Assembly (NCBI GenBank): GCA_051748065.1
Contig: JBNJGZ010000002.1
Coordinates: 1-37,812, forward strand
Direction of reading: 5' to 3'
Length of the DNA stretch: 37,812 nucleotides
Origin: Bacteroidota bacterium
GTDB taxonomy: Bacteria; Bacteroidota; Bacteroidia; Bacteroidales; PWNQ01
Part shown: in pieces, positions 1 to 37,812 of the stretch
How positions within the stretch are numbered: position 1 is the first letter of the stretch
Layout of the letters: every line of letters starts with the position of its first letter
Position numbers and translations under genes: made by a program
The notes under the pieces: generated by a model
What the model saw: only the letters and a program-made list of their open reading frames with translations
What the model was told of the DNA's origin: nothing
Databases searched by the model: none

Positions 1-20
1 TGTATTTCGATGCTTTGCAT
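1..20 (-). CDS. 5' end of a gene running off the window (MQSIEI...), possibly tRNA threonylcarbamoyladenosine biosynthesis ATPase TsaE
   Basis: Minus-strand ATG at 18-20 with an A-rich upstream region. Identity is inferred only from the common porX-tsaE synteny; just 6 codons are visible. Confidence 0.3.
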
Positions 21-40
21 TTGATTTCTTTTTAAATTAA

Positions 41-74
41 TTCAGGCAAATAAAACGGATTTTATCTGCCTGAA
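41..74 (-). terminator. Stem-loop downstream of porX (terminator or RNA-stabilising hairpin)
   Basis: 15-bp stem, TTCAGGCAGATAAAA-TCCG-TTTTATTTGCCTGAA on the minus strand, with one G-U pair. The following U-tract is weak. Confidence 0.5.
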
Positions 75-103
75 CATTCGTTTTCTTATTATTTATGACC
101 TTC

Positions 104-1660
104 TTATTTGGGATTTAAAACAGCGAAAGGAACTAATAGCTCTTGCATTGAGATTCCACCATGCTGAAACGTATTTTTATATAGGTTAACAAAGTGATTG
201 TAATTATTGGGATAAACCAGAAAGTCCGAATTACGTGTAAAAACATATGAAGTAGAAATATTGATACGTGGTAAGTATAGGCTTTCCGGATCTTTTATCT
301 CAAATACTTCTTTGGGTTTATATTGCAGGTTTTTTCCAAATTTATAACGCAGGTTTGTGTTTGTATTGCGGTCTCCCAGTATTTTTACGGGATTTTTGGT
401 TTTTACTGAGCCATGGTCTGTGGTGATGATAATGCGTACATCCTGATCAGCCAGGTCAGTTATAATTTCTTTTAAGGGAGAATGTTCAAACCATGATTTT
501 GTTATGGAACGATATGCCGTTTCATCTTCAGCAAGCTCTTTAATAACTTCAGTATCTGTTCTGGCGTGAGAAAGGGTATCAATAAAGTTATAAACAATCA
601 CATTCAATTTATTATTAGCCAGATTGGGTAACTTTTCAACTAATTTTTTTCCGGCATTCAAATTAAGGATTTTGTTATAAGAGTAAGACACGTCACTTTT
701 ACCGAATCTTTTTAACAATTGCTCTAATAGCTGGGATTCGTATTGGTTTTTGGACTCTTCTTCGTATTCATCTACCCAATACTCCGGATATTTTTTCTTG
801 ATTTCATTAGGCAACAAACCTGAAAAGATAGAATTTCTGGCATATTGTGTAGCTGAAGGAATAATACCATAATAAATATCATCAATTTCGGTTACATAGT
901 TTTCTTCTATAATGGGTTGTAAGGTTTTCCACTGATCATAACGTAAGTTGTCAACAAGTATTAAATAAGTTGGTACATCGTCATTTAAAAACGGAAAGAT
1001 CTTATCCCGAAATAAGGTATGCGATAAGACCGGGATTTCTTCCGCATTTCCATGAAGCCAGTCTTCATAATTTTTTTCAAAGAATTTACTGAAAACCGTG
1101 TTGGCTTCTTCTTTCTGCATATCCAGTATATCCCGTATGCCGGTGTCTGTGGTTGATTCAAGTTCCAACTCCCACCGAACAAGCTTTTTGTAAATATCAA
1201 TCCACTCTTTAAAATTAGGATTTTGGTTTAACTCCATACCAATTTTGGCAAATTCCTGTTGATAAGAATGTGCTGATTTGTCATCGGCTAATTTTTTAGT
1301 CTCCAGTATTTTCTTAAGTGATGAAAGAATTTGTTTGGGATTTACCGGTTTGATAAGGTAATCTTCTATTCTGGAACCAAAAGCTTCTTCCATAATACTT
1401 TCTTCTTCACTTTTGGTAATCATGACAACCGGTAAATTAGGACGGATACTTTTTAACTCATCTAAGGTTTCAATTCCCGACATCCCGGGCATTTGTTCAT
1501 CCAGAAAAATCACATCAAAATTGTCATTTTGTATGATTTCTAAAGCATCTCCGCCATTATTAGTAGTCGTTACCTGGTATCCTTTTTCTTCCAAAAAAAT
1601 GATATGTGCTTTGAGCATATCAATTTCATCGTCGGCCCATAAAATTTTAATCTTGTTCAT
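104..1660 (-). CDS. porX: PorX-type response regulator (receiver domain + PglZ/alkaline-phosphatase-fold domain)
   Basis: N-terminal receiver (ILWADDE, FLDEQMPG, TKSEEE, KP); PglZ motifs DNLRYDQW, PSATQYARN, TTDHG, QHGG; 518 aa; divergent from an HD gene and the lpx operon as in other Bacteroidota. Confidence 0.93.
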   Translation of the reverse strand: MNKIKILWADDEIDMLKAHIIFLEEKGYQVTTTNNGGDALEIIQNDNFDVIFLDEQMPGMSGIETLDELKSIRPNLPVVMITKSEEESIMEEAFGSRIEDYLIKPVNPKQILSSLKKILETKKLADDKSAHSYQQEFAKIGMELNQNPNFKEWIDIYKKLVRWELELESTTDTGIRDILDMQKEEANTVFSKFFEKNYEDWLHGNAEEIPVLSHTLFRDKIFPFLNDDVPTYLILVDNLRYDQWKTLQPIIEENYVTEIDDIYYGIIPSATQYARNSIFSGLLPNEIKKKYPEYWVDEYEEESKNQYESQLLEQLLKRFGKSDVSYSYNKILNLNAGKKLVEKLPNLANNKLNVIVYNFIDTLSHARTDTEVIKELAEDETAYRSITKSWFEHSPLKEIITDLADQDVRIIITTDHGSVKTKNPVKILGDRNTNTNLRYKFGKNLQYKPKEVFEIKDPESLYLPRINISTSYVFTRNSDFLVYPNNYNHFVNLYKNTFQHGGISMQELLVPFAVLNPK

Positions 1661-1772
1661 TGTTATAATTTAGTTTTAAAAAATACGTATGTATTAAGTG
1701 CTTTATTGCAATAATTTCCTTTTATTTTTACAAAATGAAATTTGGTTTGGATCACAAAAATAATAATCGTGC

Positions 1773-3023
1773 ATGTCAGAATATCATCTTAACAAAAAGA
1801 AAATACTTAATGACCCTGTCTTTGGTTTTATAACAATTCCACATGAACTTGTGTTCGATGTTATTGAACATTCATGGTTTCAACGATTGCGCAGAATAAA
1901 ACAATTAGGGCTTACTTCGCTGGTTTATCCCGGAGCATTGCATACGCGATTTCATCATGCTATTGGCGCCATGGGACTTATGCAGGAAGCCATTAAAATG
2001 CTCGAAGACAAAGGGCAAGAAATTACCGAAGATGAAAAACTCGGGACTTATATTGCTATTTTATTGCATGATATAGGACACGGTCCTTTTTCACATGCCC
2101 TGGAATATTCAATTGTGAATAAAGTAAAGCATGAGCAACTGTCACTATTATTCATGGAAAAATTGAATGAAAAATTCAACGGGCAGTTGGATACAGCGAT
2201 CCGAATATTTAAAAATGAATACCCCAAAAAATTTCTTCATCAATTGGTATCCGGTCAGCTTGATGTAGACCGGCTTGATTATTTAAAAAGAGATTCCTTC
2301 TTTACAGGGGTTTCCGAAGGCATTATAGGAACTGAGCGTATTATAAAGATGTTAAATGTTTTTGATGACCAGTTAGTGATCGAATCGAAAGGTATATACT
2401 CAATAGAGAAATTTATTTTAGCCCGTCGTTTGATGTATTGGCAGGTATATTTGCATAAGACAGTTTTAAGTGCAGAGCAGATGCTTGTTAAAATATTACA
2501 GCGAGCAAAAGAGCTCTCCAATACAGGTATAACATTATTTGCCACTCCTGATTTGTCGTTTTTTCTCAAAGGAAATTATTCGTTTGAAGATTTTCAAAAT
2601 GACCAGTCAATTATAGAACGGTTTGCCAACATCGATGATTACGATATTTCTTCAGCAATAAAAGTTTGGACCAAACATGAAGATAAAGTGCTGAGCGATT
2701 TGTCTCAGAGATTGATTAACAGAGAACTATACAGATTGGAGATTCAAACAGAACCTTTCGAAACAAAAAAAATTAAAGCACTGGAACAACAATGGCAAGA
2801 AAAATATCCCGGGTACGAAGGATATCAAAATTATTATATCTTTACCGGGACAACAGAAAATAAAGCATATAATCCTGAAGAAGAAAACATCAAGGTTTTA
2901 CAGAAAGGCAATTATTTACAAGACCTTATAGATTCATCCGAAGAATTAAATGTGTCTACAATTACCCAAACAATTCATAAAAATTATCTTTGTTACCCGA
3001 AAAGTTTGGTTAAAAATAACTAA
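1773..3023 (+). CDS. HD-domain phosphohydrolase (dNTP triphosphohydrolase/SAMHD1-like family)
   Basis: FQRLRRIKQLG, HTRFHH, LLHDIGHGPFSH and DVDRLDYLKRD motifs. Confidence 0.9.
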   Translation: MSEYHLNKKKILNDPVFGFITIPHELVFDVIEHSWFQRLRRIKQLGLTSLVYPGALHTRFHHAIGAMGLMQEAIKMLEDKGQEITEDEKLGTYIAILLHDIGHGPFSHALEYSIVNKVKHEQLSLLFMEKLNEKFNGQLDTAIRIFKNEYPKKFLHQLVSGQLDVDRLDYLKRDSFFTGVSEGIIGTERIIKMLNVFDDQLVIESKGIYSIEKFILARRLMYWQVYLHKTVLSAEQMLVKILQRAKELSNTGITLFATPDLSFFLKGNYSFEDFQNDQSIIERFANIDDYDISSAIKVWTKHEDKVLSDLSQRLINRELYRLEIQTEPFETKKIKALEQQWQEKYPGYEGYQNYYIFTGTTENKAYNPEEENIKVLQKGNYLQDLIDSSEELNVSTITQTIHKNYLCYPKSLVKNN

Positions 3024-3071
3024 ATTTGGTTTTTTCTATGTCAATTATTATTATTTATGACTAACTTACAC

Positions 3072-3079
3072 TACTTTTG
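3072..3079 (+). promoter_or_regulatory. Bacteroidota housekeeping -7 promoter element for lpxD-lpxC/fabZ-lpxA
   Basis: TACTTTTG matches TAnnTTTG, 22 nt before the lpxD ATG. A second match, TAAATTTG, lies at 3089-3096. Confidence 0.55.
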
Positions 3080-3101
3080 CAGTAATTTTAAATTTGCATA
3101 A

Positions 3102-4145
3102 ATGAAATTTACAGCGAATGATATTGCCAGATTAATCGAAGGCAAATTAGATGGAGACCCTAATGTGGTTGTAAATAAAGTATCCAAGATAGACGAAGGA
3201 GAACCGGGTTCGGTATCTTTTTTGGCGAACCCTAAATATACTCCCTTTATATACGAAAGTGAAGCAGCCATTGTTATTGTCAATACAGATTTTGTTCCGG
3301 AAAAAGACATCAAGCCAACTTTGATCAAAGTGAAAGATCCTTATAGTGCATTTGCCCGTTTGCTGGAGATCTACAATAACATTAAGCACAGTAAAACAGG
3401 AATATCTGGAAAAGCAGATATTCCACACTCCGCTTCCATTGGCAAGGATGTTTTTGTAGGTCCTTTTGTTAGTATTGGCGAAAATACGGTCATAGGAGAT
3501 AATACAAAAATATATGCCAATACGGTTATTGGCGACAATGTGAAGATTGGTGATAACTGCCTGATATTTAGCAATGTAAATATATATTCAGATTGCGTTA
3601 TCGGTTCAAAAGTAACATTGCATGCCGGTATTGTTATTGGTAGCGATGGCTTTGGATTTGCACCGCAACAGGATAGCAATTTCAAAAAAGTAGCACAGAT
3701 TGGAAATGTGATTATCGAAGACCAGGTTGAAATTGGTGCCAACACAACTATTGACAGAGCAACGATGGGTTCAACCATTATTCGCAAAGGAGTGAAACTG
3801 GATAATTTAATCCAGGTAGCTCATAATGCGGAAATTGATGAAAATACAGTAATCGCTGCTTTGACAGGAATCTCCGGCTCCGCTAAAATTGGAAAAAATT
3901 GCATGATTGGTGGTCAGGTTGGAGTTGTTGGTCATTTGCAGATTGCTGATGAAGTGAAAATTGCGGCTCAGGCCGGCGTTTCTTCTTCAATTAAGGAAAA
4001 AGGATTTACGGCATTAGGTTCACCGGCCATAGAATACAATAACTACAAAAAATCTTATGTCCATTTTAAAAATCTTCAGAATCTGGTAGACAGGATAAAA
4101 GTGCTTGAGCAAAAATTAGAAGATAAAATGGACATTGGTAAATAG
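3102..4145 (+). CDS. lpxD: UDP-3-O-(3-hydroxyacyl)glucosamine N-acyltransferase
   Basis: FLANPKY, hexapeptide repeats, [27 protein letters not shown]. Confidence 0.97.
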
Positions 4146-4162
4146 ATTTATATAAAAAGTAT

Positions 4163-5566
4163 ATGAGCGACAAACAAAAAACAATAAAAAAATCAGTTTC
4201 AATCCAGGGTGTAGGACTACATACCGGGAGAAAAGTGACCCTTACATTCAATCCTGCTCCTGAAAATTACGGCTATAGATTTGTCAGGACCGATTTGGAA
4301 GGACAACCTGTTATTGAAGCATTATCTGAAAATGTGGTCGATACTACCCGCGGAACTATGCTTGAAAAAAATAAAGCAAGGGTAGGTACGATTGAACATA
4401 CTCTTGCAGCTTTGGCAGGGCTTGAAATAGATAATGTTTTAATGGAAATAGACGGCCCTGAAGCTCCTATTATGGACGGGAGTTCGCGGTTTTATGTGGA
4501 GAAGATATTGGAAGCCGGACTCGAAGAGCAAAATGAAGAACGAAACTATTATTGTATTAAAGAGGCTATAGAATACCGGGTAGAAGATAAAGACTCTGAA
4601 ATTGTAGCTATTCCTGATGATAAGTTCTCCATTTCCAGTATGATTGACTATGATACCAAAGTTTTAAACGTTCAACATGCTCAGCTCAACGACTTAAGCG
4701 AATTTAAAGAGGGATTCTCCCGGGCTCGCACTTTTGTCTTTTTGCATGAACTGGAACAGCTTTTTACGCAGGAGCACCTTATTCAGGGAGGTAATTTGAA
4801 TAATGCTATTGTCTTTGTTGAAGATAAAGTTAGTCAGAAAGAGCTTGATAATATAGCAGATAAATTAGGTCGCGAAAGTGTGGATGTAACTGAAGATGGT
4901 ATTTTGAATAACCTGGAATTGGAATATCCAAATGAGCCGGCACGTCATAAACTTTTGGATATATTAGGTGATTTAGCTTTGATTGGACGGCCGATTAAAG
5001 GAAAACTATTGGCTAAACGACCCGGGCATAAAACCAATGTGGAGTTTGCGGCCAAATTGCGTAAAAAAATATTGAAAGAAGAAAGCCGGAAGGGGAAGCA
5101 AGCGCCTTATATTGATTGGTCGAAGCCTCCTCTCTATGATATCAATCAGATAAAGAACATTCTTCCTCACAGACCGCCGTTTTTATTAATTGACCGGATC
5201 TATGACATTGATGGAGACCAGGTTGTAGGGATGAAAAATGTAACCATGAATGAAGCATTTTTTGCAGGCCATTTTCCTGATGAGCCTTTGATGCCGGGAG
5301 TATTACAGATCGAGGCAATGGCTCAGGCTGGCGGAATTTTGGCTCTGCATCAGGTAGAAGAACCTCAGGAATACAGCACTTATTTTCTGAAAATTGATAA
5401 AGTCCGGTTCCGGAAGAAAGTAGAACCCGGGGATACACTTGTGTTTAAGTTAAAACTTGTATCACCTATTCGCAGAGGTCTTTGTCACATGGAAGGGAAA
5501 GCTTTTGTAGGCGAAACGATTGTAACTGAAGCAGACCTCTTAGCACAGATTACCAGAGAGAAATAA
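4163..5566 (+). CDS. lpxC/fabZ: Bifunctional LpxC deacetylase / FabZ 3-hydroxyacyl-ACP dehydratase
   Basis: LpxC motifs GVGLHTG, TIEH, RHKLLD; FabZ motifs LPHRPPFLLID and GHFPDEPLMPGVLQIEAMAQ. This fusion is typical of Bacteroidota. Confidence 0.97.
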   Translation: MSDKQKTIKKSVSIQGVGLHTGRKVTLTFNPAPENYGYRFVRTDLEGQPVIEALSENVVDTTRGTMLEKNKARVGTIEHTLAALAGLEIDNVLMEIDGPEAPIMDGSSRFYVEKILEAGLEEQNEERNYYCIKEAIEYRVEDKDSEIVAIPDDKFSISSMIDYDTKVLNVQHAQLNDLSEFKEGFSRARTFVFLHELEQLFTQEHLIQGGNLNNAIVFVEDKVSQKELDNIADKLGRESVDVTEDGILNNLELEYPNEPARHKLLDILGDLALIGRPIKGKLLAKRPGHKTNVEFAAKLRKKILKEESRKGKQAPYIDWSKPPLYDINQIKNILPHRPPFLLIDRIYDIDGDQVVGMKNVTMNEAFFAGHFPDEPLMPGVLQIEAMAQAGGILALHQVEEPQEYSTYFLKIDKVRFRKKVEPGDTLVFKLKLVSPIRRGLCHMEGKAFVGETIVTEADLLAQITREK

Positions 5567-5663
5567 CAGAATCGAAAACCTATGAAACGAGCATACGGTT
5601 GGAGAACATAATAAAAACTAATATGCACGTTTTATAGTACCAATTTAATCAATTAATCAATCT

Positions 5664-6455
5664 ATGAATCAACCATTAGCATACGTACATCCACAGGCAA
5701 AAATTGCTGATAATGTGGTTATTGAGCCTTTTGTAACTATTCATAAAAATGTGGAAATCGGAGAAGGAACCTGGATCGGTTCCAATGCCACCATTATGGA
5801 AGGTGCACGAATTGGAAAGAATAATAAAATATTCCCTGGTGCAGTGATTTCTGCAATACCCCAGGACCTTAAATATAATGGCGAAGATACTTATGTAAGA
5901 ATTGGCGATGATAATATTATCAGAGAATTTGCGACAATTAACAGGGGAACTAAAGCCAATAACGAAACAGTAATTGGTAATAATAACCTGATCATGGCAT
6001 ATGTACATATTGCTCATGATTGTATCGTGAATGATCATTGTATTCTGGCCAATAATGTCGCTCTTGCCGGCCATATAGAAATAAAAAACTGGGCTATTAT
6101 CGGCGGACAGGTTGCTGTTCACCAGTTTGTCAATATCGGATCACATAGTTTTATCTCCGGTGGAACTTTGGTTAGAAAAGATGTTCCACCGTTTACAAAA
6201 GCAGCCCGTGAACCCATCTCTTATTCCGGAATTAATTCCATTGGACTGAGAAGAAGAGGATATTCAAAAGAATCAATTAATCAAATTCAGGATATCTACA
6301 GACATATTTATTTACGTAATATGAATGTCAGCCAGGCTGTGGAATATATTGAAGCGGAAGTTCCGGTAACTCAGGAGCGGGATGAAATACTGGCTTTTGT
6401 GCAGAATTCCAGCCGTGGTATCATGCGTGGACCTTTGCGCAAAATAATGAGTTAA
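5664..6455 (+). CDS. lpxA: Acyl-ACP--UDP-N-acetylglucosamine O-acyltransferase
   Basis: PQDLKY, IREFATINRGT, MAYVHIAHDC, HQF, GLRRRG. Confidence 0.97.
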   Translation: MNQPLAYVHPQAKIADNVVIEPFVTIHKNVEIGEGTWIGSNATIMEGARIGKNNKIFPGAVISAIPQDLKYNGEDTYVRIGDDNIIREFATINRGTKANNETVIGNNNLIMAYVHIAHDCIVNDHCILANNVALAGHIEIKNWAIIGGQVAVHQFVNIGSHSFISGGTLVRKDVPPFTKAAREPISYSGINSIGLRRRGYSKESINQIQDIYRHIYLRNMNVSQAVEYIEAEVPVTQERDEILAFVQNSSRGIMRGPLRKIMS

Positions 6456-6480
6456 AAAAATCGGATAGTCTAAGCAGTAG

Positions 6481-6511
6481 AAAACCTTTGTAAATTTTAT
6501 GAAGGTTTTTT
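6481..6511 (+). terminator. Intrinsic terminator after lpxA
   Basis: AAAACCTT...AAGGTTTTTT inverted repeat ending in a T-run, 25 nt after the stop codon. Confidence 0.65.
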
Positions 6512-6773
6512 ATTGTTTGGTCTCTGAAAGACTACAGTTATTTTTTTTGTATTTTTACCTTATCATAAGTATTAATCTTTTCCCTAAAAGATGATATTTT
6601 TATGAAACTTCCATGTTTGCCCAAATTATGCAAGCAAATGAATAAAATTTAGGCTACTGCATGTGAGCCCCCGCATAATATGACGTGGTAAACATAACAA
6701 CGGTTTAATCAAACTTGACCATATAAAATTAAGTAACAGGATTGATCACTGAAGCTAAAAACATCTCCGACAA

Positions 6774-7919
6774 ATGATCCAAAATGTAAAGTTAAAACGT
6801 GTAATCCGGGTATTGGTAATTATGATTATTTTACTTGGACTTTTCTATCTTATTGCGCCCAAATATGTTACCCGTGCCTTGATATTTCAGCATGTAGGTA
6901 TTGATGATTACCGGATTTTTGGAAACAGAGAGGTGGATGCTGAAAACTATCAATCATGGGCTTTTGCAAAAAACAAAACGGAAATTCCGGAGAATCAGTT
7001 GGAAAGAATGGCAGAATATGACCCCGTTGCTTTTCTTATTATTCAAAATGATACGGTGATAAGCGAACGCTATTGGGAAGATTATGGACCGGATTCCTAC
7101 TCGAATTTGTTTTCTTCTACTAAAAGTATTGTTTCTTTACTTATTGGGATTGCAAATCAAAAAGGCTACATTGATTCAATTGATCAACCTGTTGGAGATT
7201 ACTTACCCGAATACAATAGAGGTGATAAGTCTAAAATATCAATAAAAGATTTGTTAACCATGAGTAGTGGACTTAGCTGGGATGAGAGTTACGGAAGTCT
7301 TTTTTCAACTACTACACAAGCATATTACGGCCAGGATCTTGAAAGTCTTGTTATGGGTCTGGATGTTATTGAAGAACCGGGGGAAAGGTACAAGTATTTG
7401 AGTGGGAATACACAAATTTTAGGTTTTTTACTTACTGAAGCTACGGGTATGACTATGTCCGAATTTGCAGGAAAATATCTTTGGACACCAGTTGGGGCTA
7501 AGCATGATGCTTTATGGTCATTAGATAAAAAAGGAGGAATGGAAAAAGCGTATTGCTGTTTTAACTCCAATGCACGGGATATTGCCAGAATCGGAAAGTT
7601 AGTTCTGGATAGTGGACGAGCTTATGGGAAACAAGTTGTCAGCGAGGGTTATATAGTAAATGCTACACAACCTGCCGATTATCTGGTTGATGAAAATGGC
7701 AAAGAAAATGATTTTTATGGATATCATTGGTGGATAATAGACTATAAAGGAAAAACAGTAAAATATGCCAGAGGCATTCTCGGGCAATATATTTTTGTTT
7801 TACCTGATTATGATGCTGTTGTCGTACGCCTTGGGCATTTAAGAAGTGAAAAATATGATGGACACCATCCCATTGATGTTTTTATATATCTTGATGCAGC
7901 CTTTGCGATGTTAAATTAA
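6774..7919 (+). CDS. Membrane-anchored serine hydrolase, beta-lactamase class C / NylB-like family
   Basis: N-terminal TM helix, SxxK motif (FSSTKS), LLTMSSG, YLSG and RGILGQY. Confidence 0.85.
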   Translation: MIQNVKLKRVIRVLVIMIILLGLFYLIAPKYVTRALIFQHVGIDDYRIFGNREVDAENYQSWAFAKNKTEIPENQLERMAEYDPVAFLIIQNDTVISERYWEDYGPDSYSNLFSSTKSIVSLLIGIANQKGYIDSIDQPVGDYLPEYNRGDKSKISIKDLLTMSSGLSWDESYGSLFSTTTQAYYGQDLESLVMGLDVIEEPGERYKYLSGNTQILGFLLTEATGMTMSEFAGKYLWTPVGAKHDALWSLDKKGGMEKAYCCFNSNARDIARIGKLVLDSGRAYGKQVVSEGYIVNATQPADYLVDENGKENDFYGYHWWIIDYKGKTVKYARGILGQYIFVLPDYDAVVVRLGHLRSEKYDGHHPIDVFIYLDAAFAMLN

Positions 7920-10237
7920 AATTCCCAGGAAACCCCTAAAGAAGGCATTACCGGTAGCTGGTCAACCCTGTCGCCTGAAACCCTGTCAATATAAAAGATA
8001 TTTTTTCTGTTATAAGCATTGGTAACGTTGGCTTTCACTTCAAGAGTCGAGTTTGTCGAAGGATAAAATTTGCGTGTTACACCCAGGTCCAGGCGATGAT
8101 AGGTAGGAAAACGTTTGCTGTTAATGTCTCCGTAATAAATGGTGAATTCTCCGTTTGCACTCGTATAGTCGCTGTCAATGCCGTCTTCAAATAATTGCTT
8201 GGGGTAATAGCCGGCACTGGGCGTGAATGGAAAACCTGAACCAAAGTTCCAGCGTGCATTTACTTCCCAGTTAAGGTCTTTTCCTAACTTGTATGAACCG
8301 ACCAGGTTAACATTATGTCGTCTGTCATAATGAGGATTATAAGTAACAAAATTGTCTGTCTTTTCTACGTAACCCAGTGAATAAACACCCCATAGGTAAA
8401 GCCTGAGGTCTTCATATTTGATCGTAAGGTCAATGCCTTTCGCATGTCCGTTTTCAATAATAAAATCTTTCTTTAAATAATCAGACTTATCGATATATTC
8501 TTCCGAGTCGTTAAAGATTTTATTTCTGTTCAGATTAGACAATTGGGAAAAATTCTTATAATACCCCTCTAAATTTATAGTAATATTATCTAAGATGTCA
8601 ATTTCTGCTCCGGCAACAGCATGTTGTGCTTTTTGTAATTTTGACGTGACGTCCTCTCCTTTATATTTTGATGGCAAATTGTCCGGCCCGGAAACAAAGC
8701 CATAAAAAAGGTTAACCACGTCTCTATCATATTTTGTGCTGATCAGGTTTTGAGTATATAATCCACCTGCTAATTTCAGACGCAAAAAGTCGGTCACATT
8801 ATATTTAGCTGCAAACCTTGGTTCTGGTGAGAATTCGGATAAAGAAGCATAATAGTGAGCACGGAAACTGGGTTCTAAAATTAAATCTCCGAACATCATT
8901 TTGTAAAGGGCAAAACCGGATAGTTCAGTTGTATTTTCTACTTGCTCGATTTTACGATTGATACTGTTTGAAAACTCAAGAGCAGTTTTAAATCCTTGCA
9001 TGGCCAGTCCATATTTAAGCTGGTTTTCTCCCAAAACATAAGTAAAGTTTAACCCCAGATTAAACCCATTGATGGAGCTTTTGCGGGGATTTTGGTCTGG
9101 TAGCTTTTGAGTTATTTCATATTGTGAATAAGCAAAATTGCCATCCATTAAAATATTTGAATTTTCCGGTACTACAACGAAGTTGGTACCTGCCCCGCTG
9201 TTTGTCCAGTCATATTCACTTACATTTTGATATAAAACATTATCGCTAAAGTTAAAACCAAAGAAATTTATCTTGCTTCCATCTTGCCCATTCACCGAAA
9301 ATTTACCGTAAATATCCGTGTAGTTGAAGGGCAATCCATCTTCATTCACATAATCGTAAAGTACTTCTGAGCTTTGCTCCAAAAGGGAATGTTTGGCGCT
9401 AATGATAAAAGAAGAGCTGGAAATGGTTGAATCGGTTTGCTTTTTAACCGGGCCTTCAAAAAGGGCTTTAGCCTGAAAAGGGCTAACGGACATTTTTACA
9501 TTACTTTCACGTTTATTGCCATCACGTGTTGTAATATCCATGACTGATGAAATTCTACCTCCGTACTTTGCTGAAAATCCGCCCGTATGAACATCAGCAT
9601 GCCTTATAATATCTGTATCGAACACGGAGAACAAACCAATAGAATGGAAAGGATTATAAACGACCATTCCGTCCATAAGCACCATATTTTGCACGGGAGA
9701 ACCACCACGGATATATAACTGACCACCCTGGTCGCCTGTAAATATAACCCCGGGGAGCACCTGAAGATACTGGGCTATATCTGCCTCTCCACCAACAGAA
9801 GGTATCTTACTCATTTCCTGAGGTTCGATTTTTACAATGGACGTTTGTGTTTCCTTTTTGGCCGCTTGCCGTTCACCGGATATATTTACACCTTGTAATG
9901 TCTGGGCACCGGGCGTTACATATAATTCTTTTTTTATAGTTTCACCCTTTCTTATTGTGATTGGCATTTTTAACGAATCATAACCCATAGCAGTAATCAA
10001 TAATGTATATTCTCCCGGCTCAATTTTCGTTATCGAGAAATAACCATTAACATCTGTTGAAGCTCCTGTGCTCGTGCCTTTAAAATAAACATTTGTAAAT
10101 ATGACAGGCTCTCCGCTTTTTTTATCATACACAAAGCCCTTTAGCGTTCCAGTTTGATCCTGAGCTCGAACATTATTTGCTGATAATGTAAGTATGCTTG
10201 TGATGATAAGAATATTATATAGGATTATGCGCTTCAT
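7916..10237 (-). CDS. TonB-dependent outer-membrane receptor with N-terminal carboxypeptidase-regulatory-like domain
   Basis: Signal peptide, GFVYDKKSGEP...STDVNGYF domain, plug motifs YIRGG and GGFSAKYGGRISSV, YHRLD, C-terminal aromatic residue (VSWEF). Confidence 0.9.
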   Translation of the reverse strand: MKRIILYNILIITSILTLSANNVRAQDQTGTLKGFVYDKKSGEPVIFTNVYFKGTSTGASTDVNGYFSITKIEPGEYTLLITAMGYDSLKMPITIRKGETIKKELYVTPGAQTLQGVNISGERQAAKKETQTSIVKIEPQEMSKIPSVGGEADIAQYLQVLPGVIFTGDQGGQLYIRGGSPVQNMVLMDGMVVYNPFHSIGLFSVFDTDIIRHADVHTGGFSAKYGGRISSVMDITTRDGNKRESNVKMSVSPFQAKALFEGPVKKQTDSTISSSSFIISAKHSLLEQSSEVLYDYVNEDGLPFNYTDIYGKFSVNGQDGSKINFFGFNFSDNVLYQNVSEYDWTNSGAGTNFVVVPENSNILMDGNFAYSQYEITQKLPDQNPRKSSINGFNLGLNFTYVLGENQLKYGLAMQGFKTALEFSNSINRKIEQVENTTELSGFALYKMMFGDLILEPSFRAHYYASLSEFSPEPRFAAKYNVTDFLRLKLAGGLYTQNLISTKYDRDVVNLFYGFVSGPDNLPSKYKGEDVTSKLQKAQHAVAGAEIDILDNITINLEGYYKNFSQLSNLNRNKIFNDSEEYIDKSDYLKKDFIIENGHAKGIDLTIKYEDLRLYLWGVYSLGYVEKTDNFVTYNPHYDRRHNVNLVGSYKLGKDLNWEVNARWNFGSGFPFTPSAGYYPKQLFEDGIDSDYTSANGEFTIYYGDINSKRFPTYHRLDLGVTRKFYPSTNSTLEVKANVTNAYNRKNIFYIDRVSGDRVDQLPVMPSLGVSWEF

Positions 10238-10437
10238 AATTGTGGTGTTATTTCTTTAAATGCAATCCAAAATTTTATGCATCTGTGTTGAGGTTTGCGA
10301 AGATAATAAGAAAATTTGCAATTAATAAGTCTATTGATAAATGCCTTAACGAATAGGAGAAGTGATTATTTTGTCTGTAAATATTTTAAGGTGTTTTTGG
10401 CTTGAGTTTAACACCATCTTATTATGAATAATCAAGG

Positions 10438-11457
10438 CTAATTCATGATCTTGAATACCATTTCTTTTAGTAGCTCTCCATCGCTCGTGGATGAATTCTC
10501 TATTCCTTTCGACTTCAGGTCATAAGTTTTCAAAATATGGATAATTTCTGCTAATTTCCCGAACGAAAAATTCCGTGAAGCAGAAATATAGTCTTTTACA
10601 AGAAAAGGATGTAGCCCAATAACCTGGCTCAGATCATTAGGTGTTTTAGATTTAGACTTGTGTACCAGCATTAATTTGGTGAAGTAAAAATATAAATTGG
10701 AAGTAATCCTGAGCAAAGGGAAAGATTTTTCGTTTTTGCTGAAATAGTCTGCAATCAAATATGTTCTGGGAGTATTCCGGGAACCGATTGCATTTTGTAA
10801 CTCAAAAATATTGTAATCTTTGCTGATCCCAATATTTTGTTCGATGTGCTGTTCTGTAATTTCTTGGGTCTCTTTTTCCAGGCTGATCATTATTTTATCC
10901 AGTTCATTGGCGATTTTTGACAAATCGTTTCCCACATATTCCGTAACCATTATGCTGGCTTTAGGTGTGATGGAATAATTTCTGTTGGACAAATAGGTGT
11001 TAATCCAATTGGGGATTTGGTTATCGTATAACTTTTTCGACTGAAAGCGAACTCCGTTTTCTCGGACGGATTTACCTAAAGATTTTCGTCCGTCAATGGC
11101 TTTATGTTTGTGAACTAATACTAAGAGTGTGGATTTTAGTGGATTGTTGACATAAGATGTGAGATCGTTCAGTTTTTGCATGGATTGAGCTTCCCTGACA
11201 ATCACAACATGATGATTGGCAGCCATTGGATAGCGCTTGGCGGTAGAAATTACTTGCTGGGCTGATACATCTTTTCCATATAAAATATCGAGATTGAACT
11301 CTTTTTCCATTTCATTTAATACAGTATTTTCTATGACTTCTACCAACTTATCAATGAAAAAAGATTCTTCACCGTGGAAAAGATAAACCGGATGATATAC
11401 TTTGTTTTTTAAATCCTGATAGATTTGTTTGAATTCGTCAATAACACTTTTAGCCAT
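10438..11457 (-). CDS. holA: DNA polymerase III subunit delta
   Basis: YLFHGEESFFID, EFNLDILYG, AKRYPM, NELDKI, IGISKDYNIFEL. Confidence 0.95.
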   Translation of the reverse strand: MAKSVIDEFKQIYQDLKNKVYHPVYLFHGEESFFIDKLVEVIENTVLNEMEKEFNLDILYGKDVSAQQVISTAKRYPMAANHHVVIVREAQSMQKLNDLTSYVNNPLKSTLLVLVHKHKAIDGRKSLGKSVRENGVRFQSKKLYDNQIPNWINTYLSNRNYSITPKASIMVTEYVGNDLSKIANELDKIMISLEKETQEITEQHIEQNIGISKDYNIFELQNAIGSRNTPRTYLIADYFSKNEKSFPLLRITSNLYFYFTKLMLVHKSKSKTPNDLSQVIGLHPFLVKDYISASRNFSFGKLAEIIHILKTYDLKSKGIENSSTSDGELLKEMVFKIMN

Positions 11458-11459
11458 AA

Positions 11460-12242
11460 TTATTCGTTGATATCAAATTTTAGGTGTTTGACTGTTAAAT
11501 TGTTGTTGATTAGCTGTTTTAGTGAGTCAATTCCTATTTGCAGGTGTTCATCTGTATATTCTTTAGTTACTTTTTTATCGGATTTTTCCGTTTTTACTCC
11601 GCTGGAGATCATGGGTTGATCAGAAACCAGTAATAATGCTCCGGTTGGAACGTGATTAGCAAAACCTGCTGTGAAGATAGTGGCTGTTTCCATGTCGATA
11701 GCCATTGTACGAGTAGTCTTCAGATACTCTTTAAACTGGCCATCATGTTCCCAGACTCTTCTGTTTGTTGTAAAAACGGTTCCGGTCCAGTAATCTTTTT
11801 GATGTTCCCGTATGGTAGTAGAAATAGCTTTTTGAAGGTTAAACGCTGGTAAAGCAGGAACTTCCGGCGGTAAATAATCATTGGAGGTTCCTTCCCCGCG
11901 AATCGCTGCAATAGGTAATATTAAGTCGCCCAGGTTGTTTTTCTTCTTTAAACCACCACATTTGCCCAGAAACAGAACTGCTTTTGGCGATATGGCGCTG
12001 AGTAAATCCATAATAGTTGCTGCATTGGCACTCCCCATGCTAAAATTGATAATCGTTATATTTTCGGCCGTGCAGGAAGGCATTTGACGATCCTGACCTT
12101 TGACAGGGACATCCATTTTGGTAGCAAAACGCTCTACATATTCCTGAAAATTAACCAGTAAAATGTATTCTCCGAAGTTTTCCAGTTTTAATCCTGTATA
12201 ACGTGGTAGCCAGTTGGTTACTATGTCTTGTTTGGTTCGCAT
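11460..12242 (-). CDS. amn: AMP nucleosidase (PNP/UDP phosphorylase family, Bacteroidota type)
   Basis: NWLPRYTG, MGSANAA, FLGKCGG, IRGEGTS, TTNRRVWE, DMETAT. Confidence 0.9.
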   Translation of the reverse strand: MRTKQDIVTNWLPRYTGLKLENFGEYILLVNFQEYVERFATKMDVPVKGQDRQMPSCTAENITIINFSMGSANAATIMDLLSAISPKAVLFLGKCGGLKKKNNLGDLILPIAAIRGEGTSNDYLPPEVPALPAFNLQKAISTTIREHQKDYWTGTVFTTNRRVWEHDGQFKEYLKTTRTMAIDMETATIFTAGFANHVPTGALLLVSDQPMISSGVKTEKSDKKVTKEYTDEHLQIGIDSLKQLINNNLTVKHLKFDINE

Positions 12243-12265
12243 AAGCTATGCTTTATTATTAGAAA

Positions 12266-12273
12266 CAAAGATA
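12266..12273 (-). promoter_or_regulatory. -7 promoter element for amn-holA
   Basis: TATCTTTG on the minus strand, 23 nt upstream of the ATG. Confidence 0.55.
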
Positions 12274-12470
12274 ATGAGAATAATGTTATTTTTACCACAT
12301 CTGATTTACATTTTATGCATGAATAATCCAGAGTAGAAAGAATATTTTTGTAAAAACAATTATGCAGTTTGAAGGTTGATGTGATTGTAGGTTAAGGAAA
12401 TTTGATGAGATAAAAGAAAAGAAGGTTGCTATCAATGTTTCAAAATAAGGAATGAAAATTAAACGAATTT

Positions 12471-12938
12471 ATGCGTGAAAAAAGAACCTTGAATTTTCCG
12501 GAGTTTGACCATAAGATCAAACAAGTCGATAACGAAGAGTATATATTTGATCCGGTAAGAAAAAAATATGTCAAACTTACACCTGAAGAGTGGGTGCGCC
12601 AGCACGCAATCCATTATTTGGTAGGTTATAAAAAGGTTCCGTTAAGTCTCGTATCTGTAGAAAAACAGTTCAAATACAATAAAATGCAGCAGCGTGCCGA
12701 TCTGGTGGTTTTTAAATCTACAGGAAAACCGATGTTAATTGTTGAATGTAAAGCTCCGTCGGTAAAAATAACACAAGAGACTTTTGAGCAAATTGCACGG
12801 TATAATGTGGCTATTCGTGTTGATTACCTTATGGTTACAAATGGAATAGACCATTTTTACTGCAAAATGGATTATAAGAAATGGTCTTATGCTTTTTTAA
12901 AAGAACTCCCTGACTATGATCAATGGCAAGTGGAGTGA
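12471..12938 (+). CDS. Stand-alone type I restriction enzyme HsdR N-terminal-domain protein (PD-(D/E)xK fold)
   Basis: IFDPVRKKYVKLTPEEWVRQ, RADLVV...IVECK, QIARYN, VTNG; 155 aa with no helicase domain. Confidence 0.88.
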   Translation: MREKRTLNFPEFDHKIKQVDNEEYIFDPVRKKYVKLTPEEWVRQHAIHYLVGYKKVPLSLVSVEKQFKYNKMQQRADLVVFKSTGKPMLIVECKAPSVKITQETFEQIARYNVAIRVDYLMVTNGIDHFYCKMDYKKWSYAFLKELPDYDQWQVE

Positions 12939-12952
12939 GGCCACTGAAGAAA

Positions 12953-13471
12953 TTACACGTTCCGAAAATGCTTTTCAATAGCATGAACTGCATTGTTTAA
13001 TCTTTCATTGTTTAATCCGGTAATTATTTCAAAAGGAAAATCTCTTTGCTTTAGTTCATTTTCATATATAGAAAACAACGTTTTTCGTTTATGCGGGTGT
13101 TCTCTTAGTGGATCTTCCTCCCACGGAGTATCAATATAGCAAAGAAGATAAAGATCATAAATATGATTGTCCAATTGCTGCTCAATCCAGTCTGGGCAAC
13201 GGCCAAAAACAAAATCACTCCATATTTTAGGAACCAACATACTGGTGTCACAAAACAACAGACTGTTTGCTTTTTGTGCTTTTTCTTGTTCTAACTCTAA
13301 TTGTTGTTGAGCAATATATAAGATGTCATTCTGATTGTATTCCCTGTTGAGGCTTGCTATATAATCACGGGCATATTCCGGCACCCAAACAGTATCGTAA
13401 TGTTTAGCCAGGTTTTTTGTTAACCAGGATTTTCCGGTCGATTCGGGCCCTGTAATGACAATTCTTTTCAT
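12953..13471 (-). CDS. NadR-type P-loop kinase (nicotinamide riboside kinase-like, AAA_28)
   Basis: GPESTGKS, PEYAR, CDT, WEEDPLRE. The ATG at 13471 is preferred to the TTG at 13477. No NMNAT or HTH domain. Confidence 0.88.
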   Translation of the reverse strand: MKRIVITGPESTGKSWLTKNLAKHYDTVWVPEYARDYIASLNREYNQNDILYIAQQQLELEQEKAQKANSLLFCDTSMLVPKIWSDFVFGRCPDWIEQQLDNHIYDLYLLCYIDTPWEEDPLREHPHKRKTLFSIYENELKQRDFPFEIITGLNNERLNNAVHAIEKHFRNV

Positions 13472-13511
13472 GATCAAATAATTAGGTAATATATAGAAAT
13501 CCTATATATGG

Positions 13512-13519
13512 CAAACTTA
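13512..13519 (-). promoter_or_regulatory. Internal -7 promoter element upstream of the NadR-type kinase
   Basis: TAAGTTTG(C) on the minus strand in the pnuC-kinase gap. Confidence 0.45.
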
Positions 13520-13533
13520 ACTTTTTATCTGGT

Positions 13534-14133
13534 TTATATATTTGTATTTAATTCTTTTTTCCATTCGTGATATCCTTTGAAAGCCAGTATGGTAAGGACG
13601 ATAAACAGTATCGTTGTAGGAAACAATCCCTTAAAAATATAAAGACCGACAGAAACAGCATCTACGACTATCCAAATAATCCAATTTTCAATCAGCTTCC
13701 GGGCAAGCATCCAGGTAGCAACAAAACTTAATGAAGTCGTGAATGCGTCCAAATAAGGAACATCTGAATTGGTGTGGTTTATAAGAATATAACTAATAAT
13801 AACAAACAACAATATTGTTGCCAAAATCAGAAATGGCCAGACCTTCTTTCGTGTACGCGTCACCGGGACTTGCTTTTGGTCTGTTCTTTTTTTTCGGCCA
13901 TAAAGCCAATAGAACCAGCCATAGCCGCTCATTACCAGATAATAAACCTGAAGCGACATGTCAGCGTATAAACGGGCATCAATATAAACAATGATGTATA
14001 GACTCACCATAACAATATTAACCGGCCACAGCCACAGGTTTTGTTTTATCTGAAGAACAATGGAAACAAGACCTAAAGCCATAGCCAGCAATTCGATATA
14101 ATTGCCGGTGATGTATTCAATAATGACTGCCAT
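13534..14133 (-). CDS. pnuC: PnuC-family vitamin/nucleoside transporter
   Basis: About 7 TM helices; WLWP, LYAD..LQVYY, GWFYW, PYLDAFTT, ENWIIW motifs. Confidence 0.92.
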   Translation of the reverse strand: MAVIIEYITGNYIELLAMALGLVSIVLQIKQNLWLWPVNIVMVSLYIIVYIDARLYADMSLQVYYLVMSGYGWFYWLYGRKKRTDQKQVPVTRTRKKVWPFLILATILLFVIISYILINHTNSDVPYLDAFTTSLSFVATWMLARKLIENWIIWIVVDAVSVGLYIFKGLFPTTILFIVLTILAFKGYHEWKKELNTNI

Positions 14134-14135
14134 AG

Positions 14136-14393
14136 TTAGCTTTCAGGCGAAAGGTCTGCATTAATGATTTTTAGCACGAAAATCGATCCGGGTAGCTCAA
14201 ATGATTTATGGATTTCTTTTGTGATAATATCCATCATCTCAAAATATTCTCCAAAAACCTGTGTACTCATTGTATTTACATGAACCCTTATGGAGTCATA
14301 ACTTTTTAAGCGGTCTATAAAACCCTGAATAGGTGCTATGTATTCTTCTTTTAGCGGATAGTAACTAATCTCTATTGATGTCTTCACGTTCAT
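14136..14393 (-). CDS. Small YkoF/thiamine-binding-protein-like (ferredoxin-like fold) protein
   Basis: EISYYPL...I..FI..L and NTMSTQVFGE pattern. The ATG at 14393 gives 85 aa; the longer ORF start runs through AT-rich UTR. Confidence 0.7.
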   Translation of the reverse strand: MNVKTSIEISYYPLKEEYIAPIQGFIDRLKSYDSIRVHVNTMSTQVFGEYFEMMDIITKEIHKSFELPGSIFVLKIINADLSPES

Positions 14394-14511
14394 GATTTTT
14401 TTTGGTTCTATCTTGATAACAACAAAAATTGTTTGCGTTTTATAAACGAATAACAACTAATTTATTTTTTACAATGAAATAATATTTTGTTGTAACGATA
14501 ATTTGTTGCGG

Positions 14512-14519
14512 CAAATATA
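14512..14519 (-). promoter_or_regulatory. -7 promoter element for the ykoF-like/pnuC operon
   Basis: TATATTTG(C) on the minus strand, implying a leader of about 115 nt. Confidence 0.5.
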
Positions 14520-14543
14520 TTACAATTCAGGGAAGAAGGGTGG

Positions 14544-15923
14544 TTAGTAGATAATATTCAGGTTTCCTTTTTTGGTCGTCTGATGTTTATCATTGACTTG
14601 TAAGATGTAATAATAGGAGCCTTGTGGCAGATTACCTCCATCGAAATCATTTTGGTAATTTTCATCTACAAACAGTTCTTTTCCATTGCGGTCTAAAATG
14701 ATGAGTTTGCTGCCGGGGTAATTTTCGAGACCTTCAATTTTAAAGTAATCATTCACTCCGTCACCGTTCGGTGTGATTACATTGGGTATAGTAAGATCGC
14801 AAGATTCAAAGATAACTGTTGTTTGATACTCATAAGTTTCACAACCTGTTATTTCAAGCGAGTAATGTTTTGTAGATGCGGAAATCTCCGAAACAAAATT
14901 TACAGGGCTTTCTACACCATCCGACCATTGAAAATCATATTTCTCATCGTAAAATCCGGGATCCAGTTTCTGGTTCTTATTAATGCAGACGTTATATTGC
15001 CGGCGTAATTTTACATCAGGTTCCGGGAGGTACCGGACTTGAAAATCCGGGGTTGAAATTGTATCGTTTTCAACATTTGTAAGTATGGCAGTATATAAAC
15101 CACTTTCTTCAATCAGCAAGCTATCTTTATCACTGGTATTTGCCCATTTAATGCTATATCCCTTAGGAACAGAAGGTAAATGAAACCAGGTAGGGGAAGT
15201 AATGCACGTATCATTATAAAAGTCCAGTTCTTGAGATACTTGTTCTGATGCAATAGCAATTTCTTCATTTGATGTTTTACCGGCGTCCGATCCTTGTTGA
15301 CTTTCCGAACCTGAATGTTGGCTATCCGGTTGATTTTGGTTTTTTGCGAATTGAGCCTCTGATCCTTTTGCAGAATATTCTCCGTCTTTATTCTCTTGTT
15401 TGGTTGCTTTTTTTTCTTCTTCTGCTTTTTGAGCAGTGGCTGTTTTTCCTGCAGTCTGTTTTCTTTTCTTTAATGTATCCGGCTTTTCTTGTTGTTTTTT
15501 TGCCAGTTCTTTGGTTTTTAATCGACTGATGTCATTTTTGCTCTTTTCTGGGATAACCTGTTGGGATTGATCGTCAGTCTTCTTCTGTTCTTCGGTCTGG
15601 TTGGTGTCAGCGTGCACTAATCCCTGATCAGGTTGTATATTATCGGGTTGTTGTTGAGAGTTATCAGTAAAGTAAAACACAGAAATCAAGACTAGTCCAA
15701 TAATTGCAGCAGCCGCGGCAACTGCAGTCCAGGGCCGGGAAACCAGCTTTTTATAAACCGGTTTCCTGACTGGTTTCGCAGGCATCTCTTTTGTCATGCC
15801 GACGATCTTTGAGGAGAATTCTTCAAAATAGTTCTCAGGAGTCTTAAAACTATCTCCTTTTGCATGACGGTCGATTATGCTTGTGTCAGGCTTATTATTT
15901 GTATATTTTGTTTTTCTTCCCAT
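14544..15923 (-). CDS. Putative anti-sigma factor with single TM helix, disordered linker and gliding-motility-associated (T9SS type B) C-terminal domain
   Basis: N-terminal FKTPENYF motif, TM at aa 65-85, Q/K/E/S-rich linker, C-terminal IPNVITPNGDGVNDYF...DRNG...DG..LP.GSYYY; lies directly after an ECF sigma gene. Confidence 0.8.
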   Translation of the reverse strand: MGRKTKYTNNKPDTSIIDRHAKGDSFKTPENYFEEFSSKIVGMTKEMPAKPVRKPVYKKLVSRPWTAVAAAAAIIGLVLISVFYFTDNSQQQPDNIQPDQGLVHADTNQTEEQKKTDDQSQQVIPEKSKNDISRLKTKELAKKQQEKPDTLKKRKQTAGKTATAQKAEEEKKATKQENKDGEYSAKGSEAQFAKNQNQPDSQHSGSESQQGSDAGKTSNEEIAIASEQVSQELDFYNDTCITSPTWFHLPSVPKGYSIKWANTSDKDSLLIEESGLYTAILTNVENDTISTPDFQVRYLPEPDVKLRRQYNVCINKNQKLDPGFYDEKYDFQWSDGVESPVNFVSEISASTKHYSLEITGCETYEYQTTVIFESCDLTIPNVITPNGDGVNDYFKIEGLENYPGSKLIILDRNGKELFVDENYQNDFDGGNLPQGSYYYILQVNDKHQTTKKGNLNIIY

Positions 15924-15968
15924 GAATTTTCTTATGCTGTCAATAAGATACGTTTTTTCATTTCAGGT

Positions 15969-16517
15969 TTAATCATCTTTTAATTTTTCTTCTATTTTTT
16001 TTACAGCCCAATGATAAGATGCTTTCAAAGAGCCTTCTGATGTATTGAATATTTTGGCCATTTCGGCATAAGGAATTTCTTCGAAATACCTCATATTAAA
16101 GACCATTTGTTGTTTTTCGGGCAAGGATAGGATCGCTTTTTGCAGCTTGAGTTGGGCCTGGTCCCCGTCAAACCAGGGGTCACATTTTAATGACTGAAGC
16201 ATTTCCTCTTTTAATTCGGTTGTAGGTAAATTCCGAAGTCGTTTTTTCTTTCGAAAAAATGTGTACACTTCGTTAATAGTAATGCGATATATCCAGGCAT
16301 AGAGCCCGGATTGATGCCTGAAATTTGCCAGATTTTGCCAGATTTTGATAAAAGTTTCCTGCATCACATCGTTCGTATCTTCATGATTGAGAAGCATACG
16401 ACGGATTATCCAATATACCCTTTGTTGGTATTGGTTTACCAGCATTTCAAACGCTTTCGGACGCTTTTCCGGCTGTTTGAATAATTCAAGTATCTCTTTA
16501 TCTGAGTATGATGGCAT
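15969..16517 (-). CDS. ECF RNA polymerase sigma factor (SigP-like)
   Basis: Region 2 (DVMQETFIKIW, AWIYRITIN) and region 4 (LPEKQQMVFNMRY, SEGSLKASYHWA), plus a DPWFDGD linker; 182 aa. Confidence 0.93.
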   Translation of the reverse strand: MPSYSDKEILELFKQPEKRPKAFEMLVNQYQQRVYWIIRRMLLNHEDTNDVMQETFIKIWQNLANFRHQSGLYAWIYRITINEVYTFFRKKKRLRNLPTTELKEEMLQSLKCDPWFDGDQAQLKLQKAILSLPEKQQMVFNMRYFEEIPYAEMAKIFNTSEGSLKASYHWAVKKIEEKLKDD

Positions 16518-16524
16518 TCAGTTA

Positions 16525-17481
16525 TCATTCCTTGCGACGGAGAACTTTCAGGGCAGCCTCAACAATACTCTTGTCTGTTAATCCGTATTTTTCCATTAAT
16601 TCATCCGGCTTACCACTTTCTCCAAAAGTGTCATCCACACCGACCATTTCCATGGGTGCAGGATAATGTTTCCCTAATGTATGAGCGACGCTTTCACCAA
16701 GTCCTCCGTTTAGCATGTGTTCTTCGGCTGTTACCACACAATTTGTTTTTTTCACCGACTGCAAAATGGTTTTCGTGTCAAGTGGTTTAATTGTATGAAT
16801 ATTAATGACTTCAGTAGATATACCTTTTTGTTTTAATAGTTGTTCTGCCTGAATTGCCGGCCAAACTAAATGACCGGTTGCAATAATAGTGACATCATTT
16901 CCTTCCGTAAGTTTAATTGCTTCCCCAATTTTAAATGGCATGTTTTCGGGTATAAATACCGGCATTTTAGGTCGGCCAAAGCGTAAATAAACCGGGCCGT
17001 AGTGTTCAGCAGCAGCTTTAGTAGCCTGCATGGTTTGCGTATAATCGCATGGATTGATAACCGTCATATTGGGAAGCATTTTCATCATGCCAAGATCTTC
17101 CAGCATTTGGTGCGTAGCTCCGTCTTCTCCTAATGTTAGCCCCGCATGAGATACACAAATTTTAACATTCTTATTACTATAGGCTATAGATTGGCGAATT
17201 TGATCGTACACGCGGCCTGAGCCAAAATTAGCAAATGTAGACGGAAAAGGAATTTTTCCTGCTGTTGCCATGCCGGCAGCAACGCCCATCATATTAGCCT
17301 CGGATATGCCGGATTGGAAAAACCGTTCCGGATAAGCTTTCGCAAAGTCTCCCATTTTTAGCGAACCTGTCAGGTCTGCGCATAAACCGACAACCTGATC
17401 GTTATCTTTGGCGATTTCGAGTAATGCTGCTCCATAGCCGGAGCGAGTGTCTTTATGATCTCTTACTTTATATTTGTTCAT
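16525..17481 (-). CDS. Transketolase, C-terminal subunit
   Basis: ADLTGS, GISEANM, GEDGATHQ, GPVYLRFGR, EEH. Confidence 0.95.
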   Translation of the reverse strand: MNKYKVRDHKDTRSGYGAALLEIAKDNDQVVGLCADLTGSLKMGDFAKAYPERFFQSGISEANMMGVAAGMATAGKIPFPSTFANFGSGRVYDQIRQSIAYSNKNVKICVSHAGLTLGEDGATHQMLEDLGMMKMLPNMTVINPCDYTQTMQATKAAAEHYGPVYLRFGRPKMPVFIPENMPFKIGEAIKLTEGNDVTIIATGHLVWPAIQAEQLLKQKGISTEVINIHTIKPLDTKTILQSVKKTNCVVTAEEHMLNGGLGESVAHTLGKHYPAPMEMVGVDDTFGESGKPDELMEKYGLTDKSIVEAALKVLRRKE

Positions 17482-17493
17482 GATTTTTGATTT

Positions 17494-18894
17494 TTAATTC
17501 TTATATATTGATATGGTTTGGGCTTCTCCTGATTTTATTTCGAAATCAACTTCACGTGTATGCTTTGAACGGTTTGTAGCCCGGGAGCGAAATACTACCT
17601 TATAATCTCCGGGTAATAAAAATAATGATTCCCGCTGTTGATTTTCAGGCAGGTTATAAACCCATTTTAAACTTCCATCATCTTCATATTTGTATATACT
17701 GCCATAGCCTAAAGTTCCCATTTGAATGACGACCATGCCGGGACTCGGGATATCTATAGTGGTCGTATGGTTATGGTTAACGGCTACATCCTCAATATTT
17801 AAACGGGGAAGAGTTAATACTTCCAAATCGTATTTTCCGATTAAATATTTTTCTTTTTTGCCAACATTTTGGACATTAAGTGTTTTCATCTTGCCATCTT
17901 TTCTTACAATACAATTGATATGATGGGTTTTGTTTTTTTTGCCGTCAAATTTCAATTTTAAATATCCTTGCGGAGCATCAATGCCGATTTTATTATGTTT
18001 TCCTGCCGTTAAGCTGAAGGAGTCAATGGTTAAGGGGGGAATTGTATGAATATCAATTTTATATGTGATCATTGGGTCTAACTTGAGTGTGTCCGGGTTT
18101 CCTTTGGCATTAAGTGTATGAATGAGATTATATTTTAGTTCGTCTGAAGTTTTATTATAGAAAGACATATTCACGTTAGTCTCAGTGGGCTTTCCATTAA
18201 TGTCCAGCAGATTGACCTGAGCAGTTGTCGGATTAAGGGCTCTGTCAATAGCAATATTAAGCGCAGTGCGAAATTCATCTTCATTTTGAGTGTCGTAATA
18301 TGTTCCTACACAGTCAAAAGCGTCTTTGAAATCTTTTCCAATGCCGATAACAAAAGGTTTTAAAATGACACCTTTTTCCTGAAGTTTAATAGAAACATCA
18401 CAGGGGTCTCCACCGCATTCTTCAATTCCATCGGTGATCAGAATAATGATATTCCGGCAATTTTCACATTCAGTGAAATCGTCAGCAGCCTGTTCCAGAG
18501 AGCGGGCTATCGGTGTGGTTCCTTTGGGAGCAATGGATTTTAGTTTGTGTACGATCTGGTCAATATTGTCATCTTCGAATGGGATTTCCAGTTTAGTGTC
18601 GTCACATTGCTGGGGTGGAAAATGGTGTTGATGTCCATATACGCGAAGACCTAACTGCATGTTTTTATGTCCGCGTAAGCTGTCTAACATTTCGGTTAGT
18701 AACCTTCGGGCAATGTCTATTTTGGGTTCATTATCCCATTCTCCGTACATACTCCTGGAGGCATCAAAAACAAAAAGGATACGTGTTAACTGATTATTTT
18801 TGCTTTCTGTTTTTTGGTGTTGGGCAATAACAGACTTAGTGGTTATTAGAGCCAACAGAAAAAATAACGTAATAAGAGCGCTTTTGATCCTCAT
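17494..18894 (-). CDS. Secreted von Willebrand factor A domain protein
   Basis: Signal peptide, MIDAS DxSxS (DASRS), GTTP, ITDG.E.CGGDPC; beta-rich C-terminal half. Confidence 0.88.
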   Translation of the reverse strand: MRIKSALITLFFLLALITTKSVIAQHQKTESKNNQLTRILFVFDASRSMYGEWDNEPKIDIARRLLTEMLDSLRGHKNMQLGLRVYGHQHHFPPQQCDDTKLEIPFEDDNIDQIVHKLKSIAPKGTTPIARSLEQAADDFTECENCRNIIILITDGIEECGGDPCDVSIKLQEKGVILKPFVIGIGKDFKDAFDCVGTYYDTQNEDEFRTALNIAIDRALNPTTAQVNLLDINGKPTETNVNMSFYNKTSDELKYNLIHTLNAKGNPDTLKLDPMITYKIDIHTIPPLTIDSFSLTAGKHNKIGIDAPQGYLKLKFDGKKNKTHHINCIVRKDGKMKTLNVQNVGKKEKYLIGKYDLEVLTLPRLNIEDVAVNHNHTTTIDIPSPGMVVIQMGTLGYGSIYKYEDDGSLKWVYNLPENQQRESLFLLPGDYKVVFRSRATNRSKHTREVDFEIKSGEAQTISIYKN

Positions 18895-18920
18895 AAAAAT
18901 GTTATTTTAATCGATTTATG

Positions 18921-19766
18921 TCAAAAATCACCTAAGGTTTCCGGTAATTGTTCCAAAGCTTTTTTGACTAGCTCATCATCAGGAGCTTTTCCGTGCCATT
19001 CATGAGTTCCCTGCATATAATCCACCCCATGTCCCATATCTGTATGCATAAGAATAATAACCGGTTTTCCCTGGCCGGTCATGGATTTTGCTTTTTTCAT
19101 AGTTTTCAGTATATCGTCAAAATCATGCCCGTTCATTTCCAGTGTTATCCAACCGAAAGCTACCCACTTGGCTTTCAGGTCACCAAGATCATTAACTTTT
19201 TCCACGGGTCCGTCAATTTGTTGCCCGTTGAAATCTACTGTAGCTATGATGTTGTCTATTTTTTTGGATGCTCCGAAAAGAGCGGCTTCCCAAATTTGCC
19301 CTTCTTGTAATTCCCCATCTCCGTGCAGGCTGTAAACAATCTTATTGTCATTGTCCAGCTTTTTAGCTAAAGCATGACCTAAAGCCGCTGACATACCTTG
19401 ACCCAAAGAGCCGGAAGCGATTCGTACTCCCGGAAGACCTTCTTCCGTGGCCGGATGGCCCTGCAAACGGGAATTAATTTTGCGAAACGTTTTGAGCTCG
19501 GAAATGTCAAAATAGCCATTTCTTGCCAGAATACTATACCATAGCGGTGAAATGTGCCCATTAGAAAGATAAAAGATATCTTGTCCTTTTCCTGCCATAG
19601 TGAAATTTGAAGGGTCATGCTCCATGATCTCAAAATATAAAGCAGTCATGAAGTCTGCGCAACCCAAAGAACCTCCCGGGTGCCCCGAGTTTACTGCATG
19701 TACCATGCGGATAATATCTCTTCTGGATTGATTTGCAATTTCTTGGAGTTCTGTAGTGCTTGTCAT
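18921..19766 (-). CDS. Transketolase, N-terminal (TPP-binding) subunit
   Basis: SGHPGGSL, LSNGH, LQGHP, GSLGQG, GDGELQEGQIWEA, WHGKAP. Confidence 0.95.
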   Translation of the reverse strand: MTSTTELQEIANQSRRDIIRMVHAVNSGHPGGSLGCADFMTALYFEIMEHDPSNFTMAGKGQDIFYLSNGHISPLWYSILARNGYFDISELKTFRKINSRLQGHPATEEGLPGVRIASGSLGQGMSAALGHALAKKLDNDNKIVYSLHGDGELQEGQIWEAALFGASKKIDNIIATVDFNGQQIDGPVEKVNDLGDLKAKWVAFGWITLEMNGHDFDDILKTMKKAKSMTGQGKPVIILMHTDMGHGVDYMQGTHEWHGKAPDDELVKKALEQLPETLGDF

Positions 19767-19785
19767 TGGTCTACTTATTTTTTAA

Positions 19786-19793
19786 CAAAATTA
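19786..19793 (-). promoter_or_regulatory. -7 promoter element for the transketolase-VWA-sigma operon
   Basis: TAATTTTG on the minus strand, 19 nt upstream of the ATG. Confidence 0.5.
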
Positions 19794-19851
19794 CATTTAA
19801 TATTATCATTTTTAAAGAATGTTGATAAAAATAGGATAACTTTTATTAGGT

Positions 19852-21093
19852 TTATCCTGCGTCTTTATCTGTAATGGAATTCATGATTATCTTGGTTGCT
19901 CCGGTGTGTTTTTGAACATATTGGCCGGCATTTTCTCCGGACTTTTGCCGGAAAAAATCCTCCCGGATTAGTTGATCCAATATGTTTTCAAAATCGCTGA
20001 AATTTTCGATTGTAAAAGCTCCTTTTTGTTCTTTTAATGCTACTGCTTCCCGGAATTTTTGATAATTAGGCCCGAATATTACGGGTATCCCAAAAGTAGC
20101 TGCTTCCAGCGTATTATGAATGCCTTTGCCAAAGCCTCCGCCAATGTATGCAATGTCTGCATATTGATAAAGCGACGATAAAGCTCCCACTGTATTGATA
20201 ACCAAAATATTAGAGTTTATCGTATTACGTTCTTTTACATCAGTCCATAATGCAGGTTTTTCCGGGAATAAATTCAGGATATCGTTAATGTGATTATCAT
20301 GTACCTGGTGCGGAGCAATAATTAATTTTAAGTTCGGGTAGTTTGCCTTTGCATAAAACCGGGCTAACATTTTTTCTCCTGCGGGCCATGAAGAACCGGC
20401 TAAAATGACCATTGCCTCTTTACTGAAGGCTTCCAAATTCGGATAAGATTGGATATTACTGGTTATTTCTTTAACCCGGTCGAAGCGGGTGTCTCCTGCT
20501 ATAGTGTAATTATTTATCCCAAGTTGTGCTAATAATCCGGCTGAAGTTTCATTCTGAAGAAAAAAGTGACTGAATTTTTGTAAACGTTTTTGAAATATCT
20601 TCCCATACCATTGGAAGAAATGTTGTTGCCCGCGAAAAATACCCGAAACAAGGTAAAAGGGAATTTTTTCATTATCCAGAGCATCGATGTAATTTAACCA
20701 AAATTCATATTTTACGAAAATAGCCTTTGACGGTTTTGTAATCTTTATAAAGCGTTGTGCATTTTTTTGGGTGTCTATGGGAAGATAGCATACATAATCG
20801 GCATTGGGATAATTTTTTCTTACTTCGTAGCCGCTGGGAGAGAAAAAAGTAAGGAGAATAAAATATTCCGGGGCTTCTTTTTTCAATTGGTCGATAAGTG
20901 GTCTGCCTTGTTCAAATTCTCCTAAAGAGGCACAATGGATCCAGATAATCTTTTTATCAGAAGGAATATGGGCTTTTAAGTTTTGGAAAACATGTTTTCT
21001 GCCCGATACAAATTGTTTTGCTTTTTTGTTAAACAATGCATAACCCAGGGCTATAAGCCAATATGTTTTTATGATAACCTGATAAAGCCACAT
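19852..21093 (-). CDS. waaA: 3-deoxy-D-manno-octulosonic acid (Kdo) transferase
   Basis: WIHCASLGE, YLPID, KYEFW, GDTRFD, IAPH, GGGF..GIHN.LE, FGPN. Confidence 0.95.
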   Translation of the reverse strand: MWLYQVIIKTYWLIALGYALFNKKAKQFVSGRKHVFQNLKAHIPSDKKIIWIHCASLGEFEQGRPLIDQLKKEAPEYFILLTFFSPSGYEVRKNYPNADYVCYLPIDTQKNAQRFIKITKPSKAIFVKYEFWLNYIDALDNEKIPFYLVSGIFRGQQHFFQWYGKIFQKRLQKFSHFFLQNETSAGLLAQLGINNYTIAGDTRFDRVKEITSNIQSYPNLEAFSKEAMVILAGSSWPAGEKMLARFYAKANYPNLKLIIAPHQVHDNHINDILNLFPEKPALWTDVKERNTINSNILVINTVGALSSLYQYADIAYIGGGFGKGIHNTLEAATFGIPVIFGPNYQKFREAVALKEQKGAFTIENFSDFENILDQLIREDFFRQKSGENAGQYVQKHTGATKIIMNSITDKDAG

Positions 21094-21096
21094 GGT

Positions 21097-21852
21097 TTAA
21101 AAATAGTGATATTCTCCGGAGGTTTTTCCTGAAAGAGGTAGCACCCAGCCTATTCTTAATCCCCAGAGCGTATCAAAACGCTTACGTGTTATGTTTTCCA
21201 TCTTATTGAAGTTATAATCGCGCCTTGACTGCGTCCATGCCTGTATCATTTCAGCTCCGATATAAAAGCTGGATACACGACCTTTTCCAATATGCATATA
21301 CCCGATGAATTCACTTACCGCCAGTCCATTCGTGAGGCGGTCATATCCTTTGGTATATTCACCACTGATTTGCGGAGCTTTATTTTCAGGGTTTTGTATT
21401 AAGGTCTTGTGCTGTAGTAGTCCAACTCCTCCTATGAAAAATAAACCTGAATTTTTGTTGGGACCGACAACCGGGAACAATTTACCAACAGAGACATTGC
21501 TGTAAAACCCGCGTTCGTGATAATTTATTTCTGTCAACATTCCATTCCCGTCTATAATGTTTCCTTCCTCGGTTGCGATTCCGGAAAGGATATCTTCTTT
21601 GTTTTTCACGTTTTCGCTAAACAAATAGTTAAATTTTACCCCGAAAAGCCAATTTTTATGTGTTTTATACATAAAGCTTGCTCCGGCTGTATGATTCATG
21701 CCATAGCGGTCAGCCAAATCAGACCCGGGTAACTGAAGTCCGTAATTGATTTGGATCATCGGCATATTTGTTGCCGTGTCGCTTACATCTCCCTGGGCTG
21801 TAATTGCCTTGAAAACCAATAGTAAGACAATTGTTAGTATTTGTTTGTGCAT
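21097..21852 (-). CDS. Hypothetical outer-membrane beta-barrel protein
   Basis: Signal peptide from M at 21852 and alternating Gly/aromatic beta-strands. A TAATTTTG promoter at 21871-21878 overlaps the longer start, favouring 21852. Confidence 0.65.
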   Translation of the reverse strand: MHKQILTIVLLLVFKAITAQGDVSDTATNMPMIQINYGLQLPGSDLADRYGMNHTAGASFMYKTHKNWLFGVKFNYLFSENVKNKEDILSGIATEEGNIIDGNGMLTEINYHERGFYSNVSVGKLFPVVGPNKNSGLFFIGGVGLLQHKTLIQNPENKAPQISGEYTKGYDRLTNGLAVSEFIGYMHIGKGRVSSFYIGAEMIQAWTQSRRDYNFNKMENITRKRFDTLWGLRIGWVLPLSGKTSGEYHYF

Positions 21853-21928
21853 CCTTAATTCGTTTTGATGCAAAATTAACGAAAAGAAAACAACTTTAGT
21901 CTTTTTGAAGGGAATTCTGCTATTTAGG

Positions 21929-21960
21929 TTTGTAATTTAATGGAAAGCTTACTACCTTTG
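21929..21960 (+). promoter_or_regulatory. Full Bacteroidota -33/-7 promoter for galE-rfbB-cpsB
   Basis: TTTG (21929-32), 20-nt spacer, TACCTTTG (21953-60). Confidence 0.7.
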
Positions 21961-21986
21961 GCGTTTCTAAATAAAAATGCTGCAAA

Positions 21987-23018
21987 ATGAAGATTCTTGT
22001 CACCGGCGGGGCCGGATATATTGGTTCGCATACCGTTGTGGAATTACAGCAAAAAGGTTATGATGTGGTTATCGTGGATAATTTGTCCAATTCCTATCGG
22101 TCTGTTATTCAGAATATACGGAAAATCACCGGAAAGCTCCCGGATTTTGAAGAATTTGATCTGTGCGACCGTCAAAAAACGTTAGATTTTTTTAGCCGCC
22201 ATCAGGATATAGATGGTGTTATTCATTTCGCAGCTTACAAAGCTGTCGGGGAATCCGTTGAGAAGCCTTTAAAATATTATCACAATAATCTTACTTCTTT
22301 GATGAATATTTTGGAGGGTATGAAAAGAAATCAAGTAGAAAATATTGTATTTTCTTCTTCGTGTACAGTTTACGGACAACCGGAAAAATTACCCGTAGCT
22401 GAAGATGCACCCATTCAGCCGGCAGCTTCACCTTATGGAAATACAAAACAAATTTCGGAAGAGATTATAACCGATACAGCAAAAGCTAACCAACAGATAA
22501 AAGGTATTTTATTGCGTTATTTTAATCCGATTGGCGCTCATGAAAGTGCTTTAATCGGAGAATTGCCGCTGGGCGTTCCCGATAATTTGGTGCCTTTTAT
22601 TACTCAAACCGCTATTGGTATTCGCAGGCAACTAAATGTTTTCGGGGAGGATTATGATACTCCGGATGGCACTGCGATAAGAGATTATATCCATGTGGTG
22701 GATCTGGCAAAAGCTCATGTTGTAGCTGTTGACCGGATGATCAATAATCAGCATAAAACAAATCCTGAGGTCTTTAATTTGGGTACCGGGAATGGATATT
22801 CCGTGCTGGAAGTCGTGAAAGCTTTTGAGAAAGTTGCACAACAACCTTTACAATATAAAATTGTTGATAGAAGACCCGGAGATGTAGAACAGGTGTGGGC
22901 GGATACAAGTTTTGCCAATAAGGAGTTGGGTTGGAAAGCTGAAAAAGATTTGGAAGATATGATGCGAACAGCCTGGAACTGGGAAAAAGCTTTAGCAGGA
23001 AAAAATACAGAAGAATAA
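21987..23018 (+). CDS. galE: UDP-glucose 4-epimerase
   Basis: GGAGYIGSH, KAVGES, SSSCTVYG, YGNTK, LRYFNP, RDYIHV. Confidence 0.96.
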   Translation: MKILVTGGAGYIGSHTVVELQQKGYDVVIVDNLSNSYRSVIQNIRKITGKLPDFEEFDLCDRQKTLDFFSRHQDIDGVIHFAAYKAVGESVEKPLKYYHNNLTSLMNILEGMKRNQVENIVFSSSCTVYGQPEKLPVAEDAPIQPAASPYGNTKQISEEIITDTAKANQQIKGILLRYFNPIGAHESALIGELPLGVPDNLVPFITQTAIGIRRQLNVFGEDYDTPDGTAIRDYIHVVDLAKAHVVAVDRMINNQHKTNPEVFNLGTGNGYSVLEVVKAFEKVAQQPLQYKIVDRRPGDVEQVWADTSFANKELGWKAEKDLEDMMRTAWNWEKALAGKNTEE

Positions 23019-23022
23019 TATT

Positions 23023-24078
23023 ATGACAAAAAAAATCTTAATCACGGGCGGAGCCGGATTTATTGGTTCCCATGTAGTGCGCAGAATGGTTACTAAATAT
23101 CCGCAGTATCATATTTATAACCTGGATAAATTAACCTATGCGGGGAATCTCAAAAATCTGACGGATATTGAGGATAAACCCAATTATACTTTTATTAAAG
23201 GTGATATTGTGGACGAAAAGTTTATAATGAAACTATTTGAAGATTACAAGTTTGACGGGGTTATTCATCTTGCGGCTGAGTCCCACGTAGACCGTTCCAT
23301 AAGTAATCCGAATGCGTTCATTTATACCAATATTAACGGAACAGTAAATTTGTTAAATGCATTCAGGCATATATGGCATGATAATTTTGCTGAAAAATTG
23401 TTTTATCATATTTCTACGGATGAAGTTTATGGCTCGTTGGGTGAAACAGGTTTTTTTACTGAAGATACTGCCTATGACCCCCGGAGTCCCTATTCAGCAT
23501 CTAAAGCTAGTTCAGACCATCTGGTAAGAGCTTATCAGCATACTTTTAATCTACCGGCCGTGATTTCCAATTGCTCGAACAACTATGGAGCTTATCAGTT
23601 TCCTGAAAAGCTTATTCCGTTGGCTATCAATAATATAAAAAACAACAAACCCATTCCGGTCTATGGTAAAGGCGAAAATGTCCGTGACTGGTTATGGGTT
23701 AATGATCATGCGGTTGCCATTGATCTTATTTTTCATAAAGGAAGAGTAGGGGAGACATATAATATTGGTGGAAATAATGAATGGAAAAATATAGATCTGA
23801 TCCGTTTGCTGTGCGATATCATGGATGAAAAACTGGGCAGGGAAAAAGGATCCTCCTCAAAATTGATTACATTTGTAAAAGACCGTGCCGGACATGATAT
23901 GCGTTATGCTATTGATAGTTCCAAAATACAACAGGAATTGGGATGGAAGCCGTCGGTAGATTTTGAGCAGGGATTACGAAACACTGTTGATTGGTATCTG
24001 GAGAATGAACAGTGGCTGAAGGATGTAACCAGCGGCGCATATCAAAATTATTATAAAGACCAGTATGACAATCGCTAA
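23023..24078 (+). CDS. rfbB: dTDP-glucose 4,6-dehydratase
   Basis: GGAGFIGS, DKLTYAGN, AAESHVDRS, STDEVYG, YSASK, GHDMRYA. Confidence 0.97.
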   Translation: MTKKILITGGAGFIGSHVVRRMVTKYPQYHIYNLDKLTYAGNLKNLTDIEDKPNYTFIKGDIVDEKFIMKLFEDYKFDGVIHLAAESHVDRSISNPNAFIYTNINGTVNLLNAFRHIWHDNFAEKLFYHISTDEVYGSLGETGFFTEDTAYDPRSPYSASKASSDHLVRAYQHTFNLPAVISNCSNNYGAYQFPEKLIPLAINNIKNNKPIPVYGKGENVRDWLWVNDHAVAIDLIFHKGRVGETYNIGGNNEWKNIDLIRLLCDIMDEKLGREKGSSSKLITFVKDRAGHDMRYAIDSSKIQQELGWKPSVDFEQGLRNTVDWYLENEQWLKDVTSGAYQNYYKDQYDNR

Positions 24079-24086
24079 GTAAACTA

Positions 24087-24836
24087 ATGAATATTTTCAA
24101 ACGTTTCTTTGGTTCCTCTGAAATAGATGAACCTTTTGATTTTTCCGCTGTTGTTACGGATATGCATTCTCACCTTATTCCTGGGATTGATGATGGTGTG
24201 CAGTCCCTGGATGAAGCTTTGGAGATGATTCGCGGCCTTCACGATTTAGGTTTTTCTAAATTGATCACGACACCGCATATCATGAATGATTTGTATCAGA
24301 ATGACAGGGATAGTATATCAAAAGGTTTGGAATATGTGAGAGAAGCCGTCGCAAAAGCCGGAATACCTGTAAAGTTAGAAGCTGCTGCAGAATATCTTCT
24401 GGATGATGGGTTTCAGGAAAAATTAAAAGCCAATGATTTGCTGACTATGGGAGGTGGATATATTTTAGTTGAAATGTCCTATATCATGGAACCGGTAAAT
24501 CTGAACCATGTAATATTTGATATACAAATAGCAGGTTATAAGGTGATTTTGGCTCATGCCGAACGATATCTTTTTTGGTCTGGCAAAAAAGAACGATATC
24601 ATGAATTGATCGACAGATCAGTTTATCTTCAGTTAAACCTGTTATCTCTTACCGGATATTATGGAAATGAAGTAAAAAAGAATGCTGAATGGTTACTGGA
24701 GAATAATATGTACAGCTTTATTGGTACTGATTTGCATAATACAAAATATCTTTCTGCCCTAAAGCATTTCCAGCAGCACCCGCAGTCAAAAAAACTATTT
24801 GAGAAATCCGGAAATTTTTATAATAGCCAATTATAG
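24087..24836 (+). CDS. CpsB/CapC-family PHP tyrosine-protein phosphatase
   Basis: DMHSHLIPGIDDG, TPH, LAHAERY, GTDLH. Confidence 0.9.
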   Translation: MNIFKRFFGSSEIDEPFDFSAVVTDMHSHLIPGIDDGVQSLDEALEMIRGLHDLGFSKLITTPHIMNDLYQNDRDSISKGLEYVREAVAKAGIPVKLEAAAEYLLDDGFQEKLKANDLLTMGGGYILVEMSYIMEPVNLNHVIFDIQIAGYKVILAHAERYLFWSGKKERYHELIDRSVYLQLNLLSLTGYYGNEVKKNAEWLLENNMYSFIGTDLHNTKYLSALKHFQQHPQSKKLFEKSGNFYNSQL

Positions 24837-24841
24837 CTATC

Positions 24842-26305
24842 TTAATTCGAAGTACTGATTTGTATTTGATTGGCCATGATCTTTTCGATGGTCTGCATAA
24901 TATCTTCCGGGCCCGGTGCTCTGGGAGTTATTATGTTACCGTCAGGATCAATTAATACATGAGTAGGGATTGCTTCTATCAGGTAAGGTTCTATTTCTTC
25001 GTTATCCATTTGTCCCGGGGCAATTAAATGATTTTTTCCAAAGGGATAGTTTTCTAAAAAGTATTCCCAGGCTTTTTGCGCTGGTTTTTCACGAGGCTGA
25101 AGCGCTATAAATATCATAGATAAATTATCATAAGACTGAAAATCTTTTAAAAGAGAACGATAAGCATCCAGATTGGAAGTGAAAACATTGTTCATTGTAT
25201 TCCAGAATGTGATGTAGATGTAGTCACCATAAAACTGATTAAGGGAAATTTCCTGACCACTCGTGTCTTTCAATGTGAAATTGGGAGCAGGATTTCCGGG
25301 TTCGATACGTTTGTAATCCTGATAGATTTTCTTGTAATAATTGAAGAATTGTTCCGAGCTTTTCGTCTCTTTAAAATAGTTTAATATATTTTCGATATCT
25401 TCAAAAAATTTATCCTGCATGGCTGGCAAATAACGCCAAAAGTCATTGGTTAAAGTTGCCAGGGCTATATCTTTTTGAATTCCTGTAAACATGGTGTCTA
25501 TCATTGCTTTACGGGTCATTAATCCCCTTTTATCGGCATTCGCATCCAAAGGATTAAAAAAATGAGAATGATACTGAGCTGTTGTGTACTTTCTAATCAG
25601 TCTTTGATAATCCTCTAAATAATACCATGAAGTATCTTTTAATAATTTTTTTACCGGCATATCAAATTTCATGGAGTCTAGTGGCATCGGATGCCACTCG
25701 CCATAAGCATATAGGTTATGATGTTGCAGGTAATTTAATTTGATGTTCAGCTTTTTTAATTCAACTTCCTTTTTGTAGCGATCCAATACGATTTCTGGAA
25801 CTTCAAGAGCTGAAAAGTAAGCTTGCGTATATGACTTCATTTTAGAAAAATGCTCTGATACTGTATTGAGAAATTCATCCGGAGGCATAGTTATCCATTC
25901 ATGTGATTTCCGGGGAAATTCTTCGTTCAATTCCTGGGGGAATTCGTTGACTTCAGTAGCTTCCGGGGAATTTGCCGTTAGTTTTGTTTCTGATAAATTA
26001 ATGCTATCGCCGGGCTGAAGAAATAAGTCATTTCCCCACAATAAGTTTCCTTGATTGTCGCGTAACTGATAAAAATCGCTTTCCTGAATATCAATATCAA
26101 GAATATAATGCCCTTTTTTGTCAGCAAAAGCAGAGTCTATTGCTTTGTGAAACTCCTCGTGACCCTGAGCATATTTTGTTTTGATCAGATAAACTTTCTT
26201 GTTTTTTACCAAAGGTTGTTTGCCTTCAATATGTACAAATCCTTTTTCATTATTGCAAGAGATTAACACGAAAAACAGGATAATGAAGCTGCAAATTTTA
26301 TACAT
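24842..26305 (-). CDS. TlpA/redoxin-fold lipoprotein lacking the CxxC motif
   Basis: Lipobox LISC after M at 26305, a start that avoids overlap with the upstream gene. C-terminal GNPAPNFTL...YITFW...AIPTHVLIDPDG thioredoxin-like domain. Confidence 0.8.
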   Translation of the reverse strand: MYKICSFIILFFVLISCNNEKGFVHIEGKQPLVKNKKVYLIKTKYAQGHEEFHKAIDSAFADKKGHYILDIDIQESDFYQLRDNQGNLLWGNDLFLQPGDSINLSETKLTANSPEATEVNEFPQELNEEFPRKSHEWITMPPDEFLNTVSEHFSKMKSYTQAYFSALEVPEIVLDRYKKEVELKKLNIKLNYLQHHNLYAYGEWHPMPLDSMKFDMPVKKLLKDTSWYYLEDYQRLIRKYTTAQYHSHFFNPLDANADKRGLMTRKAMIDTMFTGIQKDIALATLTNDFWRYLPAMQDKFFEDIENILNYFKETKSSEQFFNYYKKIYQDYKRIEPGNPAPNFTLKDTSGQEISLNQFYGDYIYITFWNTMNNVFTSNLDAYRSLLKDFQSYDNLSMIFIALQPREKPAQKAWEYFLENYPFGKNHLIAPGQMDNEEIEPYLIEAIPTHVLIDPDGNIITPRAPGPEDIMQTIEKIMANQIQISTSN

Positions 26306-26315
26306 GATAGTTGTT

Positions 26316-26933
26316 TTATTTGATAGAACGTTCATAATATCCATTTTTATATTGAAAACCCATTTTTTTGAGATAATGATTGTGTTGATGGCTGGCAGGG
26401 ATTACTTTTAGTTGTCGTATCCCTTTGTTTAAAAAGAAGTCCTGGTTGTATTTATAAAGAAAAGTTCCGATCCGGAAATCACGGTATTGTTTCAGAATAT
26501 AATCAAGATCGATAAAGAGGGTGTTTTGATCAGTTTTGCGGCCCATAAAAATTCCGGCAACTTTCATGTCTTTAAGTAGCAGCCAGCATTCATCAACGGT
26601 AGCTTTTTCAAGAGAAAACTGAGGGATAAATTTTTTGATATCTTCTTTATAAAAATTCAGGAATTCCCTGACATATTCACTGTCCGGCCTGACTTCCAGA
26701 ATAGAGAAATCATCTTTATTTACGGCACGGATCTGAATGATATAATAAATATTGACAATGGCAATGAAAAAATTCATGAATGCTACAGGATATGCTTCAA
26801 TCAACAAACCATAAACAACGAAGAGCAGAGACCCGATGAGATTTATAAATCGAAGCTTTACGATTGAGGTCATCAGCATTGACAATAATATAAATGCTGA
26901 TGCGGCATAACCGATCCATTCCATCCAGTTCAT
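26316..26933 (-). CDS. YgjV-like membrane protein with C-terminal GNAT-like domain
   Basis: About 3 TM helices (IGYAAS...LRFINLIG...AYPVA.MN), then LDY...YRDFRIG...YLKKMGF. Confidence 0.7.
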   Translation of the reverse strand: MNWMEWIGYAASAFILLSMLMTSIVKLRFINLIGSLLFVVYGLLIEAYPVAFMNFFIAIVNIYYIIQIRAVNKDDFSILEVRPDSEYVREFLNFYKEDIKKFIPQFSLEKATVDECWLLLKDMKVAGIFMGRKTDQNTLFIDLDYILKQYRDFRIGTFLYKYNQDFFLNKGIRQLKVIPASHQHNHYLKKMGFQYKNGYYERSIK

Positions 26934-27092
26934 AGAATTAGTTTATTTTCTTAAAGGTATACGCTTTAGGCATAGTATCTTAACTGTGATTGTTTTTTCT
27001 ATACGGTTTTTGCAACCGTGCTGGTTTAACAAACTTTTTGTTTAGCAGATGTCAAATTTACATTAATTTTCTGAGGTTGCCTGTTTTGCTAT

Positions 27093-27125
27093 AAAAAGAA
27101 AAAGCCGCACCATTTAGGGCGGCTT
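27093..27125 (-). terminator. Intrinsic terminator after fabD
   Basis: Minus strand AAGCCGCCCTAAATGGTGCGGCTT followed by TTTCTTTTT. Confidence 0.85.
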
Positions 27126-27147
27126 CTCAAAGTTAAATCTTGGTATA

Positions 27148-28029
27148 TTAAATATCAGCACTTTGTGCCGGCATTTTACGGTCTATTTTTTTAATCAAAC
27201 CCTGCAATACTTTTCCGGGTCCAACCTCTGTGTATGAGGTCATGCCATCGGCAATCATATTTTGCATTATTTGCGTCCATTTGACGGGAGAAGTAAGCTG
27301 TTGCACAAGGTTTTCTTTTATTGTTTCCGGTTCTGTTTCAGCTTTTGCTGTTACATTCTGATAGATAGGACAAACCGGCTTGTTAATTTGAGTGTCAGCG
27401 ATTGCTTTTGCCAATTCCTCACGAGCCGGCTCCATAAGTGGCGAGTGAAAAGCTCCTCCTACGTTAAGTGGCAAAGCTCTTTTGGCACCAGCTTCTTTTA
27501 ATTTTTCACAAGCAACATCAATCCCTTTCATAGAACCGGAGATAACCAGTTGTCCGGTGGTATTGTAATTAGCCGGAACGACGACTTCCTCAATATCTTT
27601 AAGCACGTTTTCCACTGTTTCATCATCCAGGCCAACAATAGCAGCCATGGTTGAAGGTTCTGTCTCACATGCTTTTTGCATGGCCAGTGCCCTTTTGTGT
27701 ACGAGTTTGAGCCCGTCTTCAAACGAAAGGGAATTAGCAGCTACAAGTGCGGAAAATTCGCCCAGCGAGTGGCCTGCAACCATATCCGGCTTAAATTGAT
27801 CTTTCATCATTTTGGCCAGAATTACCGAATGTAAAAAGATAGCCGGTTGAGTTACATTGGTTTGACGCAAATCTTCGTCGGTGCCTTCGAACATTAAATC
27901 TGTAATGCGAAACCCCAGAATGTCATTGGCTTTTTCAAACAGTGCTTTGGCTTCTTCAAAGTTGTCATACAGGTCTTTGCCCATGCCAACATATTGAGCG
28001 CCTTGCCCGGGAAATACGTATGCGTTCAT
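27148..28029 (-). CDS. fabD: Malonyl-CoA:ACP transacylase
   Basis: FPGQGAQ, TQPA, GHSLGE, GAFHS, EVGPG. Confidence 0.97.
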   Translation of the reverse strand: MNAYVFPGQGAQYVGMGKDLYDNFEEAKALFEKANDILGFRITDLMFEGTDEDLRQTNVTQPAIFLHSVILAKMMKDQFKPDMVAGHSLGEFSALVAANSLSFEDGLKLVHKRALAMQKACETEPSTMAAIVGLDDETVENVLKDIEEVVVPANYNTTGQLVISGSMKGIDVACEKLKEAGAKRALPLNVGGAFHSPLMEPAREELAKAIADTQINKPVCPIYQNVTAKAETEPETIKENLVQQLTSPVKWTQIMQNMIADGMTSYTEVGPGKVLQGLIKKIDRKMPAQSADI

Positions 28030-28098
28030 ATTGTTTATTTTTTATTTTTATATCCTTTGATAAGCTTATTAATGAGTTGGTAAAACTATAATTTCAAG

Positions 28099-28857
28099 TT
28101 ATCGTCTATCACCAAGGAACCTTAACAGAAACAGGAACAAATTAATAAAGTCGAGATAAAGAGTTAGAGCTCCCATTATCACAAGTTTGTTGGTTCTTTC
28201 CTGTCCATAGGCTTCGGAATTGCTGCCGATCCGTTTGAGCTTTTGTGTGTCATAAGCAGTAAGGCCTGTAAAGATCAAAACACCGGCAAAGCTAATGATA
28301 TATTCCATTGTTGAACTTTGCATAAACCAGTTAATGACACTTGCCAGGATAAGCCCGATTAGTGCCATGTATAAATAGGCACCGAATTTGGAAAGGTCTG
28401 TTTTGGTTGTATATCCAATTATGGCCATCGTTCCAAACATACCTGCAGTAACTGCAAAAGTCTGAAATACGGAAGAGGCTGTGAAAACGAGCAATATAAA
28501 GCTCAAGCTCATGCCCATTAGTATTGAAAAGCCACCGAAGAGCAAAGTAATTGTTCCCGAAGACATTTTTTCAAACCGGAATGACATAAGTAAAACCAAA
28601 GCAAAAGGAGCGAACATAACAACATATCCCATCAAATTCATTCCGGATTCTGAAATCAGCAATCCGATTAATTGTTCGCTGGATGCAAATGCCCAGGCTA
28701 CAAAAGATGTTATTGCCAAACCAATAGCCATCCACGAGAAAACTTTAGATATGAAAATGCGCGCTGTTTCCGCATCTATGGTTATGGAGCCTGATCCGGC
28801 TGTAGCTCCACGCTGACCGGCAAAAATCCCTGTATTATTATTTCTTTGTTCTAACAT
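28099..28857 (-). CDS. Bax inhibitor-1/YccA family membrane protein
   Basis: 7 TM helices; AYDTQKLK and LTLYLDFINLF motifs. Confidence 0.93.
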   Translation of the reverse strand: MLEQRNNNTGIFAGQRGATAGSGSITIDAETARIFISKVFSWMAIGLAITSFVAWAFASSEQLIGLLISESGMNLMGYVVMFAPFALVLLMSFRFEKMSSGTITLLFGGFSILMGMSLSFILLVFTASSVFQTFAVTAGMFGTMAIIGYTTKTDLSKFGAYLYMALIGLILASVINWFMQSSTMEYIISFAGVLIFTGLTAYDTQKLKRIGSNSEAYGQERTNKLVIMGALTLYLDFINLFLFLLRFLGDRR

Positions 28858-28908
28858 ATTTCTTAAAATATTTCTTATGTTGCTTAACGTTTAACAACCG
28901 AATTTGTT

Positions 28909-28924
28909 ATCAAAAAAGATGCCA
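28909..28924 (-). promoter_or_regulatory. Candidate sigma-54 (-24/-12) promoter upstream of the BI-1/YccA gene
   Basis: TGGCAT-N5-TTGAT on the minus strand. Spacing is correct, but the -12 element is GA instead of GC. Confidence 0.45.
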
Positions 28925-28961
28925 TGTCATGCACCTGCTGTAAAATTAGACAAAAAGACTG

Positions 28962-29624
28962 TTACGATAAATCCGCATCAATAAGGTGAAGGAATTCTTG
29001 TCTTGTTTTATCAATAGTAAAAGCTCCGGTAAAATCAGAAGTTGTCGTTACGCTGTTTTGTTTCTGAATACCGCGCATTGCCATGCAAAGGTGTCGTGCC
29101 TCTATAACCACAGCTACTCCTAAAGGCTTAAGTGTGTTTTGGATTGCTTCTTTGATTTGCATTGTTAATCGTTCCTGTACCTGAAGCCGGCGTGCATAAG
29201 CATCAACAACACGTGGAATTTTACTCAATCCTACGATATATCCATTTGGAATATAGGCTACGTGCGCTTTTCCAATAAAAGGGATCATGTGATGCTCACA
29301 CAACGAATAGATTTCTATATCTTTTACAACAACCATTTGTTTGTATTCCTCCTGAAACATGGCCGATTTTAATATTCTTTCGGGATCAAGATCATAACCA
29401 TGTGTGAGATATTGCATAGCTTTTGCAACTCGTTTTGGTGTATCCAAAAGACCTTCACGTTCCGGATTTTCACCAATAAGCCCTAAAATTTCTTTGTAGT
29501 GGGGCATTAATTTCTCTATGCGTTCCGGGTTATAATGTTCAATGCGTTCATAACCACCGATATTGTTCGAGTCATCGGGATCATAATACGGATGATCGTG
29601 TTTGGGATGTTGATTTTTGTCCAT
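28962..29624 (-). CDS. folE: GTP cyclohydrolase I (type IA)
   Basis: [41 protein letters not shown]. Confidence 0.97.
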
Positions 29625-29647
29625 ATATTTTTTGTTATTTGAAGGGT

Positions 29648-29655
29648 CAAAAGTA
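29648..29655 (-). promoter_or_regulatory. Internal -7 promoter element for folE
   Basis: TACTTTTG immediately after the upstream stop codon. Confidence 0.45.
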
Positions 29656-30072
29656 TTATTCTCCGAAATATTCTACAAAATTATTTTCGGTTTCATAAAT
29701 TTTGATGCTGTATAGTTCTGCATCCAACTCTTTAACAGGTTTTTCTAATTCGTTCCAGATAGCAATGGCTATATTTTCCGTTGAGGCTAATTTTCCCTGC
29801 ATAAAATCAACCTCTAAGTTGATGTTTTTATGATCAAGCTTATTAATCACATACTCACGGATAATTTTGCTTAATTGTTTCAGGTTGATCACAAAACCTG
29901 TTTCAGGATTTACTTCACCTGCTACAGTAACATAAAGATCGTAATTATGGCCATGCCAATTGGGATTGCTGCATTTACCAAAAACTTCCAGATTTTTTTC
30001 TTCGGAATAGTCCTCGCGATACAATCTGTGAGCAGCATTAAATCGTTCTTTTCGTGTAATATGCATTTTCAT
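29656..30072 (-). CDS. 6-pyruvoyl-tetrahydropterin / 6-carboxytetrahydropterin synthase (PTPS/QueD family; PTPS-II-type motif)
   Basis: [34 protein letters not shown]. Confidence 0.92.
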
Positions 30073-30183
30073 AGGTAACTAAATAATTATTTTGTTCAAT
30101 TGATTTTGTTTAGTGATGCTTTGTTGGGATTGCAGTATCATGTCATAATATGGTTTGTGCTGATCCGCATTGTTTGATTTTAC

Positions 30184-30191
30184 CAAAATTA
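30184..30191 (-). promoter_or_regulatory. -7 promoter element for PTPS-folE
   Basis: TAATTTTG on the minus strand, implying a leader of about 105 nt. Confidence 0.45.
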
Positions 30192-30219
30192 CTATTTTTA
30201 CATTATATTTCTTCGATAT

Positions 30220-30858
30220 ATGAAAAAAATTATTGTACTTACAGTTTTATGCTTTTTGATGAATATTGATATTGGTCATTCACAGAGTCTTTTAAGACAG
30301 TTTTTTAACGTTTCGCATCAGGAGAGAATCTGGGCTTTGACGCATCCTTTTGTTGCCAAAGAGGCCTTTCATTTAAGTATGCGTGCTCGTGAGGTTTCAG
30401 ATAGTTTGATGCAGCTTTCTTATACCGATTCCATACGCTGCGATGGAATAACAGATGCTATGCGCCATACCTTTTGGATGGCTCTTTTATCGAGCCGGTT
30501 TTCCGGAAAAAAAGCCTGTAAACTTGGCTGTGCTCACGAGATTGCAAACATGAGAGATTTCTCAACAAGCCTGAAAAATTCGGATTGTTTTCATGATTCC
30601 ATAGCCACAATTATGGATATTCACAATAATCATGTAGGCTTAAAGATCGGGACTGCACTGAAGGATACTTCTCAATCTGTACTATTACAAGCCGTAATAG
30701 ATAGTGTGAAAAACGGAAACTGTGTGTTTATCCTCAGAGATGACCAGGGTAATTTTCTTGATAAAAAAGGAGAACCAATTCCACGGTCAAACATACAAGG
30801 AAAGTGGGTTACGCCAAGACAATTACAGCCGACCAATCTTTTGGAAAAATCAAGATAG
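30220..30858 (+). CDS. Secreted DUF6973-like protein
   Basis: Signal peptide; DAMRHTFW...AHE...MDIHNN.VG motif set. Confidence 0.7.
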   Translation: MKKIIVLTVLCFLMNIDIGHSQSLLRQFFNVSHQERIWALTHPFVAKEAFHLSMRAREVSDSLMQLSYTDSIRCDGITDAMRHTFWMALLSSRFSGKKACKLGCAHEIANMRDFSTSLKNSDCFHDSIATIMDIHNNHVGLKIGTALKDTSQSVLLQAVIDSVKNGNCVFILRDDQGNFLDKKGEPIPRSNIQGKWVTPRQLQPTNLLEKSR

Positions 30859-31047
30859 TGGCTTCCTGGATTTTTTAATGCTTCGCTGAAACGACTCTCA
30901 AACTTCTTTATGATGCTGATTGTAAAATGTTTAGTGGAGGTGTTCTAAAAATCCTATGCCCATAAAAAATGTTTAAAAAAACGAACCAAAAGATAAACAA
31001 AACACAATTAAGACTGTTTATAAATTAACAGATAAATAAAACGTAGT

Positions 31048-31548
31048 ATGATCAAAAGAGAAGATATTATAAACAGATATGATGAGCCAATTACCAACTG
31101 GATGGCTCGTTGGAGTATTCCTTTTTTACGAATCAGTTTAGGAATAGTTTTTTTGTGGTTTGGAGTATTGAAATTTTTTCCCGGATTAAGTCCTGCTCAG
31201 GGTTTAGCTATTCGAACGATAGATACTTTAACCCTTGGGTTGTTAAAAGAAGAATTTATAATTTATACGTTAGCAATATGGGAATCCCTGATAGGTATAG
31301 GTTTGATTTTTAAGATTTATCTTCGGGAAACCCTGGCTTTATTGTTTTTGCAAATGGCCGGAACCATTACTCCTGTATTCATTTTCCCGGGAGAAGTTTT
31401 CACCCAAATCCCTTATGGTCTGACCCTGGAAGGGCAGTACATTGTAAAGAATATTGTCGTAATTAGTGCAGCCTTAACAATAGGAGCAACTGTTCGTGGT
31501 GGTCGCCTCGTTGCAAGTTCAGATGAGAATAAACAAGCGCCTACTTGA
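31048..31548 (+). CDS. DoxX-family membrane protein
   Basis: LRISLGIVFLWFGVLKF, E..IG, EGQYIVKN; about 4 TM helices. Confidence 0.82.
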   Translation: MIKREDIINRYDEPITNWMARWSIPFLRISLGIVFLWFGVLKFFPGLSPAQGLAIRTIDTLTLGLLKEEFIIYTLAIWESLIGIGLIFKIYLRETLALLFLQMAGTITPVFIFPGEVFTQIPYGLTLEGQYIVKNIVVISAALTIGATVRGGRLVASSDENKQAPT

Positions 31549-31632
31549 GAATAAATATTTTCCGGCCTATATGGAAATCAGTAATTGATTGTTTTCCGGT
31601 AAAAATTCTTCCTGTTAATAGTGAATATTCCT

Positions 31633-31640
31633 TACCTTTG
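31633..31640 (+). promoter_or_regulatory. -7 promoter element for ychF
   Basis: TACCTTTG(C), 22 nt upstream of the ATG. Confidence 0.6.
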
Positions 31641-31662
31641 CATCCTTCAAAAATAAAGGTTT

Positions 31663-32748
31663 ATGTCACTAAGATGCGGTATTGTCGGGCTTTCTGATGT
31701 AGGAAAGACTACATTGTTTAATTGTTTATCGTCAAAACGAGCGGAAGCCGGAGTAGGAACAAAAGCCCAAAAGGCAAATATTGGAATGTTTAATGTTCCG
31801 GACCCCAGACTTTATGAGTTGGAAAAATATCAACCTACTGAGAAAGTTATTCCGGTCACGGTTGATATTGTTGATATTCCGGGTATCAAGAAAGGGGGAG
31901 GCAAAGAAGGAAATAAATTTGTCTCGGATATCCGGCGGACGGATGCAATAATCCATGTTTTGCGATGTTTTGATGATGAGAGCATCCCCCATGTGGATGA
32001 AACAATCGATCCGGTTAGGGATAAAGAAAGCATTGATATTGAGCTTCAGGCGCAAGATCTTTATATGGTGGAAAATAAAATCGCCCGCATGGAAAAAAAA
32101 GCCAAAAGCGGGGAGAAGGAAGCTAAAGAAGCCTTAGAGGTTTTGAAGAAATATAAAGACCATTTTGAAAACTTGCAGCCTGCAAGAACTTTAGATATTA
32201 AGGAAGAGGACAAAAAACATGTTAAAGAACTGGATCTTGTTACCGAAAAACCGGTTCTGTACGTCTGTAATGTAGATGAAGACTCGGCTGTCTCAGGGAA
32301 CAAATATGTGGAACAGGTGCAGGAAGCGATTAAAGATGAAGATGCTGAGATGATGATAATCGCTGCTGCTTTGGAGTCTGATATTGCCGAGCTCGACAAT
32401 CAGGATGACAGGAATGCTTTTTTAGAAGATTCCGGACTTACAGAACCCGGAATAAATCGGCTTATTCGCTCTGCATATAAATTGCTCGACCTGAAAACTT
32501 TCTTTACGATCGGACCGGATGAAATCCGGGCATGGACTATCAAAAACGGAATGACAGCTCCGGAAGCTGCAGGCGTTATTCATAGCGATCTGCAACGGGG
32601 ATTTATCCGGGCAGAGGTTATCAAATATGAAGACTTTGTTACGCTAAAGTCTGAACAAGCTTGTCGCGATAAAGGAAAAGCTCATATAGAAGGAAAGAAA
32701 TATGTGGTTAAAGATGGCGATATATTGCATATTCGCTTTAATGTTTAG
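31663..32748 (+). CDS. ychF: YchF/Ola1-family Obg-like ATPase (divergent G-domain)
   Basis: CGIVG..VGKT, VPDPRL, HVLRCF, NVDE, and C-terminal FFT.G..E.RAWT...AAGVIHSD...GFIRAEV...EGK.Y.V.DGD....RFNV. Confidence 0.92.
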   Translation: MSLRCGIVGLSDVGKTTLFNCLSSKRAEAGVGTKAQKANIGMFNVPDPRLYELEKYQPTEKVIPVTVDIVDIPGIKKGGGKEGNKFVSDIRRTDAIIHVLRCFDDESIPHVDETIDPVRDKESIDIELQAQDLYMVENKIARMEKKAKSGEKEAKEALEVLKKYKDHFENLQPARTLDIKEEDKKHVKELDLVTEKPVLYVCNVDEDSAVSGNKYVEQVQEAIKDEDAEMMIIAAALESDIAELDNQDDRNAFLEDSGLTEPGINRLIRSAYKLLDLKTFFTIGPDEIRAWTIKNGMTAPEAAGVIHSDLQRGFIRAEVIKYEDFVTLKSEQACRDKGKAHIEGKKYVVKDGDILHIRFNV

Positions 32749-33176
32749 CGTACCATATCCATTTCAAAACCAGAACAACTTTTAATTTTATTGATGAGGT
32801 TTTTCTGCCCGTGCTTATGAGCTTTTAACCAGTAAGGACAAGCCGTATCCTTATTTCCTGTTTTGTAAAATATGGCATTTCCCTTATTTAGCCAGGCATC
32901 TGCATAGGTGGAGTCAATTTTGATAGCCTGCTCATATTCCTGAATCGCTTTTGGGTAGTTTTTCTTATTCAGGTAAATATTGCCGCGGTAAAAGAAAAAC
33001 CGCGGATCATCATCTTTATATTCAATAGCTTCATTAATTTTGGATAATGCAGCATCGTATTGATTATTTTCAAGGTGTTTGAGCCCCTGACGAAAACTTT
33101 CTTTGGCTTTTTCTTCCTGATTTGTGCAGGATGCAAGTGCAAATATCGCAATGGAGACTATGATTATTTTCTTCAT
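32745..33176 (-). CDS. Tetratricopeptide-repeat lipoprotein
   Basis: Lipobox LASC and three TPR-like repeats (FFYRGNIY, AWLNKGNA). Confidence 0.85.
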   Translation of the reverse strand: MKKIIIVSIAIFALASCTNQEEKAKESFRQGLKHLENNQYDAALSKINEAIEYKDDDPRFFFYRGNIYLNKKNYPKAIQEYEQAIKIDSTYADAWLNKGNAIFYKTGNKDTACPYWLKAHKHGQKNLINKIKSCSGFEMDMVR

Positions 33177-33182
33177 ATTTTT

Positions 33183-34136
33183 TTATTTTTTTTGAATCCC
33201 AATTCCCGGTATCTTCCATGTAAATCCTAAACCTGTTGAATGGTACGGGTAATCATTGATGCCGTATTGATAACGGAGAAACCAGTCAAAATGTTGTTGT
33301 TTTAGTTTAATCTTAAAACGATACACCATGGGGTGATCTCCAATGTCTAAATAGCCATAATATCCTCCTAACTGGTTTGTGATGGAAAATCTCTCAAAGT
33401 GCAAATTGGCGCCTAATCCGTATAAAACAGCATCGTTTTGATTGTGGGTCAGATCATAGGTTTGGTATACATAAAAACCACTCATGCCATACAAGCGTAT
33501 TTTCTTAAGAGTTTTATGATCCAACTGAAATGTATGTCCTACGGAAAGATCAAAATAATATCCCGGCATATCCGTATATCTTGCCATGGAAAGCTTTGAT
33601 CCTGATGCTGTCCGGAAAACAAACCCTAACACAATATCCGGCCATTTGGAATTATCTGTGATCTTTACATGTGTTCCCATGTATAGGTCGCCGGATGCTG
33701 TTCCTTCCGGGTTTTTGTAACGAATAGCTCGTTTATCGCGGATTAATGTATCTGTTATATGAAAATACTCCAGTGGTACAATCCACGCTGATAATTGAAC
33801 ACGCTCAAAAGGATAAATAAATTTAATATTGGCATCTACCGTGTGATCCCCTTTTTGAAAAAAATAATTATTGGAATAGTTAAATTCGGGCACTTTTGCT
33901 AATGATGCGTCCTGGATTTCGGGAACGGGTAATGCATTGGGTCCCATATAAGCAGTTGACAATCCGATATAATGATGCCAGGGTGTTACCCCATCCCAAT
34001 TATGTTTGTTATTCCACCACTCAAATTTTTCATTCCAGTCCTGGGGAAACAGCATGCACGGGCTTATTAAAAGGAAACCGATAATCCACATGCTCCTTTT
34101 TAGCAAAAATGAAATTTGTTTTGTCTTTTTATTCAT
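33183..34136 (-). CDS. Hypothetical exported protein, probable outer-membrane beta-barrel
   Basis: Signal-like N-terminus, Trp-rich segment, MGPNALPVP, aromatic/Gly beta-strands. Confidence 0.65.
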   Translation of the reverse strand: MNKKTKQISFLLKRSMWIIGFLLISPCMLFPQDWNEKFEWWNNKHNWDGVTPWHHYIGLSTAYMGPNALPVPEIQDASLAKVPEFNYSNNYFFQKGDHTVDANIKFIYPFERVQLSAWIVPLEYFHITDTLIRDKRAIRYKNPEGTASGDLYMGTHVKITDNSKWPDIVLGFVFRTASGSKLSMARYTDMPGYYFDLSVGHTFQLDHKTLKKIRLYGMSGFYVYQTYDLTHNQNDAVLYGLGANLHFERFSITNQLGGYYGYLDIGDHPMVYRFKIKLKQQHFDWFLRYQYGINDYPYHSTGLGFTWKIPGIGIQKK

Positions 34137-34220
34137 ATCAGGGAACTATATAATAGCTTAATGCAAGTTTTGCGCTGTAATCTTTATCCCGGTGGCCATA
34201 TTTTTCAACAGGCTTTAAGG

Positions 34221-35576
34221 TTATTGGGATGTTTCTTTATCTTTGATTTGATTGATAATGCTTTGTGTTTTATTGATAACCTGTTTAAGTTTTTCCTTAG
34301 AGTCTGCTTCTGCAATAAACCGAAGGTAAGGTTCTGTATTTGATGGCCTGACGTTGAACCACCAATTTTTAAACTCCAGACGGTAGCCATCAAAATCATA
34401 GAGCGCTTCTAATTCTTCCTGGCTGGAAAAATAATTCTTCAAGGCCTCCATGGCTTCCTTTTTCTGGTTGATCTTAAAATTAATTTCACCGGAATTGCTG
34501 AGGTAATTAATTTTAGAGAAGTATTCGGAAATAGTAATGCCTTTTTGTTTTAATTCCAGCATAACATTAAGAACAATCATAGCGGAAAGCATGCCTGAGT
34601 CCGAATAAAAGAAATCGCGGAAATAATAATGTCCGGCTAATTCTCCGCCAAACAGTCCATTGATATCTTTAAGTTTCCGCGCTGCATATGCCCGTCCTAC
34701 GCGCCACATATAGGTTTCTGCACCTAATTTTTCCAGATGCTCTTTTACGACTCGTGAACTTCGAATGTCGAAAAGCACTTTTTCATTTGCTTTGTCTTTA
34801 AGAAAATAGTCGCCCATTAAAGCAATTATTAAATCCGGACGGATAAATTGGCCCTTTTCATCTACGAACATTACACGGTCAGCATCACCGTCAAAAATAA
34901 CTCCCAAATCCAGATCGTTTTCCCTGACTACTTGCTTTAAGGACTCTACATTTCTTTCCACTAAAGGGTTAGGTGAATGTCCGGGAAAGTCACCATTCAT
35001 TTCAAGGTTTAAATAATGAATATCTTTTCCGAAAATATATTCTGCTAAAAGTCCTGCTACTCCGTTTGAGCAATCAACAGCGAGATTTAAACCTGAATAA
35101 TCTTTTTTGTATTGATTTAAAAATTGCTTGTATATGTCTTTGCGGTTATGGTCTATTATTTTTCCACGGGTTTTAGTTATTTGTGGCGTTTTGGCGGTCA
35201 TTTGCTCGAGTTCAGCCAGCCCGCTATCGTAGCCGATTGGCGTTGCTTTGGAACCGCTAATTTTAAGGCCGTTATATTCCTTGTCGTTATGGGAGGCCGT
35301 GATCATAACAGATGCATCAAAGTCATCATTGGCTGTTAGATAATAGACCATGGGCGTGGTTGTTATTCCGGCATCATATACATCACAACCCTGGTCTATT
35401 ATTCCGCTGGTCAGAGCCTGGAATATTTCCGGGGATGAATGTCTTATATCTCTGCCGACAAGAATTTTATCTGCTTGCATTAATGCAGGCAAATAAAAAC
35501 CTATACGGTAAACATCTTCTTTATTGAAATCTACATTATAGACACCGCGTATGTCGTAGGCTTTAAATGCATTCAT
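34221..35576 (-). CDS. Phosphomannomutase/phosphoglucomutase
   Basis: FKAYDIRG, TASHN, FDGDADR, GELAGH, RPSNTEP. The ATG at 35576 is preferred to the TTG at 35582. Confidence 0.95.
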   Translation of the reverse strand: MNAFKAYDIRGVYNVDFNKEDVYRIGFYLPALMQADKILVGRDIRHSSPEIFQALTSGIIDQGCDVYDAGITTTPMVYYLTANDDFDASVMITASHNDKEYNGLKISGSKATPIGYDSGLAELEQMTAKTPQITKTRGKIIDHNRKDIYKQFLNQYKKDYSGLNLAVDCSNGVAGLLAEYIFGKDIHYLNLEMNGDFPGHSPNPLVERNVESLKQVVRENDLDLGVIFDGDADRVMFVDEKGQFIRPDLIIALMGDYFLKDKANEKVLFDIRSSRVVKEHLEKLGAETYMWRVGRAYAARKLKDINGLFGGELAGHYYFRDFFYSDSGMLSAMIVLNVMLELKQKGITISEYFSKINYLSNSGEINFKINQKKEAMEALKNYFSSQEELEALYDFDGYRLEFKNWWFNVRPSNTEPYLRFIAEADSKEKLKQVINKTQSIINQIKDKETSQ

Positions 35577-35587
35577 AATCAATTATT

Positions 35588-36502
35588 TTAGTAATATAAT
35601 CCATGAGCTTTAATTCCTTTTTCAGAAAGTTCAATTGCGGGAAAAGGAACTTTTATAAAGCTCAATGTTTTGAAGACAAATTTAAGCGTTTTTGAATTAG
35701 TTGGGATTTTTCTCCAATTAATATCCAACGAAATCAGATATTGGCGGTATCTATCTGTATTCTGCCAGGGGGCTTTGTTTTCAGTTGCATTCAGCATGCC
35801 GTTAGCGCTATAGCCTGCTGCAATATTAAGCCAGTGGGGAATGATAGAGTTTTCTTTGTTAAGCATCGGATGGAATGACAGCCAGGTCGTTTGACCGTTA
35901 TAGTCTTTGAGCATTTTTGTGGGAAGAGAATTTCCCAATAGCGAAGGGTTTTTATTTGCATATTGGGTCGTATGAAAAGACCATTTCATTTGGATTTTTT
36001 GTTCTTGCCAGGCCAGCTCCTGGGCTAAAAAGAGGCCGCTTCCGGCCAGGTTGGCAGCCAGATCACCGGGGGAAGCTCCCCAATTGGTGCTAAATCCATC
36101 TAAAATTTCAATAACTGTGAGATAACTAAAACCTGCCAGGCTCCCCATAATAGTAGCTTTTTTATGGTTCATGCCACTCCATAAATAAGTGTCTTTTGAG
36201 AGCTGACTTAGCGTATAACCTGTAATGGCATGTCCGGCCTTGTCAACCTGAAGCCATTCCTGATTGTCATTGAAAAAATGAAAAGATGAGCGCGAATAAT
36301 TACTGTACCATAATGCTTCAAGTCCAACGAGAGAGCCACCATACATTGCACCTTGTGCTATTAATACCTTTGTTAAACGTTTTTTATTTAAGCTGTCAGG
36401 CGAAAAAGTTTTGCCAAAAACCGGGTAAGTGGTGAGTATTAACAGAAAAATACATAAAACTATTTTTCCGGGAGTTTTATATTTAATGGAATAATTTGAC
36501 AA
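35588..36502 (-). CDS. DUF2279/YfiM-family protein
   Basis: FHFFND..EW.Q.DK.GH, EILDGFS..WGAS.GD..AN, KDYNGQT.W. The start codon is uncertain. Confidence 0.85.
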   Translation of the reverse strand: MSNYSIKYKTPGKIVLCIFLLILTTYPVFGKTFSPDSLNKKRLTKVLIAQGAMYGGSLVGLEALWYSNYSRSSFHFFNDNQEWLQVDKAGHAITGYTLSQLSKDTYLWSGMNHKKATIMGSLAGFSYLTVIEILDGFSTNWGASPGDLAANLAGSGLFLAQELAWQEQKIQMKWSFHTTQYANKNPSLLGNSLPTKMLKDYNGQTTWLSFHPMLNKENSIIPHWLNIAAGYSANGMLNATENKAPWQNTDRYRQYLISLDINWRKIPTNSKTLKFVFKTLSFIKVPFPAIELSEKGIKAHGLYY

Positions 36503-36564
36503 GATAACAATATTTAGCTTTTCAATTGGGTCATTTTAAATATGATAAAAAAATCAAACCGGTA

Positions 36565-37608
36565 TTATTGGTATATTCTGTTTTGATTTAGATACCTTCT
36601 GTATTTATTGGCTTTTTTGTTGTGTTCCCGTAGTGTTTCTGAAAAACTGTGAAATCCAGGTATATCTGGGCTGGCAACAAAATAGAGGTAATCATGGTCT
36701 TGATAATTTAAAACCTGATCTATAGTAGTTGATTCGGGCATGCAAATCGGGCCTGGAGGTAAACCTTTGTATTTGTAGGTGTTGTATGGGGATTCTATAG
36801 TTTTGTGTTTATTCAAAACCCGCCGGATACTCCAATCCCCTAGTGCATATTTTAATGTGGGGTCTGCTTGCAGAAGCATTCCACGATTTAGGCGGTTGAT
36901 ATATACTCCGGCAATTTTGTCCATCTCTGAAGTTAGGTTGGTCTCTTCCTGAACAATCGAAGCAAGTGTAGCTACTTCATGAGGCGTAAGACCTATGGCC
37001 TGAGCCTGAGCTTTTCGTTTGGAATTCCAGAAACGTTCATGCTCCTTTTTCATACGCTTGAAAAAAGGTTTTGCTGATACATTCCAATAAAACTCATAAG
37101 TGTTTGGAATAAAATAGCCGAGCAGTTTTCTTTCCTGGGTATTAAGCAGGTTAAGTATTTCTTTGCTGTGTAGAAGGTGCATTATTCTGGCCGAGTCAAT
37201 TTCAAGTTGTTTCCCTACACTACCTGCAAACTCCTTTATGTTCCGTATGTTGTTGAAAGTCACATGTACGGGAGTCTGCAGTCCACCGGAAAATTTGTTT
37301 ATAAGTTGGTTTATTGTGATATCCGGAGCAATCTGATAATGTCCGCCGTGAACATTTTTGGGGAGCTCTTTGTACCTGGCTACTTTTTGGAAAAGTATAC
37401 TATCCGCTACAAGCTGGTGTTTAAAAATGCTGTCCGTTAACGTCTCATAATTGGCATCGGAAGGGATAAATACAGATACTGTCTGCGTACGTTCAGGGGC
37501 GGCAGGTTTTGTAAATACGGACTTGTATTTTGCATAGATAAAAATACCTATGGCAATTATGATGAGCAAAAGGAGAATGAATATGTACCGGTTTTTCTTT
37601 TTAGCCAT
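36565..37608 (-). CDS. mltG: Endolytic peptidoglycan transglycosylase
   Basis: N-terminal TM helix, PNTY, LASIVQEET (catalytic Glu), NRL..GM.LQADPT, SPYNTY..GLPPGPI, YLYFVA. Confidence 0.96.
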   Translation of the reverse strand: MAKKKNRYIFILLLLIIIAIGIFIYAKYKSVFTKPAAPERTQTVSVFIPSDANYETLTDSIFKHQLVADSILFQKVARYKELPKNVHGGHYQIAPDITINQLINKFSGGLQTPVHVTFNNIRNIKEFAGSVGKQLEIDSARIMHLLHSKEILNLLNTQERKLLGYFIPNTYEFYWNVSAKPFFKRMKKEHERFWNSKRKAQAQAIGLTPHEVATLASIVQEETNLTSEMDKIAGVYINRLNRGMLLQADPTLKYALGDWSIRRVLNKHKTIESPYNTYKYKGLPPGPICMPESTTIDQVLNYQDHDYLYFVASPDIPGFHSFSETLREHNKKANKYRRYLNQNRIYQ

Positions 37609-37812
37609 GATATTCAGGGTTTAATTTTTGCATAAAAAATTCATCCAAAAAATTCTTTGGTGTTTTTATCCACGCTTTCTTAATTCCGTTATGCTTAAAT
37701 CCTGCTTTTTTAAACAGCTCTATGCTAATTGAGTTGTCTGCCTGAATATTTGCATAAATCTGTTGAAGCCATAACGAGTGAAATGCATATTGTTCAATTA
37801 GTTGAAGGGCTT
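37601..37812 (-). CDS. 3' end of a RimJ/RimL-type GNAT N-acetyltransferase (truncated by window)
   Basis: Manual translation: ...ALQLIEQYAFHSLWLQQIYANIQADNSISIELFKKAGFKHNGIKKAWIKTPKNFLDEFFMQKLNPEYHG*. It has the N..S..LF.K.GF motif, overlaps the mltG start by 8 nt, and is absent from the ORF track. Confidence 0.85.
   Translation of the reverse strand, partial: ALQLIEQYAFHSLWLQQIYANIQADNSISIELFKKAGFKHNGIKKAWIKTPKNFLDEFFMQKLNPEYHG

What the first reader, a model, noticed from the sequence alone, without database searches (positions are those of the whole stretch)
14544..16517. ECF sigma + anti-sigma-like protein carrying a T9SS type-B secretion signal: possible secretion-sensing switch
Seen: the gene 45 nt after an ECF sigma encodes a basic cytoplasmic N-terminus with FKTPENYF, one TM helix (aa 65-85) and no cleavable signal peptide. 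It continues with an approximately 140-aa Q/K/E/S-rich low-complexity linker, beta-rich Cys-containing modules, and a final 83-aa gliding-motility/T9SS type-B CTD (IPNVITPNGDGVNDYF...). Known: type-B CTDs normally end Sec-exported surface cargo such as SprB and need a PorP/SprF partner, which is not adjacent here. From memory, F.xP.xYF + TM proteins are the usual small partners downstream of this Bacteroidota sigma class. Inference: an inner-membrane-tethered anti-sigma presents a cargo-like CTD on a periplasm-spanning tether. T9SS engagement (pulling, binding or cleavage) could then control sigma release, loosely analogous to FlgM export by the flagellar T3SS. The CTD ends in IIY rather than the usual terminal Arg, which could mark a decoy signal.
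Basis: partly seen in the sequence, partly recalled or inferred. Interest (0 to 1): 0.85.

Follow-up and report, generated by a model that had tools for sequence, protein, structure and literature searches.

The report
Anti-sigma factor ending in T9SS signal
A membrane-anchored regulator that holds a sigma factor in check carries, at the far end of a long flexible tether, the tail that normally marks proteins for export by the Bacteroidota type IX secretion system, which suggests that gene control is wired to that secretion machine.

Summary
A 182-aa ECF sigma (15969..16517, -) is followed after 45 nt by a 459-aa protein. That protein has a conserved cytoplasmic F-x-[VT]-P-x-x-Y-F segment, one TM helix, a ~150-aa disordered linker, two Ig-like Cys modules and a type-B T9SS CTD that scores above threshold.

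The N-terminal segment belongs to an unnamed family of small partners encoded after the orthologous sigma across the phylum: 75 of 80 loci, and 270 of 401 genomes of the order. It is predicted to clamp sigma2 and sigma4, with score 0.86 against a best control of 0.29.

The CTD-bearing long form is not unique. It forms 48 of the 150 best 50%-identity clusters and occurs in 16 of 401 genomes, in six families of the order. It followed the sigma in all 15 long-form loci examined. Its CTD hallmark residues are as conserved as in real cargo.

Best reading: an anti-sigma factor built like the Bacteroides Dma dual-membrane anti-sigma factors, with a T9SS cargo tail in place of the outer-membrane barrel. 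Engagement by the T9SS and its effect on sigma release are inferred, not shown. The "IIY decoy" idea is weak. I rate this a new variant of a known kind.

The parts
15969..16517 (-). ECF sigma factor, 182 aa. It is a member of a phylum-wide orthologous group.
   Evidence: Pfam r2 and r4_2 and TIGR02937 score above cut-off. Orthologues of 47-55% identity were found in 80 named Bacteroidota loci. The tree follows taxonomy.
15924..15968 (-). 45-nt spacer between the sigma and anti-sigma genes.
   Evidence: ORF coordinates. The tandem same-strand arrangement recurs in 15 of 15 long-form loci.
15735..15923 (-). Anti-sigma cytoplasmic segment, aa 1-63, with the FKTPENYF motif at aa 26-33.
   Evidence: P29, Y32 and F33 are invariant in short and long partners. 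In the predicted complex, residues 12-47 contact sigma2 and sigma4, with score 0.86 against a best control of 0.29.
15666..15734 (-). Single transmembrane helix, aa 64-86 (N-in signal anchor).
   Evidence: Kyte-Doolittle maximum 2.51. AlphaFold2 helix 64-86. A basic stretch precedes it (read from the sequence).
15210..15665 (-). Disordered Q/K/E/S-rich periplasmic tether, aa 87-238.
   Evidence: pLDDT is below 50 for aa 91-228. The sequence is not conserved, but the length is kept at 113-212 aa (median about 150) in 46 members.
14793..15209 (-). Two Ig-like Cys-containing beta modules, aa 239-377.
   Evidence: pLDDT is above 90. C240, W260, W333, C361 and C375 are invariant. Foldseek finds tandem Ig folds, including GhpA. 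Pfam Ig_7 matches 5 of 46 members.
14547..14792 (-). T9SS type-B C-terminal sorting domain, aa 378-459.
   Evidence: PF13585 1e-22 and TIGR04131 49.7 bits against a cut-off of 35. 23 of 27 cargo hallmark residues are kept. It matches the C-end of the T9SS substrate GhpA at 3.6e-7.
16525..17481 (-). Transketolase C-terminal half. It ends 7 nt before the sigma start and may share a transcript with it.
   Evidence: ORF. The same neighbour lies upstream of the sigma in most long-form loci. An RNA-library contig bridges 16276-16664, which does not prove a single transcript.

Best explanation
The 459-aa protein is the cognate single-pass anti-sigma factor of the adjacent ECF sigma.

- Its first ~60 residues (motif F-x-[VT]-P-x-x-Y-F plus a helix) sit in the cytoplasm and clamp the sigma2 and sigma4 domains.
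- One helix anchors it in the inner membrane, N-in.
- In most Bacteroidota this partner ends shortly after the membrane.
- In six families of this order the periplasmic end has been extended. The extension is a ~150-residue disordered tether plus the last ~220 residues of a type-B T9SS cargo protein: two Ig-like modules and the CHU_C sorting domain.

Most likely mechanism (inferred):
- The sorting domain is recognised by the T9SS translocon and an orphan PorP/SprF-like shuttle.
- The protein then bridges the inner membrane and the T9SS or outer membrane. The Dma dual-membrane anti-sigma factors of Bacteroides do this with an outer-membrane barrel.
- Engagement by the T9SS, or its failure, changes proteolysis of the tether. 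An RseP-type site-2 cleavage follows and frees the sigma.

Shown here: the architecture, the conserved pairing, predicted sigma binding, an intact sorting signal, and the presence of a T9SS and of RseP. Inferred: T9SS engagement, the direction of the signal, and the regulon.
For: (1) Anti-sigma identity.
- The N-terminal 90 aa align with the 118-220-aa proteins encoded directly after the orthologous sigma.
- Such a motif-bearing partner follows the sigma in 75 of 80 phylum-wide loci.
- An N-terminal profile finds a match, nearly always a single one, in 270 of 401 genomes of the order.
- The complex prediction scores ipSAE 0.86 against a best control of 0.29. That mark was reached by 58 of 80 solved complexes and by 2 of 110 mismatched pairs. 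The runs agree in at least 75% of contacts, and partner pLDDT is at least 67.
- In the model, partner residues 12-47 contact sigma residues 20-60 and 115-180.

(2) The fusion is conserved.
- 48 of the 150 best HMMER representatives (50%-identity clusters) have motif, TM and C-terminal CHU_C.
- All 46 aligned members match PF13585.
- 16 of 401 order genomes, in families f1, f14, f49, f51, f130 and f156, carry the long form.
- A sigma 40-90% identical to the window's lies directly upstream in 15 of 15 long-form loci and in 0 of 14 cargo loci.

(3) The signal looks functional.
- At the 27 CTD columns where 64 cargo proteins share a consensus of at least 60% (mean 0.81), the 48 anti-sigma CTDs carry the same residue at a mean of 0.84.
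- The window's CTD ranks 6th of the genome's 10 TIGR04131 hits.

(4) Geometry.
- The tether is never shorter than 113 aa, although its sequence is not conserved.
- The C-terminal module is held at 213-231 aa.

(5) Vertical inheritance.
- On a tree of the last 225 aa, the anti-sigma label needs 2 changes against a shuffled mean of 36.
- On the sigma tree it needs 3 changes against a shuffled mean of 15.

(6) The machinery is present in the genome.
- SprA scores 2745 bits, and there is a GldM fragment.
- There are 4 PorP/SprF genes. Two of them (C190, C10) are not next to a CTD gene.
- An RseP-type protease scores 227.6 bits.

(7) Precedents.
- Dma1 has an N-terminal sigma-binding region, an inner-membrane helix, a disordered periplasmic region and an outer-membrane domain, and it is processed (PMC10927553, sections 10-12 read).
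- Type-B CTDs stay attached and bind PorP-like barrels (PMC9143113, passages read).
- Orphan CTDs use an orphan shuttle (PMC12618676, passages and section 10 read).

(8) RNA-library contigs identical to the window lie on the gene, in runs of 2 studies. DNA carry-over is not excluded.
Against: - No experiment or structure shows that a membrane-tethered CTD can enter or dock on the T9SS. All described cargo have a cleavable Sec signal (PMC9143113 and PMC12618676, introductions).
- No PorP/SprF gene is adjacent in any of the 15 long-form loci.
- One hallmark residue differs systematically. The W of the R-W-G motif, present in 70% of cargo, is never W in the 48 anti-sigma CTDs.
- In the window's genus, a further W (position 427) and the terminal basic residue are also lost.
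- Co-occurrence with the T9SS does not discriminate. PorP is present in 15 of 15 long-form genomes but also in 145 of 151 genomes of the order.
- No link between the sigma's regulon and the T9SS was established. The autoregulatory promoter seen in short-form lineages is not found upstream of the window's sigma. The own-genome scan gave 4 sites against 1-2 in shuffles.
- The complex prediction is a model's confidence, made with my own alignments, so its calibration holds only roughly.
Confidence: 0.5

Rival explanations
1. It is a true anti-sigma factor, but the Ig-Ig-CHU_C module is only a periplasmic sensor or binding domain that the T9SS never engages. It could bind a periplasmic ligand, peptidoglycan, or the periplasmic face of some protein. 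On this reading the likeness to a sorting signal is a legacy of the donor gene.
For: - The protein has no cleavable signal peptide and stays tethered. Threading a tethered chain through SprA has no precedent.
- The R-W-G tryptophan is lost in all 48 members.
- The window's genus has also lost the terminal R/K that 8 of 8 other CTDs of the genome keep.
- There is no adjacent PorP/SprF.
Against: - 26 of the 27 cargo hallmark columns are kept as well as in cargo, over a divergence down to about 20% overall identity. This is hard to explain without selection for the same binding partners.
- The module always sits at the extreme C-terminus, and 40 of 46 members end in R/K as cargo do.
- The tether is always at least 113 aa long.
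Confidence: 0.27
2. It is a bifunctional precursor. The tether is cut constitutively, and the C-terminal part is an ordinary secreted surface adhesin. The fusion serves only to co-produce the adhesin with the sigma/anti-sigma pair, and the T9SS gives no feedback on sigma activity.
For: - The C-terminal module is closest to the tails of about 590-1360-aa cargo proteins.
- Dma1 is found as full-length protein plus C-terminal fragments (PMC10927553, section 10).
Against: - The passenger is minimal: two Ig modules and no enzymatic or adhesin domain. Its length is fixed at 213-231 aa in all 46 members.
- The pairing with the sigma is invariant in 15 of 15 loci through six families. This argues that the fusion itself is selected.
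Confidence: 0.13
3. It is an ordinary T9SS cargo gene that merely lies next to a sigma gene. On this reading the N-terminus is a long signal sequence or the start codon is miscalled.
For: The public names given by sources are only 'gliding motility-associated C-terminal domain-containing protein' or 'hypothetical protein'.
Against: - The first 60 residues are conserved, with P29 and F33 invariant, and are shared with 118-220-aa non-cargo partners of the same sigma.
- Binding is predicted at 0.86 against 0.29.
- The sigma is adjacent in 15 of 15 long-form loci and in 0 of 14 cargo loci.
Confidence: 0.03

Closest known systems
[quoted passage not shown] Pardue et al. 2024, PMC10927553, sections 10-12 read.
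   Same: - An N-terminal cytoplasmic region binds the cognate ECF sigma.
- There is one inner-membrane helix.
- A long intrinsically disordered region crosses the periplasm.
- A folded C-terminal module is destined for the outer membrane.
- The family is restricted to Bacteroidota.
- Release by proteolysis has been proposed.
   Different: - The distal module here is two Ig-like domains plus a T9SS type-B sorting domain, not an 8-stranded OMP_b-brl_2 barrel.
- The implied delivery route is the T9SS rather than BAM.
- The sigma belongs to another orthologous group: its Bacteroides orthologues have 124-125-aa partners.
- No Dma-type gene was seen among the 12 PF13568 hits of this genome, of which the 4 longest were inspected.
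Canonical T9SS type-B cargo (SprB, Fjoh_3952, PG1035, GhpA) with PorP/SprF shuttles. PMC9143113 and PMC12618676, passages read.
   Same: - The C-terminal CHU_C/TIGR04131 domain scores above cut-off, with the hallmark motifs kept.
- It is preceded by CHU_C-associated Ig-like modules.
- Its orphan status (no adjacent porP) is known for three F. johnsoniae cargo proteins.
   Different: - There is no cleavable Sec signal. Instead it has a 63-aa cytoplasmic sigma-binding segment and a membrane anchor.
- There is no passenger beyond two Ig modules.
- The R-W-G tryptophan is replaced in all 48 members.
PorA (PGN_0123) and the PorXY-SigP pathway of Porphyromonas gingivalis. PMC7712824, abstract and discussion passages read.
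   Same: A CTD-bearing protein feeds information from the T9SS or cell surface to an ECF sigma that controls T9SS genes. This is a precedent for signalling that depends on a T9SS sorting signal.
   Different: - PorA is a separate, Sec-exported type-A CTD surface protein.
- It acts through the sensor kinase PorY and the regulator PorX.
- It is not an anti-sigma factor and is not tethered to the inner membrane.
RseA-type single-pass anti-sigma factors released by regulated intramembrane proteolysis (DegS/RseP). Established knowledge, as also summarised in PMC10927553, section 12.
   Same: - Cytoplasmic sigma clamp, one TM helix and a periplasmic sensing part.
- An RseP homologue is present in the genome.
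   Different: - No known anti-sigma domain family matches. NF052375 scores 15 bits against a cut-off of 100.
- No solved relative was found by sequence.
- The cytoplasmic segment is only about 60 aa.
- The periplasmic part is a secretion-signal module on a long tether.
FlgM, the anti-sigma-28 factor exported by the flagellar type III system (established knowledge, recalled).
   Same: The activity of a secretion machine sets the activity of a sigma factor.
   Different: FlgM itself is exported, which removes it from the sigma. Here the sigma-binding part is fixed on the cytoplasmic side of a membrane anchor, and only the distal end carries the export signal.

Membership tests
ECF (group 4) sigma-70 factors | Sigma2 and sigma4 domains only, with a family HMM score above cut-off | tested here: met
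   PF04542 1.1e-17 and PF08281 5.4e-13. TIGR02937 scores 98.8 bits against a cut-off of 42.9.
T9SS type-B cargo (TIGR04131 / PF13585) | The type-B sorting domain scores above the curated cut-off and lies at the extreme C-terminus | tested here: met
   TIGR04131 scores 49.7 bits against 35, and PF13585 scores 80.5 bits against 27, at aa 378-456 of 459. 23 of 27 cargo hallmark residues are kept.
T9SS type-B cargo (TIGR04131 / PF13585) | An N-terminal cleavable Sec signal peptide that frees the protein in the periplasm | tested here: not met
   The only hydrophobic segment is aa 64-86, behind a conserved segment predicted to bind sigma. No signal-peptide predictor was available, so this rests on reading the sequence.
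T9SS type-B cargo (TIGR04131 / PF13585) | A cognate PorP/SprF-like shuttle, usually encoded next to the cargo gene | tested here: not met
   There is none on the window's contig and none in the 15 long-form loci. Orphan CTDs and orphan shuttles are known (PMC12618676). Two PorP genes of this genome (C190, C10) are not next to a CTD gene.
T9SS type-B cargo (TIGR04131 / PF13585) | Secretion or surface anchoring that depends on the T9SS | not testable with these tools
   This needs genetics or biochemistry.
Membrane-bound anti-sigma factors | Encoded directly after its sigma on the same strand, with the pairing conserved | tested here: met
   The gap is 45 nt. The pairing holds in 15 of 15 long-form loci and in 75 of 80 phylum-wide loci for the N-terminal family.
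Membrane-bound anti-sigma factors | The cytoplasmic segment binds sigma2 and sigma4 | tested here: inconclusive
   Tested in silico only. ipSAE is 0.86 against a best control of 0.29, with contacts on sigma residues 20-60 and 115-180. There is no experiment.
Membrane-bound anti-sigma factors | A recognised anti-sigma domain family (ASD/zf-HC2, RskA, FecR and the like) | tested here: not met
   Pfam gives none. NCBIfam NF052375 scores only 15.3 bits against a cut-off of 100. No PDB relative was found by profile.
[quoted passage not shown] | A sigma-binding N-terminus, an inner-membrane helix and a long disordered periplasmic region | tested here: met
   AlphaFold2 model: helix 64-86 and pLDDT below 50 for aa 91-228. 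Predicted sigma binding.
[quoted passage not shown] | A C-terminal 8-stranded outer-membrane beta-barrel (OMP_b-brl_2) | tested here: not met
   There is no PF13568 match. The C-terminus is Ig-Ig-CHU_C.
[quoted passage not shown] | The cognate sigma belongs to group ECF21 (Das1) | not tested
   No ECF-group classifier was available. The Bacteroides orthologues of this sigma have 124-125-aa partners, so they are not Das1/Dma1 pairs.
[quoted passage not shown] | The full-length protein spans both membranes | not testable with these tools
   This needs fractionation or tagging, as in PMC10927553.

The most novel reading that the evidence does not exclude
The protein is a secretion and motility checkpoint that works by force.
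- Its cargo-like tail is picked up at the SprA translocon by an orphan SprF-like shuttle.
- That shuttle, as recently shown for SprF, is disulfide-linked to the moving GldK track (PMC12635249, abstract and section titles seen).
- Because the other end is anchored in the inner membrane, a working machine stretches the ~150-residue tether. This exposes it to cleavage and releases the sigma.
- Transcription would then report directly whether the T9SS or gliding apparatus is running.

This would be the first anti-sigma factor read out through a secretion signal. It would also be the first inner-membrane protein known to be a T9SS client.
Probability: 0.15. Interest if true: 0.9.

Novelty: new variant of a known kind. 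Interest (0 to 1): 0.7.

Why it matters
Regulation of the T9SS is known mainly from PorXY-SigP and PorA in one species. How cells sense that the machine or the outer membrane is working is an open question.

- **A direct link.** A conserved anti-sigma factor whose only extracytoplasmic folded part is a T9SS sorting module offers a direct, testable link between the secretion machine and transcription.
- **A wider principle.** It would extend the recently described principle of Bacteroidota anti-sigma factors that reach from the cytoplasm to the outer membrane to a second delivery route.
- **A challenge to a textbook rule.** It questions the rule that every CTD protein is a Sec-released periplasmic intermediate.
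- **A name for a common family.** The work gives a likely function to a small protein family that Pfam and NCBIfam did not capture. This family has an F-x-[VT]-P-x-x-Y-F motif and a TM helix, follows a phylum-wide ECF sigma, and was found in 270 of 401 genomes of the order.

Tried and rejected

**Phylum sample.** A full-length profile on 400 further genomes of the phylum gave no full-length match outside the window's own genome. All matches were the C-terminal ~220 aa of large cargo proteins. That sample held only 7 genomes of the same order, and only 4 candidates per genome were scored.

**Co-occurrence with the T9SS.** PorP/SprF is present in 15 of 15 long-form genomes. It is also present in 145 of 151 genomes of the order, so this test says nothing.

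**Cognate shuttle next to the gene.** The beta-barrel gene downstream in family f51 (L048, L052) is PagL-like, not PorP.

**Third gene of the short-form operons.** Only one weak Metal_resist hit was found (E 0.0023, below cut-off). I make no claim from it.

**Regulon.**
- A bipartite motif, TTAAACCTTT-N13-GTCT[AT]A, lies 37-73 nt upstream of the sigma start. 18 loci hold strict-pattern sites there, and about 30 of 96 loci score at that position by PWM.
- Matches at about -270 to -300 are the coding sequence of transketolase (I-K-P-L-D) and were discarded.
- The motif is not found in front of the window's sigma or in the other long-form loci.
- The own-genome scan gave 6 sites of score at least 16 against 2-5 in shuffles, and 4 of at least 20 against 1-2.
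- Five named genomes held 0-2 exact sites each, 6 in all. Three of the 6 lie in the sigma's own operon: two in front of the sigma and one in front of its partner. No regulon can be claimed.

**One-origin test.** The AU test on the C-terminal tree did not finish in two runs of about 290 s. I report only that starred branches do not force more than one origin.

**RNA-library contigs.** Parts of the stretch without cover are no finding. DNA carry-over cannot be excluded, and a contig across two genes does not show one transcript.

**Fold and feature searches.** Foldseek returned only generic tandem-Ig matches with low TM-scores. The ESM Atlas gave leads only.

**Papers.** Kulkarni et al. 2019 on the size of the SprB region needed for secretion was not held. 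I make no claim about a minimal size. Supplementary files were not consulted. Supplementary tables of the ECF classification (PMC7826278) could assign the sigma to a group.

**Not in print, as far as searched.** Full-text searches returned no paper describing an anti-sigma factor with a T9SS CTD. The term sets were:
- 'anti-sigma' + 'type IX secretion' + 'C-terminal domain' + 'ECF';
- 'anti-sigma factor' / 'T9SS' / 'gliding motility-associated C-terminal domain';
- 'anti-sigma' + 'TIGR04131';
- 'dual membrane-spanning anti-sigma' + 'type IX secretion'.

The library lacks most subscription journals.


Full report
**What is there.** On the minus strand, a 182-aa ORF (15969..16517) is followed after 45 nt by a 459-aa ORF (14544..15923).
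- The first ORF is an ECF sigma: Sigma70_r2 1.1e-17, Sigma70_r4_2 5.4e-13, and TIGR02937 98.8 bits against a cut-off of 42.9.
- The second ORF matches one Pfam family, CHU_C (PF13585, 1e-22, aa 378-456). It also matches NCBIfam TIGR04131, the type-B T9SS sorting domain, at 49.7 bits against a cut-off of 35.
- An AlphaFold2 model built on 46 relatives (mean pLDDT 73) gives short helices at 15-21 and 36-45 and a long helix at 64-86. It gives no confident structure for 91-228 (pLDDT below 50). Beta domains at 239-457 have pLDDT mostly above 90.

**The N-terminus is an anti-sigma module.**
- Searching the genus with aa 1-100 found homologues in 6 of 7 genomes. Five have open frames of 453-483 aa, and the sixth is cut by a contig end (212 aa). 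Each lies directly after a 182-aa sigma.
- In other families of the order, the same query hit proteins of 118-166 aa, again directly after a sigma that is 46-49% identical to the window's.
- An alignment of 19 such N-termini, long and short, has invariant P29, Y32 and F33 within a P-F-x-V-P-x-x-Y-F-D-x-L motif, followed by a helix and a hydrophobic segment.
- A profile of it finds a match, nearly always a single one, in 270 of 401 genomes of the order, mostly in frames of 118-220 aa.
- A search with the sigma alignment returned 80 loci from named Bacteroidota (Pontibacter, Pedobacter, Mucilaginibacter, Chitinophaga, Bacteroides, Parabacteroides, Flavobacteriaceae and others) at 47-55% identity.
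- In 75 of those 80 loci, the next gene carries the motif near its N-terminus.
- The sigma tree follows taxonomy, which points to an old, vertically inherited pair.
- Neither Pfam nor NCBIfam has a model for the partner. The best match is NF052375 'anti-sigma factor' at 15-21 bits against a cut-off of 100. No solved structure is related by sequence.
- A complex prediction of the sigma with aa 1-62 scored ipSAE 0.86. The best of 3 controls scored 0.29. That mark was reached by 58 of 80 solved complexes and by 2 of 110 mismatched pairs.
- The three runs agree in at least 75% of contacts, and partner pLDDT is at least 67. My own alignments were used, so the calibration holds only roughly.
- In the model, partner residues 12-47, including the invariant motif, lie against sigma residues 20-60 and 115-180, that is, against both sigma2 and sigma4. 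The model supports binding but does not show it.

**The fusion is a conserved family.**
- HMMER against 1.84 billion representatives gave 29,707 hits at E up to 0.001, most of them to the CTD. Of the 150 best, 48 are proteins of about 400-525 aa that combine the N-terminal motif, a TM segment and the C-terminal CHU_C.
- All 46 that I aligned match PF13585.
- Public names for them are only 'gliding motility-associated C-terminal domain-containing protein' or 'hypothetical protein', from Bacteroidales or Bacteroidetes MAGs.
- In 401 genomes of the order, the long form occurs in 16 genomes, the window's own included. They fall in families f1, f14, f49, f51, f130 and f156.
- In 400 further genomes spread over the phylum, it was not found.
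- Among the 75 phylum-wide partners, one (L118, 428 aa) has the CTD.
- In all 15 long-form loci, a sigma 40-90% identical to the window's lies directly upstream on the same strand. In 14 loci of cargo genes with a related tail, none does within the 1.5-kb flanks.

**Evolution.**
- On a tree of the last 225 residues of 48 long forms and 64 cargo proteins, the 'anti-sigma' label needs 2 changes against a shuffled mean of 36. 43 long forms group together (SH-aLRT 89). The window's group of 5 is a separate clade (100) in an unresolved part of the tree.
- On the sigma tree the label needs 3 changes against a shuffled mean of 15.
- In neither tree do well-supported branches force more than one origin. 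An AU test did not finish.
- The nearest cargo tails belong to proteins of about 590-1360 aa.
- The simplest history is one or a few old captures of the 3' end of a cargo gene by the anti-sigma gene, followed by vertical descent.

**Is the sorting signal intact?**
- At the 27 columns of the last 95 residues where 64 cargo proteins have a consensus of at least 60% (mean frequency 0.81), the 48 anti-sigma proteins carry the same residue at a mean of 0.84.
- The window's protein agrees at 23 of the 27.
- The exception is systematic. The tryptophan of the R-W-G motif, present in 70% of cargo, is never present in the 48, where N occurs in 67%.
- 40 of 46 members end in R or K as cargo do. The -IIY, -IIF and -IVH endings are confined to the window's group.
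- Within this genome the ending does stand out, because 8 of 8 other complete type-B CTDs end in R or K.
- The tail also matches the extreme C-terminus of GhpA, described in the PDB entry as the grappling hook protein A of Aureispira, at 3.6e-7.
- The tether between the helix and the first Ig module is not conserved in sequence but is 113-212 aa long (median about 150). The folded C-terminal module is 213-231 aa in all 46 members.

**Genomic setting.**
- The genome is a MAG, 82.75% complete. It encodes SprA (2745 bits), a GldM fragment at a contig end, an RseP-type protease (227.6 bits), ten TIGR04131 proteins and four PorP/SprF proteins.
- Two CTD genes (C141, C48) have a PorP gene right downstream. 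The other eight, ours included, do not. Two PorP genes (C190, C10) have no CTD gene beside them.
- In F. johnsoniae, three such orphan cargo proteins share one orphan shuttle, Fjoh_1677 (PMC12618676, passages read).
- Presence of PorP in all 15 long-form genomes is not informative, since 145 of 151 genomes of the order have it.
- The sigma gene starts 7 nt after the transketolase C-terminal half, and this neighbour is kept in most long-form loci.
- Contigs from RNA libraries of two studies, identical to the window, lie on 14709-14882, 15063-15656 and 15642-15911 within the anti-sigma gene. One bridges the transketolase/sigma junction at 16276-16664. This fits expression but does not prove it.

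**Regulon attempt.**
- Upstream of the sigma in many short-form lineages there is a bipartite site, TTAAACCTTT-N13-GTCT[AT]A, 37-73 nt before the start codon. 18 loci hold strict-pattern sites there, about 30 of 96 loci score there by PWM, and shuffles gave at most 7 for any word pair. It looks like an autoregulated ECF promoter.
- It is not seen before the window's sigma or in the other long-form loci.
- A scan of the window's genome found 4 sites of score at least 20 against 1-2 in shuffles. They lie ahead of a type-A CTD cargo gene (C25), a secreted protein of more than 1551 aa (C157), and a secreted protein followed by an Omp85 gene (C4). This is too weak for a claim.

**Comparison with what is known.**
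- *Dma family.* This is the closest described system, in Bacteroides (PMC10927553). It has an N-terminal sigma-binding region, an inner-membrane helix, a long disordered periplasmic region and a C-terminal 8-stranded outer-membrane barrel. Full-length protein is found in membranes and C-terminal fragments in vesicles.
- *What differs from Dma.* The present family shares the first three features and fails the fourth, because its distal module is a T9SS cargo tail. Its sigma is a different orthologous group, since the Bacteroides orthologues have 124-125-aa partners.
- *Type-B CTDs.* They are not cleaved off and hold cargo on PorP-like barrels (PMC9143113). SprF is disulfide-linked to the moving GldK track (PMC12635249, abstract and section titles seen).
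- *PorA.* It shows that a CTD protein can feed into ECF-dependent control of T9SS genes, though by another route (PMC7712824).
- *FlgM.* It is a poor analogy because the sigma-binding part here cannot leave the cell.

**Mechanism and odds.**
- I hold the anti-sigma identity at about 0.9, and the reading that the CTD is engaged by the T9SS at about 0.5-0.6.
- The combined best explanation (0.5) is a Dma-like envelope-spanning anti-sigma factor. The T9SS sorting domain and an orphan PorP-like shuttle take its distal end to the outer membrane. Loss or gain of that engagement changes cleavage of the tether, and RseP then frees the sigma.
- The main rival (0.27) keeps the anti-sigma role but treats the Ig-Ig-CHU_C module as a T9SS-independent periplasmic sensor. 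The family-wide loss of the R-W-G tryptophan, and this genus's loss of the terminal basic residue, speak for it. The otherwise cargo-like conservation of the signal speaks against it.
- A constitutive precursor of a secreted adhesin (0.13) and a chance neighbour (0.03) are less likely.

**Novelty and limits.**
- Four full-text searches found no description of an anti-sigma factor with a T9SS sorting domain. The library lacks most subscription journals, and supplements were closed.
- I rate this a new variant of a known kind, namely Bacteroidota anti-sigma factors that reach to the outer membrane.
- All functional statements beyond architecture, conservation and in-silico binding are inference.
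- The carriers are uncultured lineages, so tests will need a surrogate such as F. johnsoniae.

Noticed in passing
L072, L080, L082, L086, L089, L096, L108, L110, L115, L119, L121, L134, L136, L143, L148 and others, 37-73 nt upstream of the sigma start: A conserved bipartite site, TTAAACCTTT-N13-GTCT[AT]A, lies in front of the orthologous sigma in many Bacteroidota classes. It is probably the autoregulated promoter of this phylum-wide ECF sigma. Exact copies are rare: 0-2 per genome in five named genomes.
   Followed up: partly
window 16525-19766 (-): The two halves of a split transketolase (18921-19766 and 16525-17481) are separated by a 466-aa secreted VWA-domain protein (17494-18894). A VWA-like gene also precedes the sigma in L012.
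   Followed up: no
window 12953-14456 (-); also L044, L046, L053, L055: Downstream of the anti-sigma gene lie three genes: a small protein with a weak Thiamine_BP match (E 0.012), a 199-aa multi-pass membrane protein, and a 174-aa P-loop protein. The last two recur after the fusion gene in family f156. Their naming as PnuC-like and NadR-like is from memory and was not tested.
   Followed up: no
L048:208-1356 (-), L052:285-1604 (-): In family f51 the gene after the fusion gene encodes a secreted protein with a PagL (lipid A 3-O-deacylase) domain (2.2e-9 and 9.4e-7). A CTD-type cargo gene lies just upstream of the sigma.
   Followed up: partly
G000 C25:16550 (+), C157:4711 (-), C4:30873 (+) (loci L153, L152, L154): The three best promoter-PWM sites in the window's genome sit 56-81 nt before secreted proteins. 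These are a 462-aa type-A CTD cargo (Por_Secre_tail 1.8e-12), a protein of more than 1551 aa, and a 519-aa protein followed by an Omp85/POTRA gene. The site count is not clearly above shuffles.
   Followed up: partly
L085, L107, L111, L124, L138 (partners of 310-497 aa): In Sphingobacteriia- and Chitinophagia-like genomes, the partner of the same sigma is long but has no Pfam or NCBIfam domain. It has no hydrophobic segment in the first 130 residues, so this is another, unexplained elaboration of the same anti-sigma family.
   Followed up: no
aa 413 of the 459-aa protein (window 14683-14685) and the same column in 48 relatives: The tryptophan of the R-W-G motif of type-B CTDs, present in 70% of 64 cargo tails, is absent from all 48 anti-sigma CTDs (N in 67%). 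This is a family signature that might change shuttle choice or block translocation.
   Followed up: partly
G000, 12 PF13568 hits (C55, C90, C70, C185 inspected): No Dma-type anti-sigma factor (sigma gene plus TM protein ending in an OMP_b-brl_2 barrel) was seen in this 83%-complete genome. Dma1 is reported in 27 of 29 Bacteroidota (PMC10927553).
   Followed up: partly
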